Assembly (NCBI GenBank): GCA_046316615.1
Contig: JBKDAN010000049.1
Location: 38,927 to 102,926 of the forward strand
Direction of reading: 5' to 3'
Length of the DNA: 64,000 nucleotides
Origin: Phycisphaerae bacterium
GTDB taxonomy: Bacteria; Planctomycetota; Phycisphaerae; Phycisphaerales; UBA1924
Shown: positions 1 through 64,000 of the stretch, one piece after another
How the letters are laid out: every line of letters begins with the position of its first letter
Numbering within the stretch: position 1 is the stretch's first letter
The notes under the pieces: generated by a model
What the model saw: the letters and a program-made list of their open reading frames with translations, nothing else
What the model was told of the DNA's origin: nothing
Databases searched by the model: none
Program-made: the position numbers and the translations under genes

Positions 1-45
1 CGCGATTCACTGTCTGACGCAGCAGGTGCCTGCTGTCGCCAAACT

Positions 46-1155
46 GTGAGTGAAGCTGAAACGCGACGACGGCATCCAAACCGCATGCAGTTGATGCAAT
101 CACTCACCGCCGGATCGCTTCGGGCCCGCAATCGCGTGTGGATGGCGCCGCTGACGCGTTGTCGCGCGCCGGGCGGCGAGCCGACAGCGCTCAATGCGAC
201 GTACTACACACAGCGTGCCGGCGCGGGCGTGATCGTGAGTGAAGCGACCAACATCAGCCGCGAGGCCACGGGCTACCCAGATACGCCGGGCATCTATACC
301 AAGGCCCAGGTTGACGGCTGGCGACTGGTGACTGATGCGGTCCACGCGGCGGGCGGAACGATTGTGTGTCAGTTGTGGCACGTGGGACTCGTGAGTCACC
401 CCGACTATCACGATGGTGAACTGCCCGTGGCTCCCAGCGCGATCAACACGGGTGGCGAGTGCCGCGTACCTGATGGTTCGCGCAAGCCGCGGGTCACGCC
501 GCGTGCGCTGGAGACCAGCGAGATTGCGCGTGTCGTGCACGATTACGTGTACGCCGCGAAGATGGCGATTGCCGCAGGTTTTGACGGCGTGGAAGTGCAT
601 GGCGCCAACACGTACTTGATTGATCAGTTCCTGCGCACGGGCAGCAACACGCGGACTGACAAGTATGGCGGCAGCTTGGAAAATCGCTCGCGATTCCTGT
701 TTGAGGTGCTCGACGGCGTGTGCGGCGCGATCGGCAGTCATCGCACCGGCCTGCGACTGAGCCCCAGTGGCGAAACGTCCACGCATCGCGATGACAATCC
801 GCGAGAGACCTTCACGCATGTGGTGCACGAGCTGAACCGCTACAACCTTGCGTTTCTGCATCTGCTGCGATACTGGGGAGATGACGCAGCGACCAAGGCC
901 CGCGAGATTCCGCTGCGCGTCTTTCGTGATGTCTATCGCGGCACGCTGGTTGCCAATGGCAAGTTCACGCCCGATGAGGCGGAAACGTGGGTTGCCCGTG
1001 GCGACGCGGATGCCGTCGCGTTTGGTGAGCTGTTTATCAGTAACCCCGATCTGCCGCAGCGCATTGCGAAGGGAGTGGCGCTTACGCCGCCGGATCGGAG
1101 TACGTACTACAGCAGTGGCGCGAAGGGCTACACGGACTATCCCGCGGCGACGTGA
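46..1155 (+). CDS. NADH:flavin oxidoreductase, Old Yellow Enzyme family (alkene reductase-like)
   Basis: The translation has OYE hallmarks: N-terminal 'LRARNRVWMAPLTRCRA', 'QLWHVG', 'GFDGVEVHGANTYLIDQFL', 'RTDKYGGSLENRSRF' and a C-terminal 'AFGELFISNPDLP'. The true start is probably the internal Met near 85 ('MQLMQSL'). Confidence 0.88.
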   Translation: MSEAETRRRHPNRMQLMQSLTAGSLRARNRVWMAPLTRCRAPGGEPTALNATYYTQRAGAGVIVSEATNISREATGYPDTPGIYTKAQVDGWRLVTDAVHAAGGTIVCQLWHVGLVSHPDYHDGELPVAPSAINTGGECRVPDGSRKPRVTPRALETSEIARVVHDYVYAAKMAIAAGFDGVEVHGANTYLIDQFLRTGSNTRTDKYGGSLENRSRFLFEVLDGVCGAIGSHRTGLRLSPSGETSTHRDDNPRETFTHVVHELNRYNLAFLHLLRYWGDDAATKAREIPLRVFRDVYRGTLVANGKFTPDEAETWVARGDADAVAFGELFISNPDLPQRIAKGVALTPPDRSTYYSSGAKGYTDYPAAT

Positions 1156-1168
1156 TGCGCGTGGGTCT

Positions 1169-2134
1169 TTACCACGGCTTGTGTTGCAGCAGCTCCCCGG
1201 CACGCTGCTTGTTTGATGCGTCAGGGTCAGACTTCGACATCTGCTCAAGCAGCGCCCATTCATCCGGTGGGCCGGTGGAACTCATCTGAAATTCCGCGGC
1301 GATGCGATCACTCATGCATCGCAGGCCATATGCACGGACTGAGGCATCGGGATGGCGCAGCGCCTGGGCGATGATCTGATTGGGAATGTGCACCGCCTGA
1401 TTGATGTCGGGATAGCCGGTGCCCAGCGAGAAGCTAACCATCGCGCTCATGAACCAGGCACGCCGCAGGAATGGCGGCTGGCCAAGTGCGACTGCGAACT
1501 CATGGTCGTACGCCTCTTGTGCGAGGCGCTGCACATCGCGGACCATCCATGTGTCTTGCTCTGGCGTTTCGAGCACGGTCATGGCGAGCGCGTTGACTTC
1601 GTCGATCATCGGTACAAGCGTGACGCACTCCGCATCGGTCATCGCGCCATCGTGTGCGGTGAGATGCGCGAAGCACACGCGCATGGCGGATGAAACCTGT
1701 TGCTGCCAGCGCAAGCGATCCCACGCCGATGTCGATTTATGGAGCGTTGTGTCGACTCCAGGCAGCCCCGCTGGGCTTCGCGGCGGCTGCTCAGCGCGAA
1801 GCGCGATCTCACGCAGCACCGCGCGGGGCAGCTTGCTGGTCCATGGTACAGGAATGGCGTTCCACACTGCAACAGGCAGCAGCAAAATCGCCAAGGCCAT
1901 GCACGCGCGGGCCAGCACCGGGTGCCGCTTGGCTTGGTGGAGCGCGTATGCGGAAGACGCGACAGTGCCACACTCAGGACACTTCTTGCCCGAGACCAGC
2001 GACATGTCGTACTGACATCGCGGGCAGCGGCGACTGCCGTATGTGTTGTCACCCATCCACGCCCACCACGCCAACCCGAGCAGCGCTACGGGAATGACAA
2101 AGAGCGCGATGGTGATGACCACATGCAAGTTCAT
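1169..2134 (-). CDS. Hypothetical membrane-anchored zinc-ribbon protein with a helical (HEAT-like) C-terminal region
   Basis: ORF 1169..2314. I place the start at the internal Met (2134), 'MNLHVVITIALFVIPVALLGLAWWAW' (TM helix), followed by 'CPRCQYDMSLVSGKKCPECG'. The C-terminus is helical-repeat-like. I recognise no family. Confidence 0.55.
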   Translation of the reverse strand: MNLHVVITIALFVIPVALLGLAWWAWMGDNTYGSRRCPRCQYDMSLVSGKKCPECGTVASSAYALHQAKRHPVLARACMALAILLLPVAVWNAIPVPWTSKLPRAVLREIALRAEQPPRSPAGLPGVDTTLHKSTSAWDRLRWQQQVSSAMRVCFAHLTAHDGAMTDAECVTLVPMIDEVNALAMTVLETPEQDTWMVRDVQRLAQEAYDHEFAVALGQPPFLRRAWFMSAMVSFSLGTGYPDINQAVHIPNQIIAQALRHPDASVRAYGLRCMSDRIAAEFQMSSTGPPDEWALLEQMSKSDPDASNKQRAGELLQHKPW

Positions 2135-2453
2135 GCGAGCGCTCCAGCTTGAACGCAGACTTGGTTGTAGTGCATGCAAGCCCCTTGGAGCATGGTGGAT
2201 GGACTGAGGATTCTCACACCGACGCGAGTGATTGGCAAGGCGAGCATCAGTGGGATTTGGCTGGTAAATACAGAGTGTTTTTTCTGGAATAGAGCGATTT
2301 GCGGAAGCGAGCAATATGAAAATTGAGTCTCATTTATCGAAACCGACCGATTCGGCCGGGCGTATCGCGTGTGCCAGCGCGACGGTGCCGGCGCAAACAG
2401 CCCCTACCCACGGCCGCCCCGTTAGCATCGTGCGAGCGGGGCGGTCTGTTTTT

Positions 2454-2488
<35 letters not shown>

Positions 2489-2619
2489 AGGGGGAGTCGT
2501 GGGGTATGCGTCAACAGGAACATCCAGGAACGCACACGGTCGCGTTCGTGATGCGAACAACGCTTGGCGGCACCCCGAGCGCGAGCGTCGTCCCTGCTCT
2601 CTGTTCTCTGTCCCCGCCC

Positions 2620-3627
2620 TCACCGCCGCGTCACGCTGATGCGGACGCTCTTGGTGGTGCTTTCCACTTTCAGGCCTTCGGGAATATTGGGGAACTCGAT
2701 GGTTTGCGCGGTGATGCCGCGTTCGAGATCGCTCACGGTGAGGCTGACGAGGGCGGTGATGGGCAGGGTGCGGTTACGGACTTGCTCGACGAGTTCTTCG
2801 GAGCCGATGACGCGGACGTTGGTGAGGAACTGGTCTTGCGGCGCGATTTGGATGTTCCAGCGCGTGAGTTGATCGGGCTCGACGCGGACGTAGACGGGCA
2901 CCTGCGACAGCGTGAGTTCGGTGCCGCGCATGGGTTTGGTGAGAGTCACGTCAACCGTTGGCGGCTCGATGCGCATCTTGGCGCGGTCGGCGATGTCGAA
3001 CGGCGGGCGCAGCGAGAGGCCTCGCAGTGTTTCGGTCTTGCCACCGGGCAGCTTGTCAAGCAGTTCGGTGGGCATGGCGATGCTGACGATGTCCTGGGGC
3101 GCGAGGCGGGCGATATCGCGCGAGGGCATGGTGAGCTTGACGGTGGGCGGGCTGATGACGGGCACGGCGTTGCTGCCCAGAGCGGTGCTGATTTCCGCCG
3201 GCAGCCTCACAGCGATCTCACGCGTTTCGAGCTCGTCGAAGACGATATCGAGCACGGGCGGCTCGACGCGGCGGATGCTGACGCCCAGCTCGACCATGTC
3301 GGGGTTCTCGCGCAGCACCTGAGCAAGATCAATCGTGCCCACGCCCGGCACGACCGGCACGTTGACGGTGCCCGCCATGACTTCCAGCGGCGCACGCAGG
3401 CGGCGCTCAACATTTTCCACGCGAGAGCTGTTGGTCTGGATCCAGACGTCGACCGAGGTTTCCTTGCGATTCTCCGCGGTGACGAAGCTGTAGCGAGCGT
3501 TCTCAGGCGTGACCAACGTGAGGCGCGCGGGCATCTTCTGCTCGCGCAGCGTCTCGCTCTCCGCGAAGATCCACACGAAGACCGCGACGAAGGTGGTGAT
3601 GACGAGATTTTTGATCGTCTGCCACAT
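2620..3627 (-). CDS. cdaR: YbbR-like domain protein (CdaR-type regulator of diadenylate cyclase)
   Basis: It lies immediately downstream of the DAC-domain gene. It has an N-terminal TM segment ('MWQTIKNLVITTFVAVFVWIFA') followed by repeated beta-rich modules typical of YbbR repeats. The assignment rests mainly on the conserved cdaA-cdaR synteny. Start taken at the internal Met 3627 (the ORF extends to 3696). Confidence 0.7.
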   Translation of the reverse strand: MWQTIKNLVITTFVAVFVWIFAESETLREQKMPARLTLVTPENARYSFVTAENRKETSVDVWIQTNSSRVENVERRLRAPLEVMAGTVNVPVVPGVGTIDLAQVLRENPDMVELGVSIRRVEPPVLDIVFDELETREIAVRLPAEISTALGSNAVPVISPPTVKLTMPSRDIARLAPQDIVSIAMPTELLDKLPGGKTETLRGLSLRPPFDIADRAKMRIEPPTVDVTLTKPMRGTELTLSQVPVYVRVEPDQLTRWNIQIAPQDQFLTNVRVIGSEELVEQVRNRTLPITALVSLTVSDLERGITAQTIEFPNIPEGLKVESTTKSVRISVTRR

Positions 3628-3643
3628 GCTCTTGCTCGGCCAC

Positions 3644-4732
3644 TCAGGCCTTTCGCTCCCGTTCGCCCGCGGTGATGCCCGCGGCGGATGAATCACTGTT
3701 GTTCATGCCCAAGACGCCCGAACCGCCGTTGGTCGCCTCGTTCATGCTGCTGTCGCCCGCGAGCGATGCGCCGGCGAGCGTGTCGCCCGCGATGCTGTCG
3801 CCCGGGTTTGCGCCCATGATCGAGTCGTTGCTGGGGCCTTCGGCCATGGCCATGTCGCGACGTTCGGCGGCGGTGGGCACGTCGGGCACGGGCGGGGGCG
3901 GCGGCACGGTGCTGCCGCCGCGACGGCGATCGATCGTCGTCGTCAGGCGGGAGGTCAGCAGGTCACTGAACTGTTCAATGGTGAGTGGTTTGGTCAGCTT
4001 GCCGCGTTCTGCGATGCGGATGTTGCCCGTCTCTTCGCTGACGACGACAACCAGAGCATCACACTCCTGGCTCAGGCCCACGGCGGCACGGTGACGGCTG
4101 CCCAGCCGCGGATCGGGCATGTCCTGCGGGTCTGCGAGCGGAAGCTGCACGCCGGCGGAGTCGATCACGCGTCCGCGGACGATACAGGCAAGGTCGTGCA
4201 GTGCCGCACCCGGGAAGAAGATGGCTTGGAGCAGGCGGCTGGAAAGCTCGGCCCCCATCTTGGTGCCACCCTCAACCAGGCCGCTGAGCTTGGTCTGGCG
4301 TTCGATGACCACCAGCGCGCCGAACTTGGCGCGGCTGAGGTACTCGACCGCGTCGGAGACTTCTTCGACAATGATGCGGATGTCTTTGGGCGTGCTGCGA
4401 AGGAAGCTGGTTTCACCCAGACGGACCAGGGCCCGGCGGAGTTCGGGCTGGAAGATGACGACGAGCGCGACGGCGACCAGGGCGAGAAACTTGTCGTAGA
4501 GCAGGCCCAGGCGCTGGAAGGAGCCGTCACCCCCGAACAGGCGGCTCATGACGGTGAGCACGATGAGGATGACCAGCAGGCCCTTCATGGCGCCGGCGGC
4601 CCGCGTGCCCTGCACAAACCGCACGACTAGCCAGACCACCAGCCAAATGACAGCGAACTCGACTGCGATTTCCCACCATTGGTAGGTCAGCAGCCGGTTC
4701 TGCAGGCTCTGGATGCGGTCGAGCACGCCCAA
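3644..4732 (-). CDS. cdaA: Diadenylate cyclase CdaA (DAC domain) with a low-complexity C-terminal tail
   Basis: N-terminal TM helices, then DAC motifs: 'GALVVIERQ', 'HDLACIVRGRVIDSAGVQLPL' and 'LGSRHRAAVGLSQECDALVVVVSEETGNIRIAERGKL' (RHRAA and SEETG signatures). The ORF extends to 4981 but overlaps the divergent Nfu-like gene. The likely start is TTG 4732 or GTG 4726, preceded by AAGGGA. Confidence 0.88.
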   Translation of the reverse strand: MGVLDRIQSLQNRLLTYQWWEIAVEFAVIWLVVWLVVRFVQGTRAAGAMKGLLVILIVLTVMSRLFGGDGSFQRLGLLYDKFLALVAVALVVIFQPELRRALVRLGETSFLRSTPKDIRIIVEEVSDAVEYLSRAKFGALVVIERQTKLSGLVEGGTKMGAELSSRLLQAIFFPGAALHDLACIVRGRVIDSAGVQLPLADPQDMPDPRLGSRHRAAVGLSQECDALVVVVSEETGNIRIAERGKLTKPLTIEQFSDLLTSRLTTTIDRRRGGSTVPPPPPVPDVPTAAERRDMAMAEGPSNDSIMGANPGDSIAGDTLAGASLAGDSSMNEATNGGSGVLGMNNSDSSAAGITAGERERKA

Positions 4733-4939
4733 CGAGGGTCCCTTTAAGCATGGTCGCGTTTGGAAAACGGGAGCGACTGCGGTGCAGTCAGAAAACTCCC
4801 CCACGATTGTAACTGCCTTTATGAGTAACTTCGTGCCGGGGAGGGCGTGAAGTTCGGCGAATCTTGAAAGTTGCTGACCGGGATGCGCCCCGACCATCCT
4901 GGCCTGTGCGATAGAGCCGCGCGGGCGGTACCGTTGCGC

Positions 4940-5215
4940 ATGCCGCGAGTGACGGAGTACGTGACCACGCCCAACCCGCACGCCATCAAGTGCGTGCTGG
5001 ATGCGCCGCTGCCCGCCTTGGAGTCGGCGGACAAAGTCCGCAGTTACCGCGACGCCGCCAGCGCTGCGGCGGATCCGGTTGCGGCGAAGCTGTTTGCGAT
5101 CGAGGGCGTTCGCAACGTGCTGATCGTGGGGAACTGGGTGACGGTGGGGAAGGCCCCGGAGGCGACGTGGAAAGCGGTCAAGGCGAGCGTGGAGCAGACG
5201 CTGGCTTCGCTCTGA
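4940..5215 (+). CDS. Nfu/NifU N-terminal-like scaffold domain protein
   Basis: 'MPRVTEYVTTPNPHAIKCVLD...AAKLFAIEGVRNVLIVGNWVTVGK' resembles the small Nfu_N/scaffold domain proteins ('TPNPNALKF...', 'l..i.GV..vf....fitv.k'). Start taken at the internal Met of ORF 4871..5215. Confidence 0.65.
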   Translation: MPRVTEYVTTPNPHAIKCVLDAPLPALESADKVRSYRDAASAAADPVAAKLFAIEGVRNVLIVGNWVTVGKAPEATWKAVKASVEQTLASL

Positions 5216-5241
5216 TCACTCGCTCTCATGACATGCTCTGA

Positions 5242-6918
5242 TCATTTCTTGACGGGCTGGGCCTTTTCGTCATCGCTGATCATGCGGTCGAGCATCGTGC
5301 CGACGAGGGCGGTGGTTGCGCCGTCGTGTGAGCCTTCGCCCTGCACCATGATGCGCGGGGTGATCTGGATGTTCTGCTCGCCCACGATCTTGAGGAGTTC
5401 GATCAAGGCGGCGTTGCTCTTACCGATCTGTTCGGCGATCTGCTTGTACGCGTCGGCCTGGGCCATGGCTTTGATCTTGATGGCCTGAGCCTCGCCCTCG
5501 GCTTCAGCGATGCGCCGCTTCTGGTCTTCGCCGGCGATCTTGACGCTATAGGCGGCGGTAGCAAGCTTCTTTTCTTCTTCGCTTTCCTGAGTCGTACGGC
5601 TGAGCTGCTTCTTCTGCTCGGCGGCCTTCTGCTGCTCCTGGAAGGTCTGCTGCTCCTGCTTGGCCAGTTCACGGTCGGTCTGTGTCTTGAGCAGGCTACC
5701 CAAGCTTTGCTCGTCGCCCACTTCGCCAATGCGCACGGCGGTGACTTTCACGCCGAATCGTGACATTTGCTCGGTGAGCATGACCAGTGACTGGCTCTCC
5801 TGCAGGCTGCGCTGCTGGACGTAGTCGAGGGCGCGGACCTTCTCGGCGTTGTTACGGAAGATTGCACGCACCGCGCTGTTCATCACGTTGCGGAAGCGTT
5901 CGCCTTCGTCATCACCCAGACTGGCGACAACCACGGGGGCGTTGACGGCTTCGATGACGTACTCGACGCGCACATCGACCGGGAACTTGAAGCCGTCGCT
6001 GGTGGTCACGCGGATTTCACGCTCTTCAGCCACGGGATCCTGCATCGCGCCGCTGCGCGGCTGGGTCGGGGGCACGCTGCCACTGCCATACTGCGCGGCG
6101 GTGTAGTGGGCGACCATGACACTGCTGTAGAGTTCGATGACGCTGAAGGCGTCGGTATTGATGGGGTACTTGCCGGGCTTGAGCACTTCTCGGCGGATGC
6201 CCATTTCGCCATCTTTGGCGAAGCTGAGCACGCGCTCGTCAGGCAGCTTCGCGGCTTGTTCGGGCGAGATCTCGGCGTTGGTGGTGGCATCAACCAAGAT
6301 GCTGCCCGGCGTGCCGAAGTTGGACTTCACGACGCCCACTTCGCCTTGCAGAATCTCGGTCTGATCCACCATCTTCACGCGGAAGAGCAGCGGATTGAGG
6401 CGATAGGTGCCGGGGGGAAGCACGCTGACCTGCTTGCCCTTGTAGCCCTTGCCTGTCGTAAGGAAGTAGCGGGCGTCTTGCATGTCCTCGAAGGTGGCTT
6501 GGCTCCATTCGGGGGCGAAGAGTTGGCCGCCTGTCAGCGTCAGGCCGTCGGTGGCCTCAATGATGCCGATCATGCCGCTTTCCACAATTGTGAGCGGCTG
6601 GTTGGTGACGCTATAGATGAAGGGCCAGTACCAGAAGTGCAGGCCCGGCGGGAGCGTGTCGGCCTGCGGGCCCATCTCGCCGTTGACGGCGATGATCTTG
6701 CCGTTCTTGAGCGAGGGACCAAGCCAGTTCTTGTTGACCACGCCCACTCGGTCACTGGGCACGTAGACGACGCTACAGAAGGCGAGCCCGACGAAAAGGG
6801 AGAAGCCAGCGGCGACGAGCGCGGCGGTCTTGGCCGACTTGGCCTGCCAGCGAAACGCAGCGACCACGAAGAGCAGTGCGACGATGATGGCGAGAATAAG
6901 GATGAACGTGCCGAGCAT
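5242..6918 (-). CDS. SPFH/Band 7 (flotillin-like) membrane protein
   Basis: N-terminal TM helices are followed by an SPFH-like core and a long charged coiled-coil ('ELAKQEQQTFQEQQKAAEQKKQL...IAEAEGEAQAIKIKAMAQADAYKQIAEQIG'), as in flotillins. Start at Met 6918, preceded by GGGAGG; the ORF extends to 7044. Confidence 0.78.
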   Translation of the reverse strand: MLGTFILILAIIVALLFVVAAFRWQAKSAKTAALVAAGFSLFVGLAFCSVVYVPSDRVGVVNKNWLGPSLKNGKIIAVNGEMGPQADTLPPGLHFWYWPFIYSVTNQPLTIVESGMIGIIEATDGLTLTGGQLFAPEWSQATFEDMQDARYFLTTGKGYKGKQVSVLPPGTYRLNPLLFRVKMVDQTEILQGEVGVVKSNFGTPGSILVDATTNAEISPEQAAKLPDERVLSFAKDGEMGIRREVLKPGKYPINTDAFSVIELYSSVMVAHYTAAQYGSGSVPPTQPRSGAMQDPVAEEREIRVTTSDGFKFPVDVRVEYVIEAVNAPVVVASLGDDEGERFRNVMNSAVRAIFRNNAEKVRALDYVQQRSLQESQSLVMLTEQMSRFGVKVTAVRIGEVGDEQSLGSLLKTQTDRELAKQEQQTFQEQQKAAEQKKQLSRTTQESEEEKKLATAAYSVKIAGEDQKRRIAEAEGEAQAIKIKAMAQADAYKQIAEQIGKSNAALIELLKIVGEQNIQITPRIMVQGEGSHDGATTALVGTMLDRMISDDEKAQPVKK

Positions 6919-7013
6919 GAGCAATGCCTCCCTGCCGGGCGTGGGCGCATGACAGCGCGCTCGCGCGGCGCGAGTGTGTTTGGAGTTTGAGATATCGGGT
7001 TTCAGCATGAAAA

Positions 7014-7943
7014 GTGAACAAAGTTCGCCCGGAGACGGTGTCACTACGATGCAGCATGCTGCGAGGGGGCGATTCCAATCAGAGCACGCAACGACCCCGC
7101 AGTGTCAGTTGGGGGATGGGATGGGTGTTGGTGGGTCTGGGGCTCTTGGGACCGTGCGTCGTGGCAGCGGCTGTGGGGTATGCGAACTACGGCTACGTGC
7201 TGGGGCCGGGTTTGCCAGACGCGCGGTTGCGCAATCCCGCAGCGATCCAATGCGTCGCGGTCGTCTATACGAGCAACGGGGTCGTGACAACCTTTCAGCG
7301 CGATATCCCTTCGCTCGCGCGTGCGCAAACCTCGATTCCACGGCTGTGGCAGACGTATCACTCCTTCCTGCAGGCGTATGGCGTGAAATTGGCGCCGTCA
7401 GACGTCTCGGCCACGTTGCCGCCACCACCGGCCACCGACGGGTTGTTTGAGACGCTGGTTCAAGAGGGTGTACTGAGCGCGGCGGTGTTTCGCCCCGAGG
7501 TGCCGAGCAGTTTTGAAGGGGCGGTCATTCACTTCACGTCGACAAACGACGAACCGCTGGTGGGAGTCATTCTGTCAATCTACGGGCCGGACATCTATCG
7601 GGCTCGCATCGTGCAGGTGGTGGCGCGGGGCGATCCAACGAAGTGGGAGGTCTTGCACGCGCGGTCGTTCACTGCACCGATCGCGAACCAGAGCGAGGCA
7701 CCGCTCTTTGAGAACATTGCACCGCTGCTCTATCTCATCCTCGGAGCACCACTGATCGCACTTGGCGTCATTGTGCTCGGTGTGCGCAAACTGCTGCTGA
7801 TCTGGGATCATCAAGCGTGGCAGTGCCCGTTCTGCCGCTACGACGTGTCGGGTTTGGGTGCGGCGACGTGTCCGGAATGCGGGCATGCGCTGCCGCCGGG
7901 GCAGCGTCCTGACTTGGCGGTGTCCGACGCTCAGGCCCCTTAG
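7014..7943 (+). CDS. Hypothetical membrane protein with a C-terminal TM helix plus zinc ribbon
   Basis: N-terminal TM segment ('[20 protein letters not shown]', possible true start about 7116). C-terminal TM '[20 protein letters not shown]' followed by '[25 protein letters not shown]'. Same motif as the proteins at 1169-2134 and 47850-49307. Confidence 0.55.
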
Positions 7944-7972
7944 AATCGCCTCCAATTTCTCGGAGGCTTCCC

Positions 7973-9496
7973 ATGTCCTGGCTTCGCGTTGTTGATGCTC
8001 TTTCTCCCGCCAAGGCTCCTGTCGGCACCCGTGTGACCGTGAAGGGCTGGGTTCGCACTCGCCGAGACAGCAAGGCGGAGGGCGGGCTGTCGTTCGTCGC
8101 GGTGCATGATGGCACGTGCTTTGACGCCATTCAGGCTGTCGTGAAGGGGGACATTGCCAATTACACCAGCGAAGTTGTCAAGCTGACGACGCACTGCTCG
8201 GTCGAAGTGACCGGCGTGATTGCGCAGACGCCCAAGGGCGGCAACGAGATTCAGGTAGAAGCCGCGAGCGGCGGCAGCGTGAAGGTCGTGGGCTGGGTGG
8301 AAGATCCCGACCACTACCCGATTCAGCCCAAGCCGCACAGCTTCGAGTATCTGCGCGAGCAGGCGCACCTGCGCGTGCGTACCAACACGTTCGGCGCGGT
8401 GGCCCGCATGCGGCACTGCCTGAGCATGGCGATTCACCGGTTCTATCACGAGCGCGGCTTTTACTACGTCCACACGCCCATCATCACGGGCAGCGACTGC
8501 GAAGGCGCGGGCAACATGTTCAAGGTGAGCACGCTGGACATGATGCGGCCTTTGCCGCGAGTGCCTGCAGAGAGCGAATCGGCAGAAGCCAAGAAGCTGC
8601 GCGAGGAGTTCTCGAAGAAGGCCAACATGCCGGCGTGGACGTACGGGCAGGTTGATCACAGCGGCGACTTCTTCGGCAAGGAATCGCACCTGACGGTGAG
8701 CGGGCAGCTCAACGTGGAGACGTATTGCTGTGCGATGTCGCGCGTGTACACGTTCGGGCCGACGTTCCGCGCTGAGAACAGCAACACCAGTCGCCACCTG
8801 GCGGAGTTCTGGATGATTGAACCGGAAATCGCGTTTGCCGATTTGCAGGCGGACAGCGAGCTGGCGGAAGACTTCATCAAATTCCTGATCAACGCGGCGC
8901 TGACGGAGCGCGCGGATGACATGAAGTTCTTTGATGAACGCATTGAGAAGGGTTTGCTCGCGCGGCTTGACCACGTGCTGAAGACGCCTTTCCGCCGACT
9001 GCCTTACACCGAGGCGATCAAGATTCTTGAGCAGGCCATCGCCAAGGGTGAGAAGTTTGAGTACCCGGTGAAGTGGGGCACGGACCTGCAGAGCGAGCAT
9101 GAACGCTACCTGACCGAAAAGCACTTCAAGCAGCCGGTCATTCTGATGAACTACCCCAAGCAGATCAAAGCGTTCTACATGCGACTGAACGCGCCGGGCA
9201 CCGATAGCGCGCCCGGCGACACGGTGGCGGCGATGGACGTGCTGGTGCCGGGTGTGGGCGAGATCATCGGTGGCAGCCAGCGCGAGGAGCGCATTGATGT
9301 GCTGGATGCACGCATCAATGAGATGGGCCTGCCCATCAAGGAATACTGGTGGTACCGCGATCTGCGGCGTTTCGGCACGGTGCCTCACGCGGGCTTCGGG
9401 CTGGGCTTTGAGCGCGCGATGATGTTCATCACGGGCATGCAGAACGTGCGCGATGTGATTCCGTTCCCGCGGACGCCGAAGAACGCGGAGTTCTGA
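7973..9496 (+). CDS. asnS: Asparagine--tRNA ligase
   Basis: Class IIb aaRS with an OB anticodon-binding N-terminus ('[26 protein letters not shown]') and AsnRS-specific motifs: '[24 protein letters not shown]', 'GSQREER' and '[18 protein letters not shown]'. Confidence 0.95.
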
Positions 9497-9500
9497 GATC

Positions 9501-10001
9501 ATGCCGCTCAATCTGCCGCCCGAGTTCTGGAATCAGCTGGCGCAGGCATCGTCGGTGCCACTGCTTGTGCCCACTGTTCCCAAGTCGTCGCGTGCTGAGT
9601 GGATCACGACGTCGGGCCGGCTCGTCTCATCCATCAACGTTCGCACGGTTGAGCAGAACCGCTTTGTCGTCAAGCCGATCAACCTTGCTGACTCCGTAGA
9701 TTGGTGCAGGAATTTCGAGTCTTTGCTTTGCTCGTATGACGTGCGCGCGGCGGCGTTTCGCGCTCACTGTGTTGCGACTGAGGAGCAGTGCAAAGCGTAT
9801 CGCGTCGCCACATTCATACAGGGCGACGAGGTGCCGCTGTGCTGCGGCAAACCCATGTACTTCGTCGGACAGATCGACGACAACAACATCTGCGACGAGC
9901 CGCCTTTGGAGCACAAGTACTGGTGGCATGATGCCGCGAGCTTCTATGTGTTTACGTGCAGCACCTGCCTTGAGTGCAAAGCCGTTGGGCAGCAGTTTTA
10001 G
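9501..10001 (+). CDS. Hypothetical Cys-rich protein
   Basis: 166-aa ORF starting 4 nt after the asnS stop. The C-terminus 'CCGKPMYFVGQIDD...YVFTCSTCLECK' is Cys-rich and loosely reminiscent of DUF1963/YwqG-type proteins; I am not confident of that. G+C looks lower than in asnS. Confidence 0.5.
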   Translation: MPLNLPPEFWNQLAQASSVPLLVPTVPKSSRAEWITTSGRLVSSINVRTVEQNRFVVKPINLADSVDWCRNFESLLCSYDVRAAAFRAHCVATEEQCKAYRVATFIQGDEVPLCCGKPMYFVGQIDDNNICDEPPLEHKYWWHDAASFYVFTCSTCLECKAVGQQF

Positions 10002-10091
10002 TGCTGCGTGACAAAATGAACCGCCCTGTTTGCCGCTTCACACCGTAGATGGGTGTAGCCTGCGACCAACCTGCGGCAACCAACCTGCCGC

Positions 10092-10613
10092 ATGAAACGC
10101 TGGCAACTGATTTCGCTCGTGGTTGTGTTGCTCATCGCGATGGTGTGGTTTCTCTACGCGCTCTACTTTGCGTGGCAGTCAAACTACGACTACAAGGACA
10201 TTCAGCCCAACGCGGATTTCTGGGGGCAGATCTTCGCCTCGGGCTTTGCGTTTGTCGGCAATGGCATTTTCTTCATCACGCTGGTGCAGCAGACGGAAGA
10301 ACTTCGTTTGATGCGCGAGGAGCATCGCGTCAGTCGCGAAGAAGCTCGCGGCATGCGCGAACTGGCGGAGCGGCAGGAACACCACCTGCGGCGGCAACTG
10401 CTGCTGACCGAGAAGGCCGCGCGGCTTCAGCAGTTCTTTCAGTTGCGGGACACGCTGCGCGAGCTCGATGCGTCCAAAGAAATTCCCGCCGAAGAAGCAG
10501 CAATGCGGCGGCGCGGGCTGGTCACGCTGATCGGCAACATTCTTGATGCGGAGCACTTTGAGCCCGATGAGATGGCCACGTTACTCGCGATGGTGCGTGA
10601 TCGGCGGGCGTGA
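10092..10613 (+). CDS. Hypothetical membrane protein with a coiled-coil tail
   Basis: Two N-terminal TM helices ('LISLVVVLLIAMVWFLYALYFAW', 'IFASGFAFVGNGIFFITLV'), then a charged helical region. No family recognised. Confidence 0.5.
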   Translation: MKRWQLISLVVVLLIAMVWFLYALYFAWQSNYDYKDIQPNADFWGQIFASGFAFVGNGIFFITLVQQTEELRLMREEHRVSREEARGMRELAERQEHHLRRQLLLTEKAARLQQFFQLRDTLRELDASKEIPAEEAAMRRRGLVTLIGNILDAEHFEPDEMATLLAMVRDRRA

Positions 10614-10621
10614 TGCGACGA

Positions 10622-11368
10622 TTACGGCGTGACGCGCAGTAGCGGGGGCGTCATCGGGTCGCCATTACCTTTGCCGACGAGCGAGTCGATCTGCGCAAGG
10701 CGCGGCTCGCCGTCGCGGCGTTTGTAGATGATGGTGATGCCCGGGCAGCGCTGGGGCGGCTCGTGCGTGCGCGGTGATGGCAAGGTGACGCATTCGAAGC
10801 GTGGGTTGGCCATGAGCTGCCGGACGGCGTGGCCCACGCCATCGAAGTAGAGGCTGTCGTGCAGCAGGATCGCTCCGCCCGAGCGGAGAAGTGGCTCGAA
10901 CGCGATAAGTTCGAAGATGATGGTTTCGTACGCGTGGTCGCTGTCGAGCACGAGGAGGTCGAAGGGTTCACCCGTGTAGATGCGCGGATCACGCAGGTTG
11001 ACGGCGTCGATGCTGGAGGTGTGCATCCAGCGAATGAAGCGGGCAACATCGTGATTCTCCCACAGGTGCGGCAGCAGCGCACAATCCATCGAGACAACTT
11101 CACGCGGAAGGCCGTCGATGGCGGTCATTTCTCGCAAGGCCAAGGCGATGCACGTGGTGGAATAGCCCAGGTGTGTGCCGGTTTCGAGCACGCGGCGTGG
11201 GCGCAGCAGGCGCGTGAAGGAGCGCCACAGGCGGCCCACTTCCACCTCAACGCTGCCGTAACTGAGCGGCTCGCCCGGCGCGGTGCGGTAGCCGCCAGTC
11301 GTGAAGTCGTACGTGGCTTCGTGGGCGAGCAGGGCCGGTGGATCGTCGTGGCTGTGGGGCAAAGGCAT
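10622..11368 (-). CDS. Class I SAM-dependent methyltransferase (O-methyltransferase-like)
   Basis: Motif I-like 'RVLETGTHLGYST', 'FDLLVLDSDHAYE' and 'LLRSGGAILLHDS', as in Methyltransf_24/CmcI-type small-molecule methyltransferases. Confidence 0.7.
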   Translation of the reverse strand: MPLPHSHDDPPALLAHEATYDFTTGGYRTAPGEPLSYGSVEVEVGRLWRSFTRLLRPRRVLETGTHLGYSTTCIALALREMTAIDGLPREVVSMDCALLPHLWENHDVARFIRWMHTSSIDAVNLRDPRIYTGEPFDLLVLDSDHAYETIIFELIAFEPLLRSGGAILLHDSLYFDGVGHAVRQLMANPRFECVTLPSPRTHEPPQRCPGITIIYKRRDGEPRLAQIDSLVGKGNGDPMTPPLLRVTP

Positions 11369-11398
11369 CGCGCCACTTTATGCGAAGGTGCGGCGTGA

Positions 11399-11638
11399 TT
11401 AGTCGTCGTCGTCGGACTTGCGGCCGCCTGCGCGTTCTTCGATCCACGCGGCCTGGATGTGCTCGAGGATCTTTTCGTTGACGACATGGCCCGGACGCTC
11501 ACGGAAGCCGGGCAGAGCGGCAACGAGCTTCTTGAGTTCGACAAAGCCGATGCGCAGCGGATCGCGATCGGGGTAGTGCTCATTGAGCAGTTCGCCGATG
11601 TAGTCGGTCTCGAGCCAGTCGAATGTGTCGTCGGGCAT
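11399..11638 (-). CDS. iscX: Fe-S cluster assembly protein IscX
   Basis: 79 aa. 'W.ETDYIGELLNEHYPDRDPLRIGFVELKKLV..LPGF...NEKILEHIQAAWIEE' aligns by eye with E. coli IscX/YfhJ ('W.DSREIGEALYDAYPDLDP..VRF..., NEKILEAILLVWLDE'). Confidence 0.85.
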   Translation of the reverse strand: MPDDTFDWLETDYIGELLNEHYPDRDPLRIGFVELKKLVAALPGFRERPGHVVNEKILEHIQAAWIEERAGGRKSDDDD

Positions 11639-11658
11639 GGCTCAGTCTCGGAGCGCGA

Positions 11659-12057
11659 TCAGTGGGGAATTTCTTTCACGGCGTTGCGATTCCACGCGGG
11701 CACGCGCACGCGGATGGCGCCTTCCTTCTCGATGACGCATTGGCAGGCCAGGCGCGAGTTGCGCTGCAGGCCCGGCGCTTCTTCCACGCGGTCTTCCTCG
11801 GCTTCCGTGCTTTCGGCGAGGTTCTTCATGCCGTCTTCAACGTACACGTGGCAGGTGCTGCACGCACAGACGCCGCCACATGCGTGCTCGATGTTGATGC
11901 CATGTTCCATGGCAAGCTCGAGCAGGCTCTCGCCGGTGGCGCCCATGAGTTTCCACTCTTTGATGGCCTTGCCCGTCAGACCTTCGGGGTCTTCGAGGAA
12001 GAAGGTCACGGGAACGACATCGGGGCCGTGGGGGCGATCGGAGTGCTTGAGGTGCAT
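11659..12057 (-). CDS. fdx: ISC-type [2Fe-2S] ferredoxin (adrenodoxin-like)
   Basis: 'INIEHACGGVCACSTCHVYV' plus a distal 'SRLACQ' supply the four Cys ligands of Fdx. It sits immediately upstream of iscX, as in isc operons. Confidence 0.88.
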   Translation of the reverse strand: MHLKHSDRPHGPDVVPVTFFLEDPEGLTGKAIKEWKLMGATGESLLELAMEHGINIEHACGGVCACSTCHVYVEDGMKNLAESTEAEEDRVEEAPGLQRNSRLACQCVIEKEGAIRVRVPAWNRNAVKEIPH

Positions 12058-12133
12058 TGCAGGGAATAGTACGAAGCTGAGGTGCCTGATGGATGCGACC
12101 GGACTTGAAGGTCAATAATGCCGCACTCGTGGC

Positions 12134-12982
12134 TTGATGCCCGGGTGCGTGGGTGTGCGGGTTGCGTGCATCTGGTTCGCACTCGTGCGTTCACGTAAGC
12201 ATCGAGTCATTGAGGGCCTCCGCTTGCAGCATGGATCGCTGGATATTTCGGTCGTCGCTCCCGCCCATAACGAGCAGGACAACGTCGACGCGCTCGTGAC
12301 GCAGGTGGGGGACGCGCTGGCGGCGAGCGGGTTGACGTACGAGTTTGTGATTGTGGACGACGGCTCGACGGACCAAACGCGGGCGAAGATTACCGGCATG
12401 ATGGCGTCGCGCCCGTGGCTGCGGTGCGTGGCGATGACGAACACGCCCAAAGGCAAGGGAAACGGCCAATCCGCGGCGTTTCATGCTGGTTTTCGCGCCA
12501 CGCGCGGCGACTTGATCGCGGTGCTGGATGCTGATCTGCAGAACGATCCGGCGGAGATTCCGCAGATGGTGAAGCTGCTGCGCGAGCGGTCGGCGGACAT
12601 GGTGCAGGGCGACCGCAGCCATGCCCGCAAAGACAACGTGGTGCGCAAGGCCGGAAGCTGGGTGGGGCGAAAGTTCCGGCTGTGGCTGCTGGGTGACACA
12701 ATTCGTGACACGGGCTGCTCGCTCCGTGTGATGAAGCGCGAGATTGCACTGCAACTGCCGCTGCAGTTTCGCGGCATGCACCGCTTCATTCCGGTCATGG
12801 CGCGGCACCTGGGGTACACGGTGATTGAAATGCCAGTGACGCATCGCCCTCGCTTGGCGGGTGAGACCAAGTACGGCTTCGGCATCACGCAGCGGGCACT
12901 ACCTGGACTGCATGACTTGCTCGTGGTCCGCTGGATGCGCAACCGCCGCCGGCCAGTGACGAGCATGGAAGTCACGAAGTGA
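12134..12982 (+). CDS. Family 2 glycosyltransferase (polyprenyl-phosphate sugar transferase-like)
   Basis: 'ISVVAPAHNEQDNV', 'YEFVIVDDGSTDQT' and 'AVLDADLQNDP' (DXD) are GT2 / DPM1 / ArnC-like motifs. The start codon is uncertain and may be internal. Confidence 0.85.
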   Translation: MMPGCVGVRVACIWFALVRSRKHRVIEGLRLQHGSLDISVVAPAHNEQDNVDALVTQVGDALAASGLTYEFVIVDDGSTDQTRAKITGMMASRPWLRCVAMTNTPKGKGNGQSAAFHAGFRATRGDLIAVLDADLQNDPAEIPQMVKLLRERSADMVQGDRSHARKDNVVRKAGSWVGRKFRLWLLGDTIRDTGCSLRVMKREIALQLPLQFRGMHRFIPVMARHLGYTVIEMPVTHRPRLAGETKYGFGITQRALPGLHDLLVVRWMRNRRRPVTSMEVTK

Positions 12983-13020
12983 TCGTCCCTGCATGCGAGA
13001 GGCACGCTCTACAGTGACGC

Positions 13021-13551
13021 GTGCGATACATGTGCATTGATCTTGGCGACAAGCGCACCGGTTTGGCCGCGGGCGATGCATTTTCGCGATTGGCGTCGCC
13101 ACTCAAGGTGCTCGAGGTGCCGATCGCAGAGCGTGCCGGCGAGAGTCTGGTCGCGGCGATCGTGCGCGAGGTGAATGGTTACTTTGGAGATGCACGCACA
13201 GCGGGCGAACTGGTCATGGGCATGCCCTTCAATATGGATGGGACCGAAGGGCCGCGAGCCAAAGGCGTGCGGGCGTTTGCGGAGCGCGTGGCGAAGGCAA
13301 CGGGGCGGGTGGTGCACTTCCATGATGAGCGCCTCAGCAGCGTGGAGGCCGACTGGAAGATGGCGCGTTCGGGATTGACACACGGACAGAAGAAGGCGCG
13401 GCGCGATGCGCTGGCGGCAGCCGCGATTTTGCAGGACTTTTTGGGTGGTTTAGAGGGCGGCGGAGCGGCGTTTGGTGGCGGTTCGTCTGGCGTTCGCTCG
13501 ACGGAAGCGGACGTCGATGGGCGCGAACAAGATGATGACGGGGGCGTCTAA
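13021..13551 (+). CDS. ruvX: Holliday junction resolvase-like nuclease RuvX (YqgF)
   Basis: 'MCIDLGDKRTGLAAGD', 'MPFNMDGTEGPRAK' and 'VHFHDERLSSVEA...RRDALAAAAILQDFL' form the YqgF signature. Confidence 0.9.
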   Translation: MRYMCIDLGDKRTGLAAGDAFSRLASPLKVLEVPIAERAGESLVAAIVREVNGYFGDARTAGELVMGMPFNMDGTEGPRAKGVRAFAERVAKATGRVVHFHDERLSSVEADWKMARSGLTHGQKKARRDALAAAAILQDFLGGLEGGGAAFGGGSSGVRSTEADVDGREQDDDGGV

Positions 13552-13650
13552 TCTGGAGTTGGCAGCACGGTGTCTGGGCTGATGCCCCGGCTCGTGCAAG
13601 AGTTTGAGGCAGCGTGTAGCGGAAGGATCCGAACACGCTGAAAGAGCATT

Positions 13651-14577
13651 ATGAGCATCTCTCTGACAACGTTGACGGTTCTCTCGGCATCGTGGCTCAC
13701 GGTCATGAGCGGCATAGCGATGCAGGACCAGCCCGCAGCTCCCGTGCAGACGCAGCCGGCGAGTGACGGCGCGGTGAGCGGCGCAACGGCGACGATTGTG
13801 GTGAAGCCCGCGATTGATGACCCAGCGAGCATCGTGACGGCCGAGGACATGCTGGATGTGCTGGAGCGCGCGAACCAGGATCTGGTGACGCTGCGCGCCA
13901 ACATCCGCATCGGCACACTCAAGGATCTGCAAGGCGACTTGCAGCGGCGCACGGGCGTGGTGTACTACGAGCATCGCAAACCCGCGCCTGAAGAAACGGT
14001 CATGCCTGTGCGGCGCTTTGCCGTCAAGTTCACGGAGCTTGATAACGATGGTGTCGTGAGCGCGGAGAATCAGACGTTCGTGTTCACGGGGCGTGATTTG
14101 ATCGAGCGTAACGACAATCAGAAGTTCTACAGCAAGCGCTGCGTGGTGAAGGAAGGCGACACGCGTGACCCCATGCGAATTGGTGAAGGGCCCGTGCCGC
14201 TGCCTATCGGGCAGAAGAAGGCGGACATTCTGCAGCGTTTTGAAGTGGAATTGTGGGAGCCGACGCGCGACCTGGTGTGGCATGTGGATGGCGAGCAGCA
14301 GGGCGCGGAGAAGTTCGTCGAGGGAAGCAAGCAGTTGCGGCTGCTGCCCAAGCCCGAGGCGAACTTGCAGGGCGACATCGTCGAGATTCGGTTGTGGTAT
14401 CGCCCCAACAAGGCAGGCGAATGGCTGCCTCGCTTGGCATGGACCAAGAACAAGGCGGGCGACACGACGTTTGTGGAGCTCAAGGCGGTCTCGACCAATG
14501 GCGAGATTGACCCTGCGGTCATGAACGTCGAGAAGCCCGCGGACAACGCGTGGGTGGTGCAGGAAGTGGACTGCTGA
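13651..14577 (+). CDS. Hypothetical secreted protein
   Basis: 308 aa with an N-terminal signal-like segment ('LTTLTVLSASWLTVMSGIAMQ'). Globular and beta-rich; it could have a LolA-like fold, but I cannot support that from sequence alone. Confidence 0.55.
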   Translation: MSISLTTLTVLSASWLTVMSGIAMQDQPAAPVQTQPASDGAVSGATATIVVKPAIDDPASIVTAEDMLDVLERANQDLVTLRANIRIGTLKDLQGDLQRRTGVVYYEHRKPAPEETVMPVRRFAVKFTELDNDGVVSAENQTFVFTGRDLIERNDNQKFYSKRCVVKEGDTRDPMRIGEGPVPLPIGQKKADILQRFEVELWEPTRDLVWHVDGEQQGAEKFVEGSKQLRLLPKPEANLQGDIVEIRLWYRPNKAGEWLPRLAWTKNKAGDTTFVELKAVSTNGEIDPAVMNVEKPADNAWVVQEVDC

Positions 14578-14750
14578 GCAGGGGCGTTCGCCAAGAGCGT
14601 TGACGGCGGGTTTTCATCGCAAAGACGCAAAGCTCGCGAAGAAGAGGCACTGGTAACTGTGCCGACGCGCATGCAGTCGCGCCGTCATTTGCCTGTGGGT
14701 TCGCGTTTGCGGGCTTGTATCTTTGCGGCGCAAGCACCGGGCTTGCGCAA

Positions 14751-15902
14751 TCACGCGCCAACATAGCGGGCGTGCAGTGACTTGGCTTCTTCGATGCGTT
14801 CCACACCTTGCACGATGGTGCGACCATCGGCGAAGATGCTGAGCCAGATCGCATCACGACCGGTTGGAAAGAAACGCAGCATGAAGCGGCTGCGTTCAAT
14901 GCGGCCCAGCGGCGTGAGCGCGGTTACAAGCGTGTCGAAGGAAATCGGGCCGCGACCTGGAATCTGCACAGCGCGCCGGCCGCAGAGTGTGGCAGTTGTG
15001 TCACTGGCTGTTGCATCCAGAAACGTGAACTCACGTGTGGCGCAGCACGGGCAGTCGGGTGTCGCGCCCAGCGCCCGCAGATCAATGCGGCGGCGGATGT
15101 TGTTCCACACGTCAAACTCCAGCAGCGTGCCGCTGAGCAGGTGCGTGCTGGCCGTGATGATCTTGAGCGTGTCGGCTGCTTGCGCGCCGGTGGCGATGGC
15201 GATGGTGGGCCCAAGCACGCCCGCGGTGTCGCACGTGGGCACGCTGCCCGGCGCCGGGATGTCGGGAAAGATGCAGCGCAGGCACGGGCTGGTGCGATGT
15301 GCGTCAGGCATGAACGTGGCTTGCATGCCGCGCGTGCCCACAACGCCTGCGTACGCGTAAGGAATGGCGTACTTCACGCTGATGTCATTGAGCAGATAGC
15401 GAGTCTCGAAGTTGTCGGTGCCATCGAGGATGACAGCGGGTTCTCGTGCTTGAAGATCGAGTAGCTCTTCAGCGTTGCGCGCGGTGAGATCGGCGGCGAA
15501 CGGGCGTGTGCGGATGGCACTGTTGATAACGCCAAGTCGCGTTGCAGCAGCTTCGGCCTTGGGCGTGCCGTCGCGGGCGTCGGCTTCCGTAAAGAGCGTC
15601 TGACGCTGCAAGTTGGTGAGTTCAACAACATCGCGATCAATGAGCGTGATGGTGCCCACGCCCGCGCGGGCGAGCTGGTCCGCGAGCGAGCAGCCAAGTG
15701 CACCCACGCCCACGATGGCGATGTGAGCATCGGCGATGCGCTGCTGAGCGGCGGGTCCGAAGCCCGGCAGCAGCATTTGGCGGTGGTAGCGGGCGAATGC
15801 GTCGGTCACGCCGGCATGGTAAGTATGTGTTGACACAAGTGGGGCCGACGATTCGCGGCGATCGTGTTGCGTCGCGGCAAGAGCGTGGTAGACTGCACGC
15901 AT
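14751..15902 (-). CDS. ThiF/MoeB-family adenylyltransferase (Bacillus ThiF-type, with a C-terminal extension)
   Basis: 'YHRQMLLPGFGPAAQQRIADAHIAIVGVGALGCSLADQLARAGVG.ITLIDRDVVELTNLQRQ', zinc Cys pairs 'CLRC' and 'CPCC', and a C-terminal 'LCGRRAVQI...FADGRTIVQG' module as in B. subtilis ThiF. The start is uncertain: ATG 15902 overlaps the divergent ATG at 15901, and GTG 15836 is an alternative. The ORF extends to 16007. Confidence 0.85.
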   Translation of the reverse strand: MRAVYHALAATQHDRRESSAPLVSTHTYHAGVTDAFARYHRQMLLPGFGPAAQQRIADAHIAIVGVGALGCSLADQLARAGVGTITLIDRDVVELTNLQRQTLFTEADARDGTPKAEAAATRLGVINSAIRTRPFAADLTARNAEELLDLQAREPAVILDGTDNFETRYLLNDISVKYAIPYAYAGVVGTRGMQATFMPDAHRTSPCLRCIFPDIPAPGSVPTCDTAGVLGPTIAIATGAQAADTLKIITASTHLLSGTLLEFDVWNNIRRRIDLRALGATPDCPCCATREFTFLDATASDTTATLCGRRAVQIPGRGPISFDTLVTALTPLGRIERSRFMLRFFPTGRDAIWLSIFADGRTIVQGVERIEEAKSLHARYVGA

Positions 15903-16509
15903 GCAAAGCAAAGCTGGAACCGTCGCTGAATATCTTGCAAGCCTGCCCGCGGATCGTCGCGCAGCGATCGAAGCGGTGCGCAAGGTGATCTTGAAGAACC
16001 TGGACAAGAACTACCAGGAAGCGATGCAGTACGGCATGATCGGGTACAGCGTGCCGCACAGCGTGTATCCGGCTGGGTACTACTGCGACCCCAAGCAGCC
16101 GCTGCCGTTTGCTGCCATTGCGAGCCAGAAGAACTACATGAGCGTGTACCTCATGAGTCCGTACTGCGGCTGCGTGGATGATCCCCTGCACAAGGAGCAC
16201 GCCCAGTGGTTCCGCGATGCGTGGGCGAAAAGCGGCAAGAAGCTCGACATGGGCAAGAGCTGCATTCGCTTCACGAAAGCTGAGGACTTGGCGCTGGACG
16301 TGATCGGCGAGGCGATCAAACGTGTGCCCGCGAAGCGGTTCATTGAGGGGTATGAGGCAGGGCTTGGTGATCGCGTCAAGAAGCCAGCGAAGGACAAGGC
16401 CCCGAAGCCTGCGGCCAAGAAGAGTGTTGCGAAGAGTGCCGCGAAGAAGACGACGAAGAAAGCCACGAACACGAAGGCGGCAAGCAAGCGTTCTGCTGCA
16501 AAGAAGTGA
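15901..16509 (+). CDS. DUF1801 (YdhG-like) domain protein with a Lys/Ala-rich basic tail
   Basis: 'VAEYLASLPADRRAAIEAVRKVILKNL...MIGYSVP...FAAIASQKNYMSVYL' is DUF1801-like. The last 45 or so residues read 'KKPAKDKAPKPAAKKSVAKSAAKKTTKKATNTKAASKRSAAKK'. Confidence 0.75.
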   Translation: MQSKAGTVAEYLASLPADRRAAIEAVRKVILKNLDKNYQEAMQYGMIGYSVPHSVYPAGYYCDPKQPLPFAAIASQKNYMSVYLMSPYCGCVDDPLHKEHAQWFRDAWAKSGKKLDMGKSCIRFTKAEDLALDVIGEAIKRVPAKRFIEGYEAGLGDRVKKPAKDKAPKPAAKKSVAKSAAKKTTKKATNTKAASKRSAAKK

Positions 16510-16538
16510 CCGGGTAGAAACAGAGCGGGTTGCCTGAT

Positions 16539-16559
16539 CTCCGCTCTCCGTTCTCCGCT
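16539..16559. repeat. Degenerate heptamer repeat (CTCCGYT)x3, the reverse complement of the GGAGARC family
   Basis: Read directly: ctccgct ctccgtt ctccgct, in the convergent intergenic gap between 16509 and 16568. Confidence 0.7.
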
Positions 16560-16567
16560 CACCCGCC

Positions 16568-17698
16568 TCAGCTCGAAAACACCTGCCCGGGCGACACCGT
16601 AATGACGCGCCGCACGGAGATCAGGCTCGCAAGCATGATGGTTGCGAGCGTCGCGACGAAGCTGCCCACGAGCAGTTGCCACGGGAACTGCACTTGCAGC
16701 TCACTCTCGGCCTTTGTGCTGAGAATGGCAAAAAGCCCCGCCGCGCCCACGCCAATACCGAAGCCGATCACGCCGACGACCAGGGCTTGCAGCAGAATCA
16801 TGCCGAGCAGCGTGGGCGTGCGCGTGCCCATGGCTTTCAGCACCGCAAAATGCCGCAGGTTCTCGACGGTGAACTGGTAGAAGATGCTTGCGCTAAGCAG
16901 AAGCCCCACCACCAGTCCGAGCAGAATGGTCACCGCGAAGTTGATGCCGATGCCGGTCGCCACCACGATGAAGCGCTTGCTGCGATCGGTGAACTCCTGT
17001 GTGGTGAAGGCTTGCACATCTCCCAACGCGCTGATGGCATCGCGCACAGCAAGCTTGTCAAAGCCGTCCTTCACCTTGACGAGAATGTAACTAATGCGCT
17101 CGCGACCCACCGGCGTGAATCGCGTGGCGTTGTCGAACGTCGTGTAGATAATGGCGTTGCCTTCAAACCCCAGGCGAGCTTTGCACACGCCGACGATCAC
17201 TGCACGACGATCATTAATCTTGAGCACATCGCCGACCTTTGCGCCGCCCAGTCGCTCCAGGCTCTTGCGCTCAACCACGATCGCGTCGGGAATCCACAAA
17301 TCCTCGATGCGGCCTTCGATCATCTCAGGCGGCCCGCCCGCAAGCGTGCTGCGAGAGATGCCCACGATCTGCACGCGCTTGAACGTGCCCGAATCAAGCT
17401 CGCACACGGCGATGCCGTTGAAGAACGGCTCGGCCCACGCCACGCCCGGGACACTGCGCACGCGGGCCAGTTTCTGATCCGGCAGCGCTCGAAACTCGGC
17501 AATCCAAGGCGTATCGGGATCGGCAACCCACAAGTCGTTCTGCGTCACGTTTTGCAACGGGCCTGTCGCCTGACGAAGCAGACCCAGGAAGATCGCGCCC
17601 TGCTGATTCATGAGCAACGCGGCAAATGCCAGCCCCAGCACCAGTGTGATGTACTTGGTGCGGTCGCCGAACAACATGCGCACTGCGATATGAAACAT
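16568..17698 (-). CDS. ABC transporter permease, FtsX/DevC-like
   Basis: 'MFHIAVRMLFGDRTKYITLVLGLAFAALLMNQQGAIFLG', a large periplasmic loop and a C-terminal FtsX-type 3-TM bundle ('LKAMGTRTPTLLGMILLQALVVGVIGFGIGV'). There is no adjacent ATPase or HlyD-type partner. Confidence 0.82.
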   Translation of the reverse strand: MFHIAVRMLFGDRTKYITLVLGLAFAALLMNQQGAIFLGLLRQATGPLQNVTQNDLWVADPDTPWIAEFRALPDQKLARVRSVPGVAWAEPFFNGIAVCELDSGTFKRVQIVGISRSTLAGGPPEMIEGRIEDLWIPDAIVVERKSLERLGGAKVGDVLKINDRRAVIVGVCKARLGFEGNAIIYTTFDNATRFTPVGRERISYILVKVKDGFDKLAVRDAISALGDVQAFTTQEFTDRSKRFIVVATGIGINFAVTILLGLVVGLLLSASIFYQFTVENLRHFAVLKAMGTRTPTLLGMILLQALVVGVIGFGIGVGAAGLFAILSTKAESELQVQFPWQLLVGSFVATLATIMLASLISVRRVITVSPGQVFSS

Positions 17699-17720
17699 GC
17701 CTGGGTCTTCGTGGCGGCTT

Positions 17721-18926
17721 TTACTTGCGAGAGGGGCGTTTGCTCGTTGCGCGAAGCTTCGCGGGTTGGACTGTCTGTATGTGCATGTCTTCGATCAGAA
17801 TTCTGCGCATCGGGCTGGACATGCCCAGAGATGCTAGCTCTTCGCGAGTGACCACACGGCGGATGATATCTGCAGCCTGCGGCACGTCAGATTCGCGGAC
17901 TTCTCCCACAAACACGCGGAAAGTAATGTCGCGGTGGGTCGTCTGGAAGACGAAATCGTCGCGACGTTGCAACGTGATGCTCTTGGGCAGTGCAAGCTGT
18001 GCGCGAACGTTGCGCTCACTCAAGGGCTTCTCGCTTTCGATGGTGAGCGCCTGCCAGAGGCCCGCCCATAAGCCGGTGCTCGGGCGACGCTCCACCAGCA
18101 CTTTGGCGCCGAGAGTCAGCACCGCCACGGTGTGTGCCGCTGGCTTGCGCTTGGCTTGCTTCTTGGGCAGAGGAATGTCATGCTGGCGACCAAGCTCACG
18201 AGCCTTGCACGTATCGCGCAGCGGGCACATGAGGCACGCGGGTTGTTCGCTTGTGCAAATCAGTGCGCCCAGCTCCATCAGCGCTTCGTTACACGCTGCA
18301 ACCTCACCACGCGCGTGCGCGTACTTTGCGAGTGCCTCGGCCTGTTCCCACACCCATGCAGTCGCAGTCTTGTCATCCGCCGCGAGTGCTACGCCGCCCA
18401 CGCGGAGCATGACGCGTGACACGTTGGTGTCAACAAGTGGAGCGGGCTCATGGAATGCAATCGACGCGATGGCGCCAGCGGTGTAGCGGCCCAGGCCAGG
18501 CAGTGCGACGAGTGCTTCGACGCTGCGCGGCACAACACCATCATGCCGCTCCACGATGGCCTTTGCGGCGGCGTGCAGCAAGCGTGCACGCCGGTAGTAG
18601 CCCAAACCCGTCCATGCGCTCAGCACATCATCTTCGCTCGCGGCAGCAAGAGCACGAACGGTTGGAAAGCGAGTGACAAACGGCTCGAACTTCTCCAGCA
18701 CGCGCGATACCTGCGTCTGCTGGAGCATGAGCTCGCTGACGAGGCTGAAGTAAGGGTTGCGCAAGCCGGTTGCGGGGTCGATCTCGCGCCACGGCAGATC
18801 GCGGCGAGATTGACCAAACCACTTGACAAGCGGCGGCACCAGTGCTGCCGCTCGCAGCTTCGGCAGTTCGCCACTCGCTGGCACATGTGCTTGCGATTGT
18901 GGAGCACGGCGCGGCATGGGCATCAC
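17721..18926 (-). CDS. mutY: A/G-specific adenine DNA glycosylase MutY
   Basis: 'RRDLPWR...PYFSLVSELMLQQTQV', 'GLGYYRRARLLH', 'LPGLGRYTAGAI', the Fe-S Cys cluster 'C..C.MCPLRDTC' and a C-terminal NUDIX-like domain. Confidence 0.92.
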   Translation of the reverse strand: MMPMPRRAPQSQAHVPASGELPKLRAAALVPPLVKWFGQSRRDLPWREIDPATGLRNPYFSLVSELMLQQTQVSRVLEKFEPFVTRFPTVRALAAASEDDVLSAWTGLGYYRRARLLHAAAKAIVERHDGVVPRSVEALVALPGLGRYTAGAIASIAFHEPAPLVDTNVSRVMLRVGGVALAADDKTATAWVWEQAEALAKYAHARGEVAACNEALMELGALICTSEQPACLMCPLRDTCKARELGRQHDIPLPKKQAKRKPAAHTVAVLTLGAKVLVERRPSTGLWAGLWQALTIESEKPLSERNVRAQLALPKSITLQRRDDFVFQTTHRDITFRVFVGEVRESDVPQAADIIRRVVTREELASLGMSSPMRRILIEDMHIQTVQPAKLRATSKRPSRK

Positions 18927-20992
18927 CGGCGCGAACGCAGCGTTTGCACCGCGTTTCTCATATGCAGAATCTTGCAGCCCGGGTGGCTCGGCAGGTCGGT
19001 GCCGGTCTCCATCATGATGTCGCGCAGTTGCGTCGGTGTGAGCGATGGATCAATGGCGAGCAGCTTGGCGGCAAGGCCACTGACGATGGGTGCCGCGGCG
19101 CTGGTGCCGCCGAAGAAGTCGGGCAACCCGCCGATGGTGGTTGCGGGCACGCGCCGGCCCCACGCGAAGAGATTGACGAACTCACCGTAACTCGTGAAGT
19201 CGGTGGGCTCGCACTTGGGGTCGAGTGCGCCAACGAGAATGACGTTGTCGTAGCGTTTGTCGCCCAGCACGCGGCGTTCGTCGCCCGTGTCGCGAGCGCT
19301 GTTGCCCGCGCTCACGACAAAGAGCACGTTGGGGCTGGCGGCAATGCCGCGCTCGAGCGCGGCTTCGAGTTCTTCGCTCGCGCCGCCCCAGCTCATGTTC
19401 ACGATGCGCACGCCGCGATCGCGCATCTGCGTGATGACGCTTTCAATGGTGGGAATCCATGCATCTTCCACAACGCCCGCCATGCCGCCTTCGTTGAAGA
19501 ACGTGCTGCGCAGGTTGAAGAGTCGCACGGCAGGGTTGCCCGCGGCGATGAGGCTCGCGCCGCACGTGCCGTGGCCGCGGATGCCGTGGAGCATCGGTTG
19601 GATGCCAGCGGGGAAGCGCGTCCGACCGGACTCGCGCATGACGAACCGGCGGTAGTCGGTCATGTCGATGATGGGCTTGGGCGAGTGACCCTGATGCTCG
19701 AAAGCGAGGCCATGCAGGTTGTCGATGTAGCCGTCGTTGTCGTCGTCGATGCCGTTGGTGGATCTGTCGCCCGATTCGCCGGGATTCTCGTACATCTGGC
19801 CGGGGAAGATCGCGGGATCAACGCCCGTATCCCATACGGCAACGATGACGGTCTCGCGCACGTCGCTCGCGTCGAGCGTCACCATGCGGTCATCCCAGCA
19901 GGCGGGCCGAATGCCGGTGTCGTTGATGCTCGCGAGGGCTTTGGCGCCTGCAGCGAGAATCTCTTCACGCAGCGGCAGGAAAAGCTGCTGTGTGCGCGCG
20001 ATAGCGAGCATCTGGCGGGCTTCGCGCGGGGACATGTTGGGCGTCAAGAAGTCCACGTGCCAGTCGGCGTTGAGTTCGGCGAGGCTGCGCAGGCTCAGGA
20101 GCGACCACGCGCGAGCGCTTTCGAGGAACCAGCCCAGTTGCTCGGGCTTGGTCATGCGCATGTCGTCGTTCTCGTTCTCGCGCTTCAGGCCCGACACGAT
20201 GCCGGTGCGTTCTTCGACTCTGAGCCAGACAGAAAGGTCCGCGGTGAGATGCTCTACCAGTTGGGCCCGACGCTGCTCTTCGCCGTTCGCTGGTGATTCA
20301 ATGAGATAATCCAGCACATTCATCAAGACAACTTGCTCAATCACATCGTCACGATCGAAGCCCTGTGCGCGAGATGAATACAACGCCTGTGCATCGCGGG
20401 CTGCGGCAAACTCTCCCGCAAGTGCTAGTGCATCGGTTTCAATGCTCCCAGCCATGCGCATCACGGGTCGCGTGCGCAGGTCGCAGGTAGATCGGACTTG
20501 GCGCGCGTACGCGGTGCCCTGCTCCGCCAGCAGCGCAAGCCCCTCTGGCGTTGCGAGCAGCGTGCTGGGCATGCCGGGCTGACGCCAGTGCCACGGGGGC
20601 AGGCCATCGACATCGCGCACGGCCAGTTTCTCGCCGTGCGGGGGCACGGGTGACTGCCGCAGATCGCGCGTCGTGCGGTCTTTGGTGTTGGCGGGCGCGG
20701 GCGCGTCGGGCTGGGCGTGGGCGGCGGGTGCAAACAAACAGCCAGCACCCGCAGTGACACCGATGATGGAACCTATGGCACAGCCCACCGCGGCGATGCA
20801 TCGTGCAAGAGCGTCGCGTGCGCGACCAAGGCCTGACAACGCAATCAGAGGGCGCACAGGCACGCAGTACGCAGGCTCACAGGTCTGACCTTCGCAAGGC
20901 TTCGGTTCGCAAGGCATAGCCACACTGCTACGCCACACCGCGCGCCCCGTTCGCGCAGTGCTTGCCCCAAGATCGCCGTCGCGCGCCTTCAT
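18923..20992 (-). CDS. S8 family (subtilisin-like) serine peptidase with a large N-terminal domain
   Basis: The catalytic triad contexts are 'VAVWDTGVD', 'HGTCGASLIAAGN' and 'GGTSAAAPIVSGLAAKL'. There is an N-terminal hydrophobic signal-like segment. Its 3' end overlaps the mutY start by 4 nt. Confidence 0.88.
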   Translation of the reverse strand: MKARDGDLGASTARTGRAVWRSSVAMPCEPKPCEGQTCEPAYCVPVRPLIALSGLGRARDALARCIAAVGCAIGSIIGVTAGAGCLFAPAAHAQPDAPAPANTKDRTTRDLRQSPVPPHGEKLAVRDVDGLPPWHWRQPGMPSTLLATPEGLALLAEQGTAYARQVRSTCDLRTRPVMRMAGSIETDALALAGEFAAARDAQALYSSRAQGFDRDDVIEQVVLMNVLDYLIESPANGEEQRRAQLVEHLTADLSVWLRVEERTGIVSGLKRENENDDMRMTKPEQLGWFLESARAWSLLSLRSLAELNADWHVDFLTPNMSPREARQMLAIARTQQLFLPLREEILAAGAKALASINDTGIRPACWDDRMVTLDASDVRETVIVAVWDTGVDPAIFPGQMYENPGESGDRSTNGIDDDNDGYIDNLHGLAFEHQGHSPKPIIDMTDYRRFVMRESGRTRFPAGIQPMLHGIRGHGTCGASLIAAGNPAVRLFNLRSTFFNEGGMAGVVEDAWIPTIESVITQMRDRGVRIVNMSWGGASEELEAALERGIAASPNVLFVVSAGNSARDTGDERRVLGDKRYDNVILVGALDPKCEPTDFTSYGEFVNLFAWGRRVPATTIGGLPDFFGGTSAAAPIVSGLAAKLLAIDPSLTPTQLRDIMMETGTDLPSHPGCKILHMRNAVQTLRSRR

Positions 20993-21026
20993 TTGCGCTT
21001 TTCACTTTTCGCTTTATCGCTGTGTC

Positions 21027-22784
21027 TTACAGCGTCACCATTTCCATGTCGGCTTCGCGGATTTCGTTGCTCGCGGGCACGCTCACATCGGTTGCGAACT
21101 CGGGCAGACCGGCCTTGGCCATTTCGCTGCGTATGTTGGCCGCGTTGAAGAGCTGGGCGTAGGGCAGCGTGATCTGTGCGCCGCCAGCCACCTGGCCCAG
21201 CGTGCTCTGCACGACGACCGTGGTGCGTTCCTGCGTCGGCGCGGGGCTGCCCGCGAGGATCGCGAGCATGTCCAGGGCCATCTGGCCTTCGCTCTTGGCC
21301 ATCTCGATCACCGGAATGGCCTGCTCGAAGGCTTGCAGCTTGCCTTGCCAGTTCTCAAACGTGCCAGCCTTCTCGGCGAAGGTCGCGCCGGGGAGGATAA
21401 CGTCAGCAACATCGAGAATCGCGCTGCTCAGCGTGTCGACGACGACGACGAACTTGCCCGAGAGCGAGCTGCGCAGTTCGCTGGTGGCCCATTCGCTGGG
21501 GTAGTTGCCCATGACGACGACCGCGCCGATGTCGCTGCTGCCGGTGCCGTGGCCCAGCGAGCGGAGCAGGTCGGCGTATTCCATGCTGCCGCCAAATTGC
21601 TTCAGCACGCGCCGCACGCCGCGGGCGTTGGGGGCCTTTTCAGCGCGAATGTGGAAGGCCTTGGGGTGATTGGCATCGGCGCCCGCGGGGTAGACCTTGT
21701 CGGTGCCGTGCGTGGGCACGGGGCCGATGGCGAAGACAGCATTGGGAGCGATCTGCTTCACGAGCTTGGCCCACGCGTAGGCCTCTTCGCACGTGAGCAT
21801 GGGGCTGACCATCAGCGCGACTTTCTTGCCCTTCGCGCTGGCGGCGCGCAGGCCTTCGATCACTTCGTCATAGCCGCGCGTGAAGTCGCACTCGACCAGG
21901 CTGCTGAACTGCTTGCGCATCGGCGAGCGAAGGCGGTTTTCGCTGTGCACGAACTTCCAGCCGTAGCGGACTTCATCGGTGATCCACCACTTGTTCACGC
22001 CCAGGTTCTTGCGCGGCTTGACGCGGTAGACCTTGCCATCGTTGTGATGGATGGAGATGTTGTCGCCGCTGCTCGTGAGCGGGTCGATGCTCGGCGTTTC
22101 CTTGAGGAACCACACGCGCTGGGCGAAGAGGAAGTCCTTGTCGAGCAATGCGCCGACGGGGCACAGGTCCACCACGTTCGCGCTCAGTTCGTTGGCGAGG
22201 GGCACGCCGGGGAAGACATCGATCTCTTCCTTGTTGCCGCGGCCGCCCACGAAGAGTTCGGCAGACCCAGTGACCTCGCGCGTAAAACGCACGCAGCGGG
22301 TGCACATGATGCAGCGATCGCTGTACAGATAGACGTGCGGGCCCAGTTCCTTCTTGGGCTGCTTGACCTTCTGCTCCTCAAACCGGCTCACGCCGCGGCC
22401 ATACGCGTAGGAGTAGTCCTGCAAGAAGCACTCGCCGGATTGATCGCAGACGGGGCAGTCCAGCGGGTGGTTGATGAGCAGATACTCCATCACCGCCTTC
22501 TGGTTGGCCACGCTCTTGGGGCTGTCGGTGTAGACCACCATGCCATCCACGCAGGGCGTCTGGCACGTGGGGAAGAGCTTGCCCCCCATGTACGGCGCAA
22601 GCTGGCCGGTCTTGGCATCCGGCGTGTACGCCTCGCCCAGACAGATACGGCACGAGGCCACAATCGACAGGCCGTCGTGGTAGCAATACTGCGGAATCTC
22701 AACGCCATTGGCGTTGGCGACCTGAAGAATCATCTGGCCAGGCGTGAAGTCACACTTCTTGCCGTTGATGGTGATGGTGGGCAT
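21027..22784 (-). CDS. nuoG: NADH-quinone oxidoreductase subunit G-like protein (2Fe-2S / 4Fe-4S / molybdopterin-oxidoreductase fold)
   Basis: 'MPTITINGKKCDF...IPQYCYHDGLSIVASCRICLGE', 'HPLDCPVCDQSGECFLQD', 'CIMCTRCVRF' and 'DLCPVGAL'. No other nuo genes are in the window. The ORF continues in frame upstream to 23294 (see findings). Confidence 0.88.
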   Translation of the reverse strand: MPTITINGKKCDFTPGQMILQVANANGVEIPQYCYHDGLSIVASCRICLGEAYTPDAKTGQLAPYMGGKLFPTCQTPCVDGMVVYTDSPKSVANQKAVMEYLLINHPLDCPVCDQSGECFLQDYSYAYGRGVSRFEEQKVKQPKKELGPHVYLYSDRCIMCTRCVRFTREVTGSAELFVGGRGNKEEIDVFPGVPLANELSANVVDLCPVGALLDKDFLFAQRVWFLKETPSIDPLTSSGDNISIHHNDGKVYRVKPRKNLGVNKWWITDEVRYGWKFVHSENRLRSPMRKQFSSLVECDFTRGYDEVIEGLRAASAKGKKVALMVSPMLTCEEAYAWAKLVKQIAPNAVFAIGPVPTHGTDKVYPAGADANHPKAFHIRAEKAPNARGVRRVLKQFGGSMEYADLLRSLGHGTGSSDIGAVVVMGNYPSEWATSELRSSLSGKFVVVVDTLSSAILDVADVILPGATFAEKAGTFENWQGKLQAFEQAIPVIEMAKSEGQMALDMLAILAGSPAPTQERTTVVVQSTLGQVAGGAQITLPYAQLFNAANIRSEMAKAGLPEFATDVSVPASNEIREADMEMVTL

Positions 22785-23645
22785 GGGCTGGCAGGGTAGG
22801 GGGCGAGCGGGGGAGGGGACAACAACGCCCGACCCCACTCTCCCCCCGGCACGCCCTCCGGAACGCCCCGCGCCACCGCCGTCAGCGGCGAAGCGTGCAG
22901 CCGCACGGCGGTGTTCGCGACGTGGGTGGGAAGTGCCTGAGTGCGAAGTGCCGGAGTGCGGAGTGCTGGGGGGTGTTGAGTTGGGCTGGTGGTGTGGTTG
23001 GTCTTGCTCCAGTGTGCAGGGGTGGTTTGGCGTGGGTTGGTGTGCCGTGGGTTCCGGCGCGGGCGCGAATTGAGGCGTGGGCGCAGGAGGCTGCGGCGCA
23101 GGTTGTGCGGGGGCTGGGGTGAGAGCTTCGGCGAGGGCCTCGGCGATGTGGGGTTGGCGGGACCACCAGAGGACCTGGTAGTAACGCAGGTCGCGCGCGT
23201 AGGAGACTGCTTGCATGTCGCCCTTGGCGGCCTTGATGAGTTTGATGAGGTCGCGGTCGTAATCGGTGAGACGCATTTGTGTGGCCCTCCACATATACCC
23301 CCGTGTGGCGTGGTGCGCGCGCGCACGTCTGCTGAAAATCCGGATTTGCGGGGGCTAAGTGGTTGGGGGCACGGAAGTAGAAAAAGTTGGAATTTCTGGC
23401 CGCGAGGTTGGGATTTCTGCTGCGGCGCGCGCACGAAGTGTGCTGTGTGGGCAGTCGTTGTGCGCGGCGCGGTTGTGTGGTGGGTGCCGGGCTGGGTTGG
23501 GTGGATCAGGTGTGCGAACTGGTGGGGCGCGAAGTCACACGGGCAGTTGCAGAGGCGGAAGCCCTTGGCACGGAGACGAGGGCGGCGGGAGGATGAAGGT
23601 GTGCCACCTGCCCAGACGATGGATGGGGCAAGTGGTGCCAACGGC

Positions 23646-24365
23646 CTACTTCACGAGCTTCCAATAGCCACGTCGGGGGTTCTCATAGCGACCATCGTCT
23701 TTGCCGTCCCGCAGCGCATGTCGTACCAGATGTCGGTATTCTGGATGTGGTGCCGAATAGTGGGGGCAGAGAACATCGGGTTGACAATCCGACGGCCCAA
23801 ATGTTGCAAGCACGTGGTTGTATATCGCTTCGAGTGGGGTCTCGACATCGTGAGATAAGTATTTGTCGAGTTCATCACGCAACTCGGATCTGCGTTTCAA
23901 TGCGAGTGGAATGGGCGGGCAAGCGATAGTGCCACCCCATCGCGCTCGCGTCGAAATCGCTCGCCACACCTGAAGTGGCGTCGCCTCGACACCGATCAGT
24001 GACTGTGCTTGTGTGAGTATTCTGTCAAACTCCGGTGAATATGGCAGTCGATCGCGTAGCCCAGTGCTCCCGAGGACATCCGCGACTGCGGCATGGAGCG
24101 ACTCGATCTCGATCTCATTGAACGGTGACTCTATCGGGGTCGGTTTACGAACCGCATGTGGAAGCTGGCCCGATTTTCGCAACAGAAGAAGCCGCTGGAA
24201 CACCGCGCGCTTGTCACTTCGTCCGACCATCTGCATGAGATGGTCAAACTCGGGTGTATAAGGAAGGGCATCCACTGGCATGCCCACGGCCACATATGCG
24301 GTGACCAACTGAGCGTCGTCTTCGCTCTGCAACGCTGGACGAAATGGACCGCGAGAGTCGTTCAT
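23646..24365 (-). CDS. Hypothetical protein: duplicated 'LPY[TS]PEFD' module plus a C-terminal Mrr_N-like winged helix
   Basis: 239 aa. Two internal copies ('VDALPYTPEFDHLMQMV...FQRLLLLRKSGQLP' and 'RDRLPYSPEFDRILTQA...VWRAISTRARWGG'). The C-terminus 'HPEYRHLVRHALRDGKDDGRYENPRRGYWKL' resembles Mrr_N/HARE-type wHTH endings. Its start overlaps the stop of the upstream FRG gene (ATGA). G+C is lower than in the flanks. Confidence 0.6.
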   Translation of the reverse strand: MNDSRGPFRPALQSEDDAQLVTAYVAVGMPVDALPYTPEFDHLMQMVGRSDKRAVFQRLLLLRKSGQLPHAVRKPTPIESPFNEIEIESLHAAVADVLGSTGLRDRLPYSPEFDRILTQAQSLIGVEATPLQVWRAISTRARWGGTIACPPIPLALKRRSELRDELDKYLSHDVETPLEAIYNHVLATFGPSDCQPDVLCPHYSAPHPEYRHLVRHALRDGKDDGRYENPRRGYWKLVK

Positions 24366-25084
24366 GTGAACTCGAATCGACGACGGGCAACAGCGCGTGC
24401 CACGCCGTCGAGGTCAGGAAACATTGCTGCACTGTTGATGTTCATCTCGTCCAGATGCGTCATAACGCTGAGGTAGAGGCTTGATGGGAGCACAACCTTC
24501 GTAAGCGCCTCCGGCACGATGATCTCCAGATCTCGGTCATTCGACTTTAGCCGTGTGAAGACGGACCTCTGCGAGTATGCCCGTCGATTGCCCACAAACG
24601 ACGCGGAGACAATTTCAACATCATCGAGTACGTCATCGCTAATCCCTTGCGCTGAGAGCACCCAGATCGCCACGTGCTTTGGTCGCTTTTTCTTTTCGAA
24701 AAGTCGCAACTCGTCAAACGCGAAGAACGCGGCAACATAGGGTGATTGCGTCCAGTCCAACAGCCGCGTAGGGAATCCGTGGTGTCGTGCCAGCTGCTCT
24801 AATGGGTCATTGTCCATGTCGGCAAGGGTGTCGTTGATTGCACAAGCCTCGGACCTAAACACGCCCAACGCACCAATTACATTGAGTTCCCGTGCGTGTC
24901 GATCCTTGAACACACTTACACGGTCAACAGTTGCGCGAAGCTGCCATTTAGCGTCGGCATGTCCTCTGAAGTACACGCGCTGTCGAGTGGTTGCGTCCTG
25001 CGTGACGTAATCGCCGATGAACTTCAGGTACGATGACCATGACTTCATTCGCTTCAGTTGGTAGACGGCGTTCCCCATCAACAA
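24362..25084 (-). CDS. FRG domain-containing protein
   Basis: 'RVYFRGHADAKWQLRATVDR' (FRG motif) and 'LARHHGFPTRLLDWTQSPYVAAFFAF' match the two conserved blocks of the FRG domain (PF08867), recalled from memory. Confidence 0.75.
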   Translation of the reverse strand: MLMGNAVYQLKRMKSWSSYLKFIGDYVTQDATTRQRVYFRGHADAKWQLRATVDRVSVFKDRHARELNVIGALGVFRSEACAINDTLADMDNDPLEQLARHHGFPTRLLDWTQSPYVAAFFAFDELRLFEKKKRPKHVAIWVLSAQGISDDVLDDVEIVSASFVGNRRAYSQRSVFTRLKSNDRDLEIIVPEALTKVVLPSSLYLSVMTHLDEMNINSAAMFPDLDGVARAVARRRFEFT

Positions 25085-25531
25085 CAGAATAGGTTCGCAG
25101 GTTCATCGGCAGGTGGCCCAAGGATGGCGTCACGACTTCATGCATTGACCGAACTCGTTCGACAGACCACCGGCTATCCGGCTGCCCATGCTGATTCGCT
25201 GAACGCTCGGCTCAAGCCCACAAACAAGTCGCCATGACTACATCGGCCTACGGCCTCGTTCTCTCTGGCAACGGCCTTGTGCACGCCTATCACTGCCAAG
25301 GCCGAACGGGCAACGGCAAACTTAGCAGCCCGTGGCATGCACATAATGCACCAAGGAAATGCGGCCACCCGTCGTTTGGATGTTCCAGATGCCAGAGGAA
25401 GGGAAGCCCTTCCTCCGGCACCTTCATCCCTGAAGGGAGCGGGCGCGGTCCGGTTCATCGGTACCACCGTGTGTTGATGGACGTGCACCCGTTACTGACT
25501 GGAGATTTCAGCGGTCGGTCAAGAGTTCCAA

Positions 25532-26080
25532 CTACGGTTGCGTGCTTTGCTCCCGCCATGCGAGTTCTCGTTCTTGGTCGTGCGCTCCTTCGCATCGAGC
25601 CAAGCGAGCGGGCACCTGTCCCATCGTCTTCATCACCGCCTTCCAGCGAGGACCATGTGCCGATGCGGTCGGATCAAGTTGGAACGTTACCAAGTGGGCG
25701 ACTTCGTGTGCGATCAGCTCATCGATCTCGACGGGCGTTCGCGTGCTGAGCACCAACTCGGAGTAGCGAATCTCGGCCGTCTGTACTTTGGCGTAGCCCT
25801 GCGTCCGTGACATTCTCGCGGAGAACGTGACCGAAGGGCCATCACCTTGCAACTGTGGATACAACAGACGAACGACCCGCCACCATTCGGCCGTTCTCTC
25901 CACGACCCATTTCTTTCGCTGAGCGAGCGACCATCCGTTCCACTCGAGCGGAAGGGGCGACAACTGCGACAGGGCCGCCGCGGTACGTTGAGATTCGGTC
26001 GTGCGTTGCTTTTCTTGGCTTCGCTGAAGAGCAACAGCCAACAGCACCGCCAATAGCAATCCGATGCCCAGGCACCACAT
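25532..26080 (-). CDS. SprT-like zinc metalloprotease domain protein with an N-terminal TM anchor
   Basis: 'MWCLGIGLLLAVLLAVAL' (TM), then 'SARMSRTQGYA......IRYSELVL......IDELIAHEVAHLV...HGPRWKAVMKTMG' (HExxH plus the SprT-like 'HG..W' block). Confidence 0.72.
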   Translation of the reverse strand: MWCLGIGLLLAVLLAVALQRSQEKQRTTESQRTAAALSQLSPLPLEWNGWSLAQRKKWVVERTAEWWRVVRLLYPQLQGDGPSVTFSARMSRTQGYAKVQTAEIRYSELVLSTRTPVEIDELIAHEVAHLVTFQLDPTASAHGPRWKAVMKTMGQVPARLARCEGAHDQERELAWREQSTQP

Positions 26081-26299
26081 GCAATGCAGAATAGGACAGG
26101 CATTGTGATGTGTGAGCTATCACGATCGTCCGCGAAGGTCGCCTAGGTATGTTCGTGCCGGTGTGTGGTCACGTTTGTGGTCTTCCCGTGATCACTCCTG
26201 GCCTGGCACGGCGTAAGTGATGCGGATGGCGTTGACCATCATGTCGGGCTAGGGCAGTCGTTGCGTTGGGTGTTGTGGGAGGTGTGAGAGAAGAAGTCG

Positions 26300-28606
26300 T
26301 TACGGGCACTGGCCGCCGGCGAGCACGTTGAAGAAGTCGATGACATCCTGGTCTTCGGGGTAGACGGTGTTGTTGTTGAAGTCGATGTCGTTGCAGGTGT
26401 TGCCGGGGCTGCAGGGGCCGCCGGCGAGGACGGTGAAGAAGTCGATGACGTCCTGGTCTTCGGGGAAGACGCCGTTGCCGTTGAAGTCGATGGGGTCACA
26501 TCGGCATGCGGGCGGCAGGCCCCAGATGCCAAAGTACCGCGATGCCTGACCGCCCGCGGTCAGGAACGCGCCTCCGACGGCGAGATCACCGTTGGGCAGT
26601 GTGGCGAGCGTGTAGACATCGCCGCCGGTGCCCGTGCCCAGTGATGTCCACGCCGAGCCGTTCCATTGCGTGAGCCCTGCGGGCATGAGGCCGCCGACAA
26701 CGACGTCGCCGGTGTTCAAGATGGCCGATGCTGTCACGAGGCTGCTGATGCCGGGCCCGTAGGCACTCCATGAGGAGCCGTTGAATCGCGCGATGTTGTA
26801 CACGGGAATGCCATCGGCGGTTGAGAAGAGGCCGCCAACCACCAAGTTGCTGAAAGGTGTGATGGCAAGCGTGTAGACGGGCCCGTCGGTGCCGGTGCCA
26901 AGGGGCGACCAGTTCGCGCCGTTCCAGCGTGCGATGTGATTCGCGCCCGCGCCGCCCGCGGTTGTGAAGTCGCCGCCAGCCACGATCTCACCATTCGCGA
27001 CCGCGGCAAGCGAGGTGACTGTCGCGTTCATGCCCGTGCCGACGCTGGACCATGTCGAACCGTTCCACCGCGCGATGCGGTTGGCCGCAACGCCGCCTGC
27101 GATGGTGAACGAACCGCCCGCGTAGATGTCAGGCGAGCCGATCTGCTTCGCGAGCGCGAAGACGGTTCCGTTGAGTCCGTCACCCAGCGTGCTCCATGTC
27201 GCGCCGTTCCAGCGAGCGATGCGATTGGTCGCGACGCCGCCTGCGGTGGTGAAGTTGCCTGCGGCGATGATGTCGCCGTTGGGCATGCTGAGCAAGGCGC
27301 TGGGCGCCGCGCCGAGGCCTGAGCCAAGCGCTGACCATGCAGAACCTGTCCAGCGTGCGATGTGATTGACCGCAACGCCGCCTGCGGTGGTGAAGTTGCC
27401 GCCGACCACGTAGTTGCTGTCGGGCAGTGCGACGATGGTGCTGACGGTGTTGTTCAATTCGGTGCTGAAGCTCGACCAGGCAGCGCCGTTCCAGCGTGCG
27501 ATGTGATTGGCAGTCACGAGTCCGGCGGTTGAGAAGAAGCCGCCCGCGACAAGATCGCGGTTGCTGTTGTTGAGCAGCGCGAGTGCGAAGATGGTGTTGT
27601 CGGTGCCTGTGCTGAGGGGCGTCCAGGTTGTGCCGTTCCAGCGAGCGATGCGGTTGGCGGGCGAACCACCTGCGGTTGTGAATCGTCCGGCAGCGATGAT
27701 GTCGCCGCTGACTGGGAGAACGACGATGGCGTTGACTGGCGCGGGTTCGCCTGTGCCCGTACCGAGTGCGACCCACGACGTGCCGTTCCATCGCGCGATG
27801 TGGTTCGCGAAGGTCGTGCCGGCGTTGGCGAAGTAGCCGCCAGCGATGATGTCCCCGTTGGGATGAAGCGCAAGTGTGGTGACTTCAGAATCCATGCCGA
27901 AGCCGATCGCCGTCCACGACGAGCCGTTCCAGCGAGCGATGCGGTTGACGAGTTCGCCGCCCGCGATTCGAAAGTAACCGCCTGCGATGACATCGTTGTT
28001 CGGTAATGCGAGCAGAGCGAGGACTGGTTGATCGGTGCCGGAACCAAGTGGCGACCATGTCGAGCCGTTCCATCGCGCGATGTGATTGGCGGCAGCACCA
28101 GCCTGTGTCGTAAACCAGCCGCCTGCGATGAGATCGCCGTTTGGCAGAAACGCGAGGCTGGTTACGCCATCGCCGAACTGGCTTGCGAGTCCACTGCCAA
28201 ACGCGGACCACGATGTGCCGTTCCAGCGAGCGATGTTCTTCGCGGGGATGCCGCCTGCAGAGTCGAAGAGACCGCCGACGATGACATCACCGTTGGGAGC
28301 GATCGTGATGGCGGTGACCTCACTGATCGCGCCAGCGACGCCTGATCCAAGCGGTGACCAGGTCGTGCCGTCCCAGCGAGCCACGCGGCTTGCCGGATTG
28401 CCGCCCGCCGAGGTGAAGTCTCCGCCCGCGATGAGCCCGCCGTCAGACGTTGGGGCGATGGCGAGGACACGGGCGTTGACACCGGGCTGGCTTGCGAGGG
28501 CGAGCCAATCCGGCTCGCACTGCGCAAACGCGGAGGGCGCTGCACAATGGAGGAGTAGGATGGTGAGAAGCCCAAGCACGCAACGATTCAAGATGGTGAG
28601 CATCAC
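26300..28606 (-). CDS. Secreted tandem-repeat protein (13 'IARWNGxxWSxLGxG' repeats, beta-propeller-like) with two C-terminal dockerin/EF-hand-like Cys modules
   Basis: Signal peptide 'LLGLLTILLLHCAAPSAFAQ'. I counted 13 repeats of about 47 aa in the translation, each '..GG.F..AGG..AN.IARWNG..WS.LG.G'. The C-terminus has two copies of 'DFN.N.V.PEDQDVIDFF.VLAGG.C'. Confidence 0.8.
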   Translation of the reverse strand: MMLTILNRCVLGLLTILLLHCAAPSAFAQCEPDWLALASQPGVNARVLAIAPTSDGGLIAGGDFTSAGGNPASRVARWDGTTWSPLGSGVAGAISEVTAITIAPNGDVIVGGLFDSAGGIPAKNIARWNGTSWSAFGSGLASQFGDGVTSLAFLPNGDLIAGGWFTTQAGAAANHIARWNGSTWSPLGSGTDQPVLALLALPNNDVIAGGYFRIAGGELVNRIARWNGSSWTAIGFGMDSEVTTLALHPNGDIIAGGYFANAGTTFANHIARWNGTSWVALGTGTGEPAPVNAIVVLPVSGDIIAAGRFTTAGGSPANRIARWNGTTWTPLSTGTDNTIFALALLNNSNRDLVAGGFFSTAGLVTANHIARWNGAAWSSFSTELNNTVSTIVALPDSNYVVGGNFTTAGGVAVNHIARWTGSAWSALGSGLGAAPSALLSMPNGDIIAAGNFTTAGGVATNRIARWNGATWSTLGDGLNGTVFALAKQIGSPDIYAGGSFTIAGGVAANRIARWNGSTWSSVGTGMNATVTSLAAVANGEIVAGGDFTTAGGAGANHIARWNGANWSPLGTGTDGPVYTLAITPFSNLVVGGLFSTADGIPVYNIARFNGSSWSAYGPGISSLVTASAILNTGDVVVGGLMPAGLTQWNGSAWTSLGTGTGGDVYTLATLPNGDLAVGGAFLTAGGQASRYFGIWGLPPACRCDPIDFNGNGVFPEDQDVIDFFTVLAGGPCSPGNTCNDIDFNNNTVYPEDQDVIDFFNVLAGGQCP

Positions 28607-28700
28607 GAACCTTTCCGGACCGTGAGTGCATGACGTTGTCAGGCACTCAGACCCAGTGAAGCAGCACGTAGACTGCAGAATCGGCCCACGTGATGATTCA

Positions 28701-28724
28701 CGGATAATGATATCCGTTGATCAA
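28701..28724. promoter_or_regulatory. Adjacent palindromes (CGGATA-ATGA-TATCCG and TTGATCAA) inside an A+T-rich block
   Basis: Read directly at 28701-28716 and 28717-28724. The block from about 28690 to 28790 is conspicuously A+T-rich for this window and lies about 100-180 nt upstream of the 26300-28606 gene start. Confidence 0.3.
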
Positions 28725-28973
28725 TTGTATAGTATGTCGTCGTGTAAAACTAATATCTATATCATTGCCCACTCGGATGGGTTACATCGCGACAGCGGCG
28801 ATGTCTGGCTTGGGTCTTCAAGCTCGATGCGTGTGGCCTTGCGGCGTAGAAGAGCCGCTTGCCGCGGATGGCAGAGCACGGGGTGTTGAAACGCCGTACC
28901 ACGCGACGGCACGTGCAAGGCCGTCCATCAATGCTGCACTTCGTGCCTCGTGCCTGTGCCCTCGACTTACGCC

Positions 28974-29648
28974 TTACCCGCCAAAGACTGCTTCCACGAT
29001 CTTGTCGGCGGCTGTCAGCGTGCGGCCTTGTTTCGCGGCGCGGGCGAGGGTTTTGCTCACGCTGTCTTCGGCTTCGCTGCGGGTTTGGCCCAGGGCGATC
29101 AGGGCGAGCACGGCGTCTTCGGCGGGGCCGGTGAAGGCGGTTTGCATGCGTTTGAGTTCGATGCGGGGGGTGGTTTCGCCGGTGCCGCCGCGGTCGCCTG
29201 TGCTTTCGCCGGGCGTGAGGAAGGCATCGACCTTGCCATCGAGTTCGGCGATCACGCGTTCGGCCATGCGCTTGCCGATTTCGGGCAGCGTGGAGAGCAG
29301 CTTCGCGTCCTTTTCGGCGATGGCGCGCGCGATCACGCCGGGCTTGTGGACGAGGGCGCGGAGGGCTTTGCGGTTGCCGATGCCGTTGACGGTGGTGAAG
29401 AGCTCGAAGAACTCGCGCTGTGATTCGTTCTCGAAACCGATGAGGCGCGGGATGAACGACGAGCCTTGGTTCTGGCCTTCAAAGTACTGCAGCGTGTGCA
29501 GCGTGATGGTCTGGCCGGATTTGGTCGCGAGTGCGAGGCCCACGAAGGCGGGCACGAGCACTTCGTAGGCGAAGGCTTCTCCGGCTGGCACGACGATGGC
29601 CCGCGTGCCAAGGACGGATTCGAGATGGCCGCGGATGCGGGTGATCAT
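28974..29648 (-). CDS. ruvA: Holliday junction branch migration complex subunit RuvA
   Basis: 'MITRIRGHL...', 'FIPRLIGFENESQREFFELFTTVNGIGNRKALRAL' and 'LSTLPEIGKRMAERVIAEL' (HhH motifs). Start at the internal Met 29648 of ORF 28974..29780. Confidence 0.9.
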   Translation of the reverse strand: MITRIRGHLESVLGTRAIVVPAGEAFAYEVLVPAFVGLALATKSGQTITLHTLQYFEGQNQGSSFIPRLIGFENESQREFFELFTTVNGIGNRKALRALVHKPGVIARAIAEKDAKLLSTLPEIGKRMAERVIAELDGKVDAFLTPGESTGDRGGTGETTPRIELKRMQTAFTGPAEDAVLALIALGQTRSEAEDSVSKTLARAAKQGRTLTAADKIVEAVFGG

Positions 29649-29662
29649 GGCGGGGAGGGTAC

Positions 29663-29683
29663 GGGGAGCGGGGAACGGAGAGC
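29663..29683. repeat. Degenerate heptamer repeat (GGRGARC)x3
   Basis: ggggagc ggggaac ggagagc, read directly just upstream of the ruvA start. Same family as 2454-2488 and 16539-16559. Confidence 0.55.
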
Positions 29684-29886
29684 GGGACAAGCCGCCCGCG
29701 CGCGAAATGACGGAGAGAAGCGAGCAGCGCGTGCGGCTGCTGATTGCGCGGGTTGGACTGTTGGGGAGTGCGCCGCGCACGCGGGCGATGTGGCGAGTGA
29801 GCTAACGCTGGACGAGATTCGGTATGCGCGGAAGCGGCGGCGATACGGGGGCGATTGCGGCGGTGTGAGGGGCTGGCGTGCCAGCG

Positions 29887-30678
29887 TTAGGGGCGGCGCT
29901 TTTTGGGGAAGGGCGACGGGGCCGCCTTGTCGAGAACGTACTCGAAAGACTTGCCGAGTGGCGATCCCGGCGCGGCGGCTGGTCCGATGAGTCCGCCGTC
30001 AATGATGAGCATGCATGGCCTAGCTTGGGTGTCGAGCAGCCAGAACGCGTCGTAGGCGCCATCTCCCAAGCCCGGGGTCCAACAGGCGAGCGTGCCGCCG
30101 GGTACCGGGGTAAGGATCGCACCGCCTTGCGATTTGCATTGATCGCTACACATTTCGATCATGGGATCGGATTTATCGTAGTCTTGGACGGTTTCGCTGA
30201 ATGCATCGATCTGACCAGCGTCCATGATGGCGACAACACCAAAGTCGGTCACGCACGTGGCGATCTTGCCGGGCGCGACGGAGGTGCGGCTGCGGACGAA
30301 CTTTGTCGGGCACGTGTCGACCGGCAACTGCGACGAGAATCGCACCACGCAGAAAGCGACGCGGAACTCAGTTTCGGTTTCGGCGTTGATCGACCAGACT
30401 TCAGCTTGGCCTGAGGGAACCTCCGTGTGCAGAGGCAGCCCAAACTGGGTTGATCCAAACTCCGTCGGCGAGCACATCACGACTCGGCCCGAGTGAAGCG
30501 GAAGCTGACCGATGTAGCGATGCTTCAGACGCATGACGACATCGGGGCGCATTGCCAGCCCTTTGGCTGTGAGGAAGCGTTTGGGTGACGGGGCAAGGCG
30601 AACCAATGAGCCATCATCGAGGCTCACGGAGAGCCCGTCGACGATGACGTCGGGAAGATCGAGTGGCCTTCTGTTCAT
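29887..30678 (-). CDS. DUF4241-like hypothetical protein
   Basis: The C-terminal 'CWTPGLGDGAYDAFWLLDTQARPCMLIIDGGLI' resembles the 'G.GDG.Y' block of DUF4241 proteins, recalled from memory. Start at the internal Met 30678, which avoids the overlap with nusG. Confidence 0.55.
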   Translation of the reverse strand: MNRRPLDLPDVIVDGLSVSLDDGSLVRLAPSPKRFLTAKGLAMRPDVVMRLKHRYIGQLPLHSGRVVMCSPTEFGSTQFGLPLHTEVPSGQAEVWSINAETETEFRVAFCVVRFSSQLPVDTCPTKFVRSRTSVAPGKIATCVTDFGVVAIMDAGQIDAFSETVQDYDKSDPMIEMCSDQCKSQGGAILTPVPGGTLACWTPGLGDGAYDAFWLLDTQARPCMLIIDGGLIGPAAAPGSPLGKSFEYVLDKAAPSPFPKKRRP

Positions 30679-30734
30679 GGCGCTCCGCGTGATGCAGGAT
30701 TGCCGGCCGCCCCAGAGGGGCGGCCCATCAGGTC

Positions 30735-31385
30735 TTACTGCTGATCGGGCTTGCCGACCGCCCACTCTTCGATATCGATGGGAGCCTGGCGGCCGAAGAT
30801 CGTGACCAGCACGCGGATGATGCCCTTGTCTGGGAACATCTCGTCGACGGTGCCTTCGTAGGTCGCGAACGCGCCTTCCTTGATGATGACGTGCTCGCCC
30901 TTGCTGAAGCTGAGCTTGATGACCGGCTCGTCTTCGGGCTTGCGGCTGTCGCGGAGCATCTTCTCGATCTCGTGCTCCTTCATGGCGGTGGGGCGGCCGG
31001 CGGTGCCGACGAAGTCGCCCACGCCCGTCGTTTCCTTGATCAGGAAGAAGACGTCTTGCGGGATGCGACCGTCGGGCTCGAGCTTCATTTCAACGAAGAC
31101 ATAGCCCGGGTAGAGCTTGCTCTCGGTGATCTTTTGCTTGCCGTTCTTGACGCTCTTGGTCTTTTCGGTGGGCACCAAAATGCGGCCTACCAGGTGCGTC
31201 ATGCCTTCGATCTGGACCTTGCGGAGCAGGGTGGCCTGCACGCTGCTTTCCTTGTTGCTCGCCACGCGGAGCACGAACCAGTTCATGCCCGGCTGCGTGA
31301 GTACGTCATCGGCGGCGATCTTGCCGGTAATGACGGATTCGCCCTTGACGGGTGCTTGATCTTCTTCGTAATGCTTCTCGCTCAT
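30735..31385 (-). CDS. nusG: Transcription termination/antitermination factor NusG
   Basis: NGN domain 'NWFVLRVASNKESSVQATLLRKV...VLVPTE' and KOW domain 'FSKGEHVIIKEGAFATYEGTVDEMFPDKGIIRVLVTIFGRQAPIDIE'. Downstream of secE. Confidence 0.93.
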   Translation of the reverse strand: MSEKHYEEDQAPVKGESVITGKIAADDVLTQPGMNWFVLRVASNKESSVQATLLRKVQIEGMTHLVGRILVPTEKTKSVKNGKQKITESKLYPGYVFVEMKLEPDGRIPQDVFFLIKETTGVGDFVGTAGRPTAMKEHEIEKMLRDSRKPEDEPVIKLSFSKGEHVIIKEGAFATYEGTVDEMFPDKGIIRVLVTIFGRQAPIDIEEWAVGKPDQQ

Positions 31386-31683
31386 GACGAACCTCACTTG
31401 GCGTGTTTATCGCCGAAAAACCAGCTCGGGCTGCGGCCCGCGTGCTGAAAGAACCCAGTTGAAAAACCAGTCGAAAAACCGCTCGCAAACCTTGTGATAA
31501 CCGGCGTTGAGCGTGTCTTTGCTCGCGAAAGCACGCGAACAACACACGCCCAGCGCCGGGAAACAACCAAACCAGAGACTACCGACCCCAAACACGAGAC
31601 TGAGAACAGACTTCTCAAGCAACGCCGCCAAACAGGCCGGCGGTTCCACGATGCTGCAAGCCCGCGTCAGTGCGAGCCTGGCA

Positions 31684-32463
31684 TTACCACGCCACGATCC
31701 AGTCCATCAGGGCCTTCTTCAGAATGGTGTCCCACACGAAGATGAACCCGGCGATGAGGAACGTGGCGCTGATGACCACCAGCGTGGAGTTGGTGATCGT
31801 CTTACGCGTGGACCAGTTGACCTTGCGCATCTCCTCGTCGGTGGCGATGAGGAAGTCAACGGACGAGGGCTTGCGGCCCACGTAGGTGTAGATCGCGATG
31901 AGGCCCACCAGCATCATGGCGCCGGCGACGCCGCCTTGCAGATAGGTGGGGCTGAAGACGGGAATTTTGGTCAGCGCGTTGTTTTCGCGCTGGATGTTGG
32001 CCTTGACTGCGCTGTCGCCCGTGCCGATGTCGACGCGCTTGGCGTCACGCATCACGCCGTCACCAGCTTGGAACTGGCCGACAGTGAGGGTCGCACGCTT
32101 GCCGTCGGGCGAGGGGTTGATGCTTTCCACCACACCCGAACCGACCGGGAAGTCTTTGCCGTCGAGCACATTGACGAAGCTGGCAGCCGTGCCCGGCGCG
32201 ATGGTCGCACCAGCGGGCAAGGCGATCTCGGCCTTGTAGGCCTTGGCAGGCAGGCTCACGGTTGCGAGGTTCTTCCACGCCCAGCCGGCGCCGGCGAGAA
32301 AGAGCATGGCCAAGGTGATGGCGGTGAGCACGCGCACCCAGTAGCCGCGACCCCACTTGTAAATGCCAAAGCCGCCCTCGTCGCTCGCATCGCGCGAAGC
32401 GGGCGTGGAGGGAGGCTGGCCGCCGCCCGAGGCATCACGAACTGTCAGAGTCTGCTCGGCCAT
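31684..32463 (-). CDS. secE: Preprotein translocase subunit SecE, long form with a large insertion
   Basis: The C-terminal 'EEMRKVNWSTRKTITNSTLVVISATFLIAGFIFVWDTIL' is the conserved SecE core. The position between tRNA-Trp/rpmG and nusG is canonical. Two additional upstream TM helices are separated by a loop of roughly 115-120 aa. Confidence 0.88.
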   Translation of the reverse strand: MAEQTLTVRDASGGGQPPSTPASRDASDEGGFGIYKWGRGYWVRVLTAITLAMLFLAGAGWAWKNLATVSLPAKAYKAEIALPAGATIAPGTAASFVNVLDGKDFPVGSGVVESINPSPDGKRATLTVGQFQAGDGVMRDAKRVDIGTGDSAVKANIQRENNALTKIPVFSPTYLQGGVAGAMMLVGLIAIYTYVGRKPSSVDFLIATDEEMRKVNWSTRKTITNSTLVVISATFLIAGFIFVWDTILKKALMDWIVAW

Positions 32464-32572
32464 ACTGGTTCAACCACATTCGCATCCGCGTGTTGAGACA
32501 CTGAGATGCCGCAAGGCGCCGGTTCGAGCACGAAAATCAGCGGAAACGCTGACCCCGCGAAGAACCGTCAAG

Positions 32573-32645
<73 letters not shown>

Positions 32646-32651
32646 AGGGAA

Positions 32652-32750
32652 AGGCATTGGGGACTAGGCATTGGGCAGTAGGGGAAAGACAGAAGGCGCG
32701 GGACCGCGAATGCCTTGGCCCCAATGCCCAATGCCTGATCCCCAATGCCT
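32652..32750. repeat. Long inverted repeat (26-nt arms, 2 mismatches, 47-nt spacer)
   Basis: The left arm is aggcattggggactaggcattgggca (32652-32677). The reverse complement of the right arm (32725-32750) is aggcattggggatcaggcattgggca. Each arm is itself an internal direct duplication of aggcattggg. Confidence 0.88.
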
Positions 32751-32755
32751 ATGGC

Positions 32756-32938
32756 TTACTTGCGCTTGACCTTGTGGATCGTGTGCTTGCGCAGGCGGGG
32801 GCTGTACTTGCTCAGGCCGTCCTTGAGACCTTCGGGCATGCCGCCCTTGGTGTTGACGGACGAGCGGTAGTTCAGGTCACCCGTTTCGCTGCACTGCAGC
32901 CACACGAATTCACGGGCCATCGACTTCTTCTTCGCCAT
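32756..32938 (-). CDS. rpmG: 50S ribosomal protein L33
   Basis: 'MAKKKSMAREFVWLQCSETGDLNYRSSVNTKG...KLRKHTIHKVKRK' is L33-like in length and pattern, in the canonical position upstream of tRNA-Trp/secE. Confidence 0.9.
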   Translation of the reverse strand: MAKKKSMAREFVWLQCSETGDLNYRSSVNTKGGMPEGLKDGLSKYSPRLRKHTIHKVKRK

Positions 32939-33163
32939 GACTCAACTCACTTTCAAACGGGCGTTCGCGTTTCCACCGTCGCGACCCAACCACCATCGGC
33001 ATCGCGACGCAAGACAGTTCATAGGTGACAAGCGGCCTTCGGGTTCTTCCCAAAGGCCGCGGGGAGAAATATAGGCGCTGGGAGGAGGAGGGGCAAAGCG
33101 CGGGCCTTCCAAGGGTCGTGCGATTTGTTTGGATTTCGATAGTGCTCGCGAGGTGAACAGAGG

Positions 33164-33787
33164 TCAGCCCGGCTCGGTCCGGTCTTCTTCACCTATCTGG
33201 GCGAGCAGATCGGCGATGTCCCGGCCATCGACGATGCCATCGCCGTTGACGTCCGCCGTGGAGTTGCCTTGCTCGATGGCGGTGATGAGTTCGCGCAGGT
33301 CTTCGGTATTGACCGCGCCGTTGCGGTCGATGTCGGCAGGTTTCAACGCGAATTGGAGCGTGATGGTGGAGCGCGTTGAGTCGAAACTCATCTCGACCAC
33401 GAACTGGGACTCAGGCCGCGGCTGCACAGCCCGCGCGGACGATTGCACATCGAGCTTTACGACGCCCGGCCGGGCTTTCGAGACCGAAGCGGTACGCTCA
33501 ACCAGAGCTTCGGCAAACTCGGTAGGGGCGCGCGTCCATGCAGGTGAAACTGGCGCTGCCGTCAACGTTGGCGGCCGCACCGGCTGCGTGAGTGCAGGCA
33601 AGGGCGACTGGCCGGACACAACTGCTGACGGCACGGCGCCGGGCGCAGGCGCGACGGATGCGGAACTGTCATACCCGGGCTCGCGAGCAGCGTCGACATC
33701 GGCGTGTCGCGTACTCGTCGCACGGGCGGCAAGCCAGCCGGCACATCCGGCAGCAAGCACGAGCATGACGAACACGCGACGCGTCAT
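33164..33787 (-). CDS. Secreted protein with a C-terminal dockerin/EF-hand-like pair
   Basis: Signal peptide 'MTRRVFVMLVLAAGCAGWLAA'. C-terminal 'DIDRNGAVNTEDLRELITAI' and 'DVNGDGIVDGRDIADLLAQIG' (Dx[DN]xDG calcium-binding loops). Confidence 0.65.
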   Translation of the reverse strand: MTRRVFVMLVLAAGCAGWLAARATSTRHADVDAAREPGYDSSASVAPAPGAVPSAVVSGQSPLPALTQPVRPPTLTAAPVSPAWTRAPTEFAEALVERTASVSKARPGVVKLDVQSSARAVQPRPESQFVVEMSFDSTRSTITLQFALKPADIDRNGAVNTEDLRELITAIEQGNSTADVNGDGIVDGRDIADLLAQIGEEDRTEPG

Positions 33788-33840
33788 GATCGCTTGTTCG
33801 GCGGTAAGCGAAGGACGGTTACAGGCAGTTTCACGTTGAC

Positions 33841-35394
33841 TCAGCGAGTGCGAAGCAGGTCGACCACGACCGGCAGGTGGTCGCTCGCCTCCGCCGTATC
33901 CGTCAGTTCTAGCCCTGCGCGTTGCAGGCTGTCGTCGGTCAGACGCGATGAGTCGAGCACGAACGAGCGCGCGGCATTGGCGGTGCTGTCGCTGTAGACC
34001 AGCCAGTCGAGGCGGCCGGGGCCAAAGAGGTTGCCGGCTTCGGTCCAGGTGGTGTAGGTGCGGTCGCCCAGCGTCATGGCATCGGCGAAGGCTTTGTCAC
34101 TGCCGTCGACGTCGGATTTGGTCATGAGCACGTCGAGCGGCGTGCGCGAGCCGACGAGGTTGTAGTCGCCGCCGATGATGGTGATGGTGCCGGGTTCGTT
34201 CTCGAGCTGGTCGAGGGCTTCGACAATTGCGCGAGCTTCGGCGATGCGGCGGACGTCTTCGGGGCTGCCGTTGCTGCCTGCGCTCTTGAGGTGCACGCTG
34301 CTGGCGATGATGTCGGGGCCGGGCGTATCGACGCGCACGCCAGCGAAGCGCACGTTGCTGGGTTCGCGCTGGCCTTCGGGGTGGACCTTGAGGTAAGGCG
34401 TCGCGAGCTCGACCGGGTACTTGCTGACGACAGCGACGCCGCGGTTGTCGCGCACCGTGCCGGGCAGGCCTGCGGCGTACCAGGTGCCGCCCACGTGCGT
34501 CGTAAACCACGCGGCGAGAGCTTCGTTGCTGGTGTATTCCCATTCCTGGAAGAGGTACACATCAGCATCGAGCGACTTGAAGATGCGCGAGTAGACGTCG
34601 GTCTTGGCTTCGGGCGCACTGCGGAGCACGTTGTAGCTCACCACGCGATACGCGCCGTCGGCCTTGGCGGGCACGCGCATGTTGCTGCGGCGAGCGCCGG
34701 TCATGCAGTGATCAGGCAGCTTGCCTTTGAAGATGTCGCCACTGCTGGTGATGGCGCCGTCGAGGTCGCGCGTGACGACTGCGCCGGCGAGCATGCCACT
34801 GGTGAGCAGGCCTTGCTGCGGAACGGTCACAGGTCCGGCGGGCGTGCGGCTGATGCGGGCTTCGTACCAGTTGCTTGCGTACGTGGGCGCCGCGGCGAAG
34901 TCCCAGTCTTCGCGAGCGACAGGCTGGCGGTTGCCCGATGCGTCGTAGGTGAAGAGCACCACGCCGCGGCCGGGGCCGCGCTTGCCTTGGTTGTCCGTGC
35001 GGGGCCAACTGAACGCGACTTCGAGATCGACACCCAGCCCGCGCACGGCGGCGGAGCCACCTTCGGGACGCATGCCTGTCGCCGGGTTGTTGTCGACATC
35101 AAGGAAGATGGAGGTAGTCTTGCCTGCGGACTGCAGCGTGTAGGGTTCGCCGGTCGTCTGGAAGCGCACGTACGTGTGGTGCTCGTCGCTGGCGAGCGTG
35201 ACGTTGGCGGGCCACTCGCCGACATCGCCGTCAAGCGTGACGAGCGCGCCGAGGACTTCGGGGGCTCGAGCGGGGGCGGGTTTGCCACCGGAGCCGGAAC
35301 CGGTTGAGTTGGCGGCGCAGCCAGCGAGTGCGGAGAAGGCAAGTAGGGTGAGACAACCAGCGGCATACTTCATGGCGAAGTATCTGCCAGACAC
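33841..35394 (-). CDS. Endonuclease/exonuclease/phosphatase (EEP) family lipoprotein
   Basis: Lipobox 'FSALAGCAANS'. EEP blocks 'YRVVSYNVL', 'DADVYLFQEWE', 'IIGGDYN' and 'SDHLPVVVDL'. An extra N-terminal beta-rich domain of about 230 aa. Confidence 0.8.
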   Translation of the reverse strand: MSGRYFAMKYAAGCLTLLAFSALAGCAANSTGSGSGGKPAPARAPEVLGALVTLDGDVGEWPANVTLASDEHHTYVRFQTTGEPYTLQSAGKTTSIFLDVDNNPATGMRPEGGSAAVRGLGVDLEVAFSWPRTDNQGKRGPGRGVVLFTYDASGNRQPVAREDWDFAAAPTYASNWYEARISRTPAGPVTVPQQGLLTSGMLAGAVVTRDLDGAITSSGDIFKGKLPDHCMTGARRSNMRVPAKADGAYRVVSYNVLRSAPEAKTDVYSRIFKSLDADVYLFQEWEYTSNEALAAWFTTHVGGTWYAAGLPGTVRDNRGVAVVSKYPVELATPYLKVHPEGQREPSNVRFAGVRVDTPGPDIIASSVHLKSAGSNGSPEDVRRIAEARAIVEALDQLENEPGTITIIGGDYNLVGSRTPLDVLMTKSDVDGSDKAFADAMTLGDRTYTTWTEAGNLFGPGRLDWLVYSDSTANAARSFVLDSSRLTDDSLQRAGLELTDTAEASDHLPVVVDLLRTR

Positions 35395-35419
35395 GGCGCG
35401 GTGGCGAGCGGACCGAAGA

Positions 35420-36745
35420 TCAAAGCTTGCAGTTAAGCGTCAGCGGCGGCGACCAGTTGTCGATCGAGATGCCTGGTGCGGGGCGGCCCCAGGTGTTTTT
35501 GTTCTTGTCCGGCCTGCCTGTCAGGAAGCGGACGATCATGCGGTGCAGCATGTCCATGTTGGGCAGGATCCCGTGGAAACCCGCGACACTGGTCACCATG
35601 CGATCCTGCACTTCCCAGTAGCCGTAGTCGTCGGGCGTGACGCACACGATGTTCTCGCGATTGAGAAAGCCAGGCATGGCGCCTTCAAAGGGCACGGTGC
35701 CGTCGCCAGTATGGATGCGCTTGGCGACATCAGTTTCGGACCAGAGGTTGCGGCGGTCGTCGGAATCAAGATCGAAGACCGGCTTGCCGCGATCGGAGCG
35801 GATGTGCAGCGCCACGCGGGTCTTGGCATCGGCACCGACGACGCAGAGCCAGTCGGTTGGCTTCATGCCGACGGAAGCGAGCTTGAGATTCTCGATGCTT
35901 GTGCGATGCGACTTGGCTTCATCGAGCATGCTCTGGAAGACTTTGGTCGCGCGTTCAGTGGGCGAAAGGCGGCTCTTAGCGGGGGTTGCATCTGGAAGGC
36001 CGTAAGCCTTGATGAACTGCGTGATGGTCGCGAGGACGCTGGCTTGCCACGATTCCGGCTTGAACAGCGAGGTGGTGAGTCCCGCGTCGGCGTTGATCGC
36101 GTTTTTGAACTCGGGCAGAAGGTGGTAGAGCGCGGGTGTCAGGCGTGAGGCTTCGCGTTCGCGTGATGCGGGTTCGAGGCCGCCCAGAGCTGCGGTCCCT
36201 GTCGTGACTTTCAGCACTGCTTCAAATGACCCACGGAACGGGCTCGCGAGGGAGACGACTTTCTCGACTTTGGCCTTTGCGCCCGATTCTGCGAGATATC
36301 CCGCGGCAATGAGGCCGCCCATGGAGTGCCCGACCAAGTTGACGCGCGGGTCCGCGGACCAGTCGTCTTTCGCGTAGTGATGCAGCAACTGCGTGCGATC
36401 AATCACTTCGTTCACGAAGTCAGCCAGACGGCGCTGCGTGGCGGCGAGCGGTTGTCGCCAGTCGTAGCCAAAGAGGTAGACGGGCACCGCCACATCGGGC
36501 GCGAGGGCGAGGTTGTATCGCAGTTCCTTGACGAGTTCGCCGTAGGAGATTTCGTAGATCTGATCTGGCATGACCCGGGCGGGCTCGGTGGCCTCATAGC
36601 GCAGGTCATCGGGGTGCAGCGTGATGCGGGCGTAGTCCTTGCGAATGACGGTCCACACGGCTTCGGGTGGGAGCGTGTACTCGTCGCGGAGATACGTCGC
36701 GGTGATGCCGGGAATGACGATGACGGGTGATGGCAGCCGAGCCAT
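35420..36745 (-). CDS. Alpha/beta hydrolase, LCAT/PGAP1-like esterase-lipase
   Basis: 'VIVIPGITATYL', 'YLFGYDWRQP' and the nucleophile elbow 'VNLVGHSMGGLIA'. No obvious signal peptide. Confidence 0.75.
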   Translation of the reverse strand: MARLPSPVIVIPGITATYLRDEYTLPPEAVWTVIRKDYARITLHPDDLRYEATEPARVMPDQIYEISYGELVKELRYNLALAPDVAVPVYLFGYDWRQPLAATQRRLADFVNEVIDRTQLLHHYAKDDWSADPRVNLVGHSMGGLIAAGYLAESGAKAKVEKVVSLASPFRGSFEAVLKVTTGTAALGGLEPASREREASRLTPALYHLLPEFKNAINADAGLTTSLFKPESWQASVLATITQFIKAYGLPDATPAKSRLSPTERATKVFQSMLDEAKSHRTSIENLKLASVGMKPTDWLCVVGADAKTRVALHIRSDRGKPVFDLDSDDRRNLWSETDVAKRIHTGDGTVPFEGAMPGFLNRENIVCVTPDDYGYWEVQDRMVTSVAGFHGILPNMDMLHRMIVRFLTGRPDKNKNTWGRPAPGISIDNWSPPLTLNCKL

Positions 36746-36881
36746 GGGGAATCTCCGGTTGGCGAAAGCAACTCGCGCGCGAGTGTGTCCGCAAGCGTTC
36801 GTACGTCACCAGTTGGTTCCGTGTGAACACAAGTCGTCGAGATTCCATGATGAAGAATCGAACGGGGCCGGTTTCGCGCAA

Positions 36882-37340
36882 TCACGACGCGACTTGAGCG
36901 GCCGGCCAGATGGTGCGGCCCTTGCCGGTTTCCTTGGCGCGCTTCTCGAAGTCAGCCATATCGGCGACCGTGGTCTTGCGCAGGAAGTCCTGGAAATCGC
37001 CGCGGTTGACCTTCCAGAAAGCGTGGCAGGGGCAGGCGCGTTCGTCGCTGCAGATGGCGGTGCCGAGCATGCAGCGGTTGAGGACGGCGGGATCATCCAA
37101 GGCGACGCAGACGTCGTGCAAGGTGATTTCTTTGGCTTCGCGAGCGAGGACCACGCCGCCGCCGATGCCGCGCTGCGTGCGGACGATGCCGCGCTTGCTC
37201 AAGATCTGCACGATTTTGGCGAGATAGGGAGCGGGAATGGCGGTTGCTTCCGCGATGTCCTTGACGAGGACAGACTTGCTATCGCAGTTGGCAACGTACC
37301 CCAACGCGCTGGCGGCGTAGCCGCTGGCTTGACTGAGCAT
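36882..37340 (-). CDS. Rrf2 family transcriptional regulator (Fe-S-binding type, IscR/NsrR-like)
   Basis: 'VKDIAEATAIPAPYLAKIVQILSKRGIVRTQRGIGGGVVLAR' (wHTH) and the Cys cluster 'CMLGTAICSDERACPCH'. Start at Met 37340, preceded by GGAGGG; the ORF extends to 37493. Confidence 0.88.
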   Translation of the reverse strand: MLSQASGYAASALGYVANCDSKSVLVKDIAEATAIPAPYLAKIVQILSKRGIVRTQRGIGGGVVLAREAKEITLHDVCVALDDPAVLNRCMLGTAICSDERACPCHAFWKVNRGDFQDFLRKTTVADMADFEKRAKETGKGRTIWPAAQVAS

Positions 37341-37551
37341 AAAACCCTCCAACCCGCCCGCAATTCGCGCGACAGCGTATGCGGGACCAACGAGTCCGGA
37401 TACGTTCCCAAAGTATAGTGAAGTTCGGACTTTGCTGTCCAATATTCCAGAGGATTTCACGAGATTCTTGAGATAATGGCCGGAAATTGCCAAGGGTTTT
37501 CACGTGGCATCGGTCGCGATCGACCATAGGACAAAATTATCTGGTTTATTG

Positions 37552-37580
37552 TTGACATTCTGGTCCTTTGCAGACACAAT
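37552..37580 (+). promoter_or_regulatory. Putative sigma70-type promoter for the cco operon
   Basis: TTGACA (37552-37557), a 17-nt spacer, then CACAAT (37575-37580), about 115 nt upstream of the ccoNO ATG and in an A+T-richer intergenic region. Pattern match only. Confidence 0.35.
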
Positions 37581-37696
37581 GGCATTGGATCAACACATCC
37601 GTTTGTCTGGTGTCGGCTCGGAAGGGTGTCGATCAGGGCGGAACGGGCAAGAGCGGCGGTCTTTGGCTGCTTTGCCACTTCACGCGGAGGTGCCGG

Positions 37697-40135
37697 ATGG
37701 CTAGTGCAAGTGGTCATGCGACTCGGGAAACCGGGCCCATGGAAACCTTTACGTACGACGACAAGATCGTGCGGATGTTCCTCACGGCGACGATCGTGTG
37801 GGGCTTTGTTGGGATGCTGGTCGGGCTGATTCTTGCGATTCAGTTGGGCGCGCCGTACATGGGAAGTTACCAGACGGCGTCCGGGGCGCGGCCGCTGGCG
37901 TGGCTGAGCTTTCTGTATGAATACCAGTGGATCAACTTCGGGCGGCTCCGCCCGCTGCACACCAACGCGGTGATCTTCGCGTTTGCGGGCAATGCGATCT
38001 TCACGGGGGTGTACTACAGCACACAGCGGTTGTGCAAGGCGCGGATGTGGAGCGACAAGCTCAGCAAGCTGCACTTCTGGGGTTGGCAGGGGATTATCGT
38101 CGCCGCCGCACTCACACTGCCGTTTGGCATTACGCAGGGCAAGGAGTACGCGGAGCTGGAGTGGCCCATCGACCTTGCGATCGCGGTGGTGTGGCTGGGG
38201 TTCTTTGGGACCAACTTCATCATGACGCTGGTGAAGCGCCGTGAGCGGCACATGTACGTGGCGCTGTGGTTCTACATCGCGTCGCTGGTGACGGTGACGG
38301 TGCTGCACGTGTTCAACAACTTGAGCCTGCCTTACGCGCTGGCTCAGGTCATGAGCGGCACTGTGCCCACGAAGGAAGGCTTCGTGAAGAGCTGGCCCGT
38401 GTACGCGGGCGTGCAAGACGCGTTCATGCAGTGGTGGTACGGGCACAACGCGGTGGCGTTCTTCCTGACGACGCCGTTCCTGGGGCTCATGTACTACTTC
38501 ATGCCGAAGGCTGCGGAGCGGCCCGTGTATTCGTACCGGCTGTCGATCGTGCACTTCTGGAGCCTGGTGTTCATGTACATCTGGGCGGGGCCGCACCACC
38601 TGCACTACACGAGCCTGCCCGCGTGGGCAAGCACGCTTGGGATGGTGTTCAGCATCATGCTGTGGATGCCAAGCTGGGGCGGGATGATCAACGGGCTGCT
38701 CACGCTGCGGGGCGCGTGGCACAAGGTCACGAAGGATCCGATTCTGAAGTTCTTCGTGATCGGCGTCACGTTCTACGGCATGGCGACGTTTGAAGGCCCG
38801 ATGATGAGCATCAAGAGCATCAACGCCTTGACGCACTACGGCGACTGGACCATCGGTCACGTGCACGGGGGCGCCTTGGGCTGGAACGGCTTCCTGACGT
38901 TCGGCATGATGTACTGGCTGCTGCCGCGATTGTTCCAGACCAAGCTCTGGAGCGAGAAGCTGATGGGCTGGCACTTCTGGATCGCGACGATCGGGATGGT
39001 GATGTACATCCTGGCGATGTATGGCAGCGGTCTGACGCAGGGTTTCATGTGGCGCGCGTTTGATGAAGTAGGCGAACTGCAGTACACGGACTTTGTTGAC
39101 ACCGTCAACGCGATTGTGCCCTTCTACTGGATTCGCGCCATCGGCGGCTCGCTGTATCTGGCGGGCGTGGTGATGGCGGGTGTCAATCTATTCATGACCT
39201 GGCGCTCGCGTCCCGTGACGTACGCGGAGCCGGTCATGTCAGCTCCTGCCCTCTCACCCGTGTATGACGACGGCGCGCCGGCTCCGAGCCGCGTGGGTGA
39301 GATGAACCTGCCGATCGGCCGCACGGCGGACGTGTTTGTGCAGGGCTGGTGGCACCGCGTGTGGGAGCGCAAGCCCATCAAGTTCACGGTGATGACGCTG
39401 CTCGCGGTGGTCGTGGCGAGCCTGTTTGAGATGATCCCAACGTTCCTGATCAAGAGCAATGTGCCGACGATCGCGAGCGTGAAGCCATACACGCCGCTGG
39501 AACTGGTCGGGCGTGACATCTATATCGCGGAAGGTTGCTACAACTGCCACAGCCAGATGATCCGTCCGATCTGGGCGGAAACGAAGCGCTACGGCGAATT
39601 CAGCAAGCCGGGCGAAACGGTGTATGACCATCCGTTCCAGTTCGGAAGCCGGCGCATCGGTCCGGACCTGGCGCGTGAAGGCGGGCTGCGGAACCACTAC
39701 TGGCATGTGGCGCACCTGGAGAACCCGCGGAATGTGATTCCGCAATCGATCATGCCAAGCTACTCGCACCTGCTGCGGGAGAAGCTGGACTTCTCGCTGG
39801 CGCAAACGAAGGTGAAGGCGCATGCGATGCTGGGTGTGCCTTACGGCGCGGCGCTGGAGCATGGTGAGGCGCTTGCCAAGGCGCAGGCGGAGAAGATCGC
39901 GAAGGAACTGGAATCGCAAGGCGGTTACGGCGACATGGGCGACAAGCAGGTGATCGCGCTGGTTGCGTATCTACAGCGCATCGGCGTCGACCTGAACAAG
40001 CCTGCGGACTGGAATCCGTATGAGGGATTTGACCAGATGCTGCGAAATGGCGGCGCTGACAAGTCGGGCAAAGTCGCGGCGGGTGGCAGTTCGAACGGCG
40101 TGAGCATGCCCAAGCAGGAAGGAGCTGCGGAATGA
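37697..40135 (+). CDS. ccoNO: cbb3-type cytochrome c oxidase, fused subunits I and II (CcoN-CcoO)
   Basis: CcoN core ('RLRPLHTNAVIFAFAGN', 'HNAVAFFLTTPFLGLMYYF', 'HHLHYT', 'DWTIGHVHGGALGWNG') continues without a stop into CcoO ('HRVWERKPIKFTVMTLL...EMIPTF', 'YIAEGCYNCHSQMIRP', 'GPDLAREG'). ATG 37697 is preceded by GGAGG. Confidence 0.92.
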   Translation: MASASGHATRETGPMETFTYDDKIVRMFLTATIVWGFVGMLVGLILAIQLGAPYMGSYQTASGARPLAWLSFLYEYQWINFGRLRPLHTNAVIFAFAGNAIFTGVYYSTQRLCKARMWSDKLSKLHFWGWQGIIVAAALTLPFGITQGKEYAELEWPIDLAIAVVWLGFFGTNFIMTLVKRRERHMYVALWFYIASLVTVTVLHVFNNLSLPYALAQVMSGTVPTKEGFVKSWPVYAGVQDAFMQWWYGHNAVAFFLTTPFLGLMYYFMPKAAERPVYSYRLSIVHFWSLVFMYIWAGPHHLHYTSLPAWASTLGMVFSIMLWMPSWGGMINGLLTLRGAWHKVTKDPILKFFVIGVTFYGMATFEGPMMSIKSINALTHYGDWTIGHVHGGALGWNGFLTFGMMYWLLPRLFQTKLWSEKLMGWHFWIATIGMVMYILAMYGSGLTQGFMWRAFDEVGELQYTDFVDTVNAIVPFYWIRAIGGSLYLAGVVMAGVNLFMTWRSRPVTYAEPVMSAPALSPVYDDGAPAPSRVGEMNLPIGRTADVFVQGWWHRVWERKPIKFTVMTLLAVVVASLFEMIPTFLIKSNVPTIASVKPYTPLELVGRDIYIAEGCYNCHSQMIRPIWAETKRYGEFSKPGETVYDHPFQFGSRRIGPDLAREGGLRNHYWHVAHLENPRNVIPQSIMPSYSHLLREKLDFSLAQTKVKAHAMLGVPYGAALEHGEALAKAQAEKIAKELESQGGYGDMGDKQVIALVAYLQRIGVDLNKPADWNPYEGFDQMLRNGGADKSGKVAAGGSSNGVSMPKQEGAAE

Positions 40136-40344
40136 GCCTCACGGAGATCATGAGCTCGGCCGGGCTCACTTTCTGGCCCATTGCAGGACTTGTGCTGTTT
40201 CTGCTGGCGTTTGTGATGATCGGCGTTCGCACGTTCGCACGCGGCAGCCGGCAGGAACAGAAGGAGGCGGCGATGCTGCCTCTGGAGGAAGCGCGGGTCA
40301 TCAACACACGCAACAGAGATGCCCGCACCGGAGGTGAACTGTGA
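40132..40344 (+). CDS. ccoQ: cbb3 oxidase small subunit CcoQ/FixQ-like
   Basis: 70 aa with a single TM ('LTFWPIAGLVLFLLAFVMIGV'). ATGA overlap with ccoNO, and positioned between ccoO and ccoP. Confidence 0.7.
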   Translation: MSLTEIMSSAGLTFWPIAGLVLFLLAFVMIGVRTFARGSRQEQKEAAMLPLEEARVINTRNRDARTGGEL

Positions 40345-40994
40345 CTTCAGTCCCCAACGAGATGAATGACAAGCGCGGCGATCAAGTGATCGACGAGAGC
40401 GGTGAGTATGAGATCATCAAGCGCAAGCGGGCATCGCTGCTTGACCACGAGTACGACGGCATTCGTGAGTATGACAACCCCACACCGGGATGGTGGCATG
40501 CGATCTTCATCGCGACGGTGGTGTTCAGCGTGTTCTACGTGGCGTTCTTTCATATCAGTCCGATGAGCTGGACCATTCAGGAACAGTGGACGCGCAAGCA
40601 GAATGTCGAGACCAAGAAGCTGTTCGGCACGCTCGCTTTGCAGCCGGTGCAGGCGGACATGCACAAGATGCAACTGGACCCGAAGATGATGGCTGTGGCG
40701 AAGGGCATGTTTGAAGGCAACTGCGCCGCGTGCCACGCCAAGGATGGCGGCGGTCTGACGGGTGTGAACCTGTGTGACGACAACTACAAGAACATCAAGA
40801 AGCTTGAGGACATCTTCGCCGTCATCACGAAGGGCGCGAACAACGGCGCGATGCCGCCTTGGGAGAACCGGCTGAGTCAGAATGAGCGGGTGCTGCTGAG
40901 CGCGTATGTCGCGTCGCTGCGCGGCACGACGCCCGCCGCGCCGCGCGGACCGGAAGGTGATGTGATTGAGCCATTCCCGGTGGCGGGCAAGTGA
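40341..40994 (+). CDS. ccoP: cbb3 oxidase subunit III CcoP, single-haem form
   Basis: FixP N-terminal motif 'HEYDGIREYDNPTPGWWHAIF'. There is only one CXXCH ('CAACH') and a distal 'MPPW'. Confidence 0.85.
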   Translation: MTSVPNEMNDKRGDQVIDESGEYEIIKRKRASLLDHEYDGIREYDNPTPGWWHAIFIATVVFSVFYVAFFHISPMSWTIQEQWTRKQNVETKKLFGTLALQPVQADMHKMQLDPKMMAVAKGMFEGNCAACHAKDGGGLTGVNLCDDNYKNIKKLEDIFAVITKGANNGAMPPWENRLSQNERVLLSAYVASLRGTTPAAPRGPEGDVIEPFPVAGK

Positions 40995-41136
40995 AAGCGT
41001 GATCGCATCGCGTGATGCAGGACCCATGACGCGATGTGTGAGGATTGAACGGGGGAAACGGTCCTTCTCGGTGGGTGCGTTGGGAACGACGTGCCTGCCG
41101 ATTGCCTCGAAAGCGTTCATGAAGGAGGACGCGAAC

Positions 41137-42780
41137 ATGTCGCAAGTCGCTGGAAAGTCAAACCATGATCAGGCTCAGGTTCTGCCTGTTGCGACGGCGC
41201 TGCAGAGTGATGTGAAGCCTGAAGAGATGCCGCACCTGCAAGGTGGCGGACTCACCACGCTGCATGCGGATGGTTCGCGCAAGTGGCTGAAGCCGAGGCT
41301 GTCGGAGGGCAAGTTCTGGCAGGCGCGGCGGATCGTCGCGTATGTGCTGATACTGCTGTTCACGGCGATTCCGTACATGAGCATGAACGGCAAGCCGCTG
41401 ATGCTGATTGATCTGACCATGCGCAAGTTCACGTTGCTTGGGAAGACATTTTTGCCCACGGACACGTTGCTGCTGAGCCTGCTGTGCATGATGATTGCGC
41501 TGGGCGTGTTCTGGGTGACGGCCTTGTGGGGGCGTGTGTGGTGCGGGTGGGGCTGTCCGCAGACGGTTTACATGGAGTATGTGTATCGGCCGATCGAGCG
41601 GTTCTTTGAAGGCGCGCCCGGACGCCCCAAGAAGACGAAGGGCGTGCAGGGCTGGCTGCAGCAATCGGGATTTGGCATGCTGCTGAAGTACGTGGTGTAC
41701 TTCGTCATTTCGTGCTACCTCGCGCACACGTTTCTGGCGTACTTCGTGGGCGTGGAGAAGCTGCGTGTGTGGGTGACGCAATCGCCCTTTGAGCATCCGA
41801 CGCCGTTCATCGTGATGACGGTGGTGACAGCGCTGATGATGCTGGACTTCAGCTTCTTTCGCGAGCAGATTTGCCTGGTTGTGTGTCCTTATGGACGCAT
41901 GCAGAGCGTGATGATCGATCGGCAGTCGATGATCATCAGTTACGATCGCAAGCGTGGTGAGCCGCGCGGTGTCAAGAAGAAGGCGGGGACGAGCGATGTG
42001 TCGCTGCCGGTGCTGGCGATGCATGATGCACGCACGGCGGACTGCGTGGACTGCAAGATGTGCGTGACGACGTGTCCCACGGGGATTGACATTCGGAACG
42101 GCTTGCAGATGGAGTGTATCAACTGTGCGCAGTGCATTGATGCGTGCGACAGCGTGATGACGAAGCTGAACAGGCCCACGGGACTGATTCGATATGCATC
42201 GCAGGCGGTGATAGATGGCGAGAAGCCGAAGCTGTTGCGGGCGCGGGTGCTGCTGTATCCGGTGATCATGATCGTGCTGGGTGTGCTCTTCATCGGCGTG
42301 CTCATGAATCAAGCTCCGTCGTACATCGCTGTGCTGCGCGGGACGGGTGCACCCTTCTACACGCTGCCCAGCGGCGAAGTCGCCAACCCGGTGAAGCTCA
42401 AGCTGATCAACCGGACGGAGGGTGACGTGGCGTACACGGTGACGAGCACGGACGGCATCGCGCAGGTGCGTATCGAAGACAAGCAGATCACGCTGAAGCC
42501 GGGTGAACTGCGGCAGGTCAGCGGGATCATCGTGGTGCAGCCGGATGCGTTTGTGAACGGCACGTACAACGCGAGTGTGCGCGTGCGGGCGAGTGACGGG
42601 TATGCGCGCGAGGTGACGTATCGACTGCTTGGGCCGTCGCGCGATCACCGTGTGAAGGGCGTGGATCGTGATCGTGATGAGAAGGATCCGTCACCCGGGC
42701 TGCCTGTGATGAACAGCGGCGAGAAGCACGACGAGAAACACGACAAGAAGCAGGAATCTGAGAAGGAAGGTGACAAGTGA
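41137..42780 (+). CDS. ccoG: Cytochrome c oxidase accessory protein CcoG/FixG (4Fe-4S)
   Basis: 'WCGWGCPQTV', 'CVDCKMCVTTCPTGIDIRNG...CINCAQCIDACD' and a C-terminal FixG Ig-like domain. ATG 41137 is preceded by AAGGAGG; the ORF extends upstream to 40966. Confidence 0.9.
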   Translation: MSQVAGKSNHDQAQVLPVATALQSDVKPEEMPHLQGGGLTTLHADGSRKWLKPRLSEGKFWQARRIVAYVLILLFTAIPYMSMNGKPLMLIDLTMRKFTLLGKTFLPTDTLLLSLLCMMIALGVFWVTALWGRVWCGWGCPQTVYMEYVYRPIERFFEGAPGRPKKTKGVQGWLQQSGFGMLLKYVVYFVISCYLAHTFLAYFVGVEKLRVWVTQSPFEHPTPFIVMTVVTALMMLDFSFFREQICLVVCPYGRMQSVMIDRQSMIISYDRKRGEPRGVKKKAGTSDVSLPVLAMHDARTADCVDCKMCVTTCPTGIDIRNGLQMECINCAQCIDACDSVMTKLNRPTGLIRYASQAVIDGEKPKLLRARVLLYPVIMIVLGVLFIGVLMNQAPSYIAVLRGTGAPFYTLPSGEVANPVKLKLINRTEGDVAYTVTSTDGIAQVRIEDKQITLKPGELRQVSGIIVVQPDAFVNGTYNASVRVRASDGYAREVTYRLLGPSRDHRVKGVDRDRDEKDPSPGLPVMNSGEKHDEKHDKKQESEKEGDK

Positions 42781-43295
42781 AAGCTTCGATTCTGTGGCCG
42801 AGCATCATCGTGACGATCTTGGGCGCGAACGTCGGCATTGTGGCGCTGACGGTGGCCGTGTCGCGAGCGGGCGGCGGGTATGTTGTGGAGAAGGGATATG
42901 ACCAGAAGGCTCTGAAGTGGGATGAGCACAAAGCGAGGCTCGAGAAGCAGGCGCAACTGGGGTGGCAGGTTGAGTGTGTTGTGGAGCGGGCTACGAGCGG
43001 CAGCGGAACGCTGCGTCTGAATGTGAAGGATCGTGAAGGCAAGGCACTGACCGACGCCCGCGTGCGAGTGAGCGCTTTTCAGGCGGGGTGGCCCAAGGAG
43101 GCGCAGCTCACGACATTGGTATTGACGGACAGCGAGGGTGTGGCGATGTGCGAGTTTGTGCCCAAGCGTGAAGGCACGTGGGTGATTGATGTGAGTGTGT
43201 CGCGTGGCAGCGATGTGTCGGAGTCGCGGCTTGAGCGGGATGTGTGGTTTGATCTGCCGGTTCCTGTGCCCGCGGTTGTCTCACAGAAGGGTTGA
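42777..43295 (+). CDS. ccoH: FixH/CcoH family protein
   Basis: N-terminal TM 'ILWPSIIVTILGANVGIVALTVAV', then a beta-sandwich-like region. GTGA overlap with ccoG and canonical position. Confidence 0.78.
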   Translation: MKASILWPSIIVTILGANVGIVALTVAVSRAGGGYVVEKGYDQKALKWDEHKARLEKQAQLGWQVECVVERATSGSGTLRLNVKDREGKALTDARVRVSAFQAGWPKEAQLTTLVLTDSEGVAMCEFVPKREGTWVIDVSVSRGSDVSESRLERDVWFDLPVPVPAVVSQKG

Positions 43296-43298
43296 ATC

Positions 43299-44099
43299 GT
43301 GATCTGGTCGCTTGTCAGCGCGGTGTTTGTGACGAGCTTGCTGGGCAGCACGCACTGCGCCGGCATGTGCGGCGCATTTGTCGCATTTGCGGTGGTGGGT
43401 GAGCGTCAGACGCGTGGGCAGCTTGCTCAGTTGCACGCGGCGTACAACGTCGGACGGCTGGTGACATATGCGGCACTGGGCATGGCTGCGGGGGCAGTGG
43501 GCAGTGTGCTGGATACGGGCGGAGCGATCATCGGTGTGCAGCGGGTTGCGCTGGCGTTCGCTGGCGTGTGCATGATCGCCTTTGCGAGTGTTGCGCTGTT
43601 GCGGTTTGCGGGTGTGCGCGTGCCGAAGATGCCTGTGCCGAAGATCATGCAGCGAGTGCTGCTGGCTTCTCATCGGCGCATTGCGAGTTGGCCTGGTGTG
43701 GCGCGTGCCTTTGCGACGGGACTGCTCACGACACTGCTGCCTTGCGGCTGGTTGTACGCGTTTGTGCTTGTGGCGTCGGGCACGGGCGATCCGCTGGCGG
43801 GCTCGCTTGTCATGGCGGTGTTCTGGCTGGGCACGCTGCCCATGCTGGTTGCGGTGGGGGTTGGCGCGAGCTCGCTTGCGGGGCCGCTGAAGGCGCGGCT
43901 GCCGGTGTTGACGATGGTGCTGCTGCTGGTGTGTGGTGTGTTCGCTGTGTTCGGGCGGCTGGCGATGCCGACGCAAGCGCTGGTACACGCGACGAGCATG
44001 CAGCGAGAGTTGCCCCAGGGTGAAGCGGGATTGCACGGAGCGATGCAGCAACTGAGTGCACTGCAAAGCGCCGAAAGGCCGGTGTGCCATGGCAACTAA
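43299..44099 (+). CDS. DsbD_2/TauE-like integral membrane protein
   Basis: 'LLGSTHCAGMCGAFVAF' (Cys motif in TM1) and about 6 TM helices. It is inserted between ccoH and ccoI. Confidence 0.7.
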   Translation: MIWSLVSAVFVTSLLGSTHCAGMCGAFVAFAVVGERQTRGQLAQLHAAYNVGRLVTYAALGMAAGAVGSVLDTGGAIIGVQRVALAFAGVCMIAFASVALLRFAGVRVPKMPVPKIMQRVLLASHRRIASWPGVARAFATGLLTTLLPCGWLYAFVLVASGTGDPLAGSLVMAVFWLGTLPMLVAVGVGASSLAGPLKARLPVLTMVLLLVCGVFAVFGRLAMPTQALVHATSMQRELPQGEAGLHGAMQQLSALQSAERPVCHGN

Positions 44100-46605
44100 G
44101 TCTGATCGCGGTGCTGAACAGGGTGTTGCTCGCGCGGATGCGGGTCGCGTGCACGAGTGCGCGCATTGCACGCTGCCTGTGCCGGCGGGATTGGTCGAGC
44201 ATGATGCGGTGCACCAGTTCTGCTGCGAAGGGTGCAAGAGCGCGTATGAAGTCATTCACGGGTGCGGGCTTGACCGCTACTACGCGCTGCGCGAAGAAGC
44301 GCGGGCCAGCAACGGGCCCGTGCAGCGCTCGGGCCGGCGGTACAGCGAGTATGACGATGCGACGTTCCACGGGCTGTATGCGACGACGGTCGAGCCCGGC
44401 ATCTTGCGGTGTGAGCTGTTCCTCCAGAATGTGCATTGCGCCGCGTGCGTGTGGCTGGTGGAGCGGCTGCCTCAACTGGTAAAGGGCGTGCTCAGCGCGA
44501 CGCTGGACTTCCGTCGGGCGACATTGACGGTGACATGGGACACGCGGGTAGCGAAGCTGTCGCACATTGCGGGGGTGCTGGAGACGCTTGGATACCCGCC
44601 GCACCCGGCACGGGGTGTGAAGGCTCGGCAGGTGCGGCAGGCGGAAGATCGCAGCGCGCTGATGGAGCTGGCGATTGCGGGGGCAATCGGCAGCAACGTG
44701 ATGCTGATATTTGTAGCGTTGTATGCGGGCCTGTTCGACACGATGGACGCTGGCCATGTGCAGATGTTCCGCTGGGTGAGCATGGGGCTCAGTGTCATCA
44801 GCCTGCTGTGGCCTGGGCGGGTGTTCCTGCGCGGAGCGATTGCGGCGATTCGCATGCGGACGTTGCATCTGGACATTCCGATTGCGGCGGGACTGGCGGC
44901 GGGTGTGTTGTGGGGCGTCATCAACACGATTCGCGGCAGCGGTGACATCTACTTTGATTCGATCGCGGTGTTGATCTTCTTTCTGCTGGTGGGCCGGTTC
45001 ATTCAGCGGCGTCAGCAGCGGGCGGCAGCGGACAGTGTGGAGCTGCTGTTTACGTTGACTCCCAGCGTTGTGAGGAAAGTCGGGGATGATAACGCGGTGC
45101 GGGATGTGCCGATGGAGACGATTCGCGAGCGCGATGTAGTCGAGGTGCGCGCGGGGGATTGCGTGCCGGTTGATGGTGTGGTTGTGAGCGGCGTGTCGAC
45201 GATTGATAAGTCGCTGTTGACGGGTGAGTCGCGTGCGGTGGCGGTGGAGACAGGTGATGCGGTGCATGCGGGGACGGTGAATCTGTCGGGAGTGCTGCGC
45301 GTGCTGGTACATGGGACGGGCGAGGCGACGCGCGTGGGGCGGTTGATGCGGCTGGTGGAGGAAGGGGCGAGGTCGCGTGCGCCCATCATTCAGTTGACGG
45401 ATCGCTTGGCGGGTGCGTTCATTGCGGTGATGCTGGTGGTCGGCGCGATCACGGTGGCGCTGTGGTGGCGGATTGATCCGACGAAGGCTGTGGAGAACGC
45501 GGTTGCGCTGCTGGTGGTCACGTGTCCGTGCGGATTGGGACTGGCGACGCCGCTGGTGATGACGATGGCGATGGGTCGCGCGGCGCGGGAGGGCGTGCTG
45601 ATCAAGAACGCGGAGGCGTTGCAGCGGCTGGCGCAGCGTGGTGAGATTTTCCTGGACAAGACGGGCACGCTGACGCACGGGGCGACGCGGCTGGTGAAGT
45701 GGTGGGGCGATGAGAGCGTGATGCCGATGGTGGCGGCGATTGAGCGCGAGAGCAGTCACCACGTGGCGCGCGCGGTGTGCGACGGTCTTGCGGCGCGGTG
45801 TGATGGCGCGGATGTGCCGCAGGCTTCTCACGTGCGTGAAGTGACGGGCAGGGGCATTGAGGGGTACGTGCATGGGCGGCTTGTGCGGGTGTCGTCGCCT
45901 GCCAGCGTCGATGCTCGCGAACATGGAGCCAAGTACGCCGATGGCATGCAGGATGCGCGTAGTCAAGCGGCGAATCTGGGGCTGTCGGCAGTGCTCGTGG
46001 AAGTGGACGGGTTTGTGGTGGCGGTGCTTGGACTGGGTGACGAACTGCGCGAGGAGAGCCCGGCGATTGTGGCGCATCTGCGCGATGAAGGCTGGCGTGT
46101 GCGCGTGCTTTCGGGAGATGAGACGAGCATCGTGCAGCGTGTGGGCATGTCACTGGGGCTGAATCATCGGGATGCAACGGGCGGGGCGACGCCTGAGGAC
46201 AAGCTTGCTGCGGTTCGTGATAGCGCGCAGCGCATGGGAGACAAGCACGCGACGGTGATGGTGGGCGATGGTGTGAACGACGCGCCTGCGCTTGCGGCGG
46301 CGCACGTGGGCATCGCGGTCAAGGGCGGGGCTGAGGCGAGCCTCGCGGCGGCGGACATTTTCCTGGCGCGTGGCGGGCTGCGTGATGTGGCGCATCTGCT
46401 TGATGGGGCGCGCCGGACGATGCGTGCGATTCATCTGTGCATCGTCGTGAGTGTCTTGTACAACATTGTGGCGGCGGCGTTGTGCATTACCGGGTACATC
46501 TCGCCCCTGCTGGCGGCGATTATCATGCCCATGGCGAGTCTGAGCGTGCTGGCTATCGCGGTGCGTGCGGGCACGTTCGGCGTGCGGAAAGGAGCAGCGG
46601 TATGA
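44089..46605 (+). CDS. ccoI: Copper-translocating P1B-type ATPase CcoI/FixI
   Basis: N-terminal Cys-rich 'CAHC...CCEGC', 'CPC' in TM6 ('VVTCPCGLGLATP'), 'DKTGTLTHG' and 'GDGVNDAPALA'. Start at Met 44089, inside ORF 44056..46605. Confidence 0.92.
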   Translation: MATKSDRGAEQGVARADAGRVHECAHCTLPVPAGLVEHDAVHQFCCEGCKSAYEVIHGCGLDRYYALREEARASNGPVQRSGRRYSEYDDATFHGLYATTVEPGILRCELFLQNVHCAACVWLVERLPQLVKGVLSATLDFRRATLTVTWDTRVAKLSHIAGVLETLGYPPHPARGVKARQVRQAEDRSALMELAIAGAIGSNVMLIFVALYAGLFDTMDAGHVQMFRWVSMGLSVISLLWPGRVFLRGAIAAIRMRTLHLDIPIAAGLAAGVLWGVINTIRGSGDIYFDSIAVLIFFLLVGRFIQRRQQRAAADSVELLFTLTPSVVRKVGDDNAVRDVPMETIRERDVVEVRAGDCVPVDGVVVSGVSTIDKSLLTGESRAVAVETGDAVHAGTVNLSGVLRVLVHGTGEATRVGRLMRLVEEGARSRAPIIQLTDRLAGAFIAVMLVVGAITVALWWRIDPTKAVENAVALLVVTCPCGLGLATPLVMTMAMGRAAREGVLIKNAEALQRLAQRGEIFLDKTGTLTHGATRLVKWWGDESVMPMVAAIERESSHHVARAVCDGLAARCDGADVPQASHVREVTGRGIEGYVHGRLVRVSSPASVDAREHGAKYADGMQDARSQAANLGLSAVLVEVDGFVVAVLGLGDELREESPAIVAHLRDEGWRVRVLSGDETSIVQRVGMSLGLNHRDATGGATPEDKLAAVRDSAQRMGDKHATVMVGDGVNDAPALAAAHVGIAVKGGAEASLAAADIFLARGGLRDVAHLLDGARRTMRAIHLCIVVSVLYNIVAAALCITGYISPLLAAIIMPMASLSVLAIAVRAGTFGVRKGAAV

Positions 46606-46784
46606 GCGTGCTATTCATCGTGTTGCCTCTGGCCATTCTGATCGCGGGCGCGTTTGTCGCTGCGTTTGCGTGGGCTGCGAAGGCGGGGCAGTTTGACGAC
46701 TTGGATACGCCCGCCATGCGCGTGGCGATGGACGATGATGTGACAGCGCCGCCCAAGACAGAACGTGACGACTCTCGTGCATGA
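46602..46784 (+). CDS. ccoS: cbb3 oxidase maturation protein CcoS/FixS
   Basis: 'MSVLFIVLPLAILIAGAFVAAFAWAAKAGQFDDLDTPAMRV' is the CcoS signature. ATGA overlap with ccoI. Confidence 0.88.
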   Translation: MSVLFIVLPLAILIAGAFVAAFAWAAKAGQFDDLDTPAMRVAMDDDVTAPPKTERDDSRA

Positions 46785-46828
46785 GATGAGGGTTCTGTGA
46801 CCGCGTGGCGCGTGACCAAAAGCGCATG

Positions 46829-46860
46829 AAAAAACCGGTCGCAGATGCGACCGGTTTGTG
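46829..46860. terminator. Bidirectional intrinsic terminator between ccoS and rplI
   Basis: An A-run, stem aaccggtcgc / gcgaccggtt (10 bp, loop agat, 46833-46856), then tttgtg. Usable from both strands, between convergent genes. Confidence 0.75.
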
Positions 46861-46923
46861 TTCACGCTTCAGGCACTCATCACGCAAGCACTTGGTGCCT
46901 GCGTGCCCGTGTGCGTTTGTGCC

Positions 46924-47664
46924 TTACTTCTTCTTCTCACCCTTGGCAGGCTTCTCAGCCTTCTCGGCCTTGGGAGCATCGCCGTCAGCCTTGGCAGCCT
47001 TCTTGGGCTTGTCGGCCTTGGCTTCCGCAGCAGCTTCAGCAGCAACCTTCTTGTCGGTGCCCCAGCCACCCTTCTCAGCGGGCTTGTTGGCCGCTTCGAG
47101 CGCCATGCTGAGTGCATCGCGACGCTTGCCCTTGCCTTCGCCGCCGCCCGCGCCTTGTTCGGCGGGAGCATCGGAAGCGGACGCGCCGCCCACATCCTTG
47201 GGCAGTTCGCGATCGGGCTTGACGTGAACCTTGACGATGGAGTCCAGGTCCTTGGCGAGCTTGACGTGCACATCGATGTTCTCGATGCGCTTGATGGTCT
47301 GGCTCATGCGCACATCGCGGCCGGTGACCTTGAAGCCCTTGGCGACCAGAGCGCTGGCGATGTCCTGCTGGGTGACGGCGCCGTAGAGGATGCCCATGTC
47401 GTTGCACGAGCGGATGATGTCGACTTCGACGCCCTTGAGCTTCTCGCTCATGGCCTCGCGGTCCTTGCGCTGCGCGGCGACCAGCTTCTCAGCATCAGCG
47501 CGCTTGGTGGCGAGCTGCTTGACGAGCTCATCGCTGGGCTTGGTGGCAAGGCTGCGGGGCAGCAGAAAGTTGCGGGCGTAGCCAACGCGCACGTTGACAA
47601 CATCGCCGACGATGCCGACGTTTTCGACGTTTTCGATGAGCAAAAGGGAGACGTTCTTCGCCAT
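46924..47664 (-). CDS. rplI: 50S ribosomal protein L9 with a Lys/Ala/Gly-rich C-terminal extension
   Basis: 'MAKNVSLLLIENVENVGIVGDVVNVRVGYARNFLLPR' and a matching L9 C-domain. It is followed by about 95 extra residues ('...AAEAKADKPKKAAKADGDAPKAEKAEKPAKGEKKK'). Start at Met 47664, preceded by GGAGGA. Confidence 0.92.
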   Translation of the reverse strand: MAKNVSLLLIENVENVGIVGDVVNVRVGYARNFLLPRSLATKPSDELVKQLATKRADAEKLVAAQRKDREAMSEKLKGVEVDIIRSCNDMGILYGAVTQQDIASALVAKGFKVTGRDVRMSQTIKRIENIDVHVKLAKDLDSIVKVHVKPDRELPKDVGGASASDAPAEQGAGGGEGKGKRRDALSMALEAANKPAEKGGWGTDKKVAAEAAAEAKADKPKKAAKADGDAPKAEKAEKPAKGEKKK

Positions 47665-47849
47665 GACGCTGTCCTCCAACGATTCGGCCCGGCTGCTTGG
47701 CCGTCCAATAGGACGGGAGGAGCCGATCGTTCGTTGAGTTAGCAGCCTTTGCCCGCAACACGCGAGAAAAGCCGCAACCGGGTGGGTCGAGATGATAGGC
47801 GAAGGCGGGATCGCCGTCGAGTGCGATGGAGCTTGCGGTGTTTGGGTGG

Positions 47850-49307
47850 CTATCGGTACTCGAACAGATACCAGTTGCCGCGTAAATGGCGTAGCTCCAT
47901 GCCGCGTACGTATTGCAGGGAGATGTCGGGCTTGTGACGGAAGTACACGAGTGCGGGACGTTCGGTTTGTCCGACATCCGGTGTGCCGAGCCACACGATT
48001 GTGCCGGCAGAGTCGGTCGTCGGGCTTACGCGCCGGAGGCGGTACAGGCCCACGGCGCCGGGCATGAGTGCTGCGCGATCGGCTCGCTCGTTCAGTGCTG
48101 ATTCACTCAGACGAAAGCGCACGTGGAGAGGCAGACGCAAGGGCAGGACGGCAAGCGTCCCGCCGCCGATGCAGATGAGGACGATGAGCCATGCGCGTGC
48201 TCGTGTGCTCATGCGAGGTTGGTGGCGGAAGAACCCGAGCGCGAGTTTTATGGTGATGATGGACAAAGCGACGACGAGCGCGCGTGGCAGCCCGTCGGTG
48301 AGCAGCGGTATGCCGCCCGGGAGTGAGTGGGCCCACCAGCACGCGGCGCTTGCCAGAAGCACGAGTGTCGCGGCGAGCACGCTGCGCGGTCGCATGATTC
48401 GTCGCAGCAGCGAACGATGGGCGGCGTAGTACGCCGGATCAGCGGGTTCGTTGACGTCGCCCTCCTTTCGCCAGCCGCACTCGGTGCAGCCGCTTTGAAA
48501 GTCACCCAGCAGGTCATGCTTGCACTTGGGGCACTTGCCGGCCCGCATGTGCGCACCGGCAGTGAATCGGCGCACGAGCACGACGACAGCGATGATCGGA
48601 AGTGTGATGAGTTGTGAGAGGATGGTCAGCGCGACGGCAACACGCTCGAACGTCATGCCTTCGATGCCCGCAACATCGAAGTACCACTGGCGAGAGGACA
48701 GCAGTCGCATGGGTGTGACAGAGCGATCAAAGACCAGTTCGTAGTGGGGCAGGTGATCGTTGGAAACTTCGCCGCCGCTGTAGATCGCGATGAGCAGCTG
48801 TTCGCCATCGGTTGTTGTCGCTTCGATGGAAGTCACTTCCGTGCGACCTGTGAGGAGGTGGTCGTAGCCAGGTGACGAGTCTGGGACTACGACGCCGGCC
48901 TCTCTCATGAGCTGCGGAACAGGGCGGACGCGATCGTTGGACACCCTGGGCAGATCGCGATGCAGCAGGCCGCGGGCTTCGAGGGATTCTTCGATCCGGA
49001 CTTTGGGCAGGTAGTAGGGTTCGCGCACGTAGCTTGGATCTGCAGATCGAGGCAGCACACGTGGTGGCGTGTAGCCTTCATACGCAACAAGCTGGCCATC
49101 GTCTCCGACCGCCACTTCCGCGTACGCAGTGACGCGATCGATGCGATTGATCCGTTCATCCATCGCGCGGGGTGCAAAGAGATAGCCCCAGTAGGAGAGC
49201 GAAAACCAAGCGGCCCCTGCGATGGCGAGAGCGATGCTCACCGCGATGGCGAGCGCGACGCGATAGCGGAGTTTGCGATGCCATGGGCGCGCGGTGGCCA
49301 TGTACAC
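47850..49307 (-). CDS. Hypothetical polytopic membrane protein with an internal zinc ribbon
   Basis: N-terminal TM, a large soluble region, TM 'ITLPIIAVVVLV', then 'GKCPKCKHDLLGDFQSGCTECGW' and further C-terminal TM helices. Confidence 0.55.
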   Translation of the reverse strand: MYMATARPWHRKLRYRVALAIAVSIALAIAGAAWFSLSYWGYLFAPRAMDERINRIDRVTAYAEVAVGDDGQLVAYEGYTPPRVLPRSADPSYVREPYYLPKVRIEESLEARGLLHRDLPRVSNDRVRPVPQLMREAGVVVPDSSPGYDHLLTGRTEVTSIEATTTDGEQLLIAIYSGGEVSNDHLPHYELVFDRSVTPMRLLSSRQWYFDVAGIEGMTFERVAVALTILSQLITLPIIAVVVLVRRFTAGAHMRAGKCPKCKHDLLGDFQSGCTECGWRKEGDVNEPADPAYYAAHRSLLRRIMRPRSVLAATLVLLASAACWWAHSLPGGIPLLTDGLPRALVVALSIITIKLALGFFRHQPRMSTRARAWLIVLICIGGGTLAVLPLRLPLHVRFRLSESALNERADRAALMPGAVGLYRLRRVSPTTDSAGTIVWLGTPDVGQTERPALVYFRHKPDISLQYVRGMELRHLRGNWYLFEYR

Positions 49308-49516
49308 AGATTACCACATCGGAGAATTCGTGTCGTGCGGGCGTTATCAGGGCCGCTTTAGTGTCTCAAGCTTGCGGTTACCACCGCATGAGAGAATGAG
49401 GGTGAGCCTGATGCTGTAACGGTGAGGCGTGGTGAAAGGGAAAGAACCCGCGAGCAAGCTCGCGGGTTCTTGTGTTGCAGGCTCGTTGTAGAGTGATAAT
49501 GCGCTCGCGATGCGGA

Positions 49517-50890
49517 TCACACCATGACCATCGCCGCGCTGGTGACCAGGGCTTGACCCTGCTCGTCCATCGCGCCGCTGAAGTTCAGCAGTTCGATCTT
49601 CTCGGGGTTCACGATCTTCATCGTCGCGACGATGTTGCCCACGCTGCACCAGCGGGTGGGGTTGCCCTGCCAGCTCATGGCGGCGATCAGTTCGTCGGGC
49701 TTGGCGGCGACGATCATGTTGATCATGTCGCGGTCGCTGCGGAAGACGTTGTTGCGGTTCTGGGCGACTTCTTCGCCTTCGCCCGCAAGCTGCACGTTGT
49801 CGCCGAACGCCGGGCCGACGTGGCTCATGTCGGCACTGCTGACGATGAGCGTTTTGCCGGGCAGCGTCGCGATGGTTTCGCGCAGGGCTGTGACGAAGGT
49901 CTCGAAGGCCAGACCGTTGCCGTCGTAGCTTTCGCCGTTGTTCACGACCGGGTCATGCACGAGCACGCCGAAGATGCGGGGGAACTTGCCATTGGCGTCG
50001 CGACCGAACACGTGCTGGATCCACGGCACTTGCAGCTCGATGGAGTGCTCGCGCTCGTGGTCGAAGCGGTTGGCGAAGAGCTTGGTGGCGTTGTCATCGC
50101 CCAGCTTGCGGCGGAGCGTGTCGACGAGATCCTTGTCAAGCTCACAGGTGCCCAGCGGGCTCTCGTAGCCCTTGTCGCAGCCGCACACGCCGGTTGATTC
50201 ACCGAAGTGGTTGGTGCCCAGCACCACCACACGGTCGGGACGATCGACCACGCGCATGCGCCCGTAGACGCTGCCGTAGTTGATCCAGCCGCGCGGGTAG
50301 TCGAGGTGGGGCGCCATGATGGCCTTGGGCAGCGTGTCGAACGCGGGGTTGGGTACGTCCTTGAGGGCCATGTTCATCCACTCGTCGAGCATTTCGGCGA
50401 GTTTCTTGGCGCCCAGGGCATCGCGCTCCTCGAGCGGCATGGCGTTGAAGGCTTCCTGGCTGCCGGCGGCTTGCATGGCGAGGGCGTCGGCGACCTGGGC
50501 GGTGCCGCCCGGAGGCAGCACGTCCTGCGAATCAAACTCGGCGCGAACCTTGGCCATAAGGGCGTCGGCCGTGGGGCCGACGAGCAGGCCGGCGTCATCG
50601 AGCTGGGCGATGAGTTGCTTGAGAATGTCGAGCGTCAGTCCGCGACCGGCGGTCTTGACGATATCGTCGAGTCCGTGCTGGCCATCCATGACAGGCAGCA
50701 CAAACTGCGCCGCTGGGTGAGTGACCACGACTTTGGGCGAAATCTGCCGAGCATCGGCGATGCCCATGAGCGTGTTGCCTTGGATTTCCGCCGGGAAGAC
50801 GCGCACAGGACGCAGCTTGGGACGCTGCTGGTGCGTTGCGTTGGGGTTGAACGGCGGAACCGGATCGGGTACAGGATTGAAACTAGACAT
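49517..50890 (-). CDS. Memo-like protein (AmmeMemoRadiSam system protein B family) with an N-terminal extension
   Basis: 'IMAPHLDYPRG', 'VVVLGTNHFG', 'EHSIELQVPWIQHVF' and 'LIVSSADMSHVG' are Memo/AmrB blocks. They are preceded by about 150 residues that I cannot assign. Start at Met 50890 of ORF 49517..51319. Confidence 0.82.
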   Translation of the reverse strand: MSSFNPVPDPVPPFNPNATHQQRPKLRPVRVFPAEIQGNTLMGIADARQISPKVVVTHPAAQFVLPVMDGQHGLDDIVKTAGRGLTLDILKQLIAQLDDAGLLVGPTADALMAKVRAEFDSQDVLPPGGTAQVADALAMQAAGSQEAFNAMPLEERDALGAKKLAEMLDEWMNMALKDVPNPAFDTLPKAIMAPHLDYPRGWINYGSVYGRMRVVDRPDRVVVLGTNHFGESTGVCGCDKGYESPLGTCELDKDLVDTLRRKLGDDNATKLFANRFDHEREHSIELQVPWIQHVFGRDANGKFPRIFGVLVHDPVVNNGESYDGNGLAFETFVTALRETIATLPGKTLIVSSADMSHVGPAFGDNVQLAGEGEEVAQNRNNVFRSDRDMINMIVAAKPDELIAAMSWQGNPTRWCSVGNIVATMKIVNPEKIELLNFSGAMDEQGQALVTSAAMVMV

Positions 50891-51121
50891 GCTGCATCGT
50901 AGTGGTGCGAATGAACCCCGCCGCAATGACCACCCTGACATTTTCACAACAAACCGCCTTGCACAGACGTACACATTGTGGTACGCTTCGTCTGGCCCCG
51001 GCTGGTTCCTGGGCTTGGTTTTCCCTGTGGCGACCGTCGCCCAGGCCCAAGTCTCGCGCGTGATTTCGAGTTGAAATTGCACGCACATCGCAACTCCCGC
51101 CGGGCACACGGAGGATCCGTC

Positions 51122-51604
51122 ATGCCGAATCTGAACAAAGTCATGCTCATGGGCAACATCACGCGCGATATCGAGCTGCGCAGCCTGCCCAGCGGCCAGT
51201 CGATCGCCCAGATCGGGCTGGCCATCAACCGCTCGTGGACGTCGGCCGACGGCGAGAAGCGCGAAGAAGTGACCTGGGTCGACTGCGAAGCCTGGGGCAA
51301 GACCGCCGAGATCATGCACAAGTACCTCGCGAAGGGGCGCCCGGTGTACGTGGAAGGTCGCCTGAAGCTGGACCAGTGGGACGACAAGGAAAGCGGCCAG
51401 AAGCGCAGCAAGATGAAGGTTGTCGTTGAAGCCTTCCAGTTCATTGACAGCAAGGGTGGCGGCGGCGGTGGTGGTGGTGGCGGCGAAGAAGGCGGCTATG
51501 TGCAGACGCCATCACGGGCACCAGCTCGTGCGGCGAACAACCCGCGTCCGGCCGCTCCGCGTCAGCAGGCTGAAGAGATGAACCCGGATGACATTCCGTT
51601 CTGA
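51122..51604 (+). CDS. ssb: Single-stranded DNA-binding protein
   Basis: 'LNKVMLMGNITRDIELR...', 'VTWVDCEAWGKTAE', 'KGRPVYVEGRLKLDQW', a Gly run and the acidic tip 'DDIPF'. GGAGGA lies upstream of ATG 51122. Confidence 0.93.
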   Translation: MPNLNKVMLMGNITRDIELRSLPSGQSIAQIGLAINRSWTSADGEKREEVTWVDCEAWGKTAEIMHKYLAKGRPVYVEGRLKLDQWDDKESGQKRSKMKVVVEAFQFIDSKGGGGGGGGGGEEGGYVQTPSRAPARAANNPRPAAPRQQAEEMNPDDIPF

Positions 51605-51634
51605 GTCAGGTTGGTTCGTCTTTGAATCGCACCC

Positions 51635-51667
51635 AAAACGTGACGCTGAGCGTCACGTTTTTTGTTT
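51635..51667. terminator. Intrinsic terminator after ssb (bidirectional architecture)
   Basis: Stem aacgtgacg / cgtcacgtt (9 bp, loop ctgag, 51637-51659), followed by tttttgttt and preceded by caaaa. Confidence 0.78.
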
Positions 51668-51725
51668 GCTGACTCGCATGAGATGGTGAACTTTGCGAAG
51701 GACGTCCCCGCGGGACGGTGGCGAT

Positions 51726-52502
51726 TCAGAGACGCTCGCTTGCCGGGCGGCCAAAGACTTCGGCGAGCACGATGGCTTTGCGAAGCTGGTCGCGCGATTG
51801 CGGTTGGCCCATGAAGGTAACACTGCCACGGGATCTGGCGGCGGGGGCAGGACTGCGCGGGGCAATCGCACCGACTTTACCAAAGGCTTCTGCAGAGGTC
51901 GTAGGCGCTGTTTGTGCGTACGCCGCGATAGGCGCGGCCTCGGGAACGACCGATGCGGCCGAGGGTTGAGCGGGGCGGGCGGGCGTGCGAGCTTTCTTTT
52001 CGCGGCGGGCGCGCTGAGCTTGCGCCTGGGCTTGTGACTGCGGGACCGGTTGGGGTGCGGTCTGAGCCGAGGTATCGGATGTTTCGTCCGGCACTTCCAG
52101 CACGATACCGCCCGGAAGGCGGACTTGGCGTGTGCGGATGCCCGCGTTGCGGCCTGGCGCACCCATGGTGGTGGGCGCCGTTGAAATGGTGGGGGAGGGA
52201 TTCCTGCGAGCCGCAGCGGCACGCTGAGCGGCTTCCGCCTGGCGACGCCGTTCTTCCGCCGCTTGTTGTGCGCGTTGGTTCGCACTCGGTTCCGCCAAAG
52301 GGCGATTGACCGGTTCGAGCCGCCCGCCGGTGCGCAATGCATCAATCTCGGCCCGCTCGCGCTCAAGCTTGGCGAGGCGCTTCTGCCTGGCCTCGCTCAT
52401 GTTCTTAAGAACCTTGCCGATGGCGGGCGCAGCGAAAACCAAAACGAAGATAATGATCTGGAGATTGCTGCCGATCCACTGAAGAATGCTTGAGAAGCTC
52501 AT
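51726..52502 (-). CDS. Hypothetical membrane-anchored protein, low-complexity Ala/Gln/Pro/Arg-rich
   Basis: N-terminal TM 'IIIFVLVFAAPAIG', a charged coiled segment, a disordered middle and a conserved-looking C-terminal 'LRKAIVLAEVFGRP'. Confidence 0.5.
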   Translation of the reverse strand: MSFSSILQWIGSNLQIIIFVLVFAAPAIGKVLKNMSEARQKRLAKLERERAEIDALRTGGRLEPVNRPLAEPSANQRAQQAAEERRRQAEAAQRAAAARRNPSPTISTAPTTMGAPGRNAGIRTRQVRLPGGIVLEVPDETSDTSAQTAPQPVPQSQAQAQAQRARREKKARTPARPAQPSAASVVPEAAPIAAYAQTAPTTSAEAFGKVGAIAPRSPAPAARSRGSVTFMGQPQSRDQLRKAIVLAEVFGRPASERL

Positions 52503-52509
52503 GGGTCAC

Positions 52510-53346
52510 TCACGTGCGAGGGCGTTCAGCGACGGCATCGTGCGACGACGCGGTGCCCAGCGGCACAATCGTTGGCACACTTTCGCCTTCGTGCTTCGTC
52601 TGCAACAAGGCAAATCGGACCCCGAACACCTCCGCAAGGTTCGCCGCCGTCAACACGGCTTGCGCTGGTCCGCTGGCGAGAACATGTCCATCGCAGGAGA
52701 GCAGCAGCACGTCGTGCGCGATACGACAGGCGAGCGTCAAATCATGCATGACGCACACGACTGCCAAGCCGTGCTGCTTGGCGAGCGTGACGAGAAGGTC
52801 GCACATGCGAAGGGCGGAAGCGGGGTCCTGGGCGCTGACGGGTTCGTCGGCGAGCAGGACGCGTGTGCCGTCCGGGGAGGTATCGCTGCGGAGCTGTGTG
52901 AGCGCGCGTGCAAGAGTGGCTCGTTGCTGCTGGCCGACGGAGAGGGCGGCGAAGGGCGCGGCGGCTCGATCGCGCAGACCTACATCTTCGAGCGCGGTGA
53001 GTGCGAGGTCTTTGGCGCGAGCGGGTGTTGCGTCGAGCGCGCCGAACGCGACGACTTCAGCGACGCTGAATGCGAAAGCGACGTTTGTTCGCTGGGGCAT
53101 GTACGCAATGCGTCTGGCTCGTTGCGTCGCGTCGAGTTCTCGCAGCGGGCGGCCGTCGAGCAGCACCTTGCCTGTGCCTGGCTGCAGTACGCCCAGCAGC
53201 ACGCGCAGCAGTGTGCTTTTGCCTGCGCCGTTGGGGCCGGCGATGACTGTCACGCGTCCGGCGTGCAACTCGCAGGAGACATCTCGCAGGACGTTGTCAT
53301 GCGTGGGGTTGAAGCCGGCAAAGACACGGGAGGCGGCGAGTGTCAT
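52510..53346 (-). CDS. ABC transporter ATP-binding protein (FepC/HmuV-like)
   Basis: Walker A 'GPNGAGKSTLL', signature 'LSVGQQQRATLARAL', Walker B 'LLADEPVSAQD' and H-loop 'VMHDL'. No cognate permease or binding protein is adjacent. Confidence 0.88.
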   Translation of the reverse strand: MTLAASRVFAGFNPTHDNVLRDVSCELHAGRVTVIAGPNGAGKSTLLRVLLGVLQPGTGKVLLDGRPLRELDATQRARRIAYMPQRTNVAFAFSVAEVVAFGALDATPARAKDLALTALEDVGLRDRAAAPFAALSVGQQQRATLARALTQLRSDTSPDGTRVLLADEPVSAQDPASALRMCDLLVTLAKQHGLAVVCVMHDLTLACRIAHDVLLLSCDGHVLASGPAQAVLTAANLAEVFGVRFALLQTKHEGESVPTIVPLGTASSHDAVAERPRT

Positions 53347-54263
53347 GCGGGCACCTCGCGGGCGTCGAGCACGGTGATGGCGCCTGGTAGGACCCCGAAT
53401 GTGAGCGGGCCTTGTGCCGCGTGGCCGCCGTGCTCGCCATCGAGCTGAAAGACGGCGCGTGTGTCGTCGGTCGTGACGCGGACGCTGGTGCCTGTGGCGT
53501 AGATGGAGCCATCAGCATCGTGGCGTTCGCGCAGTCGTGATCGCAGGGTCCAGAGGAGCGCGTCGATGCCTCCGGTCGCGGGCATGAAGACGACGTCGAG
53601 CAGGCCGTCGCTGGCGCTTGCGCGGTGGGCGTGATCGATGCGAAGGGCGTACTGGCGGGTGTTGGCAACGACGAGCATACCCGTGCCGTCGATGACCACC
53701 GGTTTGCCGTCGACTTCGACGTGTAAGGTGGCGACGCGCGGTTTGACGACTTCGCGCAGAACGGGCATGGTGTACGACAAGTGGGAGATTGCGCCGGTTC
53801 GCGCCGCGTCAAGGCGCTCGATCACTCCTGCATCGGGTCCGACGCTGCACATGATGGCGAAGTGCCGGACCGCGCCATCGCCACGTTGCAAGGTGGCGAT
53901 GTCCATAGGGAGGCGCGTGTTGCGGGTGATTGCGCGCAGCAAGGTGTCGTGGGTGCGGCGCATGCCGAACTCGCGAGAGAACAAGTTCTCGGTGCCCATG
54001 GGCAGGTGGTACAACGCGCCGCGCGCGCCGATGAGAGCGGGCAAGGCAAAGTGCACAGTGCCGTCGCCCCCGGCGATCACGATGATGTCGTGGACTTGCG
54101 CTGCATCGTGCAGTTGCGCGAGAAATGCTGCGGCGTCACGACGATCGACATCAAGCTGCGCAGCGGTCATGCCGGCGCGCGTGAGGACGGCGACGGTTTC
54201 AGCGGCTACTCGCGGCCCTTTGCCACGGCCCGACGCGGGATTACACACCACCAGCACGCGCAT
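53343..54263 (-). CDS. Diacylglycerol/lipid kinase family protein (YegS/BmrU-like)
   Basis: 'MRVLVVCNPASGRGKG', 'IIVIAGGDGTVH' and 'LPMGTENLFSREF'. 4-nt overlap with the downstream ABC ATPase. Confidence 0.85.
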   Translation of the reverse strand: MRVLVVCNPASGRGKGPRVAAETVAVLTRAGMTAAQLDVDRRDAAAFLAQLHDAAQVHDIIVIAGGDGTVHFALPALIGARGALYHLPMGTENLFSREFGMRRTHDTLLRAITRNTRLPMDIATLQRGDGAVRHFAIMCSVGPDAGVIERLDAARTGAISHLSYTMPVLREVVKPRVATLHVEVDGKPVVIDGTGMLVVANTRQYALRIDHAHRASASDGLLDVVFMPATGGIDALLWTLRSRLRERHDADGSIYATGTSVRVTTDDTRAVFQLDGEHGGHAAQGPLTFGVLPGAITVLDAREVPA

Positions 54264-54269
54264 GGAGCA

Positions 54270-56957
54270 TTATCGCCTGTCCGCGGACACGGGGGCGAAG
54301 GTCTGTGTGCGGAGGGTGCCATCTCGCCCAATCTTCACATCGATTGCGCCGTTTCGCGCGGTGACCAGCCAGGTTCCGATGTCGCGCGAGTCAGCCCAGC
54401 GTGGGTCGTCGAGTCGTCTTGGGCCGGTGGATTGCAGGACAATGCGGGGCTGCAGTGCGGCGAGGAGCCGCTGGGCTGCAACGTTGAAGGAGCCGTGGTG
54501 GGGCAGTTCGAAGATGTCAACTGCGGGGAGCGAGGTGGAACTCAGCATCGTGTCGATCGCCTCGGGACCCATGTCGCCTGTGAGCAGCACTCGGCTGGGA
54601 ACGGGTTTGGTTGTCGCCGCTTCGAGCAGCATGGTGATGGAGTGGTCGTTGTCGCTCGTGAATGTGGCTCGTGACTGTGGCGAGAGCACGGTGCCTCGTA
54701 CAGAGCCGATCATGAGTGTGTCGCCGGCGGCAAGAGTGCTGACACGCACGTTGCGGGCTGCGAGTTCGCGCAGTGTGACACTCGCCGCGCCGCCCGGCTG
54801 GTCGGTGGATTGCTTGATGAAGCGGTCGGGAACGAGCACTTCGCGGACAGCGAGGGCTTCAATGACATCAAACAAGCCGGCGAAGTGATCGATATCGGGA
54901 TGAGTGATGACGACACGCGGCACGCGGTGAACGCCCAGTTCGCGTGCGGCGGCGACGATGCCAGGCAGATTGCCGGCTCGTCCGGCGCCCTTGCAGTCCC
55001 ACAACACAGCGTCTTGCGGCGTGCTGATGAGCATGCACGTGCCATCGCCCACGTTGAGCGTGGTGACCCGCAGCACGCTTTCGTCGGCGCGCCAGGGCTT
55101 GAGCACCATGAGGGCGTAGGAGCATGCGCAGATGGCGATGACAGCGGTGAGGTGGCGTTTCTTCCAGCGGTGACCATGACGTACCAGGATGACGAGCGCC
55201 GCGGTTGCGAGCATGGTCCACGCGAGGCCGGGATCTTGCATGCGTATGGAACTGAAAGGTGCGCTGTCTATGACTCGAGCGGCCCACGCGGCGGCAGCGG
55301 TGGCTCCGGTCAGGATCCAGCCGGCTGGCACCGCAAGCCATGAGGCGAGTGCGCCCAAGCCAAGGCTGATGTACCCCGCCCACAGCGCGAGCACGATGAC
55401 GGGTGAGACGACCAGCGTCGCGGCGATGCCCAATGGGCTGATCAGGCCCGTGGTATGAATCAGCAGAGGCAGCGACACAAGCCAGCACATCACGCTGATG
55501 GCGATGGCACTCTTGATGCCCGCGAAGGCACGACTCAGGAGACTCGGTTTGTCGTCGATGAGACCGAGCACGGGTTGGCCGAAGAGTCGCCACTGCATGG
55601 CCTCACTTGCCCAGAGCAGCATGGCGGTGAGGCCCACGCTGAGCTGAAAGCCAAGGCTGGTGACATCGAGCGGTCGCCAGACGAGCAGCGCGAGCGTGAT
55701 GAATCCGAGGACGCAGACGCGGTCGTAGCGTCGTCCCGTCGCCTCCGTCGCGAGCAGCGCAAGCACCATGAGTGCTGACCGCAGGATGGGCGCTTCCAAC
55801 GGGACGATGGCTGTGTAGAGCAGGACCGCACCTGCAACGACCGTCGGTTCAAGCCAGCCGCGGTCGCCGGTCAGCCGGAGTACGAACAACGCGACCATCG
55901 CCATCACGGTGAGGTGAAAGCCCGAGATAGAGAGGACGTGCGACAGTCCCAGGCGTGTGAACGTCTGTGTGATTTCGGCGGTCGCGGGATCATCCTCTTC
56001 ACCAAGGAGCAGTGCGCGGGCGAGGGCCCGTTGCTCGGGCGCGGCGTGGGCTGTCGCTTTCGCGAAAACATCGTGCGCACGCTGACGCATCGCTTCTCGC
56101 TGGGCGATGACAAAGCCCCAGCCCGTTGCGTCGGACACGCGCTCAACAAGCTCGGGTGCGCTGGTTTCGAGGATGCCTGCGTATCCGTCGTGCACGGCGC
56201 GACGCTGTCGATGCGGCTCGCCCGGGTTCATGCGTTGGCTCGGCGGTTCGTAGATGCCCAGCACGCGCACACGCTGTCCGGCGGTGACGCGGGGAGCGTC
56301 AACGCCTTGGGTCAATACCAGCACGCGGCCGCTGGCTGCACGCCAGACGCCTTGGTCTTCCACGCGGTCGGCGCGAATCCACAGCCGCGTGGTTGGTGCG
56401 ACGACCATGAAGGGTGCAAGAGGGCCTTGCGGCGGTGGACTTGCTCGCGGCGTGGATTGCACCACACCCTCCAGCGCCAGCACGACACCAGCGCGCGGTG
56501 ACTGGTCGTCTGTCATCGCTCGCACGACGCTGGGCAGATAGGTGTCATTGGCGCTGAGCGTTCGTGCGGTGTTGAGGCCAGCGAAGAACGCGGTGATTGC
56601 AATGAGGATCGAGCTGCGAGCAGTCCACGCGGCGCGATCGCTGGTGACGGCGGCAAGCAGGATGCAGATGCTTGCCAACGCGAACCAGCTCCAGGTTGGG
56701 ATGGTCCATCCGGCGTTGGCGAGGGCCAAGCTGGTGAGAATGCCTGTGATGGCAGAGGCGACGCCGGACCAGATACGTAATCGAGCGCGAGCGACTTCTT
56801 GAGCAGTCGTCTCGCGCACATCGCGGTCTGGCTGTGTGGCACCCGCCCTCATGCCGTGAAGCATACCACAAACGAAAACCGCGGCGTTGGCGCCGCGGTT
56901 GTGGAGACTTGCCTGATCGGTTCGCTTAGGTGCCAGCGGCTTGGACGAGGTCGTCAA
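54270..56957 (-). CDS. comEC: ComEC/Rec2 DNA internalization channel with a C-terminal metallo-beta-lactamase domain
   Basis: Competence-domain TM core ('LGLSHVLSISGFHLTVM'), the N-terminal OB-like DUF4131 region and MBL blocks 'VTTLNVGDGTCMLI', 'VVITHPDIDHFAG' and 'LPHHGS'. The start may be an internal Met (about 56864/56852), which would avoid the overlap with the upstream gene. Confidence 0.9.
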   Translation of the reverse strand: MTTSSKPLAPKRTDQASLHNRGANAAVFVCGMLHGMRAGATQPDRDVRETTAQEVARARLRIWSGVASAITGILTSLALANAGWTIPTWSWFALASICILLAAVTSDRAAWTARSSILIAITAFFAGLNTARTLSANDTYLPSVVRAMTDDQSPRAGVVLALEGVVQSTPRASPPPQGPLAPFMVVAPTTRLWIRADRVEDQGVWRAASGRVLVLTQGVDAPRVTAGQRVRVLGIYEPPSQRMNPGEPHRQRRAVHDGYAGILETSAPELVERVSDATGWGFVIAQREAMRQRAHDVFAKATAHAAPEQRALARALLLGEEDDPATAEITQTFTRLGLSHVLSISGFHLTVMAMVALFVLRLTGDRGWLEPTVVAGAVLLYTAIVPLEAPILRSALMVLALLATEATGRRYDRVCVLGFITLALLVWRPLDVTSLGFQLSVGLTAMLLWASEAMQWRLFGQPVLGLIDDKPSLLSRAFAGIKSAIAISVMCWLVSLPLLIHTTGLISPLGIAATLVVSPVIVLALWAGYISLGLGALASWLAVPAGWILTGATAAAAWAARVIDSAPFSSIRMQDPGLAWTMLATAALVILVRHGHRWKKRHLTAVIAICACSYALMVLKPWRADESVLRVTTLNVGDGTCMLISTPQDAVLWDCKGAGRAGNLPGIVAAARELGVHRVPRVVITHPDIDHFAGLFDVIEALAVREVLVPDRFIKQSTDQPGGAASVTLRELAARNVRVSTLAAGDTLMIGSVRGTVLSPQSRATFTSDNDHSITMLLEAATTKPVPSRVLLTGDMGPEAIDTMLSSTSLPAVDIFELPHHGSFNVAAQRLLAALQPRIVLQSTGPRRLDDPRWADSRDIGTWLVTARNGAIDVKIGRDGTLRTQTFAPVSADRR

Positions 56958-58065
56958 AGCCAGTGATGATGTCCGTGCTGGTGGGGCGACCCTGCGGGTC
57001 GGTCAACTGGCCGTTGGCATTGGTGCGGAAGTTGAGGCCGTAGTAGAGCTCTTGGGCCCCGCCACGCACTGCCGCTCCTTTGTCTTCGTCGCTGAGGTAG
57101 ATGCCATCCTTGCCCGCACTGTGCAACACAACGCCGCCGCGAGACGCCGAAGGCAGAATATCCGCCAGCGCAATTGTCGCGTCGTTCGCGTTCACGGGAG
57201 ATGCAGGGTTGCCGAGCAAAGCCGTGAGGTTCGCCGCAATACCCGCACTGTTACTGCTCGGAACGAGAAAGTTGCCGATCAGACTCTTGTTTTGATTAGG
57301 TGCCTTGAGTCCGACGCGCACGTTCTCCCTCAGGAAAGTGAAATTGTTAGCACGATAGAAGCGGGCCACGTCAGTAGGTTGAAGCCCGACATTAGCGCGT
57401 GCAAACTTCTCGACTGAGCTGATCTTCTTGGAGGCGGTCGTGTCTTCATTCCACGCCAAAATGGGCGTACCAAACGCATCGATCAGCTCGGGCATCAGTT
57501 TGTTCTCTGCAACGGTGCCCCACCGTTCACCATTCTCAGGTACATTGATCACACGCCAGTTCTTCGCGCCGGGAGTGAAATACTGCTTGCCGGTCGCGTT
57601 TGCGGCGCCGATGAGGTCAGGATTCACCCACACCCAACGGCCGTCAACGGTCGGATCAGGACCCATCTTGCTCCAGCCGGTGGGCGCCGGTGGCGTGTTG
57701 GGGCTGGCGGGGTTGGGCACTGAGAAGCCGCCCGCGAGATCGAGCATGATGTTCTGCATGCCGCTGAAGCCATTGTCTTCGTTCACAGGCCTTCCCATGT
57801 CGCGTGCGGCGAAGTAGCCTGCGGGTTTGCGGCTATCGAGTTCGAAGGCCTGACAGGCTGCCGCGAGGCCGCCGATGACGCCGCGCGTTTCGCTGACGCG
57901 AGCGCTGGTGCGCACGCTGGACAGGGCAGGGACCGTGATGGACACGAGCACAATGATGATGAAGATCACCACGAGCAGCTCGATGAGCGTGAAGCCCCCG
58001 CGCGGCGTGTTGGCGAAACGTTGATTTGACGATGCGTTCACGCGTTGCATGCTGGCTCCTACCAC
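56926..58065 (-). CDS. Prepilin-type N-terminal cleavage/methylation domain protein (GspG-like pseudopilin with a large insertion)
   Basis: 'RGGFTLIELLVVIFIIIVLVSITVPAL' (class III signal) and a C-terminal 'VVLHSAGKDGIY' similar to the GspG 'S.G.DG' motif. Confidence 0.85.
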   Translation of the reverse strand: MVGASMQRVNASSNQRFANTPRGGFTLIELLVVIFIIIVLVSITVPALSSVRTSARVSETRGVIGGLAAACQAFELDSRKPAGYFAARDMGRPVNEDNGFSGMQNIMLDLAGGFSVPNPASPNTPPAPTGWSKMGPDPTVDGRWVWVNPDLIGAANATGKQYFTPGAKNWRVINVPENGERWGTVAENKLMPELIDAFGTPILAWNEDTTASKKISSVEKFARANVGLQPTDVARFYRANNFTFLRENVRVGLKAPNQNKSLIGNFLVPSSNSAGIAANLTALLGNPASPVNANDATIALADILPSASRGGVVLHSAGKDGIYLSDEDKGAAVRGGAQELYYGLNFRTNANGQLTDPQGRPTSTDIITGFDDLVQAAGT

Positions 58066-58255
58066 TCTGGCGGTTCGCTGGACGGATGGCTATTCGCGGG
58101 CCACGGTCTATCTGTTGCTGACAAAGACACCCTGCGCGATACCGCCGCCCGATTCGGTCGGTTGCAGATCTTCAATCCTAGCCGCCTCGTGCCATTCTTT
58201 GCCCTGACAGGCATCTTACAGAATCCTTCGATCGCCCCGCTCCGTAAACTATGCC

Positions 58256-59416
58256 ATGGCTGGTGGCGATGTCCAAAGTCCCGCATCGACGGCGAGCGTG
58301 AACGCAGCGGTAGACGCGCTGCGGTCGGGCGACCTTGTCGTTTTGCCGACGGAAACGCTGTACGGGGTCTTTGCCGATGCCACGCGGCCGCAGGCGCTCA
58401 GCAAGTTGAGAGCAGCCCGGGCGCAGCTCGGTGCGCCGACGCATGCACCGTTGACATGGCATGCTGCAGAGCCCGAAGAGGTGCAGCCCCTCCTGATACA
58501 TGACACTCACCGCCACATCGCCGGTGCGGTGCTGCCTGGTCCTGTGCGGCTGATTGTGGAGTCCGGCGGCGTGACGCTTGCAGCGGTGACGCAGCGTTGC
58601 GGGCCGGATGTGCTCGATGCCGCGCTTGAACAGGACGCCTCCATCCGCGTGATGAGCGTTCGTGTGCCGAGTGATGCGACGTTTGCGGCGGTGGCCAAAG
58701 CTGGCGGCTTGCTTGTTGGTGAGCGTGTCGGCTTGATCGGACTGGGTGACGGGCGGGTGCTTGCGGCAGATGCTGGGGCGATCGCGGCGAAGGCTGGTGT
58801 TCGCGTGGTGGTTGATACCGGTCCGACACAGTTTGGTGCGCCGAGCAACGCAGTGCGCCTGATGCATGGCGGTTGGTATCGAATCGAGGGTGCGGGCGCG
58901 TGGAGCGAGCGCACGTTGCGGAGCAAGTTTGAAACGCAGATTCTGTTTCTGTGCACAGGCAATACCTGTCGAAGCCCGATGGCGGAGGCGATCGCACGCC
59001 ACTATCTGTCCAAACCTCACGCAACCAAGAAGCCCACGCGCGTTGCCAGTGCGGGTGTTGCGACGAGTGATGGTCTTGCAATGACACCTGAAGCCAAGGA
59101 GGCGCTTGAGCGACTGCGAATTGATCCGGGTCGCCATCGCTCGCGTGTGCTGACGCGCGAGATGGTGGAAGATGCAACGGTGATTTACGCCATGACACGT
59201 TCGCATGCCCAGCAGGCCATCGCGCTGATGCCAGCGGCGAAGGACAAGATTCAGATTCTTGATCCCAGCGGGCGTGATGTCGCGGACCCCATCGGCAGTT
59301 CGCTTGCCACGTACGTGCAGACCGCGGAAGCGATCGCGAACTTCATTCGCACGCGGTTTACGGCAGATGGCACGCTCACGCTCCCTCGTAAAAAGGGCAT
59401 TCTGGAGCCGGGCTGA
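58256..59416 (+). CDS. Fusion protein: YrdC/Sua5-like domain plus low-molecular-weight phosphatase domain
   Basis: N-terminal half: 'LRSGDLVVLPTETLYGVFADA', 'LPGPVRLIV', 'VRVPSD' and 'VVDTGPT..GAPSNAVRL' (YrdC fold blocks). C-terminal half: 'ILFLCTGNTCRSPMAEAIAR' (CX5R P-loop), 'ASAGV' and 'DVADPIG' (the general-acid Asp). Confidence 0.82.
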   Translation: MAGGDVQSPASTASVNAAVDALRSGDLVVLPTETLYGVFADATRPQALSKLRAARAQLGAPTHAPLTWHAAEPEEVQPLLIHDTHRHIAGAVLPGPVRLIVESGGVTLAAVTQRCGPDVLDAALEQDASIRVMSVRVPSDATFAAVAKAGGLLVGERVGLIGLGDGRVLAADAGAIAAKAGVRVVVDTGPTQFGAPSNAVRLMHGGWYRIEGAGAWSERTLRSKFETQILFLCTGNTCRSPMAEAIARHYLSKPHATKKPTRVASAGVATSDGLAMTPEAKEALERLRIDPGRHRSRVLTREMVEDATVIYAMTRSHAQQAIALMPAAKDKIQILDPSGRDVADPIGSSLATYVQTAEAIANFIRTRFTADGTLTLPRKKGILEPG

Positions 59417-59429
59417 AGCTGCGAGTGCA

Positions 59430-61073
59430 TCACGTCGCTTCGATGCGCATCAGGGTGTGCACGCTTGCCACCGTGTCGGCTTGCGCGGGCGTCTTGTCGT
59501 CGCGAATTCGTGCGATGCGGGGGAAGCGCAGGGCGACGCCGCTCTTGTGACGGTTGGAATCCTGCAAACCTTCGAAGGCGAGCTCGAAGACCATGGTGGG
59601 CTTGACGGCACGAACCGGGCCGTGTCGGCTCAGTGTGTTGGCACGCACGAACGCATCGACGCGATCAATCTCCGCGTCGGACAGGCCTGAATACGCCTTT
59701 GCGATGGTGACGAGTTCGCCTGTGCCAGGTGTCTCGCCTGTCCACGCCGCAAAGGTGTAATCCGTAAAGACCGATGCACGTCTGCCGCTGCCCGGCTGGG
59801 CTGCGATGAGAACAGCATCGATGGTGAAGGGCTCAATCTTCCACTTCCACCAGTCACCGCGCTCGCGACCCGTGCCGTACGTGCTTGTACGACGCTTGAG
59901 CATGATGCCTTCCACACCGCGCTGGCGCGAGGTGGCTCGCAGGTGAGTCAGCTCGTCCCATGATGTTGCGGAGATGACGGGCGAGAGGGAGATGGCGGGT
60001 TCGCCTCTCAAATTGTGCAACAAGGCTTCGAGCCGGGCGCGGCGATCGGCGAGCGGGGTGCTGCGTAGATCTTCGCCCTGCCACTCGAGCACGTCATACG
60101 CGACGAAGCGCACGGGCGTGTCGACGAAGAGCAACTCATCGTGTCGTGCCTGGGTTGTCTTGCCGATGCGAAGTTGGAGATCGCTGAAGGGCAGCGGGCG
60201 CGCTGAGCCCGGCTCCCACGCGAGAATCTCCCCATCCAGCACGCAGCCATCGGGCAGACCCGAAAGCACACTCGCGAGATCCGTGAAGCGATCGCTGAGC
60301 ATGTCTTCGCCTCGTGACCAGATTGTGATGCGCTGCTCGCGTGCGATGACTTGTGCGCGGATGCCGTCCCACTTCCATTCCGCTTGCCACTGGCTGATGT
60401 CGCCCAGGGTCTCGACAGGCTGTTCAAGCGGCGACGCGAGGTAGAACGGATAGGGTTTGGCGCCGCGAGCGTCGGCGCGTTGCGGAGCGAGCAGCTTGGC
60501 GTAGTCGGAGGGCGTTGGATCCCAGTTGCCCATCACGCGGTGGGCCATCTCGGCTTGATCGACTTGCGCCACCTGTGCCAGGGCTCTCACAGCAAGTGTG
60601 CGAGAGAGACCCACGCGAAAGGAGCCGCTGATGAGCTTGTGAAAGACGAATCGCTGCGAAGCCGGCAGGCGACTCCAGATGGAACGAAGGACTTCCCGCT
60701 TCTGATCGCTCTTCATCGTGCGCAGCGGCAGGATGAACGATTCCATCGCTTCGGCCAGTGTCATGGGTTCGCCCGCTGCGTCGTCAGGCAGCAGCAGTGA
60801 GATCGTTTCGCTCAGGTCGCCAACGGCTTCGTAGCTTTCGTTGATGAGCCAGGCGGGCATGCTCGTGGCTTCTTGCAGCGCAAGTCGCAGGTCGGTGTGG
60901 CTGACGGCTCGCTTGACGCGTCCGCCGGTGAGAATCCATGCAGCCCACGCGGCATCGCGAGGTGGCGCAGCATGCAAGTACGCCACGAGCGCCGCCACCT
61001 TGTCGTTGGTGCTCGTTGACGCGTCGAGAGATTCGTACATGGCGGTGAAAGCTTGCATGCGAAGAAAACACAC
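59430..61073 (-). CDS. ATP-dependent DNA ligase (ligase-associated DNA damage response type)
   Basis: Adenylation motif I 'EWKWDGIRAQV', 'DGEILAW', 'FVAYDVLE' and 'EGIMLKR...GTGRERGDWWKWK' (motifs IV-V). It is paired with the MBL exonuclease upstream. Confidence 0.88.
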   Translation of the reverse strand: MCFLRMQAFTAMYESLDASTSTNDKVAALVAYLHAAPPRDAAWAAWILTGGRVKRAVSHTDLRLALQEATSMPAWLINESYEAVGDLSETISLLLPDDAAGEPMTLAEAMESFILPLRTMKSDQKREVLRSIWSRLPASQRFVFHKLISGSFRVGLSRTLAVRALAQVAQVDQAEMAHRVMGNWDPTPSDYAKLLAPQRADARGAKPYPFYLASPLEQPVETLGDISQWQAEWKWDGIRAQVIAREQRITIWSRGEDMLSDRFTDLASVLSGLPDGCVLDGEILAWEPGSARPLPFSDLQLRIGKTTQARHDELLFVDTPVRFVAYDVLEWQGEDLRSTPLADRRARLEALLHNLRGEPAISLSPVISATSWDELTHLRATSRQRGVEGIMLKRRTSTYGTGRERGDWWKWKIEPFTIDAVLIAAQPGSGRRASVFTDYTFAAWTGETPGTGELVTIAKAYSGLSDAEIDRVDAFVRANTLSRHGPVRAVKPTMVFELAFEGLQDSNRHKSGVALRFPRIARIRDDKTPAQADTVASVHTLMRIEAT

Positions 61074-61134
61074 GGGCGATCAGATGGGATTCACGAGTTG
61101 TGCGAGAGAACGCGTGGTCGACCTGTTGTGATGT

Positions 61135-62211
61135 TCAGCTCCCTTCTGCGTCGGTTGTTGCTGGTGGGTTGTCGTCGGTGGCTTTGTCTTCGGTCGCGCC
61201 GCCTTCGCCTTCAAAGCGGGTTGCGATTGTCCATGTCTCAAGGCCTTGTTCCTTGAGATATCGCGCGAGGACGGATGTGTACCCGTGTGTCACGCCCACG
61301 CGTGTCGCGCCCGTGGCGCGGATGGTCTCGAGCAGGCCCGGCCAGTCGGCGTGGTCGCTGAGTACAAAGCCGCGATCCACGCCTCGTCGCCTTCGCGGGC
61401 CGCGGACTCGCATCCAACCGCTGGCGAACGCCTCGCGTCGCTCGCCGAACTTGCGAGCCCATGCGCTGTTGTCTGCGCCGGGAGGCGCGATGATGATCGC
61501 TTTGCCAGCGGCGTTCTTGACGTTGGTCTTGTCGGCTCGTTCGCAATCCGGGAGCTTGACACCCGCTGCGGCGTAGATGGGCAGGAACTTCTCGACCGCT
61601 CCATGGACGTAGATCGGTCCCACGCTCGCATCGAGCAGAGCCAGCACGCTCTGGGCCTTTCCGAGTGCGTACGCATAGACGATGGAGGTTGCGCCTTCGC
61701 GTGCGTTGTCTACCCACCACGCGTTGATTTGTTGACCAATGTCTTCTCGCGATTGCCAGCGATAAATGGGCAAGCCAAACGTGCTCTCGGTGATGAACGT
61801 GTGGCACGCGACGGGTTCCATCTGTTCGCCACTGCAGTCTCGCTGGGTCTTGTAGTCGCCGCTGACGACCCACACTTCACCCTTGTGCTCCACACGCACC
61901 ATGGCGGAGCCCAGCACGTGACCTGCGGGATGCAGGCTCACGCGAACATCGCCAACATCACGCACTTCGCCGAAGGCCACGCCTGTCACCTGCACATTGC
62001 CCAGGCGTGCACGCAAGACCGCGACGCCGCTCTGTGCACAGAAGTAGTCGCTCGCACCCCAGCGTGCATGGTCGCTATGCGCGTGCGTGATGATCGCACG
62101 ATCGCCCGGCGCAGGTCGCCATGGATCGACATAGAAGCCACCTCGCGGGCAGTACAAACCTTTATCGGTGTTGGTCAACAGGTCCGGCACAGCATCACTG
62201 TTCGCACACAT
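61135..62211 (-). CDS. Ligase-associated DNA damage response exonuclease (metallo-beta-lactamase/beta-CASP fold)
   Basis: 'AIITHAHSDHARWG' (HxHxDH), 'LHPAGHVLGSA', 'ESTFG' and 'SDHADWPGLLETI..TGATRVGVTHG'. It sits immediately upstream of the ATP-dependent ligase. Confidence 0.85.
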   Translation of the reverse strand: MCANSDAVPDLLTNTDKGLYCPRGGFYVDPWRPAPGDRAIITHAHSDHARWGASDYFCAQSGVAVLRARLGNVQVTGVAFGEVRDVGDVRVSLHPAGHVLGSAMVRVEHKGEVWVVSGDYKTQRDCSGEQMEPVACHTFITESTFGLPIYRWQSREDIGQQINAWWVDNAREGATSIVYAYALGKAQSVLALLDASVGPIYVHGAVEKFLPIYAAAGVKLPDCERADKTNVKNAAGKAIIIAPPGADNSAWARKFGERREAFASGWMRVRGPRRRRGVDRGFVLSDHADWPGLLETIRATGATRVGVTHGYTSVLARYLKEQGLETWTIATRFEGEGGATEDKATDDNPPATTDAEGS

Positions 62212-62243
62212 CGTGCTGCGCGACGCACTGCGGCGTGCATGAA

Positions 62244-63596
62244 CTACTTCTCACCGTCCATCACGCGGCGGATGCCCATGGCGCCGATCGCGAAGCCGGC
62301 GACGGCAAAGGCGAGAAGCACCGCGAAGGGCAGCATGAGCTCCCGCGTGGTCATGCCGCGCCAGATAGTTCCTTCGCACGCCAGCACGCCCCATTTGAAC
62401 GGACTGATGTTGCTGAGCGTCTGCATCCAGCCGGGCATGAAGAACAGCGGAATCGTGCCGCCACCGATCATGGCCAGAACCAGCGCCACGCCTCGGGCGA
62501 TGCCCGATGCTCCCTCGCGGCTGGCAAGCAGGCCGGCCAGCGCCATCATGACGCCTGCGAAACCAGCGGCGTTGAGAAAGATCGCCAGCACGAACATGGG
62601 CCAGTTGCCCACGCGCACGCCCATCACGAGCATGACCGCTGTCAGCATCGCTTGCACCAGTACGCACGCCATGGCACAGCCGAGGCCCTTGCCAAGAAGA
62701 ACCTGCACGCGTGTCATGGGGCTCAGGCGCAGGCGTCGCAACGTGCCGGCGCTGCGCTCCTCGGCAATGGACACGGTGAAGGCGAGCACGCAGCCCATAA
62801 GCCCCCATACCACGCCTTGCGGCATCGACACCTGCCAGCTTGACGTGGGGCGTTCCTTGTCGTCCTGTGCGGCGAGTTCGCTGGTCTTGACGCGGACCGG
62901 CGTCCAATCGGCAAGTGCGTTGGCGCTGCCTTCGCTCGGGCCGTCTGCATTACCCAGTGTGACGCCGCTTTGCTGCATCGTTTCAACACTGCTCAGAAGC
63001 GTGTTGATGGCGAGCTTTTGCACCGTGTTGAGGTCGTTGGCCTGCGCCACGCGTGTACGGGCTTCGCCCACGAGCTTCTTGGTGCGTGTGGTGTCGGTCA
63101 AGGCACTGCCCAGCACGCGAAAGCCGTATTGATTCAGTTTGCCTTCAAGCATGCCCGCTTCGGCCTTGCGGGAGGGATCAACCACTGTTTCGAGTTCGAG
63201 AGCACCGCCCGAGAAGAAGGAATCAGCAGCTTGCTCAAAGCCCTTGGGAATGACCACAATGGCGCTCGCGCCACCTGTCCGGAGCAGTTGCTCGGCTTGT
63301 TCTCGCGACAGCGTCGGTTCTGGAGAGATGAGCTTGCCCGTGTCGTCTTTGGTCGCGGGCAGCGCTCGCAGCACGCTGTCGCTGCGCAGGTCGTTCACAA
63401 AGGCGCGACTGATCGCGCCGCCATCCTCGTTGACAATCGCGACGCGCATGCCGCCGCTGCTGCCGCTCGAGCCGCTGTAGATCAGGCCGAAAAAGATCGC
63501 GAAGAGAATCGGAAAGACAAAGACCGCGAAAAAACCGCCCTTATCTCGCAAGAGCAGACGGAAGTCCTTCAACGCGATGGTGATGACGCTGGACAT
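62244..63596 (-). CDS. ABC-2 type transporter permease
   Basis: 'VITIALKDFRLLLRDKGGFFAVFVFPILFAIFFG', a long extracytoplasmic loop and a C-terminal ABC-2 membrane bundle. The start is either 63596 (Met) or 63644. Confidence 0.8.
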   Translation of the reverse strand: MSSVITIALKDFRLLLRDKGGFFAVFVFPILFAIFFGLIYSGSSGSSGGMRVAIVNEDGGAISRAFVNDLRSDSVLRALPATKDDTGKLISPEPTLSREQAEQLLRTGGASAIVVIPKGFEQAADSFFSGGALELETVVDPSRKAEAGMLEGKLNQYGFRVLGSALTDTTRTKKLVGEARTRVAQANDLNTVQKLAINTLLSSVETMQQSGVTLGNADGPSEGSANALADWTPVRVKTSELAAQDDKERPTSSWQVSMPQGVVWGLMGCVLAFTVSIAEERSAGTLRRLRLSPMTRVQVLLGKGLGCAMACVLVQAMLTAVMLVMGVRVGNWPMFVLAIFLNAAGFAGVMMALAGLLASREGASGIARGVALVLAMIGGGTIPLFFMPGWMQTLSNISPFKWGVLACEGTIWRGMTTRELMLPFAVLLAFAVAGFAIGAMGIRRVMDGEK

Positions 63597-63646
63597 GTAT
63601 CGCACGAGCAGCCGTGCTCCGCTAGCGTACGGCTCGCGCCACATGT

Positions 63647-64000
63647 TTACTTGCGCGCCGGCACTTTCGCCAGAAACACCTCGACATCGGCAAGCGGCAC
63701 CGCAAAGCTGACGTTCTCAATGCCTTGGCCCACCAGCTTCGAGCGGATGATGCCCAGCAGATGGCCGTCTTCGGCGAGGAGTGCGCCGCCAGAGTTGCCG
63801 GGCGACACGGCGGCGTCGGTCTGAATCAACGCGGTTGGCGCGATTTCACTCGCTCGGCGCTGGGCCGAGATGATGCCCTGCGAAACCGTCCATCCAAGGC
63901 CCACCGGATGCCCGATGACGAAGACCTTGCTGCCCACAGGTGTTTCACCGCCGTGTTCAAGTTCGATCGGTTGCCAGGTGGCGGCCTGGGTGACACGAAC
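63647..64000 (-). CDS. Trypsin-like (S1C/HtrA-family) serine protease, 3' part only (gene continues beyond the window)
   Basis: 'GHPVGLGWTVSQGIISA' and 'IQTDAAVSPGNSGGALL' (catalytic Ser context). The reading frame is open to the window edge. Confidence 0.8.
   Translation of the reverse strand, partial: VRVTQAATWQPIELEHGGETPVGSKVFVIGHPVGLGWTVSQGIISAQRRASEIAPTALIQTDAAVSPGNSGGALLAEDGHLLGIIRSKLVGQGIENVSFAVPLADVEVFLAKVPARK

Follow-up and report, generated by a model that had tools for sequence, protein, structure and literature searches.

The locus, in a Phycisphaerae genome, carries two genes on the minus strand, and both open reading frames were confirmed in the window, that is, the whole 64-kb stretch of DNA that was analysed. 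Gene A (24362..25078) encodes an FRG-domain protein, a predicted ART-like effector or toxin, and gene B (23646..24365) encodes a 239-aa partner. The public annotation starts gene A at ATG 25078, giving a protein of 238 aa; an alternative TTG start lies at 25084, two codons before this ATG. The two genes overlap by ATGA at 24362..24365 (minus strand), as the sequence-only reading had stated: in the junction sequence ...TTCACATGAACGAC... the TGA of gene A (24364-24362) and the ATG of gene B (24365-24363) overlap. That reading had also placed the pair in an islet of lower G+C between housekeeping genes, and this holds. The G+C content of the pair is 0.553, compared to a mean of 0.626 (sd 0.020) for 1433-nt segments across the 64 kb; none of these segments is lower, which makes the pair the lowest-G+C 1.4 kb of the window. 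The housekeeping neighbours within 10 kb are SprT-like, NuoG, S8 peptidase, MutY-like, FtsX, RuvA, NusG, SecE and L33.

An accessory or defence-cargo context had been suggested for the pair, and is borne out in part. The low G+C content and flanks that differ between loci agree with it, but a defence island is missing at this locus: no defence genes were found among the annotated neighbours within 10 kb, and the cassette is isolated amid housekeeping genes. PADLOC models gave no matches for gene B or for the SprT-like protein. The upstream intergenic region (25079..25534, minus strand) contains a hairpin at 25387-25423, which is inverted repeat I4 with 17-nt arms of 88% complementarity. Judged from its sequence, the SprT transcription unit probably ends in this region, which would also contain the promoter of the cassette; a scan found no sigma-70-like promoter site in it. 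Around the cassette, scans for Rfam families, tRNAs, intrinsic terminators and convincing flanking repeats gave either nothing or matches at chance level. The SprT-like gene was considered as a part of the module and rejected, as it is separated from the FRG gene by 450 nt and the hairpin, and no SprT-like gene lies beside the pair in the sequence inspected at other loci.

The assignment of gene A to the FRG family was confirmed. Pfam PF08867 matches it with 72.2 bits (gathering cut-off 25, E 6.9e-20), and both FRG blocks quoted in the sequence-only reading were found in it. All family-invariant columns of a 27-sequence alignment (A5) are kept, namely F37 R38 G39, H99, G101, T104 R105 L106 L107 D108 W109, S112 P113, N164, R166, Q170 and F174, which make up the FRG triplet and the blocks HHG.PTRLLDW..SP and N.R...Q..F. 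The PADLOC PDC-S15 model PDLC04937 matches residues 12-233 (profile positions 16-245 of 254, 8.8e-47), 14 further PDC-S15 models also match, and a match was obtained to PHROG 4962, which has no assigned function. FRG was found on 44 IMG/VR contigs. A profile search of PDB sequences with FRG gave nothing significant.

The FRG family had been described to us as lacking an established function. This is correct insofar as the searchable literature yielded no experimental study of an FRG protein, but the family is a PADLOC defence candidate, and a biochemical activity has been predicted for it. Sequence-profile work of the Aravind group is reported to put the family in the ADP-ribosyltransferase (ART) superfamily as a predicted NADase (PMC7685563, PMC6126934), and FRG has been described as a possible NADase and anti-viral effector. 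Since this work places FRG in the ART superfamily, gene A most likely encodes an NAD+-consuming or ADP-ribosylating effector, as predicted from its sequence. The PDC set, according to Payne et al. (bioRxiv 10.1101/2024.01.29.577857), comprises 145 single- and multi-gene candidates embedded in BREX, DISARM or RM systems; the supplements examined contained no mention of PDC-S15. The present locus is neither embedded in nor adjoining a known defence system. The PDC-S15 match, the ART-superfamily prediction and the 44 IMG/VR contigs together point to FRG as a predicted effector of conflict systems.

Gene B has no family match in Pfam, NCBIfam, PADLOC or PHROGs, and a word-indexed protein search with it matched gene B alone. 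HMMER against 1.84 billion representatives returned 196 matches, each of which spans either residues ~10-145 or residues 146-238, and none both. By these alignments gene B combines two modules: two LPYT repeats at its N-terminus and, after a linker, a C-terminal predicted winged helix. The AlphaFold2 model calculated with alignment A9 has a pLDDT of 91.5 and a pTM of 0.68, compared to a pLDDT of 37 from the single sequence. The gene B alignments were limited to at most 5 C-module rows; many such rows push the second repeat of the homologues under the winged helix in MAFFT.

The duplication around LPY[TS]PEFD noticed in the sequence-only reading is real, but its limits lie at about residues 15-70 and 84-140 and not at 30-85 and 110-165. 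LPYTPEFD occupies residues 34-41 and LPYSPEFD residues 107-114. The local self-alignment score of gene B is 52, compared to a shuffle mean of 26.5 (sd 5), and was reached by 3 of 500 shuffles; a 24-nt DNA repeat (D2) is present in two copies 219 nt apart with 83% identity; in relatives such as P0122 two stretches align to one part of gene B; and the AlphaFold2 model contains two similar three-helix units. Repeat 1 (residues ~15-70; 24156..24323, minus strand) has model helices at 15-27, 38-47 and 52-64, and repeat 2 (residues ~84-140; 23946..24116, minus strand), also marked by D2, at 84-98, 101-106, 111-124 and 130-138. The LPYT repeat is thus a tri-helical unit of ~60 aa with a conserved D-x-LPY-T loop and an LRKxGxLPR tail. 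In the model the repeats look like tri-helical HTH units. The Pfam matches, all below threshold and in single members, are HTH_32 (0.0055), Myb_DNA-bind_6 (0.0057) and Sigma70_r4 (0.0066), and the best weak Foldseek match is Mos1 (5hoo, E 0.2, probability 0.2), with Rap1 HTH also weak. A profile search of PDB sequences with the LPYT module gave nothing significant, and Foldseek of gene B against viral structures nothing informative.

The C-module (residues 147-239; 23649..23927, minus strand) is modelled as a winged helix with a conserved Cys loop. Its invariant positions in alignment A4 include C194, C200, E209, H212, R215 and W235. Helices at 153-157, 161-169, 178-194 and 209-223 are followed by a beta-hairpin at 227-237, and residues 151-239 were modelled at pLDDT 88-98. 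The winged helix that had been proposed for this segment is present in the predicted structure, with helices and a beta-hairpin wing at pLDDT >88. Its resemblance to the Mrr_N type stays below threshold: residues 169-237 reach 11.9 bits with Mrr_N (PF14338), below the gathering score of 29.5 (E 0.27), and full-length gene B gave no Mrr_N match at E<=1. Mrr_N is nevertheless the sole recurrent sub-threshold Pfam match of the C-module, the best relative reaching E 0.0048. Foldseek returned many winged helices (2ma3, 2heo, 1xmk, 9j8g, 9f26, 4lb5) with probability 0.75-0.95 and TMt 0.5-0.8 at non-significant E-values of 0.6-4 (none <1e-3); Z-alpha domains and the DpnI winged helix are among the best structural matches of the module. 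A profile search with the C-module returned 7 proteins. Elsewhere the C-module occurs joined to a NOV_C or HNH nuclease domain, or to a tail that has no Pfam match. Its profile search of PDB sequences gave nothing significant. The C-module was also considered as a diverged third LPYT repeat, and this was rejected at an hhalign probability of 0.4%. The analysis thus defines two modules for which Pfam, NCBIfam and PHROGs have no family, namely the tri-helical LPYT repeat and a rare Cys-loop winged helix that also occurs in nuclease fusions.

A two-gene system, as had been proposed for the pair, would be expected to recur, and it does. In 15 independent loci FRG is followed immediately, on its own strand, by an LPYT-repeat gene. 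The three nearest FRG homologues, P0003 (L011), P0004 (L182) and P0005 (L183), which were found from the FRG side, are all among them. An FRG-seeded scan of 80 JGI metagenome loci found the partner only in L051 and L052, the two best matches, and in L096. From the partner side, FRG was found directly upstream in L047, L048, L049, L050, L176, L179, L180 and L181. The genome sample obtained with alignment A7 is skewed to Phycisphaerae by the pattern LRKAGRLPR of that alignment. Junctions over the 15 pairs range from an overlap of ~20 nt to a spacing of 15 nt. The ATGA junction is also found in L011, L048, L050 and L183, the junction of L047 is ATGCCTGA, those of L179 and L180 are TGATG/TAATG, that of L181 overlaps by ~20 nt, and the remaining pairs are spaced 0-15 nt.

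Partners differ in what is added to the repeat. Those of L049, L050, L052, L096, L176, L181 and L182 have a single repeat, that of L051 carries Sigma70_r2/r4 (an ECF-sigma-like domain), and the add-ons by locus are the winged helix here, the ECF-sigma-like domain, another tail, or none. The LPYT repeat is the unit common to the intact FRG partners and the sole element shared across loci; the winged helix was seen in this locus alone among the 15. By sequence comparison, what is conserved among the partners is the LPYT repeat and not the winged helix. The partner architecture appears antitoxin- or regulator-like, with a constant LPYT unit and variable add-ons of predicted DNA-binding type.

The pair is not part of a conserved housekeeping synteny. 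Its flanks differ from locus to locus: here they are SprT and NuoG, in L049 an E2 acyltransferase-like ORF (judged from its translation), and in L048 and L050 other, unrelated ORFs of housekeeping appearance. In most loci the pair is lower in G+C than its flanks by 5-15 points. Only a few bases separate the start of the cassette from the stop codon of the preceding housekeeping gene in L049 and L050. The copy in L048 has decayed: FRG is truncated and the partner (repeat 1) frameshifted. The cassette is mobile and subject to decay. In an NJ tree of 68 FRGs the 12 full-length paired FRGs are monophyletic, and the 56 other FRGs analysed have no partner; support for the paired clade is moderate, with a bootstrap of 48% for exact monophyly and 73% when at most one misplacement is allowed. 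The FRG-LPYT linkage is recurrent and clade-specific. Chance neighbourhood or a shared insertion history of two functionally unconnected genes, for which the low-G+C islet as a possible remnant of a larger insertion could be cited, is highly improbable in view of 15 independent pairs with constant order and strand, overlapping or near-abutting junctions, varied flanks and one FRG clade.

The LPYT module also occurs outside FRG cassettes. In most of 29 Phycisphaerae loci a syntenic AXE1-like hydrolase carries it as its C-terminal tail, other enzymes (DinB-like, glyoxalase and argininosuccinate lyase) are fused to it, and it also lies 3' of a glucan phosphorylase gene. On a viral contig a single-repeat LPYT ORF is located just upstream of a 1000-aa methylase ORF and beside a PIN toxin gene. 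The repeats of gene B are about equally similar to the hydrolase tails (38-42% identity) and to those FRG partners that have two repeats (35-37%). All hosts of the LPYT repeat that were identified belong to the Planctomycetota.

A toxin- or defence-type module is probably real, because the pairing recurs in 15 unrelated places. The reading favoured here, to which about an even chance is given, is a horizontally moving two-gene cassette of toxin-antitoxin or abortive-infection type, consisting of a predicted ART-like FRG effector and a neutralising or regulating partner. Like type II toxin-antitoxin operons, it has two small genes of one orientation whose frames overlap or abut (ATGA here, and comparable junctions in the other 14 pairs), a patchy, mobile distribution with differing flanks, an atypical, lower G+C content, and a decayed copy in L048. 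Both genes would be expressed from one mRNA, and ATGA-coupled translation would keep the two proteins in step. We infer that the FRG protein is enzymatically active, consuming NAD+ or ADP-ribosylating a target, and that the product of gene B interacts with it physically and neutralises it. The LPYT repeats would bind the FRG enzyme and restrain it, and/or control the operon, and the winged helix would add a DNA contact, either with the operator or with foreign DNA. If gene B were lost or titrated, for example by phage infection or loss of the cassette, FRG activity would be released, which would give the pair a putative role in phage defence.

Several observations count against this reading. 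An autoregulated promoter is typical of type II toxin-antitoxin operons, and the cassettes of L049 and L050, starting a few bases after the upstream stop, leave no room for one. The LPYT module is found on enzymes unrelated to FRG and so is not specific to FRG, which is unexpected for a dedicated antitoxin domain. No defence genes lie near the cassette at this locus. The Foldseek matches of both domains of gene B are non-significant, and the paired FRG clade has moderate bootstrap support.

The sequence-only reading had offered, as a possible model, a sensor or DNA-binding protein with an FRG effector. In such a defence system the HTH-like repeats and the winged helix of gene B would detect invading nucleic acid, and gene B would then activate FRG and not inhibit it; FRG would deplete NAD+ or modify a target. 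This is retained as one of several models, though an unlikely one. It agrees with a C-module that is a predicted winged helix fused to NOV_C or HNH nuclease domains elsewhere, with the Z-alpha and DpnI structural matches and the sub-threshold Mrr_N match, and with the listing of FRG as a PADLOC defence candidate. It has to accommodate the confinement of the winged helix to this locus; elsewhere the partner carries a sigma-like domain, an unrelated tail or just one 60-aa repeat. The winged helix thus is not the general sensor, and DNA sensing would rest on the LPYT repeat alone. Nor is there a defence-island context here.

Somewhat more doubtful is a division of labour in which FRG would act on its own as a defence or toxin gene, in keeping with the definition of PDC-S15, and the LPYT protein would be just a small transcription factor that determines how strongly FRG is expressed, without binding the FRG protein, like the controller (C) proteins of RM systems. 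The resemblance of the repeats to tri-helical HTH units, the viral LPYT ORF upstream of a methylase ORF and beside a PIN toxin gene, and the many FRG genes without an LPYT partner, which are the majority, are in line with such a regulator. A partner that is located downstream of FRG and translationally coupled to it fits stoichiometric pairing better than a controller, however, the cassettes of L049 and L050 have no promoter space of their own, and a tighter dependence is suggested by strict co-inheritance within one clade and by the decay of both genes in L048.

In an improbable alternative, FRG would be a regulatory modifying enzyme and the LPYT module its substrate or recognition element, dedicated to this one clade of FRG enzymes. 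The operon partner would serve as a decoy or as an immunity copy, and the housekeeping enzymes of Planctomycetota that carry an LPYT tail would be the physiological or toxic targets. One module does serve both as the obligatory FRG partner and as the tail of several unrelated enzymes in the same phylum, and the gene B repeats are as similar to the hydrolase tails as to the two-repeat partners. This account is purely inferential, and a simpler explanation of the distribution is that a generic HTH-like module has been reused. If true, it would imply a lineage-wide NAD-linked regulatory or conflict system based on a new protein module.

FRG is widespread in many bacteria, on phage contigs and in the PADLOC candidate list, and the paired clade offers a handle on its function. 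If the cassette is confirmed as a toxin-antitoxin or defence pair, as favoured here, the ART toxins would gain a new antitoxin or regulator fold, and the Planctomycetota, a phylum that to our knowledge has hardly been studied for such cassettes, a first functional cassette of defence or toxin-antitoxin type.

Among known systems, PDC-S15 is the closest on the side of gene A, which matches its models over the full length; both are candidates inferred from genomic context. We take the 'S' to mean 'single-gene', since the PDC set comprises single- and multi-gene candidates, whereas the present FRG clade has an obligatory downstream LPYT partner and the cassette stands alone amid housekeeping genes. 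ART-superfamily toxin-antitoxin pairs such as RES-Xre/MbcTA, ParST and DarTG are small, mobile two-gene operons of an NAD+-using ART-fold toxin and a cognate partner, often with an HTH. DarTG also has the gene order seen here, its toxin gene preceding the partner as the predicted effector gene does. The cassette differs from all three in that FRG is a separate predicted ART-like family and in that the partner is built on the new tri-helical LPYT repeat, neither Xre/DUF2384 nor a macrodomain. The C-module is of the same size and pattern as Mrr_N (PF14338)/HARE-HTH, with a recognition helix followed by a G.W.L hairpin, and its fusion to HNH or NOV_C nuclease domains elsewhere recalls the N-terminal Mrr_N/HARE-HTH domains of restriction enzymes; it differs by a conserved Cys-x5-Cys-P-H loop between helices, which is absent from Mrr_N, and by being joined here to LPYT repeats instead of a nuclease. 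The LPYT repeats, as two consecutive three-helix units, resemble the tandem HTH of homeodomain-like/Myb families (Mos1 transposase N-terminal domain, Rap1). These families are the module's only weak matches, all below significance (Foldseek probability <=0.2, Pfam E >=0.005), and the D-x-LPY-T loop and LRKxGxLPR tail that are absent from them set the LPYT repeat apart.

The two genes lie on the minus strand of a Phycisphaerae metagenome-assembled genome, and an identical locus was found in GCA_046318515.1. ORF scanning placed gene A, which encodes an FRG-domain protein, at 24362-25084(-) and its partner, gene B (239 aa), at 23646-24365(-); the public annotation starts gene A at the ATG at 25078, which gives 238 aa. 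The junction reads ...TTCACATGAACGAC..., with the bases ATGA common to the TGA of gene A and the ATG of gene B. The G+C content of the pair is 55.3%, the lowest of all 1433-nt windows of the stretch (mean 62.6%, sd 2.0). It lies among housekeeping genes, with a SprT-like metalloprotease gene 450 nt upstream, RuvA, NusG, SecE and L33 further upstream, and NuoG, S8 peptidase and MutY-like genes downstream. The sequence-only reading had described two minus-strand genes with an ATGA overlap in a lower-G+C islet between housekeeping genes, and these data agree with it on each count. Neither a tRNA, an integrase, a convincing flanking repeat, an Rfam family nor a sigma-70-type promoter was found around the pair.

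An imperfect 20-nt direct repeat (16/20 matching) at 23636-23655 and 25266-25285, on both sides of the pair, may be either the scar of an insertion or a chance match. A hairpin at 25387-25423 (17-nt arms, 88% complementary, 3-nt loop, no T-run) follows the SprT-like stop by about 110 nt and precedes the FRG start by about 310 nt. About 850 nt (22800-23645; G+C 0.67, GC skew up to +0.34) separate the gene B stop from the conserved NuoG core. The nuoG start differs between public annotations (585 aa vs 754 aa), and the N-terminal extension of a long ORF at 21027-23294(-) is rich in Pro, Thr and His and contains a 15-nt tandem repeat (22923-22952). The 768-aa protein encoded at 26300-28606(-) contains about 14 'IARWNG[ST]xW' repeats and two C-terminal 'DIDFNxNxVxPEDQDVIDFFxVLAGG' repeats, and has no match in Pfam or NCBIfam.

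Gene A matches Pfam PF08867 with 72.2 bits (cut-off 25), as proposed from the sequence, and PADLOC PDLC04937 (PDC-S15) with 8.8e-47 over residues 12-233; it also falls into PHROG 4962, which has no assigned function. All invariant positions of a 27-member alignment of relatives are kept, and by these sequence criteria the product is a full-length FRG protein. The PDC systems are 145 'phage defence candidates' (Payne et al., bioRxiv 10.1101/2024.01.29.577857), proposed as such on the strength of their location within BREX, DISARM or type I RM loci. The Aravind group is reported to have placed FRG in the ART superfamily and to have suggested NADase activity and a role as an anti-viral effector. 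A literature search found no experimental study of FRG proteins, and a sequence search found no solved structure with detectable similarity to gene A.

The recurrent pairing on which the sequence-only reading had staked a two-gene system was recovered from both search sides, in 15 independent loci, all with the order FRG then LPYT on the same strand (LPYT denotes an approximately 60-aa tri-helical repeat in the N-terminal part of B). The nearest homolog of gene A (P0003, 42% identical) is overlapped at its stop by 4 nt by a 238-aa gene that has both LPYT repeats, is 33% identical to B over 129 residues and differs in the C-terminal 95 aa. On the 1-kb contigs of the next two homologs, P0004 and P0005, an LPYT ORF starts directly after FRG. 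Among the 80 best loci of an FRG-seeded JGI metagenome scan, an LPYT ORF was present only in the two best matches (L051, L052) and L096, each time directly downstream of FRG. An LPYT-profile search gave four Planctomycetota genome loci (L047, L048, L049, L050) with FRG directly upstream, and so did four small LPYT proteins (P0201, P0122, P0127 and P0222) out of five looked up, P0219 being the exception. At the junctions, the two genes overlap as ATGA, ATGCCTGA, TGATG or TAATG, overlap by 20 nt (L181), or are separated by 0-15 nt. In an NJ tree of 68 FRGs, the 12 paired FRGs of full length group as one clade (bootstrap 48% for exact monophyly, 73% with one misplacement allowed), with a mean identity of 36% within the clade vs 29% to the remaining FRGs. 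No LPYT partner was found in the remaining 77 metagenome-scan loci, of which 56 are in the tree, in 44 IMG/VR contigs with FRG, or next to FRG in a Chitinophagales genome and a locus with an AAA-like upstream gene. At L014:4929-7191, a 496-aa AAA/NPHP3_N-like (possibly STAND-type) gene stops 2 nt before an FRG of another clade, which suggests that different FRG clades have different partners of their own.

The flanking genes of the cassette vary between loci, and in most its G+C content is 5-15 points below that of its flanks. In L049 and L050 it starts a few bases past the stop of a housekeeping gene. A decayed cassette at L048:6484-7170, with FRG reduced to the last approximately 70 codons and the LPYT gene frameshifted, sits directly behind a housekeeping-type (aldehyde-dehydrogenase-like) gene. 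One pair (L180:1880-6363) is followed by genes whose products have DUF559 (Vsr-like endonuclease) and DUF87 (HerA-like ATPase) domains; this copy may lie in a defence island. One LPYT repeat is the constant element of the partners. It occurs alone in proteins of 80-105 aa (L049, L050, L052, L176) and singly on short or truncated contigs (L096, L181, L182), twice in L047, L179 and L180, twice with a tail in L011, and once with an ECF-sigma-like domain in L051 (Sigma70_r2 32.6 bits vs cut-off 24; r4 weak); two repeats plus a winged helix are found in the window locus only.

Gene B had no match in Pfam, NCBIfam, PADLOC or PHROGs, and matched only itself in a word-indexed search of 5.8 billion proteins. 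An exhaustive search of 1.84 billion cluster representatives with HMMER yielded 196 matches; among the 149 listed, 134 cover residues 10-145 approximately, 15 cover 146-238 and none spans both, so that B is a fusion of two otherwise separate modules. These are unrelated to each other (hhalign probability 0.4%). The AlphaFold2 model (pLDDT 91.5, pTM 0.68), built from an alignment (A9) that places both module sets correctly, joins them by a disordered linker (residues 141-146). The N-terminal module consists of two three-helix units (residues 15-64 and 84-138), in each of which a conserved D-x-LPY-[TS] loop joins helices 1 and 2; the first closes with a basic LRKxGxLPR motif. The internal duplication noticed earlier is real in sequence, relatives and DNA repeat, with limits of about 15-70 and 84-140 in place of about 30-85 and 110-165. 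The module has no described family; its only resemblances, all weak and in the same direction, are sub-threshold Pfam matches to HTH families (homeodomain-like, Myb and sigma region 4) and low-probability Foldseek matches to the tandem HTH domains of Mos1 and Rap1.

The C-terminal module is modeled as helices 153-157, 161-169, 178-194 and 209-223 followed by a beta-hairpin (227-237). Foldseek matched it to many solved winged helices (probability 0.75-0.95, target TM-scores 0.5-0.8, E-values 0.6-4), including the MCM C-terminal WH, Rpa2 WH, Z-alpha/Z-beta domains and Cdc53 WHB, and with lower probability (0.51) to the restriction enzyme DpnI. The winged helix proposed for the end of B is probably a genuine fold; LPYT being constant among partners and the winged helix present only here, it is a local add-on and not the defining partner domain. 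Mrr_N was the sole Pfam family recurring below threshold (E 0.27 in B, 0.0048 in a relative), so the proposed resemblance holds for fold and usage and not for membership. Cys194, Cys200 and His212 are invariant; a metal site may be made up of these three and the neighboring Cys149 and His203, which are mostly conserved. Elsewhere the module is free-standing (about 92 aa) or N-terminal to a NOV_C domain, an HNH domain or a 150-aa tail that has no Pfam match and is possibly PD-(D/E)xK-like. In two cases from the representative search (P0179, P0161) it is fused to the FolD C-terminus or directly follows FolD; housekeeping genes of these lineages seem to have repeatedly acquired small DNA-binding-like modules at their 3' ends.

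LPYT modules also occur beyond FRG operons. In most of 29 Phycisphaerae loci (L018-L046), an AXE1-like alpha/beta hydrolase (approximately 500-600 aa) carries the module as its C-terminal tail. The flanks are conserved in about 20 of the 29, with a PD40 beta-propeller gene on the upstream side, a 330-aa gene without known function on the downstream side, and an FAA hydrolase close by. In L035, L039 and L043, a glucan phosphorylase gene is followed by a free-standing gene with two repeats, and further fusions are to DinB-like, glyoxalase and argininosuccinate lyase proteins. On a viral contig from IMG/VR (L175:1244-4957), a 72-aa ORF with a single LPYT repeat (1716-1934) has a PIN-domain toxin gene on one side and, on the other, a 1000-aa ORF resembling a DNA methyltransferase, a TA/RM setting without FRG. 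The repeats of B are about equally similar to the hydrolase tails (38-42%) and to two-repeat FRG partners (35-37%). Given this similarity and the occurrence outside FRG operons, a general-purpose tri-helical module fits the distribution better than a dedicated antitoxin fold.

The best-supported reading, to which we give roughly even chances, is that of a mobile cassette of the toxin-antitoxin or abortive-infection type. In it, FRG would act as an ART-like effector that uses NAD+, presumably co-translated with a cognate LPYT protein that would restrain and/or regulate it, and the window's copy of the partner would carry an extra, putatively DNA-binding winged helix. That B is instead an activating nucleic-acid sensor is unlikely; the Mrr_N-like usage of its winged helix is consistent with such a role, and the partners at other loci carry no such domain. 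Somewhat more doubtful is a mere controller-type transcription factor, with which the HTH-like resemblances of the repeats are in keeping. The LPYT distribution leaves room for FRG recognising LPYT modules, and these could be FRG substrates with B as a decoy, a quite improbable arrangement that would accommodate the hydrolase tails as well as the constant repeat of the partners. Chance adjacency of A and B is scarcely credible, given 15 independent pairs in constant order. The analysis establishes the anatomy, family membership, modeled folds, linkage, clade restriction, mobility and decay of the cassette, and each biochemical step in these readings is inferred. The main value of the FRG-LPYT pair is that it makes FRG protein function directly testable.

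By analogy, the cassette may be likened to the ART-toxin TA pairs RES-Xre, ParST and DarTG, with which it has neither toxin family nor antitoxin domains in common. HMM matches place gene A in FRG/PDC-S15. PDC-S15 was motivated by an embedded-in-defence context that is absent at the window locus, and it is, as read from its name, a single-gene candidate, whereas the window locus holds a two-gene pair.
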